Shown here: piece by piece, positions 1-39,101 of the stretch | Layout: every line of letters starts with the position of its first letter | Position numbering within the stretch: position 1 is the stretch's first letter | IMG/VR virus record: IMGVR_UViG_3300049917_000102 | Location: 1 to 39,101 of that record | Source: a virus | Taxonomy: Duplodnaviria > Caudoviricetes | Direction: 5' to 3' (one strand) | DNA length: 39,101 nucleotides | The notes under the pieces: model-generated | Seen by the model: only the letters and a program-made list of their open reading frames with translations | What the model was told of the DNA's origin: nothing | The model's database searches: none | Translations under genes and position numbers: made by a program

Positions 1-5
1 TAGTA

Positions 6-123
6 GGAGGTAGGACGAAATTTCGTTATACATTTATTTTCTCCTCGCGCGCGCACTATATATATTAAAAAAAAGAGAGCTTTTAAAAAAATTAGTTTAT
101 ATACAAAAAATCATCCTACCTCC
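6..123. repeat. Inverted repeat flanking CG/TA alternating tracts; candidate replication origin
   Basis: GGAGGTAGGA (6-15) and TCCTACCTCC (114-123) are perfect reverse complements. Also present: palindrome ACGAAATTTCGT (15-26), CGCGCGCGC (46-54), TATATATA and A-tracts. Non-coding. Confidence 0.55.
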
Positions 124-154
124 AAGGTGGATACAGGACACTCTTATATGGTAC

Positions 155-183
155 TTGACTTATTGACATACATAATATAGATT
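155..183 (+). promoter_or_regulatory. Sigma70-type promoter
   Basis: TTGACT (155-160), 17 bp, TAGATT (178-183); RBS AGGAG precedes ATG 214. Confidence 0.6.
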
Positions 184-213
184 AAGTGAAAACTTAAACA
201 TAGGAGAGATAAA

Positions 214-657
214 ATGTTTGACATTGACAATCCATTCACTGCCGGTAACGCATCGTTCAGTTATATGGAGTTACTAAAATATTCACCTATCAGTGCGTTA
301 AATGTTAATAAATATTTGGCGTCGTGTTATATTGACACTGTGAATGAAGGTAAGTCTGGTGCACTGCTCAATGAGCATAAAATATCCAGAAAATATCATA
401 ATGCGTTGTATAATGATTTTTACAGGACAAAAGAAGACAAGGGTTTTCGTGATGCATCACCAGTAATGGAGATATATGACGCAGAATACAATGTACATCC
501 AGTGTTAAAATTATCACTAAGAGATAATATAGATAAGTATCGTGGGCACTTTTTACGCACTGCTTATAAGAAGGTTGCAATAGAGAGATGGCATATGTTA
601 CTTATCATTATTGAGGCTTTTGAAAATGGTAGGACTTTTGGTAAGTACGAACGATAA
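214..657 (+). CDS. Hypothetical protein (147 aa)
   Basis: ORF with RBS and upstream promoter; no motif recognised. Confidence 0.75.
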   Translation: MFDIDNPFTAGNASFSYMELLKYSPISALNVNKYLASCYIDTVNEGKSGALLNEHKISRKYHNALYNDFYRTKEDKGFRDASPVMEIYDAEYNVHPVLKLSLRDNIDKYRGHFLRTAYKKVAIERWHMLLIIIEAFENGRTFGKYER

Positions 658-721
658 CATCAGTAAGCATAGCGTGACATGAAGTTGCGCTTTATTGTGT
701 AGTGCGTCTTTTCTTTTTATA

Positions 722-876
722 GATAGCCGTGTCGATAGCGTATCTAGATAGCAATCAATACACTCATATAATATAAGATGCATATAATGATAGGTAGGGT
801 AGGGGGTGCCCCCGGTAGAAACTACTCCTTTGGTGAAAGAGTTTTTCTATATGTAACTTTATACCCCACCATTTTT
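722..876. other. Candidate packaging (pac/cos-like) region
   Basis: GATAGC x3 (722, 734, 747) and GGTAGGGTAGGGGGTGCCCCC (793-813), a GC-rich island in non-coding DNA upstream of the terminase operon. Confidence 0.4.
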
Positions 877-937
877 TCAACCTCTTTGACAAAAAAAACT
901 ACAAGCCAAATTTTCTGCAGGTAAAAAATGAAGGTAT

Positions 938-966
938 TTGACAATAGACAAAATAGACAATATTAT
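938..966 (+). promoter_or_regulatory. Strong sigma70-type promoter for the packaging/head operon
   Basis: TTGACA (938-943), 17 bp, TATTAT (961-966); RBS AAGGAG 974-979; ATG 986. Confidence 0.75.
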
Positions 967-985
967 TATGAAAAAGGAGCTACTC

Positions 986-1426
986 ATGAGTAATAAAAAA
1001 GAACAACTAGAAGCATTTATTAATGAAATTAACGGTCATTTAAACAGTCCAAGATTTAAAGAACCATTTCAGTTTATTCAAGGTCATATTCCTAGAAATA
1101 ATGATTTTAAATCAGCTACATTAAAGGAAATCCTAGAGGACTTAAGAAATGCTCAAATTGGATTTGACTATAATCTTGTACTTCAGTTGATCGAGCAACA
1201 GTCACTAGAGAAATTCAATGAGATTATCAATAGACGTATTAAGGGTATCAGTATGAGATCTTTAATGGAACTACGTCATGAAGTTGAAAAATACAGTCTT
1301 GAAGAAGATAAGAAGGAATTTGAGAAGAAGCTGGCGAAATTACCTGTAGAGGAAAAACCTGTTGCCGTTGAGAAGGTAGAGCCTGCTACTGAGTTAAAAT
1401 CAGTAAAAAAGAAATCTAAAAAATAA
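986..1426 (+). CDS. Hypothetical protein (146 aa; start moved from 938 to 986)
   Basis: The track's TTG at 938 is the -35 box, and the RBS supports ATG 986. Charged, Lys-rich C-terminus. Confidence 0.8.
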   Translation: MSNKKEQLEAFINEINGHLNSPRFKEPFQFIQGHIPRNNDFKSATLKEILEDLRNAQIGFDYNLVLQLIEQQSLEKFNEIINRRIKGISMRSLMELRHEVEKYSLEEDKKEFEKKLAKLPVEEKPVAVEKVEPATELKSVKKKSKK

Positions 1427-1482
1427 TGCATGATTTAATAGAACTAGATAAAATAAGAAGTGCATTTAATTAGGATTCTTGA

Positions 1483-2031
1483 TTGGACCTTATAGAACTA
1501 GATAAATTACCGAAAAAAACCCTAGAGAAGATCAAAATGATGTATTTTCTAGGGTTCACTGTATCTGAAATATCAGTACAGATGGACGTATCGGTAGATA
1601 CTCTCCGTAAATATGTATTTGGTATTGACGAATCTGGTACAGATCCGCTGTGTTGGCATCAGCAGAAAAAAGAAGTTGATAAGACTGGCGTAATTCCGTA
1701 CATGAAAGGTAAGGTAGATGCGCTGGAGAAAGCGACAGGGATGGCGTATAATTTGCTAACTAGAGGGCTGCAGAGTGTTGGTGACAGGGTAGAGGAATAT
1801 ACAGTTGATGAGGTTAAGAAATTAGCTGATATTGTAGCGACACTGGATAAAATAACGAGACTTGAGACTGGAAAACCGACAGATATTAGTGAAAGTGTAG
1901 TTGTTACGTTAAAAGAGGCGACAGAGATTTTGGCACGAGACCCGTTTTTTGTGGCAGAGTATAAAGAAATTAAAAAAGAAGAAGTCGAGTTAGAAGAAGT
2001 TGATTTTGGGGAGAATCCATTTGAGCGCTAA
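1483..2031 (+). CDS. terS: Terminase small subunit (putative)
   Basis: N-terminal HTH-like segment (TVSEISVQMDVSVDTLRKY), helical middle, RLETGKPT motif; directly upstream of terL; TTG start with AGGA RBS. Confidence 0.7.
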   Translation: MDLIELDKLPKKTLEKIKMMYFLGFTVSEISVQMDVSVDTLRKYVFGIDESGTDPLCWHQQKKEVDKTGVIPYMKGKVDALEKATGMAYNLLTRGLQSVGDRVEEYTVDEVKKLADIVATLDKITRLETGKPTDISESVVVTLKEATEILARDPFFVAEYKEIKKEEVELEEVDFGENPFER

Positions 2032-3526
2032 GAGGATGGCGGATAGGGATTTAGTAATAGAGCCTAATAGTGCGTATTCTGATAAGGAATTATTAGAGAG
2101 AAAAAAGATTTTTTTGGCAAATGTCTTGTCAGACTTAAACTCTATATGGACACCTCACAGTGGACAGATTCCAGTTGGTAAGGCGCTTTTTTTAGATGGT
2201 AAAAAGGATGTAATTGTAGAGTGTGGAAGAAAGTGGGGAAAAACCGAGATAGTGTGTTATGCGACACATAGGGTGGCGATGGTAACCCCAGAGACATTTT
2301 CGTATTATTTTACACCACAGCAAAATCAAATTAAAGAAATTATCTGGGATAATAATAGGATGCCTGGATTTTTGCCTATTCATTTACAGAGAAAATATGT
2401 AGACAGTATAAATAATACGGATAAGAAGATTTTTTTTAAAAATGGGTCGTATATAGCGTGTGATGGTAGTGACAATTACGATAAAGCCCGTGGATATTCG
2501 TGTACTGGTATTGCGGTATATGATGAGACGAAGGACTTTCACACTCAGTTTTATGATGCATTTGACCCGAATAGGGCGATTACAGATGCGCCGTTGTTAT
2601 CAGTCGGGACACCAGGAGATGGTACGGATTTGCTGACGAGATTGGCAGATTCGGCGATGCAAATGGCAGATGGTGCGTATTTTAACTTTCCAAGTTCGGT
2701 AAATCCGCACATTTCAGCGAAGTTTTTAGAAAAAAAGAAGATGGAATATATTGCTAGAGATGAATATGATTTATATGAGAGAGAGTATCTAGCAAAGCGT
2801 GTGAAGCTTGGTAGTAAGCACATTTTTCCAATGTTAAGTAAGAAGTATGTAGTTAAATATGAAAGCATGATAGAGTGTTTTAGGCAAAATAGAAAAGATT
2901 GGGACTTTTTTATGATTGCCGATCCTGGATCTAGTAAGTGCTTTGCTGTCTTATTTATGGCAGTTCATAGGTACGATAAGAGAATTTTCCTAGTTGATGA
3001 GTTATATGTAACGAAACTAGGAGAAAACGCCTCGTCGAAAATGATTCCTAAAATAATTGACAAGTGTAAAGAAATAAATTCTAATTTTCCTGACTGGTTA
3101 GGAACATATGACTATGCAGCGGCGTGGTTTTACAGTGATATTGTAGCAAATTATCCTGATTTTCCTATTGATCTTGTGGGTTGTGATAAAGACCTTAAGA
3201 ATAAAGAGAATAAACTCAGTTTAATAAAAGATACGATATTGGGTGGGTTTTTCTGGTTAAGTGATAGATGTGTAAAAATGTATTGGGAAATGGATAATTA
3301 TAGGACAGATGATAATGGTAAGATCCCAAAAGAGAATGACCATTTACTAGATTGTTTACGCTATGGGCTAAATTTAGCTGGATATTATATGGTTCCAGAT
3401 ACAAAGCCACCTAGTGACCCTGTTAAGTTTGAAAGATTTAGAATTACACCAGAAGCGGATATGGATTTTGATAAAAAAGTGGAGAATGCATATGGAGACA
3501 TCGATAATTATTTGTTTGGTAGTTAG
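2021..3526 (+). CDS. terL: Terminase large subunit
   Basis: PHSGQ adenine-binding motif, Walker A CGRKWGKT, Walker B AVYDE, nuclease DPG and DHLLDCLRY. Start uncertain (2000/2021/2036); TTG 2021 follows GGGGAG. Confidence 0.93.
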   Translation: MSAKRMADRDLVIEPNSAYSDKELLERKKIFLANVLSDLNSIWTPHSGQIPVGKALFLDGKKDVIVECGRKWGKTEIVCYATHRVAMVTPETFSYYFTPQQNQIKEIIWDNNRMPGFLPIHLQRKYVDSINNTDKKIFFKNGSYIACDGSDNYDKARGYSCTGIAVYDETKDFHTQFYDAFDPNRAITDAPLLSVGTPGDGTDLLTRLADSAMQMADGAYFNFPSSVNPHISAKFLEKKKMEYIARDEYDLYEREYLAKRVKLGSKHIFPMLSKKYVVKYESMIECFRQNRKDWDFFMIADPGSSKCFAVLFMAVHRYDKRIFLVDELYVTKLGENASSKMIPKIIDKCKEINSNFPDWLGTYDYAAAWFYSDIVANYPDFPIDLVGCDKDLKNKENKLSLIKDTILGGFFWLSDRCVKMYWEMDNYRTDDNGKIPKENDHLLDCLRYGLNLAGYYMVPDTKPPSDPVKFERFRITPEADMDFDKKVENAYGDIDNYLFGS

Positions 3527-3710
3527 TTTTGTAGCGATTTTATTATCGCTAGTTAATTTAGTTTTTAATGTTGTGGCTTTTGTTGAGTTAAGGTCTTTTA
3601 TGAAGAGTACACATAAGGTAGAATATTTACCATTGGACCCAATGGGATTATCTGAAGCTGAGAAATCAGTTGATGATATTATGAAAAAAGACCTCGGACT
3701 AGGAGAATAA
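3492..3710 (+). CDS. Small single-pass membrane protein
   Basis: GGAG 7 nt before ATG 3492; long hydrophobic stretch IIICLVVSFVAILLSLVNLVFNVVAFV; ends 1 nt before the portal start. Confidence 0.7.
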   Translation: METSIIICLVVSFVAILLSLVNLVFNVVAFVELRSFMKSTHKVEYLPLDPMGLSEAEKSVDDIMKKDLGLGE

Positions 3711-3711
3711 G

Positions 3712-5799
3712 ATGAGACAGTCTGTTTATGATGCTTTTAAGGAAAAGAGCAATTACGGTAGCTATAATACTAAGTTATTTCCGTTTATTAATCTACAAGA
3801 CCAAAAAGAAGTCTTGTCGTGGTTAACGACAGATATTAGAGAGAAGATTGACTCTAGAAGAACTGCTCTATGGGCGATGAGAAAAATCGAGGCGATGTAT
3901 AAAGGTATTGGATATTTACCTGATAGTACAAGAAGATTTCGTGACGATACAATGGCTGGTGATGACGGGTTAAATATCAGTAAGTCATTTGTTAATTTTG
4001 TAAACGAGATGGTAGATGCCAAGGTAGCACAGAGATCACGCTTTAAGCCTATTATTGCCGTTATTCCGCAGTCTGATGAGTTAGAAGATGAAAACCATGC
4101 AGAGTTAGCTAAATTAGCGCTAACAAGTAAAGCTCAGGAGATGGATTTTGAGACTATTTTTGCTGATGGTGATAAGACTAACTTTTTAAGAGGAGAGTCT
4201 TATACATATATCTATTGGGATAAAAACCTAGGTGGAGAAAATGCTAGATATAACGAGGCTAAGTCTGAAGGGATTACGCTAGAGCGTGAAGATGGAAGTG
4301 TAATCGAATCAGTTAAAAATGGCGATATTTGTATTAAGGTTTTAGGACCTGATAGAGCATTTCATCAGTTAAGAAAAAAGAATATCCATGACTGTGATGA
4401 TTTTTCAGTGGTGGATTTTAGGCACGTTGACGAGCTTAAATATGACTATCCAGAAGTAGCTGGTGAAATCAGTCCAGATGATATGTCTGGATATTATAAT
4501 GTTCCTCAGTATGAATCGGATATGACTAATATGTGTATGGTAGTAACATACTATCATAGACCGACTAAGTATTTACCAAATGGTGCTTATGTTAAGTACA
4601 CAAGAAATGTCATTTTAGAGATGAGCGATTTTCCATATAAGCATGGAAAATTACCATTTATTTTTGATACTGATATTGATGTTCCAGATGAAATTACAGG
4701 TAGACCATTTACTCATAACCTGGAAAGACTACAAAGACTACATGATATGGTTATGTATTCAACAGCTAAGGGATTTGCAGTATCTGCGTCTCCTAAGTGG
4801 GTTTATCCAAAGGGTGCGGTTGATCCTAATAAGCTATCTAATAAATACTCAGCGCTTGAATTTAAAGGTCCAGTAGCTCCGCAAATGGTGACATTTAATG
4901 GAGTAAATGCTGCTAGTGGTGATCTTTTAACGATGTCTGAGAGATACGTTGAAAAACAATCAGCGGTATATGGTATTTCTAGAGGAGAGCCGCCTAAAGG
5001 TATTAAGGCAGCGGTAGCACTACAGTTTTTAGATGAGCAAGAATTACAGCGTGAATCTCGTGGTATGGCAAAACGTCAGAGAAGAATTATCGATACGAAT
5101 AAGATGGTTTTATCGTTAATGCAACAGTATTACGTTGGATCTGATGGTCGTTTTGTTAAAATGCTAGGTGAAGATAACGAATATCTAATTAGAGATATTT
5201 CAAAAGCTGATTTTAGCAGATGTTATGACATTAGAATTGAGAACTCAAGTGCGTTACCTGATTCTAAGACAGGTAAGGTAGCCACAATTCTAGATATTAA
5301 CATGGCAACTCAAAATGATCCAGAAGGACCGTATTTTAAGAAGAATGAAATTACACAAATTCTAGATTTAGGTAACGATAGAAGATTTAAAAACCTAAGA
5401 ACTGCGTCTACAAAGGCAGCTCAATTTAAAATCAGTAAGATTTTAAATGGTGAGAATGTGCCTGAGCCTAGATCATTTGACGATTTCTTAGTTGAGTACC
5501 CATTATTCGTAGAAACACTACAGCAAAGAGAATATAAGGGTGAAAAACCTGAAATTATGTTGGCTCTAGAGGCTTATATTAAGTCTATGGAGTTTTTAAT
5601 GTGGGAAAAAGCTAAGATGAATCCAATGTTTCAGCAAAGAGTGATGGCATTTACGATTTATCCGATCTTTTTCAAGGTTCCAATGTTGGCACAGATGCCA
5701 CCAGTACAAAATGCACCTATGAATACAGCAGCACTACAAACAGCAAATAACCAGGTCGCACAGGACCAACAACAAGTGATAAATGAACAGGGAGTTTAA
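3712..5799 (+). CDS. Portal protein (P22-like)
   Basis: 695 aa, follows terL; PYKHGKLPF segment, coiled-coil region and Q/P/M-rich tail typical of podovirus portals. Confidence 0.85.
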   Translation: MRQSVYDAFKEKSNYGSYNTKLFPFINLQDQKEVLSWLTTDIREKIDSRRTALWAMRKIEAMYKGIGYLPDSTRRFRDDTMAGDDGLNISKSFVNFVNEMVDAKVAQRSRFKPIIAVIPQSDELEDENHAELAKLALTSKAQEMDFETIFADGDKTNFLRGESYTYIYWDKNLGGENARYNEAKSEGITLEREDGSVIESVKNGDICIKVLGPDRAFHQLRKKNIHDCDDFSVVDFRHVDELKYDYPEVAGEISPDDMSGYYNVPQYESDMTNMCMVVTYYHRPTKYLPNGAYVKYTRNVILEMSDFPYKHGKLPFIFDTDIDVPDEITGRPFTHNLERLQRLHDMVMYSTAKGFAVSASPKWVYPKGAVDPNKLSNKYSALEFKGPVAPQMVTFNGVNAASGDLLTMSERYVEKQSAVYGISRGEPPKGIKAAVALQFLDEQELQRESRGMAKRQRRIIDTNKMVLSLMQQYYVGSDGRFVKMLGEDNEYLIRDISKADFSRCYDIRIENSSALPDSKTGKVATILDINMATQNDPEGPYFKKNEITQILDLGNDRRFKNLRTASTKAAQFKISKILNGENVPEPRSFDDFLVEYPLFVETLQQREYKGEKPEIMLALEAYIKSMEFLMWEKAKMNPMFQQRVMAFTIYPIFFKVPMLAQMPPVQNAPMNTAALQTANNQVAQDQQQVINEQGV

Positions 5800-5802
5800 G
5801 TT

Positions 5803-6981
5803 ATGAGTCAAGCTTTAGTGAATCAGGTAATGCAGAAGGCAGCTTCAATGGAGCAAGCTCCTGCACAGGAGGCTAAAAGCGAATCTATTGCTAAGAAAGA
5901 GTATCCTAAAACTGAAAGTAAGGAGAAAGCCGAGTATGGTAAGGAGCCAGAAAAAGAACCAGCAAAAAAAGAGTACGAAATTGGGAATCCGACACCAAAA
6001 AGAGAAGAAAACAAAGAGCCTAGTAAAAAAGAGCCAAAAGAAGAAGTAGAAGAAAAAGAGGAAGAAGAAAAAGAAGAGAAAAAACCTGAATCTAACAAGA
6101 AGAAGGTTAAATATAAGATGGATGGTCAGGAGATCGAGGAAGAAGTTGATGAGCAAGAACTTATTAACAGTTATTCAGGTCAAAAGGCAATTCAGAAAAG
6201 ATTTACTGAGCTAGATCAAAAGACAAAAGCCTGGCAAAAAGAAAAACAACAAACTGAAGAGTATGTTAAAAATGTAGATAATTACATTGGTGGGATTAAA
6301 AACCACTTTGAAGGTGTGCTACAATCATTCAGTCAAGGAAAAGTTTCAGAAAATATTACTGAACCTATATTTGACATGGTTGACAAGTTAGGGCTAGATG
6401 CACAACAATTAGATAAGGCTTTGTTTTATCATTACATTCCAGTTGTTGCACAATTTCTGGATATGGATGATAATCAAAGAGATGCTTTTTTTGTTAAAAA
6501 AGAGAACGATTGGTTGAAGAAAAAACAGAACCAGGTCGGTGAGAGAGAGCGACAAACTCAAGAATACCAAAAGAGAATCGCCGAAGAAAACTCACTTAAG
6601 AGGCAAGCTGGAGTTTCTGAAGAACAATTTGCTGAATTACAGTCTGAGCTTGTAGAGAAGTTTGGTATGGATCCAAAGGAACTTAATGCGCAAAAGGTTA
6701 TCCAATGGTCAAAAGAAAAACCATCTTACGATAGAGCAGAGCAGTTAGTTCAGACCGCCGGAAAAGGCGACGTTTTCAAGGTAGCGGCATTGTTGGTTGA
6801 GTTTCCAGATGTTACTGATGAAGAAATCCTTAACTCTCTTGGTTACAAGGAAAAGAGAAAGGAAAAACTTAAAGAAGAACTTGCTGGTAAATTAGACACA
6901 AAATCAGCGCCTAAAAAGACAGATAGGCAAAAGCAATTAGAAGAAATGGCATTAGAGAAATTTAAAAACTACAGGAGATAA
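5803..6981 (+). CDS. Capsid scaffolding protein
   Basis: Between portal and capsid; E/K-rich disordered N-terminus, 'KYKMDGQEIEEEV...ELINSY' motif typical of scaffolds, coiled coils. Confidence 0.8.
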   Translation: MSQALVNQVMQKAASMEQAPAQEAKSESIAKKEYPKTESKEKAEYGKEPEKEPAKKEYEIGNPTPKREENKEPSKKEPKEEVEEKEEEEKEEKKPESNKKKVKYKMDGQEIEEEVDEQELINSYSGQKAIQKRFTELDQKTKAWQKEKQQTEEYVKNVDNYIGGIKNHFEGVLQSFSQGKVSENITEPIFDMVDKLGLDAQQLDKALFYHYIPVVAQFLDMDDNQRDAFFVKKENDWLKKKQNQVGERERQTQEYQKRIAEENSLKRQAGVSEEQFAELQSELVEKFGMDPKELNAQKVIQWSKEKPSYDRAEQLVQTAGKGDVFKVAALLVEFPDVTDEEILNSLGYKEKRKEKLKEELAGKLDTKSAPKKTDRQKQLEEMALEKFKNYRR

Positions 6982-6987
6982 TATTTT

Positions 6988-8292
6988 ATGGCATCAATGA
7001 CACCATGGTCTCTACAAACTAGAGATGAATCATTTAAAATTAAGTACGGGAAATTGGCTGAAGTTGTATTCAACGCTGGTCACGAAATCCTTTCACAAGT
7101 AAAAACAAACGAGAAATTCGTTGGTAAGTCTTATGTTGAAGATCAACCACTAGGTTTCTCAGGGTCAGTTGGTTCTCGTAAATTACCAGTGGCAAACACA
7201 GGTAAATACGCTAACTCTATCCTTTACTCTAAAAAACTTTACGGACGTGTATTAATCGACCGTGAATCATTAAAAGCTGCTTCTACATCTGAAGGTGCTT
7301 TCTATGACTTTATGGATCGCCCAATGGACGACCTAATGATGTCATACGATCGTAACCGTTCAAGAATGTTATTCAGTGACGGTACAGGTATCCTTGGATA
7401 CGGTGACGCTGCAGCTGCTGATGTAACTGGTGCTGGTACAAACGTATCTCCATACGTTGTTACTTTCACAGCTACTAAGTTCAATGAAGGTAACTGGGAA
7501 GAAGGAGACTTTGTTCAAGTTGTAACTGGTATCAACGCTCTTGGTGCTGGTGGTACAGCTGAAGGTGGAGATAACACTACTAACTTACTTGAAGTTGTAT
7601 CTGTTGATCCAGTTGCTTACACTGTGTCTTTAGTTGGTACTTCTGCTGTTCTTGCTGGTTTAGTAGCTGGTCCAGCTCCACTTGGCGCTACTGCTGCTAT
7701 CGTTATGCAAAGATCATACGAAGGTGATATGACAGGTCTTAGAAAAATCTCTAAGTACACTGAAGCATGGATTGCTGGTACACCTAACTTAGATCTTTAC
7801 AACATTCCTCTTCAAAGAAGATGGTCTATGTATGTAAAAGACGCTGCTGGTGGTGCAATTTCTACAGCTATCCTTAACCGTGACATCGTTCAAGTTAAGT
7901 ACCGTTGTGGTAAATCAATCAACCTTATCGCTTGTTCATACACTCAGTACCAAAAAATGCTTGAGCTTGCTGAAAACGATAAGCGTTACCCTATGACTCC
8001 AGTAAACAAGCAATACGCACAATTTGGTTTCGATGCTGTTCAGTATATGACACCAGATGGAGCTGTTCCTGTTGTTATGGATCGTATGTGTGCTAAAGAT
8101 GAAATCTGGTTATTAAATACTAAGTATATGGAATTTTACTTAAGACCAGGTGGAATTGAGTTTGCAGAAGAGGACGGGTCAGTCTTTTTACGCAGTGCAG
8201 ATGAAGACACTTACGAAGCAAGACTATGTTCATATGGTGAGCTTTTTATTTCGCCATCGTTTCACGGACACATTAAAAATCTCGCAATCTAA
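6988..8292 (+). CDS. Major capsid protein (HK97-fold, with G/T/V-rich insertion)
   Basis: 434 aa after scaffold; visibly biased codons (AAC, TAC, ATC, CGT) as in highly expressed genes; followed by a terminator. Confidence 0.85.
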   Translation: MASMTPWSLQTRDESFKIKYGKLAEVVFNAGHEILSQVKTNEKFVGKSYVEDQPLGFSGSVGSRKLPVANTGKYANSILYSKKLYGRVLIDRESLKAASTSEGAFYDFMDRPMDDLMMSYDRNRSRMLFSDGTGILGYGDAAAADVTGAGTNVSPYVVTFTATKFNEGNWEEGDFVQVVTGINALGAGGTAEGGDNTTNLLEVVSVDPVAYTVSLVGTSAVLAGLVAGPAPLGATAAIVMQRSYEGDMTGLRKISKYTEAWIAGTPNLDLYNIPLQRRWSMYVKDAAGGAISTAILNRDIVQVKYRCGKSINLIACSYTQYQKMLELAENDKRYPMTPVNKQYAQFGFDAVQYMTPDGAVPVVMDRMCAKDEIWLLNTKYMEFYLRPGGIEFAEEDGSVFLRSADEDTYEARLCSYGELFISPSFHGHIKNLAI

Positions 8293-8322
8293 TAACACAA
8301 TTAATAGTAATATTAATAAGTT

Positions 8323-8346
8323 AGGCCCACTTAGGTGGGCTTTTTT
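8323..8346 (+). terminator. Rho-independent terminator
   Basis: GCCCAC-TTAG-GTGGGC stem-loop followed by TTTTTT. Confidence 0.9.
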
Positions 8347-8351
8347 ATTTG

Positions 8352-8401
8352 TTGACATCACAAAAATGAACATATAAATTACTCCCCATAAAGGAGTATT
8401 T
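8352..8401 (+). promoter_or_regulatory. Promoter plus RBS-sequestering hairpin for the HNH gene
   Basis: TTGACA (8352-8357), 17 bp, TAAATT (8375-8380); TACTCC (8380-8385) pairs with GGAGTA (8393-8398). Confidence 0.65.
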
Positions 8402-9142
8402 ATGGAACTATCTAAAGAAGAAATCAGAAAACAAAAGAAAAGAGAATATGATCGGAAATTTGCTGAAAAGTATAAAGAAAGACGTAAGCAAATAGATGCA
8501 GAAAGATGGAAAAACAAAGGAAAAGAAATCTCTGATAAGAAGAAAAAAATCAGAAAAGATTTAAAGGAAAACAATCCAGAGGAGTATGAAAAGCTATTGG
8601 CTGAACAGAGAGAGCGACTAAGAAAATATCAGCAAGAGAATAGGGATTATGTAAATCAAAAACAGCGTGAATATAGAGAGAAGAATAAAGATAAGTGGTT
8701 AGAAATGATGAGGGCATATAGGGATCAAAATAGGGAAAGAATAAATTTTCTAAGAAGAAACTCTCCACACTATATGAATGAAAAAGCTCTTAAAAAGACA
8801 GAAGAATATAGATCTGAAAATAGAGAATACTATAGAGATTTATCTAGAAAATGGAGAAAGGTAAATCCTGAAAAAGTTAGGTATCATGGTGCAGTCAGAG
8901 AAAGACGACTAGAAAATGCATCTATCGGAAAAGAAATGTTTAGAAAGCAGATAGAGGATCTGTATTTAGCAAAAATTAACCTAGAAAAACTAACAGGAAT
9001 TAAGTACCACGTTGACCATATAGTACCAATCAAGCACGACCTCATCTGCGGTCTCCATGTTCCATGGAATTTAAGAATTATTCCAGCAGAAGAAAATATA
9101 AAAAAATCCAACAAACTAGACTTAAACCTAATTATGCCTTAA
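8402..9142 (+). CDS. HNH endonuclease with repetitive basic helical N-terminus
   Basis: C-terminal HVDHIVP...[12 protein letters not shown]...EN..KSN; N-terminal repeats like [10 protein letters not shown]. Probably a free-standing homing endonuclease. Confidence 0.9.
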
Positions 9143-9145
9143 AAT
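9117..9145 (+). promoter_or_regulatory. Sigma70-type promoter
   Basis: TAGACT (9117-9122), 17 bp, TAAAAT (9140-9145); GGAGG RBS before ATG 9184. Confidence 0.6.
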
Positions 9146-9183
9146 TTAACTACCACTAAGAAGTCGATAGAACGGAGGGTATT

Positions 9184-10287
9184 ATGTCTATCAAAGGTAG
9201 TAAGTCAAAATTTGCTGTTAGGGAAGGCATCCCTGGAATTGAAAACACACAAGATTTACCTATTCATGTTACAGCACAGTCTGTTCCTGGTGAAAGAATT
9301 GCGTTAGATGTAGTATCACATGGTGTTTATGAAGTAAGTAACACTGGTGTAATTGGTGCTGCTTCTGTAAAAAGACTAATTCAGTCAGTGGCTCACGGAG
9401 CTAAGGCTGGAGATATTATCAAAATGACATCTGGAAACTCTCTAGATGCAGAAATTCCAATTATTGAAATCGTAGATGCAGATTTTTTTGTAATTCCATA
9501 CGAGGCAGATATTGCCGTTGCGGATACATTTAATCTTTTACGTCACGTTACTCCAAAGTATGCTGCTGATGGTTCTACATCGGTAACAATTACCACAGCA
9601 CCAACTCAATTTATATTGGATGGTATTCCTCAGCAGGTTATCGAGGATACAGTTGCTCCAGCTAACAATAGAGCAATGCCAAATAAGTTATTCATTGAGA
9701 TTGATGGTGTTCAATATGCAGTAAGTAAAGACACAGGTACACCATCAAATACAGTATCTGTTCCAGTAGAGATTACAGGTGCGTCAGGACCAATTAACAT
9801 CACGGCTGGAGATTTAAATGTTCAGTTAACTGATTTAGGTGCTAATTTCGATAGAACTAGAATTGGTAACGGTACCAATCAGTGGGAAATGAATGCCACT
9901 GGTGAGGGTCTTGTAAAAGATACTGATTTATTTAATGAGCTTCAAACATTTGCCAATGAGAATATGACAAATTTATTGGTAATAAGTGCTAAGCTGGATT
10001 CAATTATAGCAAATTCAGAAATTCAAACTGGATCGTTTGATGAAAAAATTGGATTTATTGCTGTTCAAACATTTACAGCACCAGCAAATGCTACAAGTGG
10101 AAATATAATGAATGTTGGATCAGGTAGCGTTAGATATAAGCAGGGTGGGGTTGCTACTTCTGTTTCTGGATTAAGATTAGAGCCTGGTAGATCAGAGCAG
10201 ATTTTAAATGGATCTAACATCAGTATTATCTCTGAAGATGGAACCACTGCCTGTGACGTTGCTATTATTTGGAATATTAAACCTTAA
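9184..10287 (+). CDS. Virion structural protein (beta-rich; fibre/decoration-like)
   Basis: G/T/S/V-rich; AHGAKAGDII motif; located between capsid and fibre genes. Confidence 0.6.
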   Translation: MSIKGSKSKFAVREGIPGIENTQDLPIHVTAQSVPGERIALDVVSHGVYEVSNTGVIGAASVKRLIQSVAHGAKAGDIIKMTSGNSLDAEIPIIEIVDADFFVIPYEADIAVADTFNLLRHVTPKYAADGSTSVTITTAPTQFILDGIPQQVIEDTVAPANNRAMPNKLFIEIDGVQYAVSKDTGTPSNTVSVPVEITGASGPINITAGDLNVQLTDLGANFDRTRIGNGTNQWEMNATGEGLVKDTDLFNELQTFANENMTNLLVISAKLDSIIANSEIQTGSFDEKIGFIAVQTFTAPANATSGNIMNVGSGSVRYKQGGVATSVSGLRLEPGRSEQILNGSNISIISEDGTTACDVAIIWNIKP

Positions 10288-10296
10288 GGAGATATT

Positions 10297-13200
10297 ATGA
10301 AAAAATATTTACTATTGCTTTTGTTGCCATGCTTGGCAGTAATTGCAAATCTCCCACCGACAACAAGTAAAGGTGATGGGGAAACTACCTACAAGACAAC
10401 ATTTGAAACTAATTACGATACCATTCCTGTAACAAGAACAGGCACAAGGGTTACGATTGGAACAATACCGCCAAGTAAGGGTGGTACTGGTTCGACATCT
10501 GTACCGACCAATGGTCAAGTACCAATAGGAAATGGGACTTCTTATGTTCCATCTACAATTACCGGAACAGCAAATCAGGTCAGTGTTACAAATGGAGCTG
10601 GTTCGATCACGCTTTCAACTCCACAAGACATTGCCACAAGTTCTAGCCCATCCTTCGACGGTGTTACTTTAACAAATACAGCACATGGATCGTTAAATAT
10701 CGGTCAAACACTAAACAGGATCGAAGGTACTTATTTAGTAAGTGGCGGTGTTCTGTCTATCGATGCTAACCCTACTAGGTTTGATCTTAGTGCCGGAACT
10801 GGTTATGTAACAGATAAATCAAACCCATCTTCACCAACATTAAAAACGGTAACATGGTCTGCGTTTGATTCTGTTGCAGTAGCAAACTTGGCAACTGCTG
10901 ATGTTACATACATTTTAATTAATGACTCTGGTGCAATTGTTCAGCAAACAACCTATCCAACTCCTCAGCAGAGAAGGGATAATATATTCATTGGGCGATT
11001 GCCTCATATTAATAGAACAAGCATTTCTTTTGCTCTTTCGTTGGCAGAATATGGACAAGGTGGAATCAATCAACTTTATGATTTATTTGATTCCCTCGGA
11101 CCATTTAAAATTAACGGTCTTAATATTTCGGCGAACGGTGCAAATCTAAAGATCAATCTTTCTTCTGGGGAAATGTTCTCCCGTTCATATAATTATCCGA
11201 CTACTCCAGAAAACCCAAATGAAGTAACTATTACAGGGAGCACATCTTCTACTTTTAGATACGGAACCCAGACGACATTTATCCAAACAAACGTAACAGA
11301 TATTAATCCAGCTTCCTACGATAATGCTGGTACAGTTACAACGGTTCCATCAAACAATAACGCAACTATTCAGCGTGTTTATCTATTTCCTACTGGTGCA
11401 ATAAGAATCTATTACGGTCAAAATGTTTATTCTAATTTTGCGGCTGCGATTGATAGTTTTTCAAATGATTCTTTTATAGAAAATCCAAACTCGCAAAACT
11501 TTGCAACACATATCGCATCGATTGTTATTACAAAATCATGTACCTCTTTGCAGGATACGACTTGTTCAAGAATTATCAATACAGGAAAATTTGGATCTGG
11601 AGGCTCTGCTGGTGGAGGATCAACTTCTTTACAGCAAGCCTATAACAACTCAGTGACTCCGCAAATAACTACTTCTACATCAGGAGGGTCGCTTGATCTT
11701 CGCAGAGGATCTGCTGCGGACACGGATAATGTTTTAAGAATTCAAAATGGTGCTGGCTCTGCGACTGCTACGATAACAGGTGCAGGGGTTATTACTGGTT
11801 CGAATTTATCTGGGACAAATACTGGAGACTTATTAGGTGGAGGGGATAACGATACTCCTGCTACGGTTTCTACTTTAGTAGTTCCTAATAAACAATTAAC
11901 ACTAACTGGTACAAATCAATATAGAGTTAATACTGGAAGCAATAACGAGCTTGAGAATCCAAACTTTGAACATTCGACAGTTACTACAGGATGGACTGTA
12001 GCAAATGCTACAGCATCTGCTGATACATCTACTCCCTTTGAAGGTAAGAAATCATTATCATTAGCATTAACCGGAGCTTTATCTCTAAGCCAATCATCAA
12101 CAATCAACGCAGCTAGAAAGCTTGGCGTTCAGATGGTTGCCTCTTTATGGGTAAAATCTGACGATGTTTCTGATTTACAGCTTTGCTCATTAAAGAATGG
12201 TGCTGAAGATAAATGTACCGTTACTGGTGGATACGTTCAAGGCTCAGGATGGAGACAATTAACAGTTTCCTTCCTTGGCGATTCAACTTCAAACGGTCTT
12301 AAATTAAAGTCTACAGATACAACTGGAACGGTTTTGGTTGATCAGGCTTTTGTAGGTGTTGGAAGTCCCGTTGTGGATTTTACGCCTGATATGGTTTATT
12401 CAGCTAGCGTATCGTCTGGGAACACTGTTTCCCTTGAAAATACAGACTGGATAACAACTTGCTCATGGTCTTCAGGAACATTGACTTGTAATTTTGTAAC
12501 TAGCAACTTCACGGTTGTTCCTAATTGCTGGGCTATTCCTATTGGAAACTCTCAAGGACAAAGAGTAATTGTATTCTCAGCCACAACGTCACAAGTTGTT
12601 TTTATTAACAGATCAAATGACGGAACGGCTAATCAAAACGTTGATCTTAATATCTTCTGCCAAAAACAAGGAGCCGACTACAAGACCTCTAAGGCTTATG
12701 TGGCGAGTGGAAGTGTTGCGCTGAATACGACTGAATATAGTGCAAAGATTTCAAATCTTGGTGTCGTGGATAGAGAAAACACTGACTTTATAAACGGTAA
12801 CTGCACGAATGCAAACCCTAGGGTGTGTACTTTTACCTCCGGTAGATTTACAGTGGCTCCAAATTGCGTTGTTACTGCCGTTGGTGGAAATGGTTTTATT
12901 GCCAGCTTTTCAGCAGAGGCATCTACGACACAGGTTGAAATACAGACATCTTTGGATAATGGGGCAGCCACTCAATATACGACATATTTATTCTGCCAAA
13001 AACAAGGCGCAGACTATACCGCTGCATTTAATCCCGTCATAGTTGGAAGCTTTCAAGGATACAACAGCACACCTGGATCTTCTTCTCCTAAAATATATAG
13101 CGCAGAGATCAGTGGAACTGGAGCTGTTAGTAAGGAGTTTGGCGACCTTATCAACGGTAACTGCACAAGCGCAACACCTTCTGTTTGTACATTTACAGCA

Positions 13201-13374
13201 AATAGATTCAGCAGTGAGCCAAACTGCTCGATATCAGTTGTCGGTGTGACGACAAATAGGTCAGCGTCGTTTCAAGCAATAAGCTCAACTTCTTTTTCCT
13301 TTAACGTTAATCAAAATAGTGGCGGAGTAGCCCTAATGGATTTTCCAGTTAAAGTCATTTGCCACGGAGAGTGA
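10297..13374 (+). CDS. Tail fibre/adhesin-like protein with N-terminal signal peptide, CBM-like domain and three Cys-rich C-terminal repeats
   Basis: MKKYLLLLLLPCLAVIA leader; fibre motifs PPSKGGTG, TSLQQAYN, LSGTNTGD; NELENPNFE...GW...EGKKSL (CBM4/9-like); three ~95-aa repeats. Confidence 0.75.
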   Translation: MKKYLLLLLLPCLAVIANLPPTTSKGDGETTYKTTFETNYDTIPVTRTGTRVTIGTIPPSKGGTGSTSVPTNGQVPIGNGTSYVPSTITGTANQVSVTNGAGSITLSTPQDIATSSSPSFDGVTLTNTAHGSLNIGQTLNRIEGTYLVSGGVLSIDANPTRFDLSAGTGYVTDKSNPSSPTLKTVTWSAFDSVAVANLATADVTYILINDSGAIVQQTTYPTPQQRRDNIFIGRLPHINRTSISFALSLAEYGQGGINQLYDLFDSLGPFKINGLNISANGANLKINLSSGEMFSRSYNYPTTPENPNEVTITGSTSSTFRYGTQTTFIQTNVTDINPASYDNAGTVTTVPSNNNATIQRVYLFPTGAIRIYYGQNVYSNFAAAIDSFSNDSFIENPNSQNFATHIASIVITKSCTSLQDTTCSRIINTGKFGSGGSAGGGSTSLQQAYNNSVTPQITTSTSGGSLDLRRGSAADTDNVLRIQNGAGSATATITGAGVITGSNLSGTNTGDLLGGGDNDTPATVSTLVVPNKQLTLTGTNQYRVNTGSNNELENPNFEHSTVTTGWTVANATASADTSTPFEGKKSLSLALTGALSLSQSSTINAARKLGVQMVASLWVKSDDVSDLQLCSLKNGAEDKCTVTGGYVQGSGWRQLTVSFLGDSTSNGLKLKSTDTTGTVLVDQAFVGVGSPVVDFTPDMVYSASVSSGNTVSLENTDWITTCSWSSGTLTCNFVTSNFTVVPNCWAIPIGNSQGQRVIVFSATTSQVVFINRSNDGTANQNVDLNIFCQKQGADYKTSKAYVASGSVALNTTEYSAKISNLGVVDRENTDFINGNCTNANPRVCTFTSGRFTVAPNCVVTAVGGNGFIASFSAEASTTQVEIQTSLDNGAATQYTTYLFCQKQGADYTAAFNPVIVGSFQGYNSTPGSSSPKIYSAEISGTGAVSKEFGDLINGNCTSATPSVCTFTANRFSSEPNCSISVVGVTTNRSASFQAISSTSFSFNVNQNSGGVALMDFPVKVICHGE
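12397..13371 (+). repeat. Three tandem ~95-aa domain repeats
   Basis: Repeats begin YSA at 12397, 12736 and 13096. DNA copies: TTCTGCCAAAAACAAGG (12655-12671, 12991-13007) and AACGGTAACTGCAC (12793-12806, 13153-13166). Confidence 0.9.
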
Positions 13375-13375
13375 T

Positions 13376-13879
13376 ATGTTGGCAAGATATAGGGATACTG
13401 AATATTTTTGTACTCCATATGGAGAGGTTTATAGAAAGATGAAAGACAAATATCGTCCAATGAAAAGCTCTCCAGACAGGGGTGGTTACCAAAGAATTGG
13501 CATAAGTATTAATGGAAAATCGATGCAAAAGTTTGTCCATAGAATGGTTTTTGAGTCCTGGGTTCATGAAATACCAGAAGGTCTATATGTTGACCATCTA
13601 GACTTTGACGTTAGAAATAATAATATTTCAAACCTTAGACTGCTCACAAGGTCAGAAAACTCAAAAAGAAAAAAGATAGTTAGAAACGGGCAACTTAATC
13701 CAAAATCCATAATGAGTGATGAAGTTTTAATAAAATGCTTTGAGAGTATGAAGCTGCCAAGAAACTCAAGGTCTAAATATGCAGGGGTTTCTGCTAGACA
13801 AATAAGAAGGGCTGTGAATGGGGAAACCCACAAATCTGACTCTATTAGATTGGGTTTAATTAAAGCAATCCCACAGTAA
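13376..13879 (+). CDS. HNH endonuclease (HNH_3/I-HmuI-like) with C-terminal HTH-like segment
   Basis: GY...FVHRMV...VDHLD...NNNISNLRLLT..EN; C-terminal GVSARQIRR. Confidence 0.88.
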   Translation: MLARYRDTEYFCTPYGEVYRKMKDKYRPMKSSPDRGGYQRIGISINGKSMQKFVHRMVFESWVHEIPEGLYVDHLDFDVRNNNISNLRLLTRSENSKRKKIVRNGQLNPKSIMSDEVLIKCFESMKLPRNSRSKYAGVSARQIRRAVNGETHKSDSIRLGLIKAIPQ

Positions 13880-13888
13880 GGAAAAACT

Positions 13889-14503
13889 ATGTTCAATTGG
13901 TTAAAGAATTTATTTAAAAAGAAACAAACGGAGGCTCCAAAAGCGGAGTCTTCTAAACCGAACATTCCGGAAATACCGGATAGTTCAAAAAAGAAGTTAA
14001 AAATTGCAGTTGTCCTAGGTCACGGGTCGGACGATCCTGGAGCTTCTGGGCAAGGTACAAATGAAGTCGAATACAACACTTGGTGCATGAAACAATTAGA
14101 AGGAATGGAAAACGTAAAATGCTTCTATGGTAAAAACAGCATTGATGCAATTAGAAAGTCTTTGCCTTACTTAGCAGATTTAACTATCCAGCTTCACCTA
14201 AATTCAGCTGGACCAACTGCTCATGGGTGTGAAGTTCTAGTGCTAGACGGAGACAAAAAGTCTTATCCATACGCTGAAAAGTTTGCAGGAATGTTTTGCG
14301 GTTATTTTAGAAGAAGAATGCGTGGGGAAACTGGTAAAAAGAAGCTTACCTCAAAAGATCGTGGATATTCTTCATTGAAGCTGACAGTGTTTGGTTCTAA
14401 AATTTTAGTGGAGCCTTGGTTTTTGAGTAACAAGGAAGAATATCTGAGCAAGGAAGAGTACGCACAGTTTCTTAAGAAATACATTGAGGAAGTACAGAAA
14501 TGA
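13889..14503 (+). CDS. Endolysin, N-acetylmuramoyl-L-alanine amidase (Amidase_3)
   Basis: VVLGHG..D.GA....E, QLHLNS, GCEV and ILVEPWFLSN zinc-amidase motifs. Confidence 0.9.
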   Translation: MFNWLKNLFKKKQTEAPKAESSKPNIPEIPDSSKKKLKIAVVLGHGSDDPGASGQGTNEVEYNTWCMKQLEGMENVKCFYGKNSIDAIRKSLPYLADLTIQLHLNSAGPTAHGCEVLVLDGDKKSYPYAEKFAGMFCGYFRRRMRGETGKKKLTSKDRGYSSLKLTVFGSKILVEPWFLSNKEEYLSKEEYAQFLKKYIEEVQK

Positions 14504-14694
14504 GCTTTAAAAAAATCGGGGCAGAGTTAATATTATCAGCCATTCTAGTACCTATTTTAGCATGGTTTTTCGCCTCGATTATTGCTTTACAGAACTCTTA
14601 TGCTACACTCAAGGAGCGCTCGGACATCAGGGAAGAAACATTAAGAGAAATTAAGGATGATGTAAAATTCATTCGACAACAACTGGAGAGATAA
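14500..14694 (+). CDS. Holin-like membrane protein
   Basis: One TM segment followed by a coiled coil; ATGA overlap with the endolysin. Confidence 0.55.
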   Translation: MSFKKIGAELILSAILVPILAWFFASIIALQNSYATLKERSDIREETLREIKDDVKFIRQQLER

Positions 14695-14695
14695 T

Positions 14696-14974
14696 ATGAC
14701 TGAAAAAAAGACTATCGCAGAAACATTGGAATTATTGGAAGGATTAAAGATTGCAGCTGTTGCAATTGCTAAAATCAGCAAAGATAAAAAAGTAAATGCT
14801 GAAGATCTTCCTACTTTAATTGAATTAGCTACTGAATTTGAAACTTTAGTTAAAGCTTTCTCTAATCTTGATGAAGTTCCACAAGAACTAAAAGATCTTG
14901 AAGAAGAAGAAGTTATCGCCATTATCACTAAAGTTTACTCAATCGGTAAACAAGTTAAGGCTGAATTAGCATAA
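14696..14974 (+). CDS. Hypothetical protein in the lysis cassette
   Basis: GGAG RBS, tight packing, helical sequence. Confidence 0.75.
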   Translation: MTEKKTIAETLELLEGLKIAAVAIAKISKDKKVNAEDLPTLIELATEFETLVKAFSNLDEVPQELKDLEEEEVIAIITKVYSIGKQVKAELA

Positions 14975-15064
14975 TGAAATGGTGGGAGTTAATAACAGTC
15001 TTTAATACAGTCTGCTATTGGACTCCCATCCTGTTTCGCTCTTGGTGGGCATGGAAGGTGAAAC

Positions 15065-15289
15065 GTGCTAGTAGAAATAATGGCAGCTCTCAGAGCAATA
15101 GCGACGATAGCATCGACATTGAAAGAAATCTCAGATCGATTGGCTCAGTTAAAGCAGGATTCGATCCATAAAGAAATAGCAAGCTATAAAAAAGAGGTTC
15201 GTGATGTTCTCTATCAAATCGAAAATGCTAAAACCAATGAAGATCGTAAGCATCTTAGTCGTAAGCTCGCTGAGTCTCTCGGTAAGTAA
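15065..15289 (+). CDS. Possible i-spanin (Rz-like)
   Basis: GTG start after GGAAGGTG; weakly hydrophobic N-terminus plus coiled coil; overlaps a downstream lipoprotein-like gene. Confidence 0.45.
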   Translation: MLVEIMAALRAIATIASTLKEISDRLAQLKQDSIHKEIASYKKEVRDVLYQIENAKTNEDRKHLSRKLAESLGK

Positions 15290-15521
15290 GTGTGACAAAG
15301 CCCCTTACCCGATGCCACAAGCAGAAATATGTGTGCATTATGACGATGGCGGAGCAGGTTGTACTGACCTTAGAAAACCAGAAGAAGATAGATCATACGA
15401 TAATTACAAGCTAGAAAACTACATATGCACAAATCCAAAAGACTATCAAGCGTACTCAGATTACATCTTCGAGATCCGTGAAAAACTTATTCGCTGTGAA
15501 TATCAGTTAAGACGTAAATAA
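15237..15521 (+). CDS. Possible o-spanin lipoprotein (Rz1-like)
   Basis: MKIVSILVVSSLSLSVSKC leader, Pro-rich start of mature chain, extra Cys; start 15225 or 15237. Confidence 0.55.
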   Translation: MKIVSILVVSSLSLSVSKCDKAPYPMPQAEICVHYDDGGAGCTDLRKPEEDRSYDNYKLENYICTNPKDYQAYSDYIFEIREKLIRCEYQLRRK

Positions 15522-15557
15522 GACTTGTTGCAAAATGCAACCTTAAGAATTTTTAAA

Positions 15558-15587
15558 TTGATATATCTCATAGTTTGTTGCGATAAT
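15558..15587 (+). promoter_or_regulatory. Promoter (extended -10)
   Basis: TTGATA (15558-15563), 18 bp, GATAAT (15582-15587) preceded by TGn. Confidence 0.5.
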
Positions 15588-15615
15588 TAGAAGTACCCAC
15601 ACTCAAGGAAGAGCG

Positions 15616-16317
15616 ATGGATAATTCTAGGATTCTAGTAATCCCCGATTTGCACCTACCATATCAGCACATAGATGCTATCGATTTTCTAGCTAAAATCA
15701 AAAGAACATTGAATCCTACGAGAGTTATTTGTCTTGGAGATGAACTAGATTATCACAGCCTTTCTTTCCATGACAGTGACCAAGAGTTATTTTCAGCAGG
15801 TGATGAATTAAGAAGGGCGCAAGCCTACATAAGCTCATTATATGAGCTATTCCCACACATGGATGTGTTGGAAAGTAATCATGGTAGCATGGTGTATCGT
15901 AAGGCTAAACACCACGGTATGCCACGCTATCTTTTAAAGTCTTACGCTGATGTATTGGGTACTCCGGATTGGAAATGGTATCCAAAGATTACAATAAGTC
16001 TACCAAATGGAAGAAGGTGTATGTTTGTCCATTCTTTAGGCGCAAACGTACTCCAGGCATCACAGTCTCTAGGAATGTCACTTGTTCAAGGACACCATCA
16101 CAGTCAATTCGAAATCCGCTATTGGCAGAGTGATTATGGAGAATTGCACTTTGCAATCACATCTGCCTGTCTTATTGACGATAAATCCTTGGCTTTTGCA
16201 TACAATAAACTACAGGTCAAAAGACCAATTCTAGGCGTAACTTTCATAGAAAACAGTATGCCTTATTTAATTCCAATGGAAGTAAACTCAGAAAATAGGT
16301 GGGTAGGTACAAGATGA
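15616..16317 (+). CDS. Calcineurin-like metallophosphoesterase
   Basis: DLH, GDELD, SNH, VH and GHHH motifs. Confidence 0.9.
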   Translation: MDNSRILVIPDLHLPYQHIDAIDFLAKIKRTLNPTRVICLGDELDYHSLSFHDSDQELFSAGDELRRAQAYISSLYELFPHMDVLESNHGSMVYRKAKHHGMPRYLLKSYADVLGTPDWKWYPKITISLPNGRRCMFVHSLGANVLQASQSLGMSLVQGHHHSQFEIRYWQSDYGELHFAITSACLIDDKSLAFAYNKLQVKRPILGVTFIENSMPYLIPMEVNSENRWVGTR

Positions 16318-16604
16318 AGTTTATATTACCTAAATCAATAACAATATTAGGGCATAAAATTAAGATAAAGGTGGTGAATACTCAGGATTATGCCGGACTT
16401 TGGGATTATACTTGTAATACCATTTTCTTATCATCAAACCAGTCCCAAGATCAACTAGAAGAGTCATTCTGGCACGAATGGCAACATTGTGTCCAATGGC
16501 ATACAGCTTTAAATCAGGCTGTTCCGAGAGAATTGCTAGAGACGATGGCAGAAATGAACTCTAGGTTAATCACCAAGACTATTCGCTCTTGCTATAAAAA
16601 GTAA
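16314..16604 (+). CDS. Small HExxH zincin-like metallopeptidase
   Basis: G.W......I.L.....SFWHEWQH motif; ATGA coupling to the phosphoesterase (start moved from 16299). Confidence 0.7.
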   Translation: MKFILPKSITILGHKIKIKVVNTQDYAGLWDYTCNTIFLSSNQSQDQLEESFWHEWQHCVQWHTALNQAVPRELLETMAEMNSRLITKTIRSCYKK

Positions 16605-16617
16605 AACGCAGTAAAAT
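16589..16617 (+). promoter_or_regulatory. Sigma70-type promoter for the tail/ejection operon
   Basis: TTGCTA (16589-16594), 17 bp, TAAAAT (16612-16617); GAGGT RBS. Confidence 0.6.
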
Positions 16618-16640
16618 TTACCATAACTACGAGGTAAAAT

Positions 16641-17045
16641 ATGAACTACGGATCAGATAATTATAGCCTATTAGGCGAACTAAGAAATAAAAAACTATCT
16701 ACATCATACGATGATCAAAATCCACAGATGGATACAATGGCTGATCTTAACAAATCAGTGCCTAATGACTCTTGGAAAACAGCTGCTGCTCAAGGCGCTG
16801 TTCAAGGTGGTGGAGCTGGTATTTCTGGTATGCTTATGGGTGGTGGATTAAATGCTGCTCTTATGGGGGCTGGACCGGCTGGTTTTGGTGTTGCTGGAGC
16901 TGGATTAATCTTATCTCAGATTGAGGCAAAGCAAAAAGCAAAGCAAGCTCAAGAGCAGGCAATCGCAGCTGAAGCTGAAAATAGAAAAGCACAAACAGTA
17001 TCAGCTCTAAATAATCTTATGAGAGCTGGGGCTACGGTAGCATGA
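16641..17045 (+). CDS. Gly/Ala-rich putative internal virion (ejection) protein
   Basis: Glycine-zipper-like hydrophobic segment followed by an A/Q/K coiled coil. Confidence 0.55.
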   Translation: MNYGSDNYSLLGELRNKKLSTSYDDQNPQMDTMADLNKSVPNDSWKTAAAQGAVQGGGAGISGMLMGGGLNAALMGAGPAGFGVAGAGLILSQIEAKQKAKQAQEQAIAAEAENRKAQTVSALNNLMRAGATVA

Positions 17046-17911
17046 TGAGAAGGGCGCAACTTCTAGTAAATGAAGCTAGACAAAATACAAATACACAGGA
17101 TCAAACAGAGGCAATGCCTGATACACTTTTGTTTCAGTTATTGAATAGAATCCAGTCATATATCCAAGATTTCATTGCTAGTTCGGGAGTTAAGAATAAG
17201 TTTAACTCTAATGTTTATGACTTTACGACCATAGTTGGTCAAAATGAATATGATCTTCCATATGACATCTTCAATTCAAATTCAGTAAATGCTGTTTGGA
17301 TTGTACTTACTGATGGTCCTAGACAAAAATTTATTCCAATGACTAATATCTCTGAGAAGTCTCAAACAAATGAGTTTGGATATGTTCTCAGAAATAATAA
17401 AATCATTATGCCTCCATTTGATTTCTCTAATTACTTTATTAGAGTTTCGTATGCAAAAAAGGTCCCTGATTTAAATTTAAGATACGGAAAGATTAAAACA
17501 GTAAATGCAAATTCACTTGTTTTAGATGCTGGATATGGGACAGGTGCGAATAGCTTATATGATTATTTTTCAGTTGTAGATGCTAATGGAGAAATCATTA
17601 AATACAATATGGATTTCACATCTCAGGTAGCAGATACTATCACTACAGGTGATACTACAGGTATTTCAGTGGGACAATTTGTTGTTCCTGGATATTATGC
17701 ATCTTCCCATTCTCAGTTGGTTGATTCTTGTGAAAAGATTCTTTTGACTGGACTAGAGAAGCTTATTATGGCTAGACTTTCATCTAGAGATATTGAGATT
17801 GCTAGTGCTATTGATGGCTCTATGCTGTCTCAGGTCATGGAAACATTGGCAGATAATAGTGCTGATGATTTTGCTCCTCCGATTTTACAAAATAAGGAAT
17901 GGTTCTTCTAA
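17042..17911 (+). CDS. Head-tail adaptor (tail tubular protein A-like)
   Basis: N-terminal helices then T..GQNEYDLPYD motif; lies before a nozzle-like gene. Confidence 0.65.
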   Translation: MMRRAQLLVNEARQNTNTQDQTEAMPDTLLFQLLNRIQSYIQDFIASSGVKNKFNSNVYDFTTIVGQNEYDLPYDIFNSNSVNAVWIVLTDGPRQKFIPMTNISEKSQTNEFGYVLRNNKIIMPPFDFSNYFIRVSYAKKVPDLNLRYGKIKTVNANSLVLDAGYGTGANSLYDYFSVVDANGEIIKYNMDFTSQVADTITTGDTTGISVGQFVVPGYYASSHSQLVDSCEKILLTGLEKLIMARLSSRDIEIASAIDGSMLSQVMETLADNSADDFAPPILQNKEWFF

Positions 17912-20031
17912 TGAAGATTTTTGAACTTGGTGGAATCGATCAAAAGAGCAATCCACTAACAATACAAGACAATAAGTTAATTGACGCTAGAAACGTGCAG
18001 TTAGACACGAATAGATTTTATATCAAGAGAAAGGGGTATGCTGGAGCAATTGCACTTGATACGGGTGAAGAATTTGCAGACGCAGTATATTTTAAATCTA
18101 AAAATCAAATTGTAGCTTTTGTTACATTTGATGGTGGCGGTGTTTTTGGATACAGTGTAAATGTTTACGATGGTACTACATTTGCATTTATCAGAAGTAT
18201 TTATGGATCAACAACAGGGTTAACTAGACCAGTAATCACAGTTGAAAGTGACGAGTATCTAGATGATCTGTATTACATTATGACTATTGATGGTCTAACT
18301 TCAGTTGTTCTTAAAACTGATGGTTATTACACATACACAGCAGGTCTGCCCACACCAATCGCATCTGGATTTAGCGCTGGAACAACTTATTATTGGCGTG
18401 TATTCTGGAGAACTAGAGATCTAAATGGAAATATTGTATATTCTCCATATGAACAGTTTTCTACTAATACGCTAGTTACTTCATATACAGTTCAGCAATT
18501 AATCACACAGGCTTTTGTCGGCTATGCTCAGTATCTTGATCTACTATCCGGAACTCCGCAAACGATTAACCAATCCAACCCTACCATTACAAATGTTGGG
18601 CATAATCTAAGTGCAGGTCAATTTGTATTTATTAGCTCAGATGATTGTGTTAGTGGTGGAATTGTAATTAATCAGCCTACAAATAGAACATTTATATTAC
18701 TAGAGGTTTTATCTACAACAGGATCTACTGTAACATTTACAAATGCGTCTTTAGATGGTGTAGATATTACTTTTACATATGTAGTTCCATCAGGAAGACA
18801 GCCTTTAGATGGTAGGCAATCATTGGTGACTGCAATTTCTACAAATGCAGATGCTGGGTATGTGATTTATACTCAGACAAACTTTACAGCTAAAAATGGA
18901 ATATCCACTCCAGTGACAGCACAACCTGCATCTTTTACCACTTCTAATGCTTGGAATAGCACGGGAATTTTGCTCGAAGATGTTTATGATACATCTACAT
19001 CAAAACTAAGACCTCCTCTATGCAAATACATTAAGGCATTTGGAGATCAGTTGGTTTATGGTAATATTATTGGTCTGTGGGATCAAAATAACGTTTTTAC
19101 GCAAATTAATAATAATGACATTATTTTCTATTCTGATATTTCAACAGGTGATAGCGGAGAGAATATCAGTGCAGTAAATAGACAAAAAATTGGTGAGTCT
19201 TATGATGGTCAGGTAACTGGCTTAACAAGATCAAGGGATTCACTGATTGTTGGTAAAGATAGATCTTTGTGGTCGCTTGATGGTGTCCTTGTCCCTGGAG
19301 AGTTTGCTCTTAGGAAGATCGAGACTAACTATATTGGATGTCTATCTAATAAGTCATTTTTACAGATTCAATCTGGATTCCTATTCCAAGGAAATGATGG
19401 AATTTATATCAGTAATGGATTTAAGGCTGAAAAGTTTACAGATTCTCTTGATCCATTTTTTAGTGCTATCGATAAGACACTTACAAAATCAGCAATTGAT
19501 GTATCCCAAGATAAATACTTATTTTATGTAACTGATGGTATCAGTAACTACATCGCTGCATATGACTGGCACTGGAATGAATGGTTTATTTGGGATTCTC
19601 TAAACTGTGAGTCTGGATTAATTAATACAAATGAAGACAAGGTTCTATTTTTTAATAATACTGATGGTTATGTGTTTGATGATGCACGAAATGATGATGG
19701 TGTGGCGATTGATGCTTGGTTAAAGACTAAGTTTTTCGATAACGGAGAGCCTGGACTAATTAATAAGTTTACAGAGCTAAGAATTTATAATTTAAATAAT
19801 GTGAATTTTACCTTAGATGTTGAGCAGTTTAAGGATTGGTCTACAGCTGGATCAGGTCAGACTAAGACATTTACATTTTCAGGTAAAAATTCAAGGATGA
19901 ATTGCCTTCCTATTGCAAATAATAACTCAGTATCACTTAAAATGAGCAACAGTGTGTTGGATGAAAACATCTGCATTTCTGGATATGAGTTTGCTGTTAA
20001 GGACTGGGGCGTGGTGGATAAGACACGATGA
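17911..20031 (+). CDS. Tail nozzle / packaged-DNA stabilisation protein (P22 gp10 / T7 gp12-like)
   Basis: N-terminal GGID...P......DARNV....KRKG, beta-propeller-like body, WLKTKFFDNGEP..NKF near the C-terminus; start 17899 or 17911. Confidence 0.75.
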   Translation: MKIFELGGIDQKSNPLTIQDNKLIDARNVQLDTNRFYIKRKGYAGAIALDTGEEFADAVYFKSKNQIVAFVTFDGGGVFGYSVNVYDGTTFAFIRSIYGSTTGLTRPVITVESDEYLDDLYYIMTIDGLTSVVLKTDGYYTYTAGLPTPIASGFSAGTTYYWRVFWRTRDLNGNIVYSPYEQFSTNTLVTSYTVQQLITQAFVGYAQYLDLLSGTPQTINQSNPTITNVGHNLSAGQFVFISSDDCVSGGIVINQPTNRTFILLEVLSTTGSTVTFTNASLDGVDITFTYVVPSGRQPLDGRQSLVTAISTNADAGYVIYTQTNFTAKNGISTPVTAQPASFTTSNAWNSTGILLEDVYDTSTSKLRPPLCKYIKAFGDQLVYGNIIGLWDQNNVFTQINNNDIIFYSDISTGDSGENISAVNRQKIGESYDGQVTGLTRSRDSLIVGKDRSLWSLDGVLVPGEFALRKIETNYIGCLSNKSFLQIQSGFLFQGNDGIYISNGFKAEKFTDSLDPFFSAIDKTLTKSAIDVSQDKYLFYVTDGISNYIAAYDWHWNEWFIWDSLNCESGLINTNEDKVLFFNNTDGYVFDDARNDDGVAIDAWLKTKFFDNGEPGLINKFTELRIYNLNNVNFTLDVEQFKDWSTAGSGQTKTFTFSGKNSRMNCLPIANNNSVSLKMSNSVLDENICISGYEFAVKDWGVVDKTR

Positions 20032-20414
20032 AGCCAATAATTAAAAATAAAATACCATTTTTAGATAGCTTTAACTCACCAGAGGAAGCATTTAATTACA
20101 TGGCAAAGGTAATTAATTCATCTTTTATTGAAGAATCTAATATAGATATTGATTCTGATAGGTTTATGGTTGATGGTGAGCTATTTACAGTAAGCATAAC
20201 GAGTGGTGGAATAGTTGGGTCAACAGTATTAAATCACAATCTAGGATGGATTCCTAGGGCTGCTTTATATGCTGGTGGTTTTTATAATTCTGGTGGTATT
20301 GCTTATTTTTTTGGGTTCGATTGGTCTGGTGCGACTTCAACACAAATTACAATATCTACAGTAATACAGTCACCTGGTGACGTTGTAAATTTTAAGGTTT
20401 TTCTGATAAAATAA
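20028..20414 (+). CDS. Small tail-associated protein
   Basis: HNLGWIP motif and beta-rich C-terminus; ATGA coupling. Confidence 0.55.
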   Translation: MKPIIKNKIPFLDSFNSPEEAFNYMAKVINSSFIEESNIDIDSDRFMVDGELFTVSITSGGIVGSTVLNHNLGWIPRAALYAGGFYNSGGIAYFFGFDWSGATSTQITISTVIQSPGDVVNFKVFLIK

Positions 20415-20430
20415 TTAAAAAGAGGTATAT

Positions 20431-21306
20431 ATGGCAAATAACTTTGGTACAGATAGCGCAAATAGGCAATTCAGTAATTTTATGACTGATTATACTAATC
20501 CAAATTCTGGACAATTATCATATTCATTCAATCAAAGAACAGGTGAAATTGCTCCTGAATCACAAGGTATGATGCAAGGTCTTAATCTATCTAAACTAAT
20601 TACTGGTAGGACTATCGGTGAAATTGGTCAAGAAGCTAAGGACATTGGAGAAAGATATAAAAAAATGGCAAACCAAGCACCTATCTCAGGTGATTTAGCC
20701 ATTAAAGCATCTCAAGATCAAATTGCAAAATCAAACGCAAAAGCTGGATTATCTGGTATCGATATGACAGCACAAAATATTCAGCAAAGACAAAATGCAA
20801 ACTTTCAGGCTGCTGCTGCCAATAGAGGCGAAGAAAAGGCTGCTCTTGACGCATTTGCTAAAAACATTAATGCTGTAGCTGGAACCACAATGAGCCAGAC
20901 TTATGGTCAACAAGCGCTTGCTGTTGGCAAGACTCCTGGAATTATTCCTAATTACTCTAGTGGTGGATTATCGGTAATTTGCTCTGAGCTATATACTCAA
21001 GGCTATATGTCTGAAGAGATTAAAAGAAAAGATGAAATTTATGGTAAATTCATTAGAAAAACAAGACCAGAAATTTATATCGGCTATAGATTTTTAGCTG
21101 ATCCTATCGTAAAATTAATGAAGAAATCTTCTCTGTTCACTAAGTTCATTTCCGTATTCGGTATGGCATGGGCTAGAAACATGGCAGGAGATAAAAACCT
21201 ACTCGGTAAGCTCATTTCAAATATCGGAGAGCCGGTTTGTGGTCTAATAGGAAAGGTAATTACTTATGGAAAACAAATCAGCGCAAATAGTAAAGAAGCA
21301 ATTTAG
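20431..21306 (+). CDS. Putative ejection protein with a distinct C-terminal domain
   Basis: A/Q/N-rich helical N-part, then a SSGG linker and a VICSELY...GY...A.PIV..M domain. Confidence 0.6.
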   Translation: MANNFGTDSANRQFSNFMTDYTNPNSGQLSYSFNQRTGEIAPESQGMMQGLNLSKLITGRTIGEIGQEAKDIGERYKKMANQAPISGDLAIKASQDQIAKSNAKAGLSGIDMTAQNIQQRQNANFQAAAANRGEEKAALDAFAKNINAVAGTTMSQTYGQQALAVGKTPGIIPNYSSGGLSVICSELYTQGYMSEEIKRKDEIYGKFIRKTRPEIYIGYRFLADPIVKLMKKSSLFTKFISVFGMAWARNMAGDKNLLGKLISNIGEPVCGLIGKVITYGKQISANSKEAI

Positions 21307-21553
21307 CGAAGATTTATTAGAAGGTCTTAGAAAGAGAAAGATGCTTGCTAATCTTTTGGGAGTTCCAGAGGCACAGATAATTGCGTCTGAACAGCAACCA
21401 AATAGAGTAGATTCGTTTCAAGAGATCCCTACAGCTCAAGGTATGATGTCTGATGTTGGTCAGGCTGATTATATGAGTGCGCCATCTTTGCCATTAGTTA
21501 GAAAGCCAATGTATGATGTATTAATCAAAGAATTAATGGAAAGGAAGAAATAA
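21266..21553 (+). CDS. Hypothetical protein
   Basis: ORF with AAGGT RBS, coupled to the next gene. Confidence 0.65.
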   Translation: MENKSAQIVKKQFSEDLLEGLRKRKMLANLLGVPEAQIIASEQQPNRVDSFQEIPTAQGMMSDVGQADYMSAPSLPLVRKPMYDVLIKELMERKK

Positions 21554-21726
21554 TGAAAGAATTAGAGGGTATCAGAAAGAAAAAAGCACTCTTATCACTT
21601 CTAGAGGAAAAAGAAGATAAACTAGAAGAAGAAGTTGGTGAAGAAGATGAAATGGAAGAAGAGTGTGATATGTATGTAACTCTTCCAGATGGAACAGAGT
21701 TGCCGGTAGTTAAAAGGAAAAAATAA
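21553..21726 (+). CDS. Small acidic protein (57 aa; absent from ORF track)
   Basis: MKELEGIRKKKALLSLLEEKEDK...VVKRKK; TAATG overlaps at both ends; fills the gap exactly. Confidence 0.75.
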   Translation: MKELEGIRKKKALLSLLEEKEDKLEEEVGEEDEMEEECDMYVTLPDGTELPVVKRKK

Positions 21727-22976
21727 TGAGTATTTTATCTGAACTAGCCAAAAAAAGAAAGCCAGCTCAAGAGGAATTAGCACTAGAGGAGCTTACTATT
21801 GATGGATCAACCCCAGTTGAGTATGTAGAGCCTATTTCTATGCCTGATCTTGAAGTTGATGTTAATCCTAATCTTCCAAAAGACGAAATTGGTCGTGACT
21901 TAAGATCAGCTCTAGTTGATGCATTTGTTGGTGGTGCTCCAGGATTATTAAGCACACTCGGTGGAGATAGTCCATATGTGCAGAATATGCAATATGACAA
22001 AGGTAATCAGTACGCACAAAAAAGATCACAAGACGAGCTTAATGCCAAATTAGTTCAGTTAAAATCTACTGATGGTACTCCTTACTACGAAAAAGCTAGA
22101 TATGCTGTTGGTGAGGAGCCGTATATTGTAGCAAAGGGAAGGCTTGGTCTAGATGGAGATAAGTCTGGAATTAGAAAACAGTTTAGAGACTTAAAAACAG
22201 ATAGAGTGTTTCTTGGTAGATATATCGGAGATAGTCTATACGATATGACCCAGGGAAGAATGCTTGCACCTGAAGAACTTGCAAGTGTAATGCAGTATGA
22301 ACCTCAAAAACTAAAAGAAACTGAAGATATTAAAGGCAATAAGATGATTAATCTTTATGACACCCAAAAGGGAGGAAAAAAGACAATCGATGCCTATCAA
22401 GGTCTTGGTTCTTTTTATGATGTTGGCACAAAGGGTCAGGCTGAGAATATCGAATCAGCTCAAAAGACAGCACAAAAGGACACATACGAAATCGAGAGAT
22501 CGCTTGCAAGACTTGATGAAGTTGAGCAAACACTTTCAAGAACAAAAGATCCTAGAACAATGGCAGCATCTATTTATGCTCTTGCTAGAGATTATGAATC
22601 CAAGGGTATTCTTACTGATCAGGATTATAAGTCAATTCTAGGTATCGACATGGATACATACTTAAATAGATTACAGTATGCAATCGACAATAGATTAACT
22701 GGTCAAATACAGGATTACGCAAAATCATTTGTTAATCTGGCAAGATCAGCAAAGTCTCTTAAGCAGAGAGATCTAGATGCAATTAGAAACACAATACCTA
22801 GAGGTGGTCCTAGAACTCAGGCTCCAAAAGCTGAAGTTGTTGCACCAAAAGGAAAGCCATCTAGAGCAAACCAAGCTAAGTATATTCAACTTGAAAAGGC
22901 TGCCAAGCAGAAGATAAAGGATCCAGCTTTACTTAAGAAGTTCTTAGAACGCAAAAAACAAGAGTTAGGTTTATAA
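21726..22976 (+). CDS. Putative internal virion/ejection protein
   Basis: 416 aa, helical, at the end of the podovirus tail module. Confidence 0.5.
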   Translation: MSILSELAKKRKPAQEELALEELTIDGSTPVEYVEPISMPDLEVDVNPNLPKDEIGRDLRSALVDAFVGGAPGLLSTLGGDSPYVQNMQYDKGNQYAQKRSQDELNAKLVQLKSTDGTPYYEKARYAVGEEPYIVAKGRLGLDGDKSGIRKQFRDLKTDRVFLGRYIGDSLYDMTQGRMLAPEELASVMQYEPQKLKETEDIKGNKMINLYDTQKGGKKTIDAYQGLGSFYDVGTKGQAENIESAQKTAQKDTYEIERSLARLDEVEQTLSRTKDPRTMAASIYALARDYESKGILTDQDYKSILGIDMDTYLNRLQYAIDNRLTGQIQDYAKSFVNLARSAKSLKQRDLDAIRNTIPRGGPRTQAPKAEVVAPKGKPSRANQAKYIQLEKAAKQKIKDPALLKKFLERKKQELGL

Positions 22977-22977
22977 T

Positions 22978-24885
22978 ATGAGCAAAGAAATCGATAAAGA
23001 AATTGAAGACTTTTTAGCTGAAGAAAACTCATCTGTTGATTCAGAGATAAATGACTTCTTAAGAGAAGAGACTCCTACATTTGAACAAAAATACCTAGAA
23101 CCAATTTATAATGTCGCAGGACCAGTTGTTAAAGGTCTATCTGTTCTTGGTAAGCCATTATCAGTAGCGGGAGCAACAGGTAGGTCGATTGGTAAGGCTA
23201 TAGCGGGTCAAGAGGATCCATTATCTCCGCTTATTGCAGAGTATGAAGCAGGAATTTACCCATCATCAGAAGGTAATCCGTTAGCAGGGTTGGAATCAAT
23301 TGAAGGTATGGGTGATCCGCTATTAAACATTCCACAAGGAATTAAGGAGCAGGCACCAAAGCTATCTAGCTTTGCTGAGCAATCATCAACACCAGCTGCA
23401 ATCGCACAGATGGCATTTGATATTGGGACTGAGGTTCCGTTTGTGGCAAGAGCTGCAAACAAGGCTGCCAATCTATCTGAAAAAGCTGCCGATATTTATA
23501 GGAAAGCTACAACAGAGGCATATTTGAATGCTACACAAAAAGACTCATCTCTAGCAGGTGCATTAAAATCATCTGGGAAGTGGAAGGATGTTGTAGATTT
23601 TGCAACGGCAAACAAGAAGAATGTAATAACTCCATTTAATAAAGAAAAAGCAATGGATTTTCTAGAGGGTCCATATTCATTTGAAACTGATGAATATGGT
23701 ATTGGCAGAACATCTAGGGACACATCAAAAGGTTACATCGGGTCACTTTCTGAGAAGGCTAACCAGTTTCTATCTAAAGTTAAAGGTGATAAACTAATTG
23801 ACCCTGTAGACATGAGGGCGAGCGCAAAGGGGTCTCTAGATAGAAGGATGCTACAGAATCAACAATCATCAGCTGAAAAGATTATAAACGAAGCTATACC
23901 TGTTCTTGATTTTAAGCAATCAGAAATTGATAGGCTTGCCGATATTGATAAATTTACAGCTGAAAATAGAATGCTTGGATCTCAGGTAAATTCTAGTTTG
24001 GTTGATGAATATAAGAATATGATCCAAGAAAGAGGAATGCTTCCGGCTGGCTTTGCAACTGAACTTAGACAGCAGGCAAATAAACTTATTGATGGTGCTA
24101 AGTTGAGCGCCGTCAATAATCCAGTTGAGGCTGGATCTATGCACGAAGCCGGAATGGCTTTACATAGAGCGGCATCTAAAGCAGAAATGGAAATATTACC
24201 TCAGTACCTTTCTCCTGATGAAATTAATAGTTTCATGCAACTAAAAAGACAACAGGAGCTTGGCTTATCAACCAAAGATCTATTAGATAAAACTAGACTT
24301 ACAAAAGGTAGTGCTGGGGCTTATGTTCCAGTTGGATCGCTGGATAGAGGTATCCTAAGAGAGGCACTAAGTGCATTTCCTGAGTATGTTGGACCTGTGA
24401 CATCTAGTGCAGTTGATGCTGCTAATAAGTTCCTAGTTAATCCTACAATGAAGGCGGCTCCATACTTAGCACCAATAGGATCTGCGCCACAGACTGAAAA
24501 CAACAGACAACCTCAATCCATCATCACAGCAGACACAGTAGCTCAATACGAAATTCCAAGAGATACTGCTAGAATTATGGGTGAACAAGATATGGTAATG
24601 GCAAAGCTTCAAATGGAAGTTAGGGATCCACAGATCTTAGGTATGGCATCTCAGTTATTCAGTGGATTACAAAGAAATCCAGAATCAGTTAAACCTATGA
24701 TTAGCCAACTCGCTAATATGTTTCCACAGATTTTCGAGAAAGATAAGTATAATAGATTCGATGGAAAAGTTGATCCAGCAATCGTACCTATTGCAATCGA
24801 AGATATTAGAAAATCCCAGATGCCAACTATTGAGAAGGCATCTAAGATTGAAAGTCTTTATAATACTGGACTATTGGTGGATTAA
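22978..24885 (+). CDS. Putative large internal virion/ejection protein
   Basis: 635 aa; N-terminal repeated EID/EIE.FL motif; Ala-rich helical; last late gene. Confidence 0.55.
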   Translation: MSKEIDKEIEDFLAEENSSVDSEINDFLREETPTFEQKYLEPIYNVAGPVVKGLSVLGKPLSVAGATGRSIGKAIAGQEDPLSPLIAEYEAGIYPSSEGNPLAGLESIEGMGDPLLNIPQGIKEQAPKLSSFAEQSSTPAAIAQMAFDIGTEVPFVARAANKAANLSEKAADIYRKATTEAYLNATQKDSSLAGALKSSGKWKDVVDFATANKKNVITPFNKEKAMDFLEGPYSFETDEYGIGRTSRDTSKGYIGSLSEKANQFLSKVKGDKLIDPVDMRASAKGSLDRRMLQNQQSSAEKIINEAIPVLDFKQSEIDRLADIDKFTAENRMLGSQVNSSLVDEYKNMIQERGMLPAGFATELRQQANKLIDGAKLSAVNNPVEAGSMHEAGMALHRAASKAEMEILPQYLSPDEINSFMQLKRQQELGLSTKDLLDKTRLTKGSAGAYVPVGSLDRGILREALSAFPEYVGPVTSSAVDAANKFLVNPTMKAAPYLAPIGSAPQTENNRQPQSIITADTVAQYEIPRDTARIMGEQDMVMAKLQMEVRDPQILGMASQLFSGLQRNPESVKPMISQLANMFPQIFEKDKYNRFDGKVDPAIVPIAIEDIRKSQMPTIEKASKIESLYNTGLLVD

Positions 24886-25604
24886 CAGTAAAGATCCCAT
24901 ATCTCGCCTAAGATAAATCTTAGTGCCTCTGGGTCCTTTGTAGCTTTTTCCTGGATGAAGATATCTCCTTCAGGATTAAAGATTACAAAGGATCTATCAA
25001 GAAAATGCCTTCTTTGCTTCTGATAGTCACCATTAAACTTTTCACGCTGAATATTAGGCATCATACTAGAGAGCTTTTCATATAGCTTAACAGTAGCCTC
25101 AATATCAGGCATTGCTGAGTGGGCTTTAGTTAGTTCAATATCAAATGCCTTACATAAATCACCAAGTGAATTTGACTCTGTTTTCTTATTCTTTTTAAGA
25201 TCAAGAGACTTTGCCATCTCAAGCGTACAGATGTTATCACTTCTAAATCTACTGATGTATTCTCCGTAAAATCCATATCTACAGAAAAGCTTAAATAGGA
25301 ATTTAGAGTCAAACTTAACATTGTGACCAGCTATTCTAAATTTACAGTCAAATGAATCTACAAAGTCTATTAGCTTTTGAATTTGAACAACTGGATCTTC
25401 CCATGTCTTTACCTCAGAAATAGAGAATCCTGTTATCTCAAAAGCCTTTGGGTCCATATGGGCATCAGCGTGTGGTCTCATTTTAAGAAGAATACTGTCT
25501 TTGACTTCTCCGTCCATATAGGCAATAGCAGCTAACTCAAGTACAGCTCCGTGTTCCACAGATAGACTCGAAGTTTCAAGATCCAGAAACAAACAGTTTT
25601 TCAT
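24882..25604 (-). CDS. DEDDh 3'-5' exonuclease (Pol III epsilon-like)
   Basis: DLET, GHN..FD and HSA..D motifs. Confidence 0.9.
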   Translation of the reverse strand: MKNCLFLDLETSSLSVEHGAVLELAAIAYMDGEVKDSILLKMRPHADAHMDPKAFEITGFSISEVKTWEDPVVQIQKLIDFVDSFDCKFRIAGHNVKFDSKFLFKLFCRYGFYGEYISRFRSDNICTLEMAKSLDLKKNKKTESNSLGDLCKAFDIELTKAHSAMPDIEATVKLYEKLSSMMPNIQREKFNGDYQKQRRHFLDRSFVIFNPEGDIFIQEKATKDPEALRFILGEIWDLYC

Positions 25605-26007
25605 AAATTATCCCAGGTTTAACTAGATAGTATTTAGCACCATGTAGCTTGCAAGCTTCTTGAAATGCTTTTTGATGCTTATTCTGTTTAGCATTTCCAG
25701 TCTTAACTTCAATTCCGATAAATGTGCCTTTATCATCAAATCCAATAATATCTGGTGATCCCTTTAATCCGAAGTGGATAATACCACCACTAAATCCGTA
25801 TCCTGCACCAGTATTATTTTTCCACAATATCCACTTTCTGTTCATAGAAAGCCATAATAGCGTAGCCTTAACTACTCTTTCATGTTCCTTAGTCGATCCA
25901 GCATTGTTCTCTGAAGTTACAGAACTTACACTTGAAATGTGCTTTGCTTGGATATTTTCTTGCTGGTCTTTCTTCGAGACCATGGATTTCTTTTCCTCTG
26001 TTGACAT
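25576..26007 (-). CDS. VRR-NUC domain nuclease
   Basis: G.KGSPDIIG....FIGIEVKT....Q...Q..F motif; GGAGG RBS before 26007. Confidence 0.85.
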   Translation of the reverse strand: MSTEEKKSMVSKKDQQENIQAKHISSVSSVTSENNAGSTKEHERVVKATLLWLSMNRKWILWKNNTGAGYGFSGGIIHFGLKGSPDIIGFDDKGTFIGIEVKTGNAKQNKHQKAFQEACKLHGAKYYLVKPGIIYEKLFVSGS

Positions 26008-26572
26008 AATATTCAGCCTCCATAGCTACAAATTTAACTCTCTCAAAATATAGCTCTTGATTGTCTTTATTCATCGCTACAAATAAGCATCTTTCCAGTT
26101 TCATATACTTCATATAAACCTGAACCTGTGCCCAATATTTAGAGCTAAATTCCCTTAATCCTACCTTATTAATAAGAGTAAAGTTTTTATCGTTCATTGA
26201 TTTACATTCAAATAAGTGAGCCTTAGATGATTCAGGTAATCCAGTCAAGACTCCATCAATATGCCCTGCAATTGGCGTATCAATAAATCCAAACTGATTA
26301 CCGTCTTCATCTCTAGTGAATACATTGATTCCAGATTCCTGGAGTAATTGTATTACATAGTCTTCAATTAGATTTCCCATCTGAAATATTCTATTCAGTC
26401 TTGGATCATCTAACATTACAGGCTTATGAATGCTGAACCAAAGAGCTGCATCACACTCTTCACCAAGAATAGAAGCCCCTAGGTAATCCCTAGGAGCTTT
26501 TGAGTTAGCTTTTCTGCGTAAAGCTTCGTCTATTAAATGCGCTGTTGTGTGCATTGATTCAGGTATTTTCAC
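25889..26572 (-). CDS. Cas4-like PD-(D/E)XK exonuclease
   Basis: GAS..G.EC, GHIDG, ECKS, QVQVYM, and C-terminal CKFC.F...C (Fe-S ligands). Confidence 0.85.
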   Translation of the reverse strand: MKIPESMHTTAHLIDEALRRKANSKAPRDYLGASILGEECDAALWFSIHKPVMLDDPRLNRIFQMGNLIEDYVIQLLQESGINVFTRDEDGNQFGFIDTPIAGHIDGVLTGLPESSKAHLFECKSMNDKNFTLINKVGLREFSSKYWAQVQVYMKYMKLERCLFVAMNKDNQELYFERVKFVAMEAEYYVNRGKEIHGLEERPARKYPSKAHFKCKFCNFREQCWID

Positions 26573-27037
26573 TTAAACCTGCCATGGTTTTTTTGCAGTA
26601 GCCTTTGGTGCTTCTTCTTTTACAGGCGCTTCTGATTCAATCTTAGTTAAATACTTAACACGATTGTTTTTATAAACACCATCTTCTTGTACTTCAACTG
26701 TAATCTTAAAAGATCCTTTACCAACGATTTCATCTGTATCAGCAATTTTATTTGGATTCTTATGACCAATATAAGTAGCAATTGTCTTAAGTCTGTCACG
26801 ACCAATTCTTTCAGCTTCCTTATTTGGGTTACTGATGTTGATGATGTCTTTAATCATTGCACCTGCAAGAGTTCCTTCTAATACTTCATAGCCTGTTTCA
26901 AGATAAGCACCTGTTCCGGCTTTATTATCTTTAACTTCCATTTTAGCTACGTTTACAACATATTCACCTGCTGGAACTGTTGTGTAAGTTGATGGTGCTG
27001 ATACTTTGTTTTCTGATAAGTCTAATCCTAATTTCAT
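26573..27037 (-). CDS. ssDNA-binding protein (DUF669-like)
   Basis: VPAGEY.V motif, OB-fold-like body, KPW tail; adjacent to the Sak4-like ATPase. Confidence 0.8.
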   Translation of the reverse strand: MKLGLDLSENKVSAPSTYTTVPAGEYVVNVAKMEVKDNKAGTGAYLETGYEVLEGTLAGAMIKDIINISNPNKEAERIGRDRLKTIATYIGHKNPNKIADTDEIVGKGSFKITVEVQEDGVYKNNRVKYLTKIESEAPVKEEAPKATAKKPWQV

Positions 27038-27045
27038 AATTCCTC

Positions 27046-27741
27046 CTATAAAACCTTATTAATAATTTGAGCCAAATTCGGCTCCTCGTATGAATCTAAT
27101 TTACCTGATCTATCTTTAGCTAATCTTGATACTGATGTGTCAGTAACTAGCTTTCTATGGACCACTCCTTCATCATCAGTAAAAAGCTGATAATGTAGAA
27201 CTAAGTCAAAGTAAGCCTTTAGGTTTTCTTTAACTGATTGCCCTGGCATTGAAAAATCATCTACCATCTCTAATCCGTCTTTTTCTTTTGTAGATAGACA
27301 GCTAAATACTACTGAGTATGGCTTGAAGTCTCTGAAGATCTTAATAATCTTTGTCATTCTGTCTGCATAACTCCCCCATAGCAGAAAACCATTTTTCTTA
27401 TCAGACAACAGTGGGTCTCTTTTTAATTCAGCCAAAATCAACTGAGCAATCTCTGTTAATGAATCAACAAAGATATACTTAAATCTTTCCTTAGCTTCAT
27501 CGGTGCAAAGATATTCAAAAATCTCTTCGATTGATTTCCATGGGTTTTTTGGATCAATCTCATAAACAGGAATATCTGTTCCATTTAAGCAAAGCAATCC
27601 TGATTCTGCTGAAAAGATAAGCATCTCTTCGTGTGGCATTGGAAGTGTTTTCGCCAGTGATGTTTTTCCAACACCAGACTCACCAACAATCAGTGCTACG
27701 AATCTCTCTGATGTTAAATCCTTCGTACTCTTAAATTTCAT
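27046..27741 (-). CDS. Sak4-like AAA (AAA_24) recombination ATPase
   Basis: GESGVGKTSL, IFVDSLTE and AKDRSGKL motifs. Confidence 0.85.
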   Translation of the reverse strand: MKFKSTKDLTSERFVALIVGESGVGKTSLAKTLPMPHEEMLIFSAESGLLCLNGTDIPVYEIDPKNPWKSIEEIFEYLCTDEAKERFKYIFVDSLTEIAQLILAELKRDPLLSDKKNGFLLWGSYADRMTKIIKIFRDFKPYSVVFSCLSTKEKDGLEMVDDFSMPGQSVKENLKAYFDLVLHYQLFTDDEGVVHRKLVTDTSVSRLAKDRSGKLDSYEEPNLAQIINKVL

Positions 27742-28082
27742 TATTCCCCCTTAGTAACTGTAAAAGTAGGCTTTCCAGGTTTATATGTAATCATATCTTC
27801 TAGTACATCTTTCTCAGTAGACTTCTTAAATTGACTCCAGCTTAAATCATATTTAACCTTGAATAAATCCGGTCTAGTCGCAGCTTTCTCTTGGTCAACT
27901 GAGACTGTTACGTTAGGCTTAATAACCAACTTGTATCCGTCATGATTAAAAGTAGCCTGAGAATCTTCCTTTAAGAATTGTTGAAATTCAGTGTATAGTT
28001 GAACCTCAATTTCTTCTCTTTGTTCTTTCATTGCTTTTTCTACGTTTTTAATGTCTAGCCATCTTTGCAGTAAATCTTTCAT
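27741..28082 (-). CDS. Hypothetical recombination-module protein (start moved to 28082)
   Basis: AGGAG RBS before ATG 28082; N-terminal coiled coil, C-terminal KPGKPTFTV. Confidence 0.75.
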   Translation of the reverse strand: MKDLLQRWLDIKNVEKAMKEQREEIEVQLYTEFQQFLKEDSQATFNHDGYKLVIKPNVTVSVDQEKAATRPDLFKVKYDLSWSQFKKSTEKDVLEDMITYKPGKPTFTVTKGE

Positions 28083-28093
28083 TTTTAATCTCC

Positions 28094-28141
28094 TTGTCAA
28101 TTTGACAATCACATGGTATGATTATCTTGTTATGTTGTCAA
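28094..28141 (-). promoter_or_regulatory. Leftward promoter with downstream palindrome
   Basis: Minus strand TTGACA (28141-28136), 17 bp, TACCAT (28118-28113); TTGTCAA-T-TTGACAA palindrome at 28094-28108. Confidence 0.65.
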
Positions 28142-28163
28142 CAACTTTTTTATGGTGCAAGTT

Positions 28164-28388
28164 ATGAATACTAAAGAATATATGAAAATTAATAAAATAT
28201 CTTTTTACAAACTCTCAAAAATCTTGGGTATCGATGTTGCCTATATTTATCGTGTTATTAACTTTAAAGGCAATAGTGCTACCAAAGTATGCAAACCATC
28301 CGAGCGATTTATGGCAAAGTTAAAAATGTACTTTCCAGAAATGCACGATATTTTTGAAAAAGAAGTTATCGAGCGTTCATCGCATTAA
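28164..28388 (+). CDS. Small Cro/XRE-like HTH protein
   Basis: ISFYKLSKILGIDVAYIYRVIN...PS pattern; start 28152 or 28164. Confidence 0.65.
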   Translation: MNTKEYMKINKISFYKLSKILGIDVAYIYRVINFKGNSATKVCKPSERFMAKLKMYFPEMHDIFEKEVIERSSH

Positions 28389-29745
28389 CTATCTCTTCAC
28401 CAAATTTCTTAATACATGAATCAATAGAAAAACTAGGGTTTTTAATTCCTTTTCTTCTTCTTACCCATTCACAGTTTTTAAAGTGCAGTCTACACTCTCT
28501 AATAAGCCTAGATCTTCTTTCGTGTGGATCTTCGTTATACATAGAAAGCTCACCTTCTTTTAGATTTAGCCTTCTTTCTTTAACTGGTTTTTGATGTCCA
28601 CAATGTGGGCAAGTTCTAAACTTAGAATCAAAGATCATAAAGCAAGCTTCACAATTGGTGATATTGTCTTTTTCTTTATACTGCTTCTTTTCTTTTTTAG
28701 TTAAATCAATATCTCTTACTTCGTAAAAAAGCCCATGTCTAAAAACATTTCCAGCAGAATCAATAACAATACAGTTTTCTTTTCCATCCATTGATCTATT
28801 GCCACGACCTAAAGCCTGGAGATACCAAATTAGTGACCATGTTGGTCTAGCCTGAATAATACAAGATACCGCTGGACAGTCCCAGCCTACTGAAAAAATA
28901 TCAACATTGCATACTACCTTAACAGATCCATTCTCTAGTCCAATCCTAGCGTGCTCTCTTTCTTGCTCAGTAGAATTAGCATCACAATGAACTGCTGAAA
29001 TTCCAGCTCTTTTAAATTCATTAGCAAGCATTTGAGAGTGAGCTACTGAAACCGCAAAGCATACAGTAGGTCTATCCTGACCGTACTTAATCCAGTCTGA
29101 AACTACGTTACCAACTACGGCAGACTCAGTAACAACTGACTCTAATTGCTTCTTATCAAAATCACCACGCTTAATACTGATGTCTTTAGTTGACATAATA
29201 TTGGGGCAATAAGTAACAAAGTCCACTAGGTATCCAGAGTCTCGAAGCTCATAAGCTTGAACTGGTGAAATTACCCTATGAAAGTATTTATTCATTTCTA
29301 CATTGTACGGAGTTCCTGATAGACCTAGGATAAAGCCTCTAGGGTAGTTTTCTATTATTTTAGAATAGTCTTTATGCACTTCGTCAAGGCAAAGTAGTAC
29401 TTCTTGGTCGCTGAATGGGAAACTCTTTCTTGCTGTCAGTGTATCAGCTGAGCATACTTGTACCATCTTTTTTGCGCTGTAGTGGATACTTCCAGACATA
29501 AATATGGAGTGATCTATTCCGTATCTCTTGAGTGTTTTAGAGGCATTCTTTACAAGCTCCCTAGACCTAACACAAAATACAACTGGAAAATTTGTCTCTA
29601 TACACTTTTTCAATATAGCGGCAAATACGGTGGTTTTCCCTGCCCCTGGAGGCATATTTAAAATAACATTCGTCTCATTAATGCGAAAAGAATCAAAGAC
29701 TTCTTTTATGGCATCAACTTGATACGGTCTTAATTTTATCGCCAT
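28366..29745 (-). CDS. SF2 (DEAD/H-box, YejH-like) helicase with Zn ribbon
   Basis: LRPYQ, PGAGKT, DEVH, SGTP, GWD.P, Q.LGR.NR, CEAC..CPHCG. Confidence 0.92.
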   Translation of the reverse strand: MAIKLRPYQVDAIKEVFDSFRINETNVILNMPPGAGKTTVFAAILKKCIETNFPVVFCVRSRELVKNASKTLKRYGIDHSIFMSGSIHYSAKKMVQVCSADTLTARKSFPFSDQEVLLCLDEVHKDYSKIIENYPRGFILGLSGTPYNVEMNKYFHRVISPVQAYELRDSGYLVDFVTYCPNIMSTKDISIKRGDFDKKQLESVVTESAVVGNVVSDWIKYGQDRPTVCFAVSVAHSQMLANEFKRAGISAVHCDANSTEQEREHARIGLENGSVKVVCNVDIFSVGWDCPAVSCIIQARPTWSLIWYLQALGRGNRSMDGKENCIVIDSAGNVFRHGLFYEVRDIDLTKKEKKQYKEKDNITNCEACFMIFDSKFRTCPHCGHQKPVKERRLNLKEGELSMYNEDPHERRSRLIRECRLHFKNCEWVRRRKGIKNPSFSIDSCIKKFGEEIVNAMNAR

Positions 29746-32054
29746 AATGGGTTCACCATGATGTGATATTCTTTTTTTCCATCAGAAACTAATCTAATAT
29801 AATTCTTTTCCTCTAGGATCTGAGTTGCCTTGATAATATCACCAGAAGTCGCCTTGATAACTTTTCTAACCTTTTCTAGTGTATCGCCATCTTTATAAAC
29901 ACCAAGCTTAATATCATTCAGCATAGAATTTGCTAACTGATACATCATTGACGTATTAGAGTTGGTCCAGAAAGCCTCTAGTGTTAGTTTTTGCCACTCC
30001 ATAAACTCTACAGCTAAAAGAACATATTTCTTTTCAATCATTCTTGGATATTTCTTTTCGTGTAAAAACTGTAATAAGAAAGCAATCTTAGGCATCGTAC
30101 CTAAGTATTTAGCCTGGAGTGATTGTAGTGCTGAGTCTATGTTCTTAGCTCTCTTAAGCTGCATATTCATTTCATAATCTAAGAATACATCGATAGACTC
30201 ATCAGTTAATTCACAGTCAAAGTCATTTGCATTATATGCCAACCAAAATACATTCTGAATTTCATCATAATTTACTTTTTCTTTAACTACCTTTTGCCTA
30301 ATCATTGGAAGCTCTCTAGGAAAGGCATATAGGAATCGCTGATAGAATCCATCATTCTCAATAGATCCAACTCTCACTGGTCTTAATAGCGCATTTAGTG
30401 CATCATTCTGACAAGATGCCACCATAGATCCCACTAGCTTTCCAATCTTAATTTTTGCACCTGAAATTGTCTCATGTGAAAATCCCTCAGCATCAGTACC
30501 ATTGGCAAGCTTTAAGAAAAATGATCTCATGGATTCAGAGCCACGCTTATTCATCATGGCAACCAATCCAGTAAACTCTGATTGGTGAAATAAGACACCA
30601 CGTTTTTGATTTTCCATGCAAGTTAGATACATCTTTTCAGTCGTACCATTCTGGAATCTTAAAACAGGCTTCTTTTCTCTTTCACTCATTATCTCAAATT
30701 GGAGCTGCTTTATCTGTGCTGTGATTTCAGTTAAATCATCATCAGAATCAATTGCTTTTTTTCTTTTCTTGGCAAGAGAAACGAGCTTCTCTTCCTTAAG
30801 CTTCAGATCATCTAAATCATCAGTCATTTGTAGTGTTCTATCGATCTCATTAAAGAAAGCTAATCCGCTGTTGACCATAGAATCTTTCTTCATACCAGAA
30901 GGCGCTACAATCATACTGAAAAGATTTGGTCTAATGTAAAAATCATCTCCCATGCCTTTTGGATAAATCTTAGCCCTACCCTGAAGCAATGATCCTAATC
31001 CAGTAAGCATAGATAAAACCATACCATCTATAGTCATTGCCTTTCTTTCTTTATGATCGTTAAAGTATTCCTTAAGGTAATCCGGAAGTATCTCCTCTGG
31101 AAAATCAGCGGAATAAGTCATCAACTCTCTTTCGCTGAATGGGATAGGTGAAGACCAGTCCTCAACTAAATTATTTCTTATTTCTTTTTCAGCTGCTTTT
31201 TCAATTAAAGCTACTAGCTCTTTATCTCTAGTAGTACATGACTTCATAAAGTCACCAACCCAATTCATAGCATTTGCCATGTCTGAGTCTGAAGTCTTAG
31301 ATGAACCTAGTTTTTCTTTAGATAGGAAAAACTGGTCTCCTGGAAACAATCTTCTATCAACTTCAACTAGAATCCCGGCTACTTTCATAGTGTCACCAGG
31401 GTACTGTTTAATTAATCGTCCAGCCATTGATGTAATAGTGGACCAGCGACCGCCATCTTTAGTTTGTGTTTTTGGAAGGTTTTTAAGTGCATCGCTTAAA
31501 GATGCTGAATTGATAATTTCACCCACCATCTCAATTTCTTTTACTGTTAAGATTGGTAGATCTTGAATATCGATATTTAAAAGACTGTCACCTTCCCATC
31601 TATAATGACCGCCATCTGGATGTGGACTAGGTGGAATAACAGTGTATTTTCTACCTAAGAAAAACTCGACCGCTACTGATCCATTTAGTTTATACTGATA
31701 AACTAATCTATCTGGATACTCTTCATCTAATCTAAAGAAACAAGTAAAGCCCTTAGATCCAACCTTAATACCAACTAAAGGAATATCTAAAAACTTTACT
31801 ACTCGATCAATAATCTCCTGGTCATTTGTATCAAAATCAATGGCACAGACTCCGCTATACTTCTCACCCAAAAGTAATCCGTATCCAAGTCTACCCATAT
31901 CGAGATTTTCTTCCCAAAAATCCCAAGCTTCGTGAGTAACCTCAACCGCATTCCAACCTATATTGTCATTATAGCCACCCATAAACGCAACCTTACCGTT
32001 TACAGGAATGAGATGATAACCATTGTCCAATGCTTTATGTACGTCGATATTCAT
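29736..32054 (-). CDS. Bifunctional primase/polymerase (Prim-Pol) fused to a DUF3987-like domain
   Basis: N-terminal IPV.GK, AIDFD, TVIPPSPHPDG..Y.W; C-terminal W..P.P, FP...LP, RPNLF...VAPSG, DGFYQRFLY. Confidence 0.82.
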   Translation of the reverse strand: MNIDVHKALDNGYHLIPVNGKVAFMGGYNDNIGWNAVEVTHEAWDFWEENLDMGRLGYGLLLGEKYSGVCAIDFDTNDQEIIDRVVKFLDIPLVGIKVGSKGFTCFFRLDEEYPDRLVYQYKLNGSVAVEFFLGRKYTVIPPSPHPDGGHYRWEGDSLLNIDIQDLPILTVKEIEMVGEIINSASLSDALKNLPKTQTKDGGRWSTITSMAGRLIKQYPGDTMKVAGILVEVDRRLFPGDQFFLSKEKLGSSKTSDSDMANAMNWVGDFMKSCTTRDKELVALIEKAAEKEIRNNLVEDWSSPIPFSERELMTYSADFPEEILPDYLKEYFNDHKERKAMTIDGMVLSMLTGLGSLLQGRAKIYPKGMGDDFYIRPNLFSMIVAPSGMKKDSMVNSGLAFFNEIDRTLQMTDDLDDLKLKEEKLVSLAKKRKKAIDSDDDLTEITAQIKQLQFEIMSEREKKPVLRFQNGTTEKMYLTCMENQKRGVLFHQSEFTGLVAMMNKRGSESMRSFFLKLANGTDAEGFSHETISGAKIKIGKLVGSMVASCQNDALNALLRPVRVGSIENDGFYQRFLYAFPRELPMIRQKVVKEKVNYDEIQNVFWLAYNANDFDCELTDESIDVFLDYEMNMQLKRAKNIDSALQSLQAKYLGTMPKIAFLLQFLHEKKYPRMIEKKYVLLAVEFMEWQKLTLEAFWTNSNTSMMYQLANSMLNDIKLGVYKDGDTLEKVRKVIKATSGDIIKATQILEEKNYIRLVSDGKKEYHIMVNPLWR

Positions 32055-32070
32055 TTTGATTTCCTTATCT

Positions 32071-32146
32071 GTTTTTCGTTTAAAAAGGGCAGGAGATCAA
32101 CCCTGCCCAGGAGGTTTTACTGCAACCAGGGAAAACGAATAAAAAC
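32071..32146 (-). terminator. Terminator-like hairpin within a larger structured leader upstream of the primase
   Basis: GGGCAGG/CCTGCCC stem (32087-32108) followed by TTTTT on the minus strand; outer stem TTCGTTT/AAACGAA. Confidence 0.6.
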
Positions 32147-32147
32147 C

Positions 32148-32351
32148 CTAGTCACTTTCAGAATTGTAATTTTTGTCCATATCCTTGTCAATGTAATCTC
32201 TTTCTATTTTAATATCGCTATGCAATGATAGATCAAGAGAAGCTGATTGTGTTTTGTTATCCTCAGCCACCTGGATCTTTCCAATATAAGCCCCCATATA
32301 ATAGAGCTTAATCTGTAGCTTATTCTTTTTAATTGTGATCCTAGCTCCCAT
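32148..32351 (-). CDS. Small beta-rich protein, possibly CsrA-like
   Basis: GAGG RBS before ATG 32351; alternating hydrophobic strands ending SLDLSLHSDIKIERDYI. Confidence 0.45.
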   Translation of the reverse strand: MGARITIKKNKLQIKLYYMGAYIGKIQVAEDNKTQSASLDLSLHSDIKIERDYIDKDMDKNYNSESD

Positions 32352-32553
32352 GCTTAGCCTCAAATTCGATGGATTCGATTTCTGATGATTTAAATGATTG
32401 AAAAATTGTATTGTGATTTATTTCAAATATTACCATGTCCAAAATACTATACAGCAGCTTATTCGGATCTATCTTATGAGAGAATCCATAATACTGAAAC
32501 ACAGCCCCAGACTTCATATAAATTCTCATCACATCTACATCTTCCCACTTCAT
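32341..32553 (-). CDS. Hypothetical protein
   Basis: Coupled ORF in the early operon. Confidence 0.7.
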   Translation of the reverse strand: MKWEDVDVMRIYMKSGAVFQYYGFSHKIDPNKLLYSILDMVIFEINHNTIFQSFKSSEIESIEFEAKHGS

Positions 32554-32702
32554 ATCGCCACCTTAAACCCATTTGCCCATATTTTACTGATAATCATTAA
32601 AAACATTGATACCAGTAGTATTAATAAATTGTATTTGTCCCATATTCTAGTTAGAAGTGGGCGTTTGTAGAAGATTCGCCTATTTGTTTTTAGTTTTTTC
32701 AT
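32550..32702 (-). CDS. Small membrane protein (50 aa; absent from track)
   Basis: MKKLKTNRRIFYKRP...LLILLVSMFLMII...; ATGA overlaps on both sides. Confidence 0.65.
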   Translation of the reverse strand: MKKLKTNRRIFYKRPLLTRIWDKYNLLILLVSMFLMIISKIWANGFKVAI

Positions 32703-32914
32703 AACGATAGACTCTCTTTCGATACACCAGAATCTTTTTTTACGATGATTGGATCAATAAAAACCTCATAATAAAACCAAGTAACATCACGATCATAGGT
32801 GTATTCAACAGGAAACCCTTTGCATGTAACGGTCTCGGTGGAGTCCTCTTTAAACAAAAACACTGAACCGTCTGGTATATCTTGATTTATTCTATATTTT
32901 TTGACTTGCTTCAT
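32699..32914 (-). CDS. Hypothetical protein
   Basis: GGAGG RBS; ATGA coupling. Confidence 0.7.
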   Translation of the reverse strand: MKQVKKYRINQDIPDGSVFLFKEDSTETVTCKGFPVEYTYDRDVTWFYYEVFIDPIIVKKDSGVSKESLSL

Positions 32915-33333
32915 CTTGCCTCCAGTTTTGCGAGTGCCTGTTTTGTTTTAAAATAAAAAGACATATCTTTATGCACAAAAGAGTTAGGGATAGTTGATAT
33001 ATCTTTTTCTAGTCCTCGATAAATTCTTTCTAAAATGCTTTCACCCTCTCGCATAATATCAATCAACTCTTGCTGTGCTTTGAGTTTGGATTCGAGATTA
33101 TCAATCTCAACTTGGCTATATATGCGAGATTGAAGATATGCTATCCAACAGCTTTCAATAGATATTAATTCGTATGTGCGCTCGACTTTTGGATTTAAGT
33201 TTTTATCGAGCATCCATGGGGTTTCTTTGAAAAGACCCATGTTTTCAAACTGTATTCTCCACTTTTCAATCGATAGCTCAACGATAGCATTGCACGTATC
33301 TTTATCAATATCTGTAAGTTGTTGCGTTCCCAC
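32911..33333 (-). CDS. Hypothetical protein
   Basis: GTG start after AGGAG; coiled coil ending ALAKLEAR. Confidence 0.7.
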   Translation of the reverse strand: MGTQQLTDIDKDTCNAIVELSIEKWRIQFENMGLFKETPWMLDKNLNPKVERTYELISIESCWIAYLQSRIYSQVEIDNLESKLKAQQELIDIMREGESILERIYRGLEKDISTIPNSFVHKDMSFYFKTKQALAKLEAR

Positions 33334-33896
33334 TACTCTCCTTCCTTTGTTTTTAGAAATTCATTTACTTGGTCTTTTAATTCATCAGCGTAAAATCCAT
33401 CAAACAAATTTAATATTTTAGAAAGATCAGTAATCAACTCCCTAGCTTTTTCTAGTTCTTGCCATGCCTCTCTTCTTTCTTTCTGTAAGTTGTCACGAAT
33501 TTTGTTTAAAATCTCTATCGCCTCATTTGCTAGTTTTAATTCTTTGCTTAGATTTTCTATTTGCTCATCACAAGCACCATCTATCATGTCAACCTCATAA
33601 GTAAGTCTATCTTTGAGCGTGGTTATTTCTGAGTTAGCTTTTTCTAGTTCTGCTTTGATGTTTTCATTTTCACCAAATAAAAAGTTGTTTTCTTTTTTAA
33701 TATTCTCGTTACAGCACTTTAAATTTTTAAATCCGTCAAAGTTTACCTCTTCTTTTACCTTTGCTAGCTCTGCCTTGAGTTCTTGTACTTCATTCTTAAA
33801 TCTTTCAATTTTGTAGTTTGGGATTAAGTAATTAAGTTCATCTTCATCATATTTGTATGCTTCCCACCACTCATTCTCTTTATCTGTTTTATCCAC
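33333..33896 (-). CDS. Coiled-coil hypothetical protein
   Basis: Repeated ELEKA-like heptads; AAGGA RBS. Confidence 0.75.
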   Translation of the reverse strand: MDKTDKENEWWEAYKYDEDELNYLIPNYKIERFKNEVQELKAELAKVKEEVNFDGFKNLKCCNENIKKENNFLFGENENIKAELEKANSEITTLKDRLTYEVDMIDGACDEQIENLSKELKLANEAIEILNKIRDNLQKERREAWQELEKARELITDLSKILNLFDGFYADELKDQVNEFLKTKEGE

Positions 33897-33995
33897 TTGT
33901 TCTTTCCTTTAAATTTGCTAAAATTTAGTTATCAGAGTCAATTGCTAACCAGGGCTTCAAGTATTAATTAATTTTAATCTTGAGCCTTGGTTTCC

Positions 33996-34340
33996 TTACT
34001 CACCAATAACCCCCTTAATTAGTTCTTTTAGTTCTTCGTCGCTGAGTTTGCGGTATTCATTGGCGTGCTCTTTGTTGTAGATGGAGGATTCAGAATCAGA
34101 CAAACAAAACTCGATTGTGCCACGGGCAATACCATTCCCTTTTGTTTCCCACGCTTCTAACTTCCTAACTGGTTTTGGTTCTTGGTATGATGTGGTTCTA
34201 TCTGTAATAATTCTAATATCTATCGGGTAAGCTTTTCCAAGCTGATCTATTATTGCCTGATCCAAATATATTGCTTTTATTTCAAATACAACACCTGTAC
34301 TTCTCCATTGTCTTTTATCGCCAACTTTTAACGTTTCCAC
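33996..34340 (-). CDS. Hypothetical protein
   Basis: GGGAG RBS, GTG start, LKVGD N-terminus. Confidence 0.7.
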   Translation of the reverse strand: METLKVGDKRQWRSTGVVFEIKAIYLDQAIIDQLGKAYPIDIRIITDRTTSYQEPKPVRKLEAWETKGNGIARGTIEFCLSDSESSIYNKEHANEYRKLSDEELKELIKGVIGE

Positions 34341-34342
34341 AA

Positions 34343-34678
34343 TTACTCCCTGTCTTTGTTTTTAAATCTTGATATTTCCGACTCCAAGTGATCAATTCCT
34401 CTATATTTTTCTTTTATCTTTTCAAAAATCCCATCTGGGGATATTTCTACATTATATGTCTCGTGAAGAAATCTGCACTGGTAAACTAAGTTACTCCCAA
34501 CTATAGCGATTTGTGTTTTATTGCTCGAGTCACTCCAAATAATAAAAACACCGTCTTTAAAATTATTAATGTCAATCTTGAAGTATTTTAAGAAATCTTC
34601 ATATAGCCCAATTGCCTTTTTCTTGATCTCGACGGCTTTTTCAAGTTCAATGGTTTGCTCTAATGTTAAATTAATCAT
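34343..34678 (-). CDS. Hypothetical protein
   Basis: AGGAGG RBS. Confidence 0.75.
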   Translation of the reverse strand: MINLTLEQTIELEKAVEIKKKAIGLYEDFLKYFKIDINNFKDGVFIIWSDSSNKTQIAIVGSNLVYQCRFLHETYNVEISPDGIFEKIKEKYRGIDHLESEISRFKNKDRE

Positions 34679-34687
34679 AATCCCTCC

Positions 34688-34822
34688 TTATTTATTCCAT
34701 TTTTTCTTTACAATTTTTATCCATTTATTCAATCTTTCACTGTGATATGTTTCCCATAAACACCAAAGCTGTGCTTTTTCAGATCTTTCATCTAGTCTTT
34801 TAAAACTATCATCTAGACTCAT
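34688..34822 (-). CDS. Small protein (44 aa; absent from track)
   Basis: GGGGG RBS; MSLDDSFKRLDERSEKAQLW...; fills the gap. Confidence 0.6.
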   Translation of the reverse strand: MSLDDSFKRLDERSEKAQLWCLWETYHSERLNKWIKIVKKKWNK

Positions 34823-34830
34823 AATTCCCC

Positions 34831-35070
34831 CTATCCAGCATTAAAGCTTGCTAAAATTACACCTGATTTAACTTCTAAATTTGTCTCGCCTATTTTTTCT
34901 ACCGTCACCTTGTCTGGAGAATTAACCCATCGTTTACGATAATCACCCCAACAAACATTTCCGTCTGGATGAATATTTCTAGCCTCTTCTTCTGTGTTGG
35001 CGTAAACAATCGCACTATCGTAAGTGTCATATCTATTATTTTCTGTTTGTGATATTTTATAGATATTCAT
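34831..35070 (-). CDS. Hypothetical phage protein
   Basis: YDTYDSAIVYA.TEEEAR..HP...W...GVILASFNAG, a pattern I recall from small phage proteins; start moved to 35070. Confidence 0.75.
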   Translation of the reverse strand: MNIYKISQTENNRYDTYDSAIVYANTEEEARNIHPDGNVCWGDYRKRWVNSPDKVTVEKIGETNLEVKSGVILASFNAG

Positions 35071-35113
35071 AAAAACCCCCATTTTTTATCAATTAACTCT
35101 TTATAACTATTTA

Positions 35114-35488
35114 TTATTCCGATCGTAACGCCTCATAAATCTTTAACCCTAGACCCTGACCAAGGCAAAACTCATACCATTCTTCGTTATTACCTTGTAG
35201 GTACTCCATCCATTCCATGACAAACATTTTAAAGAGTAGTTCTTGTTCTTCTGGTGAGATTAGCCTATTGTCAACCGTTTCCCATTCATTCATTAGTTTT
35301 AAATTTAATCTGTACCAATGCCTATATCCTTCAATTGAGCAATCCCAACCAAAAGCCCATAACAGAGAATATTTTCCTTCTTTCTCTATAAAAGAATCAA
35401 TATTGCGCTTTGTTTTTTTAAAATTCCTCTCCAGCTTCCTAAAATTCTCCTCACCAATAATAGCGATTAGTTTTTCTTTATTAGTCAT
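35114..35488 (-). CDS. Hypothetical protein
   Basis: AGGAG RBS; AFGW..SIEG...W motif. Confidence 0.72.
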   Translation of the reverse strand: MTNKEKLIAIIGEENFRKLERNFKKTKRNIDSFIEKEGKYSLLWAFGWDCSIEGYRHWYRLNLKLMNEWETVDNRLISPEEQELLFKMFVMEWMEYLQGNNEEWYEFCLGQGLGLKIYEALRSE

Positions 35489-35490
35489 AA

Positions 35491-35763
35491 TTACTCCTTT
35501 TCATGTAGTTCATTTTGAAAATGAAAAACTTCTCTTTTATGCTGAACAACTGTTCTTATGACTTTATAATCATAAGCCCATTTTCCCTTTTCTTTTTTGT
35601 AAACATTGTGGCAAATAGAATACCACTTTGTATTAACTGAAAGCTGATCTGTTGTTATGTATCCCTTACATGGAATCATCTTGCAAGAAATACCATCTTT
35701 AGAAAAAGGGCAATCGGCAAAAGAATTAAAGCTAATTAACATTAAAAATAAAATCTTTTTCAT
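35491..35763 (-). CDS. Secreted Cys-containing protein
   Basis: MKKILFLMLISFNSFA signal peptide; four Cys in the mature chain. Confidence 0.7.
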   Translation of the reverse strand: MKKILFLMLISFNSFADCPFSKDGISCKMIPCKGYITTDQLSVNTKWYSICHNVYKKEKGKWAYDYKVIRTVVQHKREVFHFQNELHEKE

Positions 35764-36734
35764 TTGTATAGCATCTCCCTAATATTTCTCGCCTCAATCT
35801 CGTAAAAAACACTATCGTCAAAATACTCACTCATTCCTTTAAAGATATGAGCTATGACATCTACAGTCCAACCATTGCCAAGCATTTTGTACGCCTGTGC
35901 CTTTGAGACGTTCATAATATAATCATCTGGCACGGTCTGAAGTCTCTTGCATTCGAGAACTGATAGTTTTCTAATGCAGTAATCATCGTGATATAGTCCT
36001 GTTTTTGCTCCCCAGCCACCGCCAAGTGCACTTAAACAAACTGACTTACCACTTTCGTGATAAACCCTAGTCCCCATACTCTTTGTTACAGCCCCAAGTC
36101 TAATCGGCTTACTTGATCTCTCGAAAACAACTTGTCGCCTCTTTTTCTTTAAATACTGTTCTAGGTTAGTTCCTTTAAAGTAATTAGCATCGATGCAATA
36201 ACTCTTATCTCTATCTACTAAGCCGTGTTCGATAATATCACTAAGAACAATTCCCTTATCCTTCCAAGGCAAGATAGGAATATTAGTCCAATATAGACGT
36301 GATCTTTTCTGAGCTGAAAAATCTGAGCTCTCAATTCGTACTGGTTTTACTCCCAATTGTTCGCTAATAACATCTTGGTACTCTTGCTTCATTATCACGT
36401 TTTCAAGTAAGAAGTATTTAGGCTTACACTCTCTAAGTAGGCGAACATACTCAAAGAAAAGCTTAGATCTTGGATCTTCAAAATTTAATTGCTTACCAGC
36501 AAACGAAAATCCCTGGCACGGACTACCACCAATTAGTAAGTCAATCCTTGGAAGACTTTCAGAGTTCACTATTGTAACATCACCAATATGCTCTATATCA
36601 TTCCAATTATCCTTACTTACCTGAATGGCGTACTTATCAATTTCAGCTGCTAAATATCTAGACGGAGTAACTCCAGCTCTATTTAATGCGATTCTTCCAC
36701 AACTCATTCCATCAAATAAACTAAGTACGTTCAT
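35760..36734 (-). CDS. DNA (cytosine-5) methyltransferase
   Basis: LSLFDG, EID, GGSPCQGFS, LENV, Q.R.R.YW, RLQT and LGNGW motifs. Confidence 0.93.
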   Translation of the reverse strand: MNVLSLFDGMSCGRIALNRAGVTPSRYLAAEIDKYAIQVSKDNWNDIEHIGDVTIVNSESLPRIDLLIGGSPCQGFSFAGKQLNFEDPRSKLFFEYVRLLRECKPKYFLLENVIMKQEYQDVISEQLGVKPVRIESSDFSAQKRSRLYWTNIPILPWKDKGIVLSDIIEHGLVDRDKSYCIDANYFKGTNLEQYLKKKRRQVVFERSSKPIRLGAVTKSMGTRVYHESGKSVCLSALGGGWGAKTGLYHDDYCIRKLSVLECKRLQTVPDDYIMNVSKAQAYKMLGNGWTVDVIAHIFKGMSEYFDDSVFYEIEARNIREMLYK

Positions 36735-36909
36735 TGATCTGCTCCTGCTCTTCCTCGTCTAAATAAGCTGATAACCTATCACTGATCTCACTCTCACCAT
36801 TTAAACTGATTATAATTCGCTCAATATCACGATAAGAAAGCTTCACTGTGATGATAGCGTCTTTATTAATATTAAAGGACTGTTCTTCGTCTTTTTCTCT
36901 TAAGCCCAT
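36721..36909 (-). CDS. Hypothetical protein
   Basis: Tightly packed ORF. Confidence 0.65.
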   Translation of the reverse strand: MGLREKDEEQSFNINKDAIITVKLSYRDIERIIISLNGESEISDRLSAYLDEEEQEQINERT

Positions 36910-37119
36910 TTACTTATATCCTTGTGTGCTTACTATAAAGAAATCCATATCCCTTTTTAGGCTAACCATTAAACATGATTTGCAAAACACCTCACCTTCG
37001 GCAAGATCGGTTACTTCTGCATATTCAGAATCGCACTCTGAGCATAATGGCTTTTGAACATCTCCACACATTGTTTTTAGATAGTAATTAAATCTTATTT
37101 CTAGCTCTTCATTTTCCAT
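36910..37119 (-). CDS. Small Zn-finger protein (start moved to 37119)
   Basis: CSEC...CKSC; GGAG RBS. Confidence 0.7.
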   Translation of the reverse strand: MENEELEIRFNYYLKTMCGDVQKPLCSECDSEYAEVTDLAEGEVFCKSCLMVSLKRDMDFFIVSTQGYK

Positions 37120-37120
37120 T

Positions 37121-37258
37121 TTATTTCTCCAGTAAAATTTTGCTATCCACAATTCCAATTAGAGCAATAAAAATAAAAAATGTAGCCTTATAAAACCAGT
37201 GTGGTTTTTCATATCTACACCATAAGTCGTAGACCATAAATGCGATTATTAGCTCCAT
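37121..37258 (-). CDS. Small membrane protein (45 aa; absent from track)
   Basis: MELIIAFMVYDLW...FFIFIALIGIV...; fills the gap. Confidence 0.55.
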   Translation of the reverse strand: MELIIAFMVYDLWCRYEKPHWFYKATFFIFIALIGIVDSKILLEK

Positions 37259-37260
37259 AC

Positions 37261-37374
37261 CTACTGCCCCAACGGAATCGTGCTACAATATAAAATAGTC
37301 ACAAATCCAAGTATCACGTCAACGATAAAGCCAGCTATAAATAGTAATAAACCTACATCTTCATTCTTATTCAT
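37261..37374 (-). CDS. Small membrane protein (37 aa; absent from track)
   Basis: MNKNEDVGLLLFIAGFIVDVILGFVTILYC...; overlaps the upstream stop. Confidence 0.55.
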   Translation of the reverse strand: MNKNEDVGLLLFIAGFIVDVILGFVTILYCSTIPLGQ

Positions 37375-37678
37375 CTCCATTCCCCCTACACGTCTTACAT
37401 AACCTATAAAATTTACTCTCAGCTTCAAAACTCATATCGCATTTAAGACAATTTCTTAAAAAGTTCCCTTGGTATTTCTTATACGGAGAAGTTCTCTCAC
37501 GCATTTTACGAGCCTCAGCCTTTCTAATCATACCAATGCGCTTACAAGTCTCAGGATGCGATCTAGTTAGTCTTTTAACGTCTATATGATACTTTCTAGA
37601 GATCTCACGGAGAGTCATAGTAAGACCATCAGTCTCGATAATGCGCTTTAATTCTGCGTTACTGATTTGGGGTTTCAT
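37367..37678 (-). CDS. HTH plus Zn-finger protein (possible regulator)
   Basis: MTLREISRKYHID; RNCLKC...F.....RLCKTC. Confidence 0.7.
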   Translation of the reverse strand: MKPQISNAELKRIIETDGLTMTLREISRKYHIDVKRLTRSHPETCKRIGMIRKAEARKMRERTSPYKKYQGNFLRNCLKCDMSFEAESKFYRLCKTCRGNGDE

Positions 37679-37868
37679 TAAAAACCTCGTTTATACATTT
37701 CATACAAGCATAATTACTTAATATAGAAACAGGACCACAATAAACATCTCCGTTATTTGACGGATATGCTTTAGTCATTACAGCATAATCCCCCTTATCT
37801 ATTACCGACTCGCACCTAATACATTTATGATCTTTTCTTGTTTTTAGCTTTTTACTTACTACTTTCAT
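37659..37868 (-). CDS. Small Zn-finger protein
   Basis: KTRKDHKCIRC...I.KG...CMKC; TGATG coupling. Confidence 0.7.
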   Translation of the reverse strand: MKVVSKKLKTRKDHKCIRCESVIDKGDYAVMTKAYPSNNGDVYCGPVSILSNYACMKCINEVFNETPNQ

Positions 37869-38113
37869 CACTTCACCATACATGAATTAGCCAAACTGAA
37901 TACACGCTGGCAATCCACCTTTTTAGCCTTTTTAACCGCTTTTCTAGGTTTAGCCTTACTCTGCACCACTTTTACAGTCTCAACTGATTTAACAGGCAAG
38001 TAATATTCCCTCACTGTATATTTAACAGTTGCCATGTTATGGCGTTTGTATCCATGTGAGGAACAGCCAGCAACTAAACCAGATAGCAAACACAAACTAA
38101 CTAAACTTTTCAT
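37868..38113 (-). CDS. Small lipoprotein
   Basis: MKSLVSLCLLSGLVAG-C lipobox; AAGGAG RBS before ATG 38113. Confidence 0.75.
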   Translation of the reverse strand: MKSLVSLCLLSGLVAGCSSHGYKRHNMATVKYTVREYYLPVKSVETVKVVQSKAKPRKAVKKAKKVDCQRVFSLANSCMVK

Positions 38114-38162
38114 CTTATTTTCTCCTTCTGCGCTCATGCGCTCTTATTAATTACTAACTAAA

Positions 38163-38399
38163 TTATATATTGTCAATACTTTCTTCTTCATCTAGCTGAT
38201 ACGGTCTAACTGTCCATAATGGGCAGGTCTCAACTGTACAATATCTAATCTCACTAACTATAAAACAACAACAATCAAGACATTTCGACTTGATTGAAGA
38301 TTTAAAACCTTTACCCTCATATGCTTTTCTAAAAATCTCCGTTCTACTATTTTTCTCTTTTTCCATTTTCGATATAATCTCAGCTTGTTTTGGTGTCAT
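38163..38399 (-). CDS. Cys-rich Zn-binding phage protein
   Basis: IKSKCLDCC.....I..C....CPLW..RPY. Confidence 0.75.
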   Translation of the reverse strand: MTPKQAEIISKMEKEKNSRTEIFRKAYEGKGFKSSIKSKCLDCCCFIVSEIRYCTVETCPLWTVRPYQLDEEESIDNI

Positions 38400-38576
38400 A
38401 ATTCATATTCTCCGCTTTTTAGACCATATAAATTTGAGGTCTATTTGTTTTTAGTAATCTAATTCAACAAATGACCTTTGTAAAGTTGTTGCTATTCGTT
38501 TTTTAATGCTTACTATTCAGTTTTTAATACTTAATTAATTCGTAAATATATATTATTTACTATGTTTCTCCATGGA

Positions 38577-38801
38577 TTAAATGCCTTGGTTACTGATATG
38601 GTTATGTCTATAGCCCCCAATCTCGCTTTTAAGCGAGTTTTTAGCCGATTCTAGGCGTTTTTGATCCATGCCCTTAGTGATTGCCTTAACTGATGTTATA
38701 GCGGGATTTTCGGGCATTTTATTAATGTTTTTTAACTGATTTAAATAATCACGTTGTACTAATTCCCAGTATCTCGCATCTATCTCGTCTCTATATCCCA
38801 T
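38577..38801 (-). CDS. Hypothetical protein
   Basis: ORF in the leftward early operon. Confidence 0.55.
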   Translation of the reverse strand: MGYRDEIDARYWELVQRDYLNQLKNINKMPENPAITSVKAITKGMDQKRLESAKNSLKSEIGGYRHNHISNQGI

Positions 38802-38804
38802 TGC

Positions 38805-38906
38805 TTAGTAATCGAATTGCTTTCCGTTACGGTCATGTTCAGAGCAACGTTTAATTTGATCCAGGGTCATATTTTTAACACTTAAATTTCGCTTAACTTG
38901 TTTCAT
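38805..38906 (-). CDS. Small protein (33 aa; absent from track)
   Basis: MKQVKRNLSVKNMTLDQIKRCSEHDRNGKQFDY; ATGA coupling. Confidence 0.45.
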   Translation of the reverse strand: MKQVKRNLSVKNMTLDQIKRCSEHDRNGKQFDY

Positions 38907-39013
38907 AATATCTTATCCAGTATTAGTATTGTCGGTATTGATAGGAACCAAGGCAATACCAGAAATACCTTAATAAATATAATTAATTTAATAATTGCCA
39001 TTAATTGATTCAT
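38903..39013 (-). CDS. Small hydrophobic protein (36 aa; absent from track)
   Basis: First ORF after the early promoter; AGGGA RBS; nearly all hydrophobic. Confidence 0.5.
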   Translation of the reverse strand: MNQLMAIIKLIIFIKVFLVLPWFLSIPTILILDKIL

Positions 39014-39049
39014 GTTTATTTTTTCCCTGCGATCATTCGCTTTTTTTGC

Positions 39050-39078
39050 ATATTAATACCTATTTTTTAGCTTGTCAA
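39050..39078 (-). promoter_or_regulatory. Leftward early sigma70-type promoter
   Basis: TTGACA (39078-39073), 17 bp, TAATAT (39055-39050). Confidence 0.7.
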
Positions 39079-39101
39079 ATACTAATTTTGATAGTTAACT
39101 T

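What the first reader, a model, noticed from the sequence alone, without database searches (positions are those of the whole stretch)
10297..13374. Tail-fibre-like protein with a Sec signal peptide and paired cysteines: a possible exported virion receptor-binding protein
Seen: a strong RBS fixes the start at MKK-YLLLLLLPCL-AVIA|N, a typical signal peptidase I leader. The mature chain has phage-fibre motifs, a CBM-like domain and 16 Cys arranged as two local pairs plus three repeats of four. Established: tailed-phage virions assemble in the reducing cytoplasm and fibres normally lack signal peptides. Inference: the protein is exported and oxidised in the periplasm, then either joins virions at or after lysis or acts as a host-surface adhesin. 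Either would be an unusual assembly or host-modification route. This is my top candidate for a novel system.
Basis: partly seen in the sequence, partly recalled or inferred. Interest (0 to 1): 0.8.

Follow-up and report, generated by a model that had tools for sequence, protein, structure and literature searches.

The report
Exported phage fibre with cytoplasmic socket
A short-tailed phage, likely of predatory Bdellovibrio-type bacteria, puts a secretion signal and paired cysteines on its large fibre protein, which would then fold outside the cytoplasm and likely plug into a socket protein on the particle only when the cell bursts.

Summary
Observation confirmed. The window is a 39-kb podophage. 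Gene 10297-13374 has a 17-residue Sec-type leader, a phage tail-fibre domain, a CBM fold and 16 mature Cys. In the three repeats the Cys are gained and lost in pairs across the family. Most homologues keep the leader (89 of 113).

The leaderless upstream gene 9184-10287 looks like an adaptor: the type of its C-terminal jelly-roll matches the type of the partner's mature N-terminus in 76 of 76 pairs. In 19 of these the partner has no leader, and in 15 the same plug starts right after Met, so the leader is an add-on to a fibre docking peptide. A leaderless T7-anchored tail fibre shares the whole body. Both genes have homologues in Bdellovibrio sp. ArHS.

Best reading (0.68): an exported, oxidised receptor-binding fibre that joins the virion at lysis. 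Virion incorporation and binding are untested, gene linkage confounds the co-variation, and some leaderless relatives keep Cys pairs. Ten paper searches found no description. This scan noted leader-bearing fibres on other DNA about 300 times.

The parts
6988..8292 (+). Major capsid protein (SU10-like); context
   Evidence: Pfam SU10_MCP E 4.6e-9; PHROG major head
8402..9142 (+). HNH endonuclease-like gene between MCP and adaptor
9184..10287 (+). Leaderless, 1-Cys adaptor ('g367'): N-terminal beta-barrel, variable stalk, helix, C-terminal jelly-roll
   Evidence: AF2 model pLDDT 83; fold searches give only middling matches; family alignment A4
10018..10284 (+). C-terminal jelly-roll 'socket' (res 279-367, PGR class), inferred docking site for the fibre
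   Evidence: Type tracks partner N-terminus in 76 of 76 pairs; r 0.66, partial 0.64; at the C-terminus in 119 of 120 homologues
10286..10291 (+). Shine-Dalgarno AAGGAG overlapping the adaptor stop codon
   Evidence: sequence
10297..10347 (+). Sec/SPase I-type signal peptide, res 1-17
10348..10467 (+). Mature N-terminal 'plug' (xLPP class), res 18-57
   Evidence: Alignment A7; leaderless version starts right after Met in L119 and P0398/P0399
10468..10728 (+). Gly/Thr-rich fibre stem, res 58-144
   Evidence: sequence; shared with other fibre-like proteins
10729..11634 (+). Tail-fibre domain D1, res 145-446, Cys pair 415/423
   Evidence: PHROG 16641 and 5668; 23 cultured-phage records, several annotated tailspike or tail fibre; mostly in leaderless proteins, 9 of 112 D1-only hits with leader
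11935..12372 (+). CBM-fold (galactose-binding-like) domain, res 547-692, Cys pair 630/640
   Evidence: covered by many contigs of relatives in other runs
12391..13371 (+). Three ~95-aa four-Cys beta repeats (12391-12681, 12730-13017, 13093-13371); inferred pairs C1-C2 and C3-C4
   Evidence: Cys co-variation in 220 repeats; no PDB sequence match
13376..13879 (+). Second HNH endonuclease gene
   Evidence: Pfam HNH_3 E 1.7e-13
13889..15521 (+). Lysis cassette: amidase endolysin, small membrane proteins, probable overlapping i-spanin (15065-15289) and o-spanin lipoprotein (15237-15521)
   Evidence: Amidase_3 E 5.6e-12; spanin call is inference from layout and sequence
17042..20414 (+). Short-tail genes: adaptor, nozzle, 128-aa protein; no second large fibre gene in the window

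Best explanation
The gene encodes a phage fibre with a signal peptide and paired cysteines that is likely exported and oxidised in the periplasm and would then plug, by its freed N-terminus, into a socket on the neighbouring cytoplasmic adaptor protein when lysis opens the inner membrane. Shown: the leader, its conservation, pairwise Cys co-variation, tail-fibre and CBM domains, the socket-plug type match, and leaderless counterparts in the same slot. Inferred steps: (1) Sec export and SPase I cleavage after A17; (2) Dsb-type oxidation of eight pairs and trimerisation; (3) the 367-aa adaptor is built onto the particle in the cytoplasm, on head or tail (unresolved); (4) after holin action, particles meet the stored fibres before or as the outer membrane fails; (5) the CBM and Cys repeats bind host surface glycans. 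The host is probably Bdellovibrionota; if so, lysis inside a prey cell would keep particles and fibres confined together (inference from recalled biology).
For: Leader in 89 of 113 homologues; 68 of 77 with the CBM and 78 of 88 with the Cys repeats. In loci picked by capsid or adaptor as well as by fibre, 57 of 76 partners have a leader and 19 do not. Leaderless partners begin with the same plug directly after Met; L119 has stops in all three frames just upstream. Predicted cleavage sites mostly have small -3/-1 residues. Socket and plug classes agree in 76 of 76 pairs. Socket similarity predicts plug similarity (r 0.66, partial 0.64), the adaptor N-terminus does not (0.23, partial 0.09; 72 rows). 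Leader state changes at least 9 times on a quick adaptor tree. Leaderless slot proteins L107, L095, L112 and L132 hit tail-fibre or collar PHROGs. P0045 is a leaderless T7-gp17-anchored fibre with the same D1-CBM-repeat body (32% over 671 columns). Cys C1-C2 co-occur 154/3/13/49 and C3-C4 203/0/0/8, cross pairs independent. No other large fibre gene and no integrase found in the window. Bdellovibrio sp. ArHS holds an adaptor homologue (P0317, E 2e-33) and a leader + xLPP + 14-Cys fibre (P0425), each on a contig of 173,630 bp. Cultured Bdellovibrio phage phi1422 has a leader-bearing 8-Cys gp68 right after leaderless tail fibre gp67.
Against: No virion, export or binding data. Socket and plug are encoded by adjacent DNA, so co-inheritance alone could give the match; the classes were defined after seeing the data and the largest (38 rows) is a default class. 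Leaderless P0039, P0094, P0045 and P0149 keep some Cys pairs, and 8 of 11 complete leaderless partners with Cys also have even counts, so these modules do not require export. 27 of 120 socket proteins carry leaders themselves, which allows wholly extracellular assemblies. The adaptor has no clear structural match that places it on the virion (Z 9.0 at best). The only GTDB hit of the capsid protein lies in a 10-kb contig of a Parcubacteria MAG. Adjacency of the two ArHS genes and the prophage nature of that contig were not seen. phi1422 gp68 does not match the family core by hhalign; it shares only one widespread domain with siblings.
Confidence: 0.68

Rival explanations
1. Host-surface or periplasmic protein of the infected cell or lysogen: a MAT-like adhesin, or a receptor mask or decoy, that never joins the particle.
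For: Bdellovibrio itself exports signal-bearing, disulfide-containing fibre adhesins (PMC10769870, passages). Homologues occur in a Bdellovibrio genome. 27 of 120 socket proteins are themselves exported; L026 has three leader-bearing genes in a row.
Against: The plug tracks a leaderless cytoplasmic adaptor. Leaderless tail-fibre-type proteins fill the same slot with the same plug. The gene lies among late virion genes. No integrase was found. No membrane or cell-surface anchor is seen in the mature chain.
Confidence: 0.15
2. Assembly stays on the cytoplasmic side: the leader acts as a temporary membrane tether, or a fraction escapes export, and disulfides form only after lysis.
For: Leaderless relatives keep Cys pairs and evidently work from the cytoplasm. 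Export efficiency was not measured.
Against: Leaders end at SPase I-type sites exactly where leaderless proteins begin; SPase I cuts on the outer face of the membrane (recalled). No alternative ATG start in the first 200 residues of P0001. Cys number rises with the leader, median 16 against 4.
Confidence: 0.1
3. Free soluble lectin released at lysis, acting on neighbouring cells or prey surfaces without fixed attachment.
For: CBM fold and rapid module swapping.
Against: Does not explain a conserved, class-matched N-terminal plug or the fibre stem and D1 domain.
Confidence: 0.07

Closest known systems
Multi-part tail fibres and adaptor-tailspike systems (T4 gp34-gp37, CBA120 TSP4, G7C, SP6/K1-5 adaptor; recalled, except the CBA120 TSP4 CBM match)
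   Same: A virion-proximal adaptor carries a docking domain; a distal, mosaic receptor-binding protein attaches by a short N-terminal segment; CBM fold shared with CBA120 TSP4 (5w6h, Z 14.5) and Klebsiella phage fibres (7xyc, Z 13.0).
   Different: Those parts are made and joined in the cytoplasm (recalled). Here the distal part has a cleavable export signal and eight Cys pairs; no sequence match of adaptor or socket to any PDB chain.
Bdellovibrio bacteriovorus MAT fibres (Caulton et al. 2024, PMC10769870; passages read)
   Same: About 1000 aa, signal peptide, phage-fibre-like mosaic body, disulfide-bearing tips, same bacterial phylum as the probable host.
   Different: MATs are chromosomal predator adhesins with a conserved ~130-aa domain after the leader, 13 of 21 with S74. 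This protein is phage-encoded, has a ~30-aa plug, no S74 hit and no match to PDB sequences.
Bdellovibrio phage phi1422 gp67 + gp68 (NC_019525)
   Same: Leaderless tail fibre followed at once by a leader-bearing, even-Cys, fibre-like protein; cultured.
   Different: Myovirus; gp67 lacks this socket and gp68 lacks this plug; the passages read in PMC3391216 do not mention gp68 or virion mass spectrometry.
HFTV1 capsid turret (bioRxiv 10.1101/2024.12.09.627619; passages read)
   Same: Small base protein plus trimeric CBM-bearing head on the capsid; weak fold likeness of the socket to 8qpg_TD (Z 7.8) and of the CBM to 8qpg_TC (Z 10.5).
   Different: Archaeal virus, hexameric base, no signal peptide mentioned; the Z values are in the range of common folds.
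Exported phage proteins: filamentous phage coat proteins and spanins (recalled; PMC4823517 and PMC6139136 seen as search listings only)
   Same: Phage use of Sec and periplasmic disulfide formation.
   Different: Filamentous phages assemble at the membrane and spanins are not virion parts; here a tailed-phage fibre carries the signal.

Membership tests
Phage tail fibre / receptor-binding protein | Homology to tail-fibre families | tested here: met
   PHROG 16641 E 1e-36; body shared with T7-anchored P0045
Phage tail fibre / receptor-binding protein | Encoded among virion genes of a tailed phage | tested here: met
Phage tail fibre / receptor-binding protein | Glycan-binding type domain | tested here: met
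   CBM fold Z 15.6, rmsd 2.3, 134 aligned; ligand unknown
Phage tail fibre / receptor-binding protein | Trimer | not tested
Phage tail fibre / receptor-binding protein | Present on the virion and needed for adsorption | not testable with these tools
   uncultured phage
Adaptor plus distal fibre systems | Docking domain matched to partner N-terminus | tested here: inconclusive
   76 of 76 class match, but confounded by gene linkage; no structure
Adaptor plus distal fibre systems | Adaptor homologous to a known anchor (T7 gp17, T4 gp10-like) | tested here: inconclusive
   no PHROG hit for g367, no PDB sequence hit, Z 9.0 at best
Sec/SPase I substrate | Basic n-region, hydrophobic h-region, small -3/-1 residues | tested here: met
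   heuristic only; SignalP not available
Sec/SPase I substrate | Processing and translocation in vivo | not testable with these tools
   needs experiment
Bdellovibrio MAT | Signal peptide | tested here: met
Bdellovibrio MAT | Conserved ~130-aa beta-rich domain after the leader | not tested
   no MAT sequence was fetched; here the conserved segment after the leader is about 30 aa
Bdellovibrio MAT | S74 or known NS74 tip | tested here: inconclusive
   no S74 Pfam hit, no PDB sequence hit
Bdellovibrio MAT | Chromosomal gene of the predator, outside phage | tested here: not met
   lies in a virus record among capsid and tail genes

The most novel reading that the evidence does not exclude
Tailed phages of predatory Bdellovibrionota finish their particles in two compartments: a cytoplasmic adaptor carries a jelly-roll socket, while mosaic, disulfide-bonded receptor-binding fibres, sometimes in chains of exported socket-and-plug links, are stocked in the periplasm and snap on at lysis through N-termini freed by signal peptidase. 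The leader works as an evolutionary switch, gained and lost many times, that moves a virion part between folding compartments.
Probability: 0.55. Interest if true: 0.88.

Novelty: new variant of a known kind. Interest (0 to 1): 0.72.

Why it matters
Tailed-phage particles are held to be built wholly in the cytoplasm. An exported fibre that joins at lysis would add a post-lysis-trigger assembly step, make infectivity depend on the host's Sec and Dsb systems, and give phages access to disulfide-rich binding folds. This family makes the idea directly testable: a ~90-aa socket and a ~30-aa plug come in several matched classes, natural leaderless controls exist, and a cultured Bdellovibrio phage has a like arrangement. 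It also links an uncultured phage clade to Bdellovibrionota and hints at exchange of modules between phage fibres and predator adhesins.

Tried and rejected
Complex prediction of socket trimer with plug trimer: tool not available; no result either way.

PDB sequence searches with the protein, the C-terminal half, the adaptor, the socket and the Cys repeat gave nothing significant. The Cys repeat was not folded alone, so its fold is open; fold lists were filled by the CBM. My recalled likeness of the repeat and of the 128-aa tail gene to H-type-lectin-like domains got no support. ESM Atlas hits were all under 0.9.

GTDB scans: no fibre relative among 33 pattern matches; one capsid hit, in a Parcubacteria MAG contig, which I take as probable mis-binning but did not test. 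Cultured-phage searches with MCP, portal, terminase, exonuclease, adaptor, socket and repeats gave only distant or no hits. The Silvanigrella phage shares a portal-like gene but showed no large leader-bearing fibre. Three long IMG/VR records (G001-G003) gave weak or no capsid-profile matches and were not read further.

Promoter and terminator counts were at chance level. RNA runs are contigs of relatives and say nothing on expression. Small-share runs were not used for habitat.

Rejected: mis-called start or chance hydrophobic N-terminus (conservation, RBS, leaderless counterparts); metal-binding role of the Cys (pairwise gain and loss of local pairs, tied to the leader; inference).

Full report
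Context. The window is a linear virus record of 39,101 bases, 95% complete. It encodes terminase, an SU10-like portal, capsid and tail adaptor, a nozzle-like protein, putative core proteins, an amidase lysis cassette and replication genes: a short-tailed phage. No integrase was detected. No cultured phage is close. The one run that holds the whole stretch is labelled freshwater sediment and may be its source.

Observation. The protein is a mosaic: leader 1-17, a conserved N-terminal segment, a Gly/Thr stem, a tail-fibre domain (145-446; 23 cultured-phage records), a CBM fold (547-692) and three four-Cys repeats.

Is the leader real? SignalP was not available; I used a hydrophobicity-plus-charge rule. 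By it 89 of 113 homologues have a leader, including 68 of 77 with the CBM and 78 of 88 with the repeats. Of the 10 exceptions with these domains, seven look like truncated starts by eye and three (P0039, P0045, P0094) look truly leaderless. Among 112 proteins that share only the tail-fibre domain, 9 have a leader, and leaderless rows are Cys-poor. Of 62 proteins found with the N-terminal profile, 52 pass the rule and 51 of these have an even Cys count. After collapsing relatives, 25 of 27 leader-bearing clusters are even against 18 of 29 leaderless. In 220 repeats, C1 and C2 are kept or lost together (154/3/13/49), as are C3 and C4 (203/0/0/8), while cross pairs are independent (rows are related, so p values overstate). 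This points to disulfides 722-731, 744-788 and their equivalents.

The natural experiment. I gathered loci by fibre (39), by capsid protein (69) and by the upstream gene (53 and 41). A profile found 90 distinct pairs of upstream gene and next gene; 14 further upstream genes had no partner called. I dropped 14 pairs (wrong frame, HNH insertion, small non-fibre partner, uncertain start, unlike C-terminus) and corrected two leader calls by eye, leaving 76. Of these 57 partners have a leader and 19 do not. In 15 leaderless cases the N-terminus after Met is the same type that follows the cleavage site in leader-bearing relatives; the other four form a class of their own. L119 carries the window's own xLPP type directly after Met, with stops in all three frames upstream. 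Several leaderless partners hit tail-fibre and collar families. P0045 joins a T7 gp17-type anchor to the same body as the window's protein. So these are fibre-type proteins to which a leader is added or from which it is lost; the state changes at least 9 times on a quick tree of the upstream gene (the careful tree did not finish).

The socket. The upstream 367-aa protein is leaderless with one Cys. Its model has an N-terminal barrel, a stalk, a helix and a C-terminal jelly-roll, without a clear structural match. The jelly-roll falls into classes that match the partner's mature N-terminus: PGR with xLPP 17 of 17, GVGQ with QGDAP 9 of 9, GPD with AVAP 8 of 8, YD with FNP 4 of 4, and the remaining class 38 of 38 (classes set after viewing the data, the last by default). 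Pairwise similarity gives r 0.66 for socket against plug and 0.23 for the adaptor N-terminus against plug; partial values 0.64 and 0.09 (72 rows). The socket also occurs behind other N-termini and keeps its matching plug. The two segments are neighbours on the DNA, so linkage can produce part or all of this signal. The complex could not be modelled. Of 120 socket proteins examined, 119 have it at the C-terminus, 31 have the window's N-terminal domain and 27 have a leader themselves; L026 shows a free socket, then three exported proteins, the middle one ending in a socket that matches the next plug. This suggests chains of links, and also keeps open a wholly extracellular role.

Host. A full adaptor homologue (P0317) and a leader-bearing xLPP fibre with 14 Cys, the CBM region and a repeat (P0425; E 5e-39 to the family profile) are named from Bdellovibrio sp. 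ArHS, each on a 173,630-bp contig. I could not read that contig, so adjacency and prophage status are unseen. Cultured Bdellovibrio phage phi1422 has a like gene pair and a helicase 34% identical to the window's, but gp68 shares only one widespread domain with siblings and not the family core. A spanin-like pair suggests a two-membrane host (inference). Against this, the only GTDB capsid hit is in a Parcubacteria MAG. Bdellovibrionota is probable, not shown.

Mechanism. Most likely the fibre is exported, cut after A17, oxidised, and stored until lysis lets adaptor-bearing particles reach it (0.68). Whether the adaptor sits on head or tail is open: its place after the capsid gene and a weak likeness to the HFTV1 turret suggest the head; the lack of any other large fibre gene suggests the tail. 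Leaderless relatives that keep Cys pairs show that export is one solution, not a requirement.

Literature. Ten searches found no paper describing exported tail fibres of tailed phages; the library lacks most subscription papers. I read passages only of PMC10769870, 10.1101/2024.12.09.627619 and PMC3391216. I opened no supplements; Supplementary Tables 3 and 4 of PMC10769870 list MAT-like proteins elsewhere and may include phage examples. T4, G7C, SP6, filamentous phage and signal peptidase facts are recalled. Earlier scan notes report the same theme in at least 278 genomes, including socket-type pairs; they are unchecked leads, and one gave me the two-piece-fibre idea before my own test.

Verdict. 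Real, conserved, and apparently undescribed in print as far as searched. The architecture is a known kind, an adaptor with a distal fibre; the export of the distal part is the new element. Interest 0.72.

Noticed in passing
window 35491-35763 (-) and 37868-38113 (-): Two small early-region genes with export signals and four Cys each (one Sec-type, one lipoprotein-type); possible superinfection-exclusion or envelope proteins.
   Followed up: no
window 8402-9142 and 13376-13879: Two HNH genes flank the adaptor-fibre pair; relatives often have a ~115-130-aa gene in the first position, and L081 has a nuclease-like gene between adaptor and partner.
   Followed up: partly
window 14974-15521: Overlapping ORFs in three frames: a Trp-rich 65-aa ORF, a 74-aa coiled-coil ORF (GTG start) and a Cys-rich lipoprotein-like ORF; probable spanins, which of the first two is real is unclear.
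   Followed up: partly
L026 7232-11866: Free 108-aa socket followed by three leader-bearing proteins, the second ending in a socket that matches the third's plug: a possible chain of links.
   Followed up: partly
L001 9074-12079; L021; L024; L025: The same leader-bearing CBM/Cys-repeat fibre in a siphovirus-like genome (L001), and sockets fused to other N-termini.
   Followed up: partly
L205 15307-19131 (-), L207 13573-15990 (-): Two complete 48-kb podophages place leader-bearing family members near leaderless proteins whose starts resemble T7 gp17 anchors by eye; Pfam did not confirm.
   Followed up: partly
L212 40429-42273 and 44298-44810: Bdellovibrio phage phi1422 gp68 and gp75 carry leaders and follow leaderless tail-fibre genes gp67 and gp73 (gp75 after a short gp74); a cultured test system.
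   Followed up: partly
L070 9497-10189: Short adaptor with a socket but no fibre partner after it, in a phage whose nozzle is enlarged to 1149 aa.
   Followed up: no
L094 12936-13781, L178, L052, L146, L086: Further small proteins with socket-like C-termini between capsid gene and adaptor in some relatives; possible head-decoration cascade.
   Followed up: no
window 11847-12719: The CBM and first repeat are covered by many contigs of relatives in other runs, while the D1 domain is not covered: module swapping.
   Followed up: partly
window 35760-36734 (-): C-5 cytosine methyltransferase (E 9e-49).
   Followed up: no
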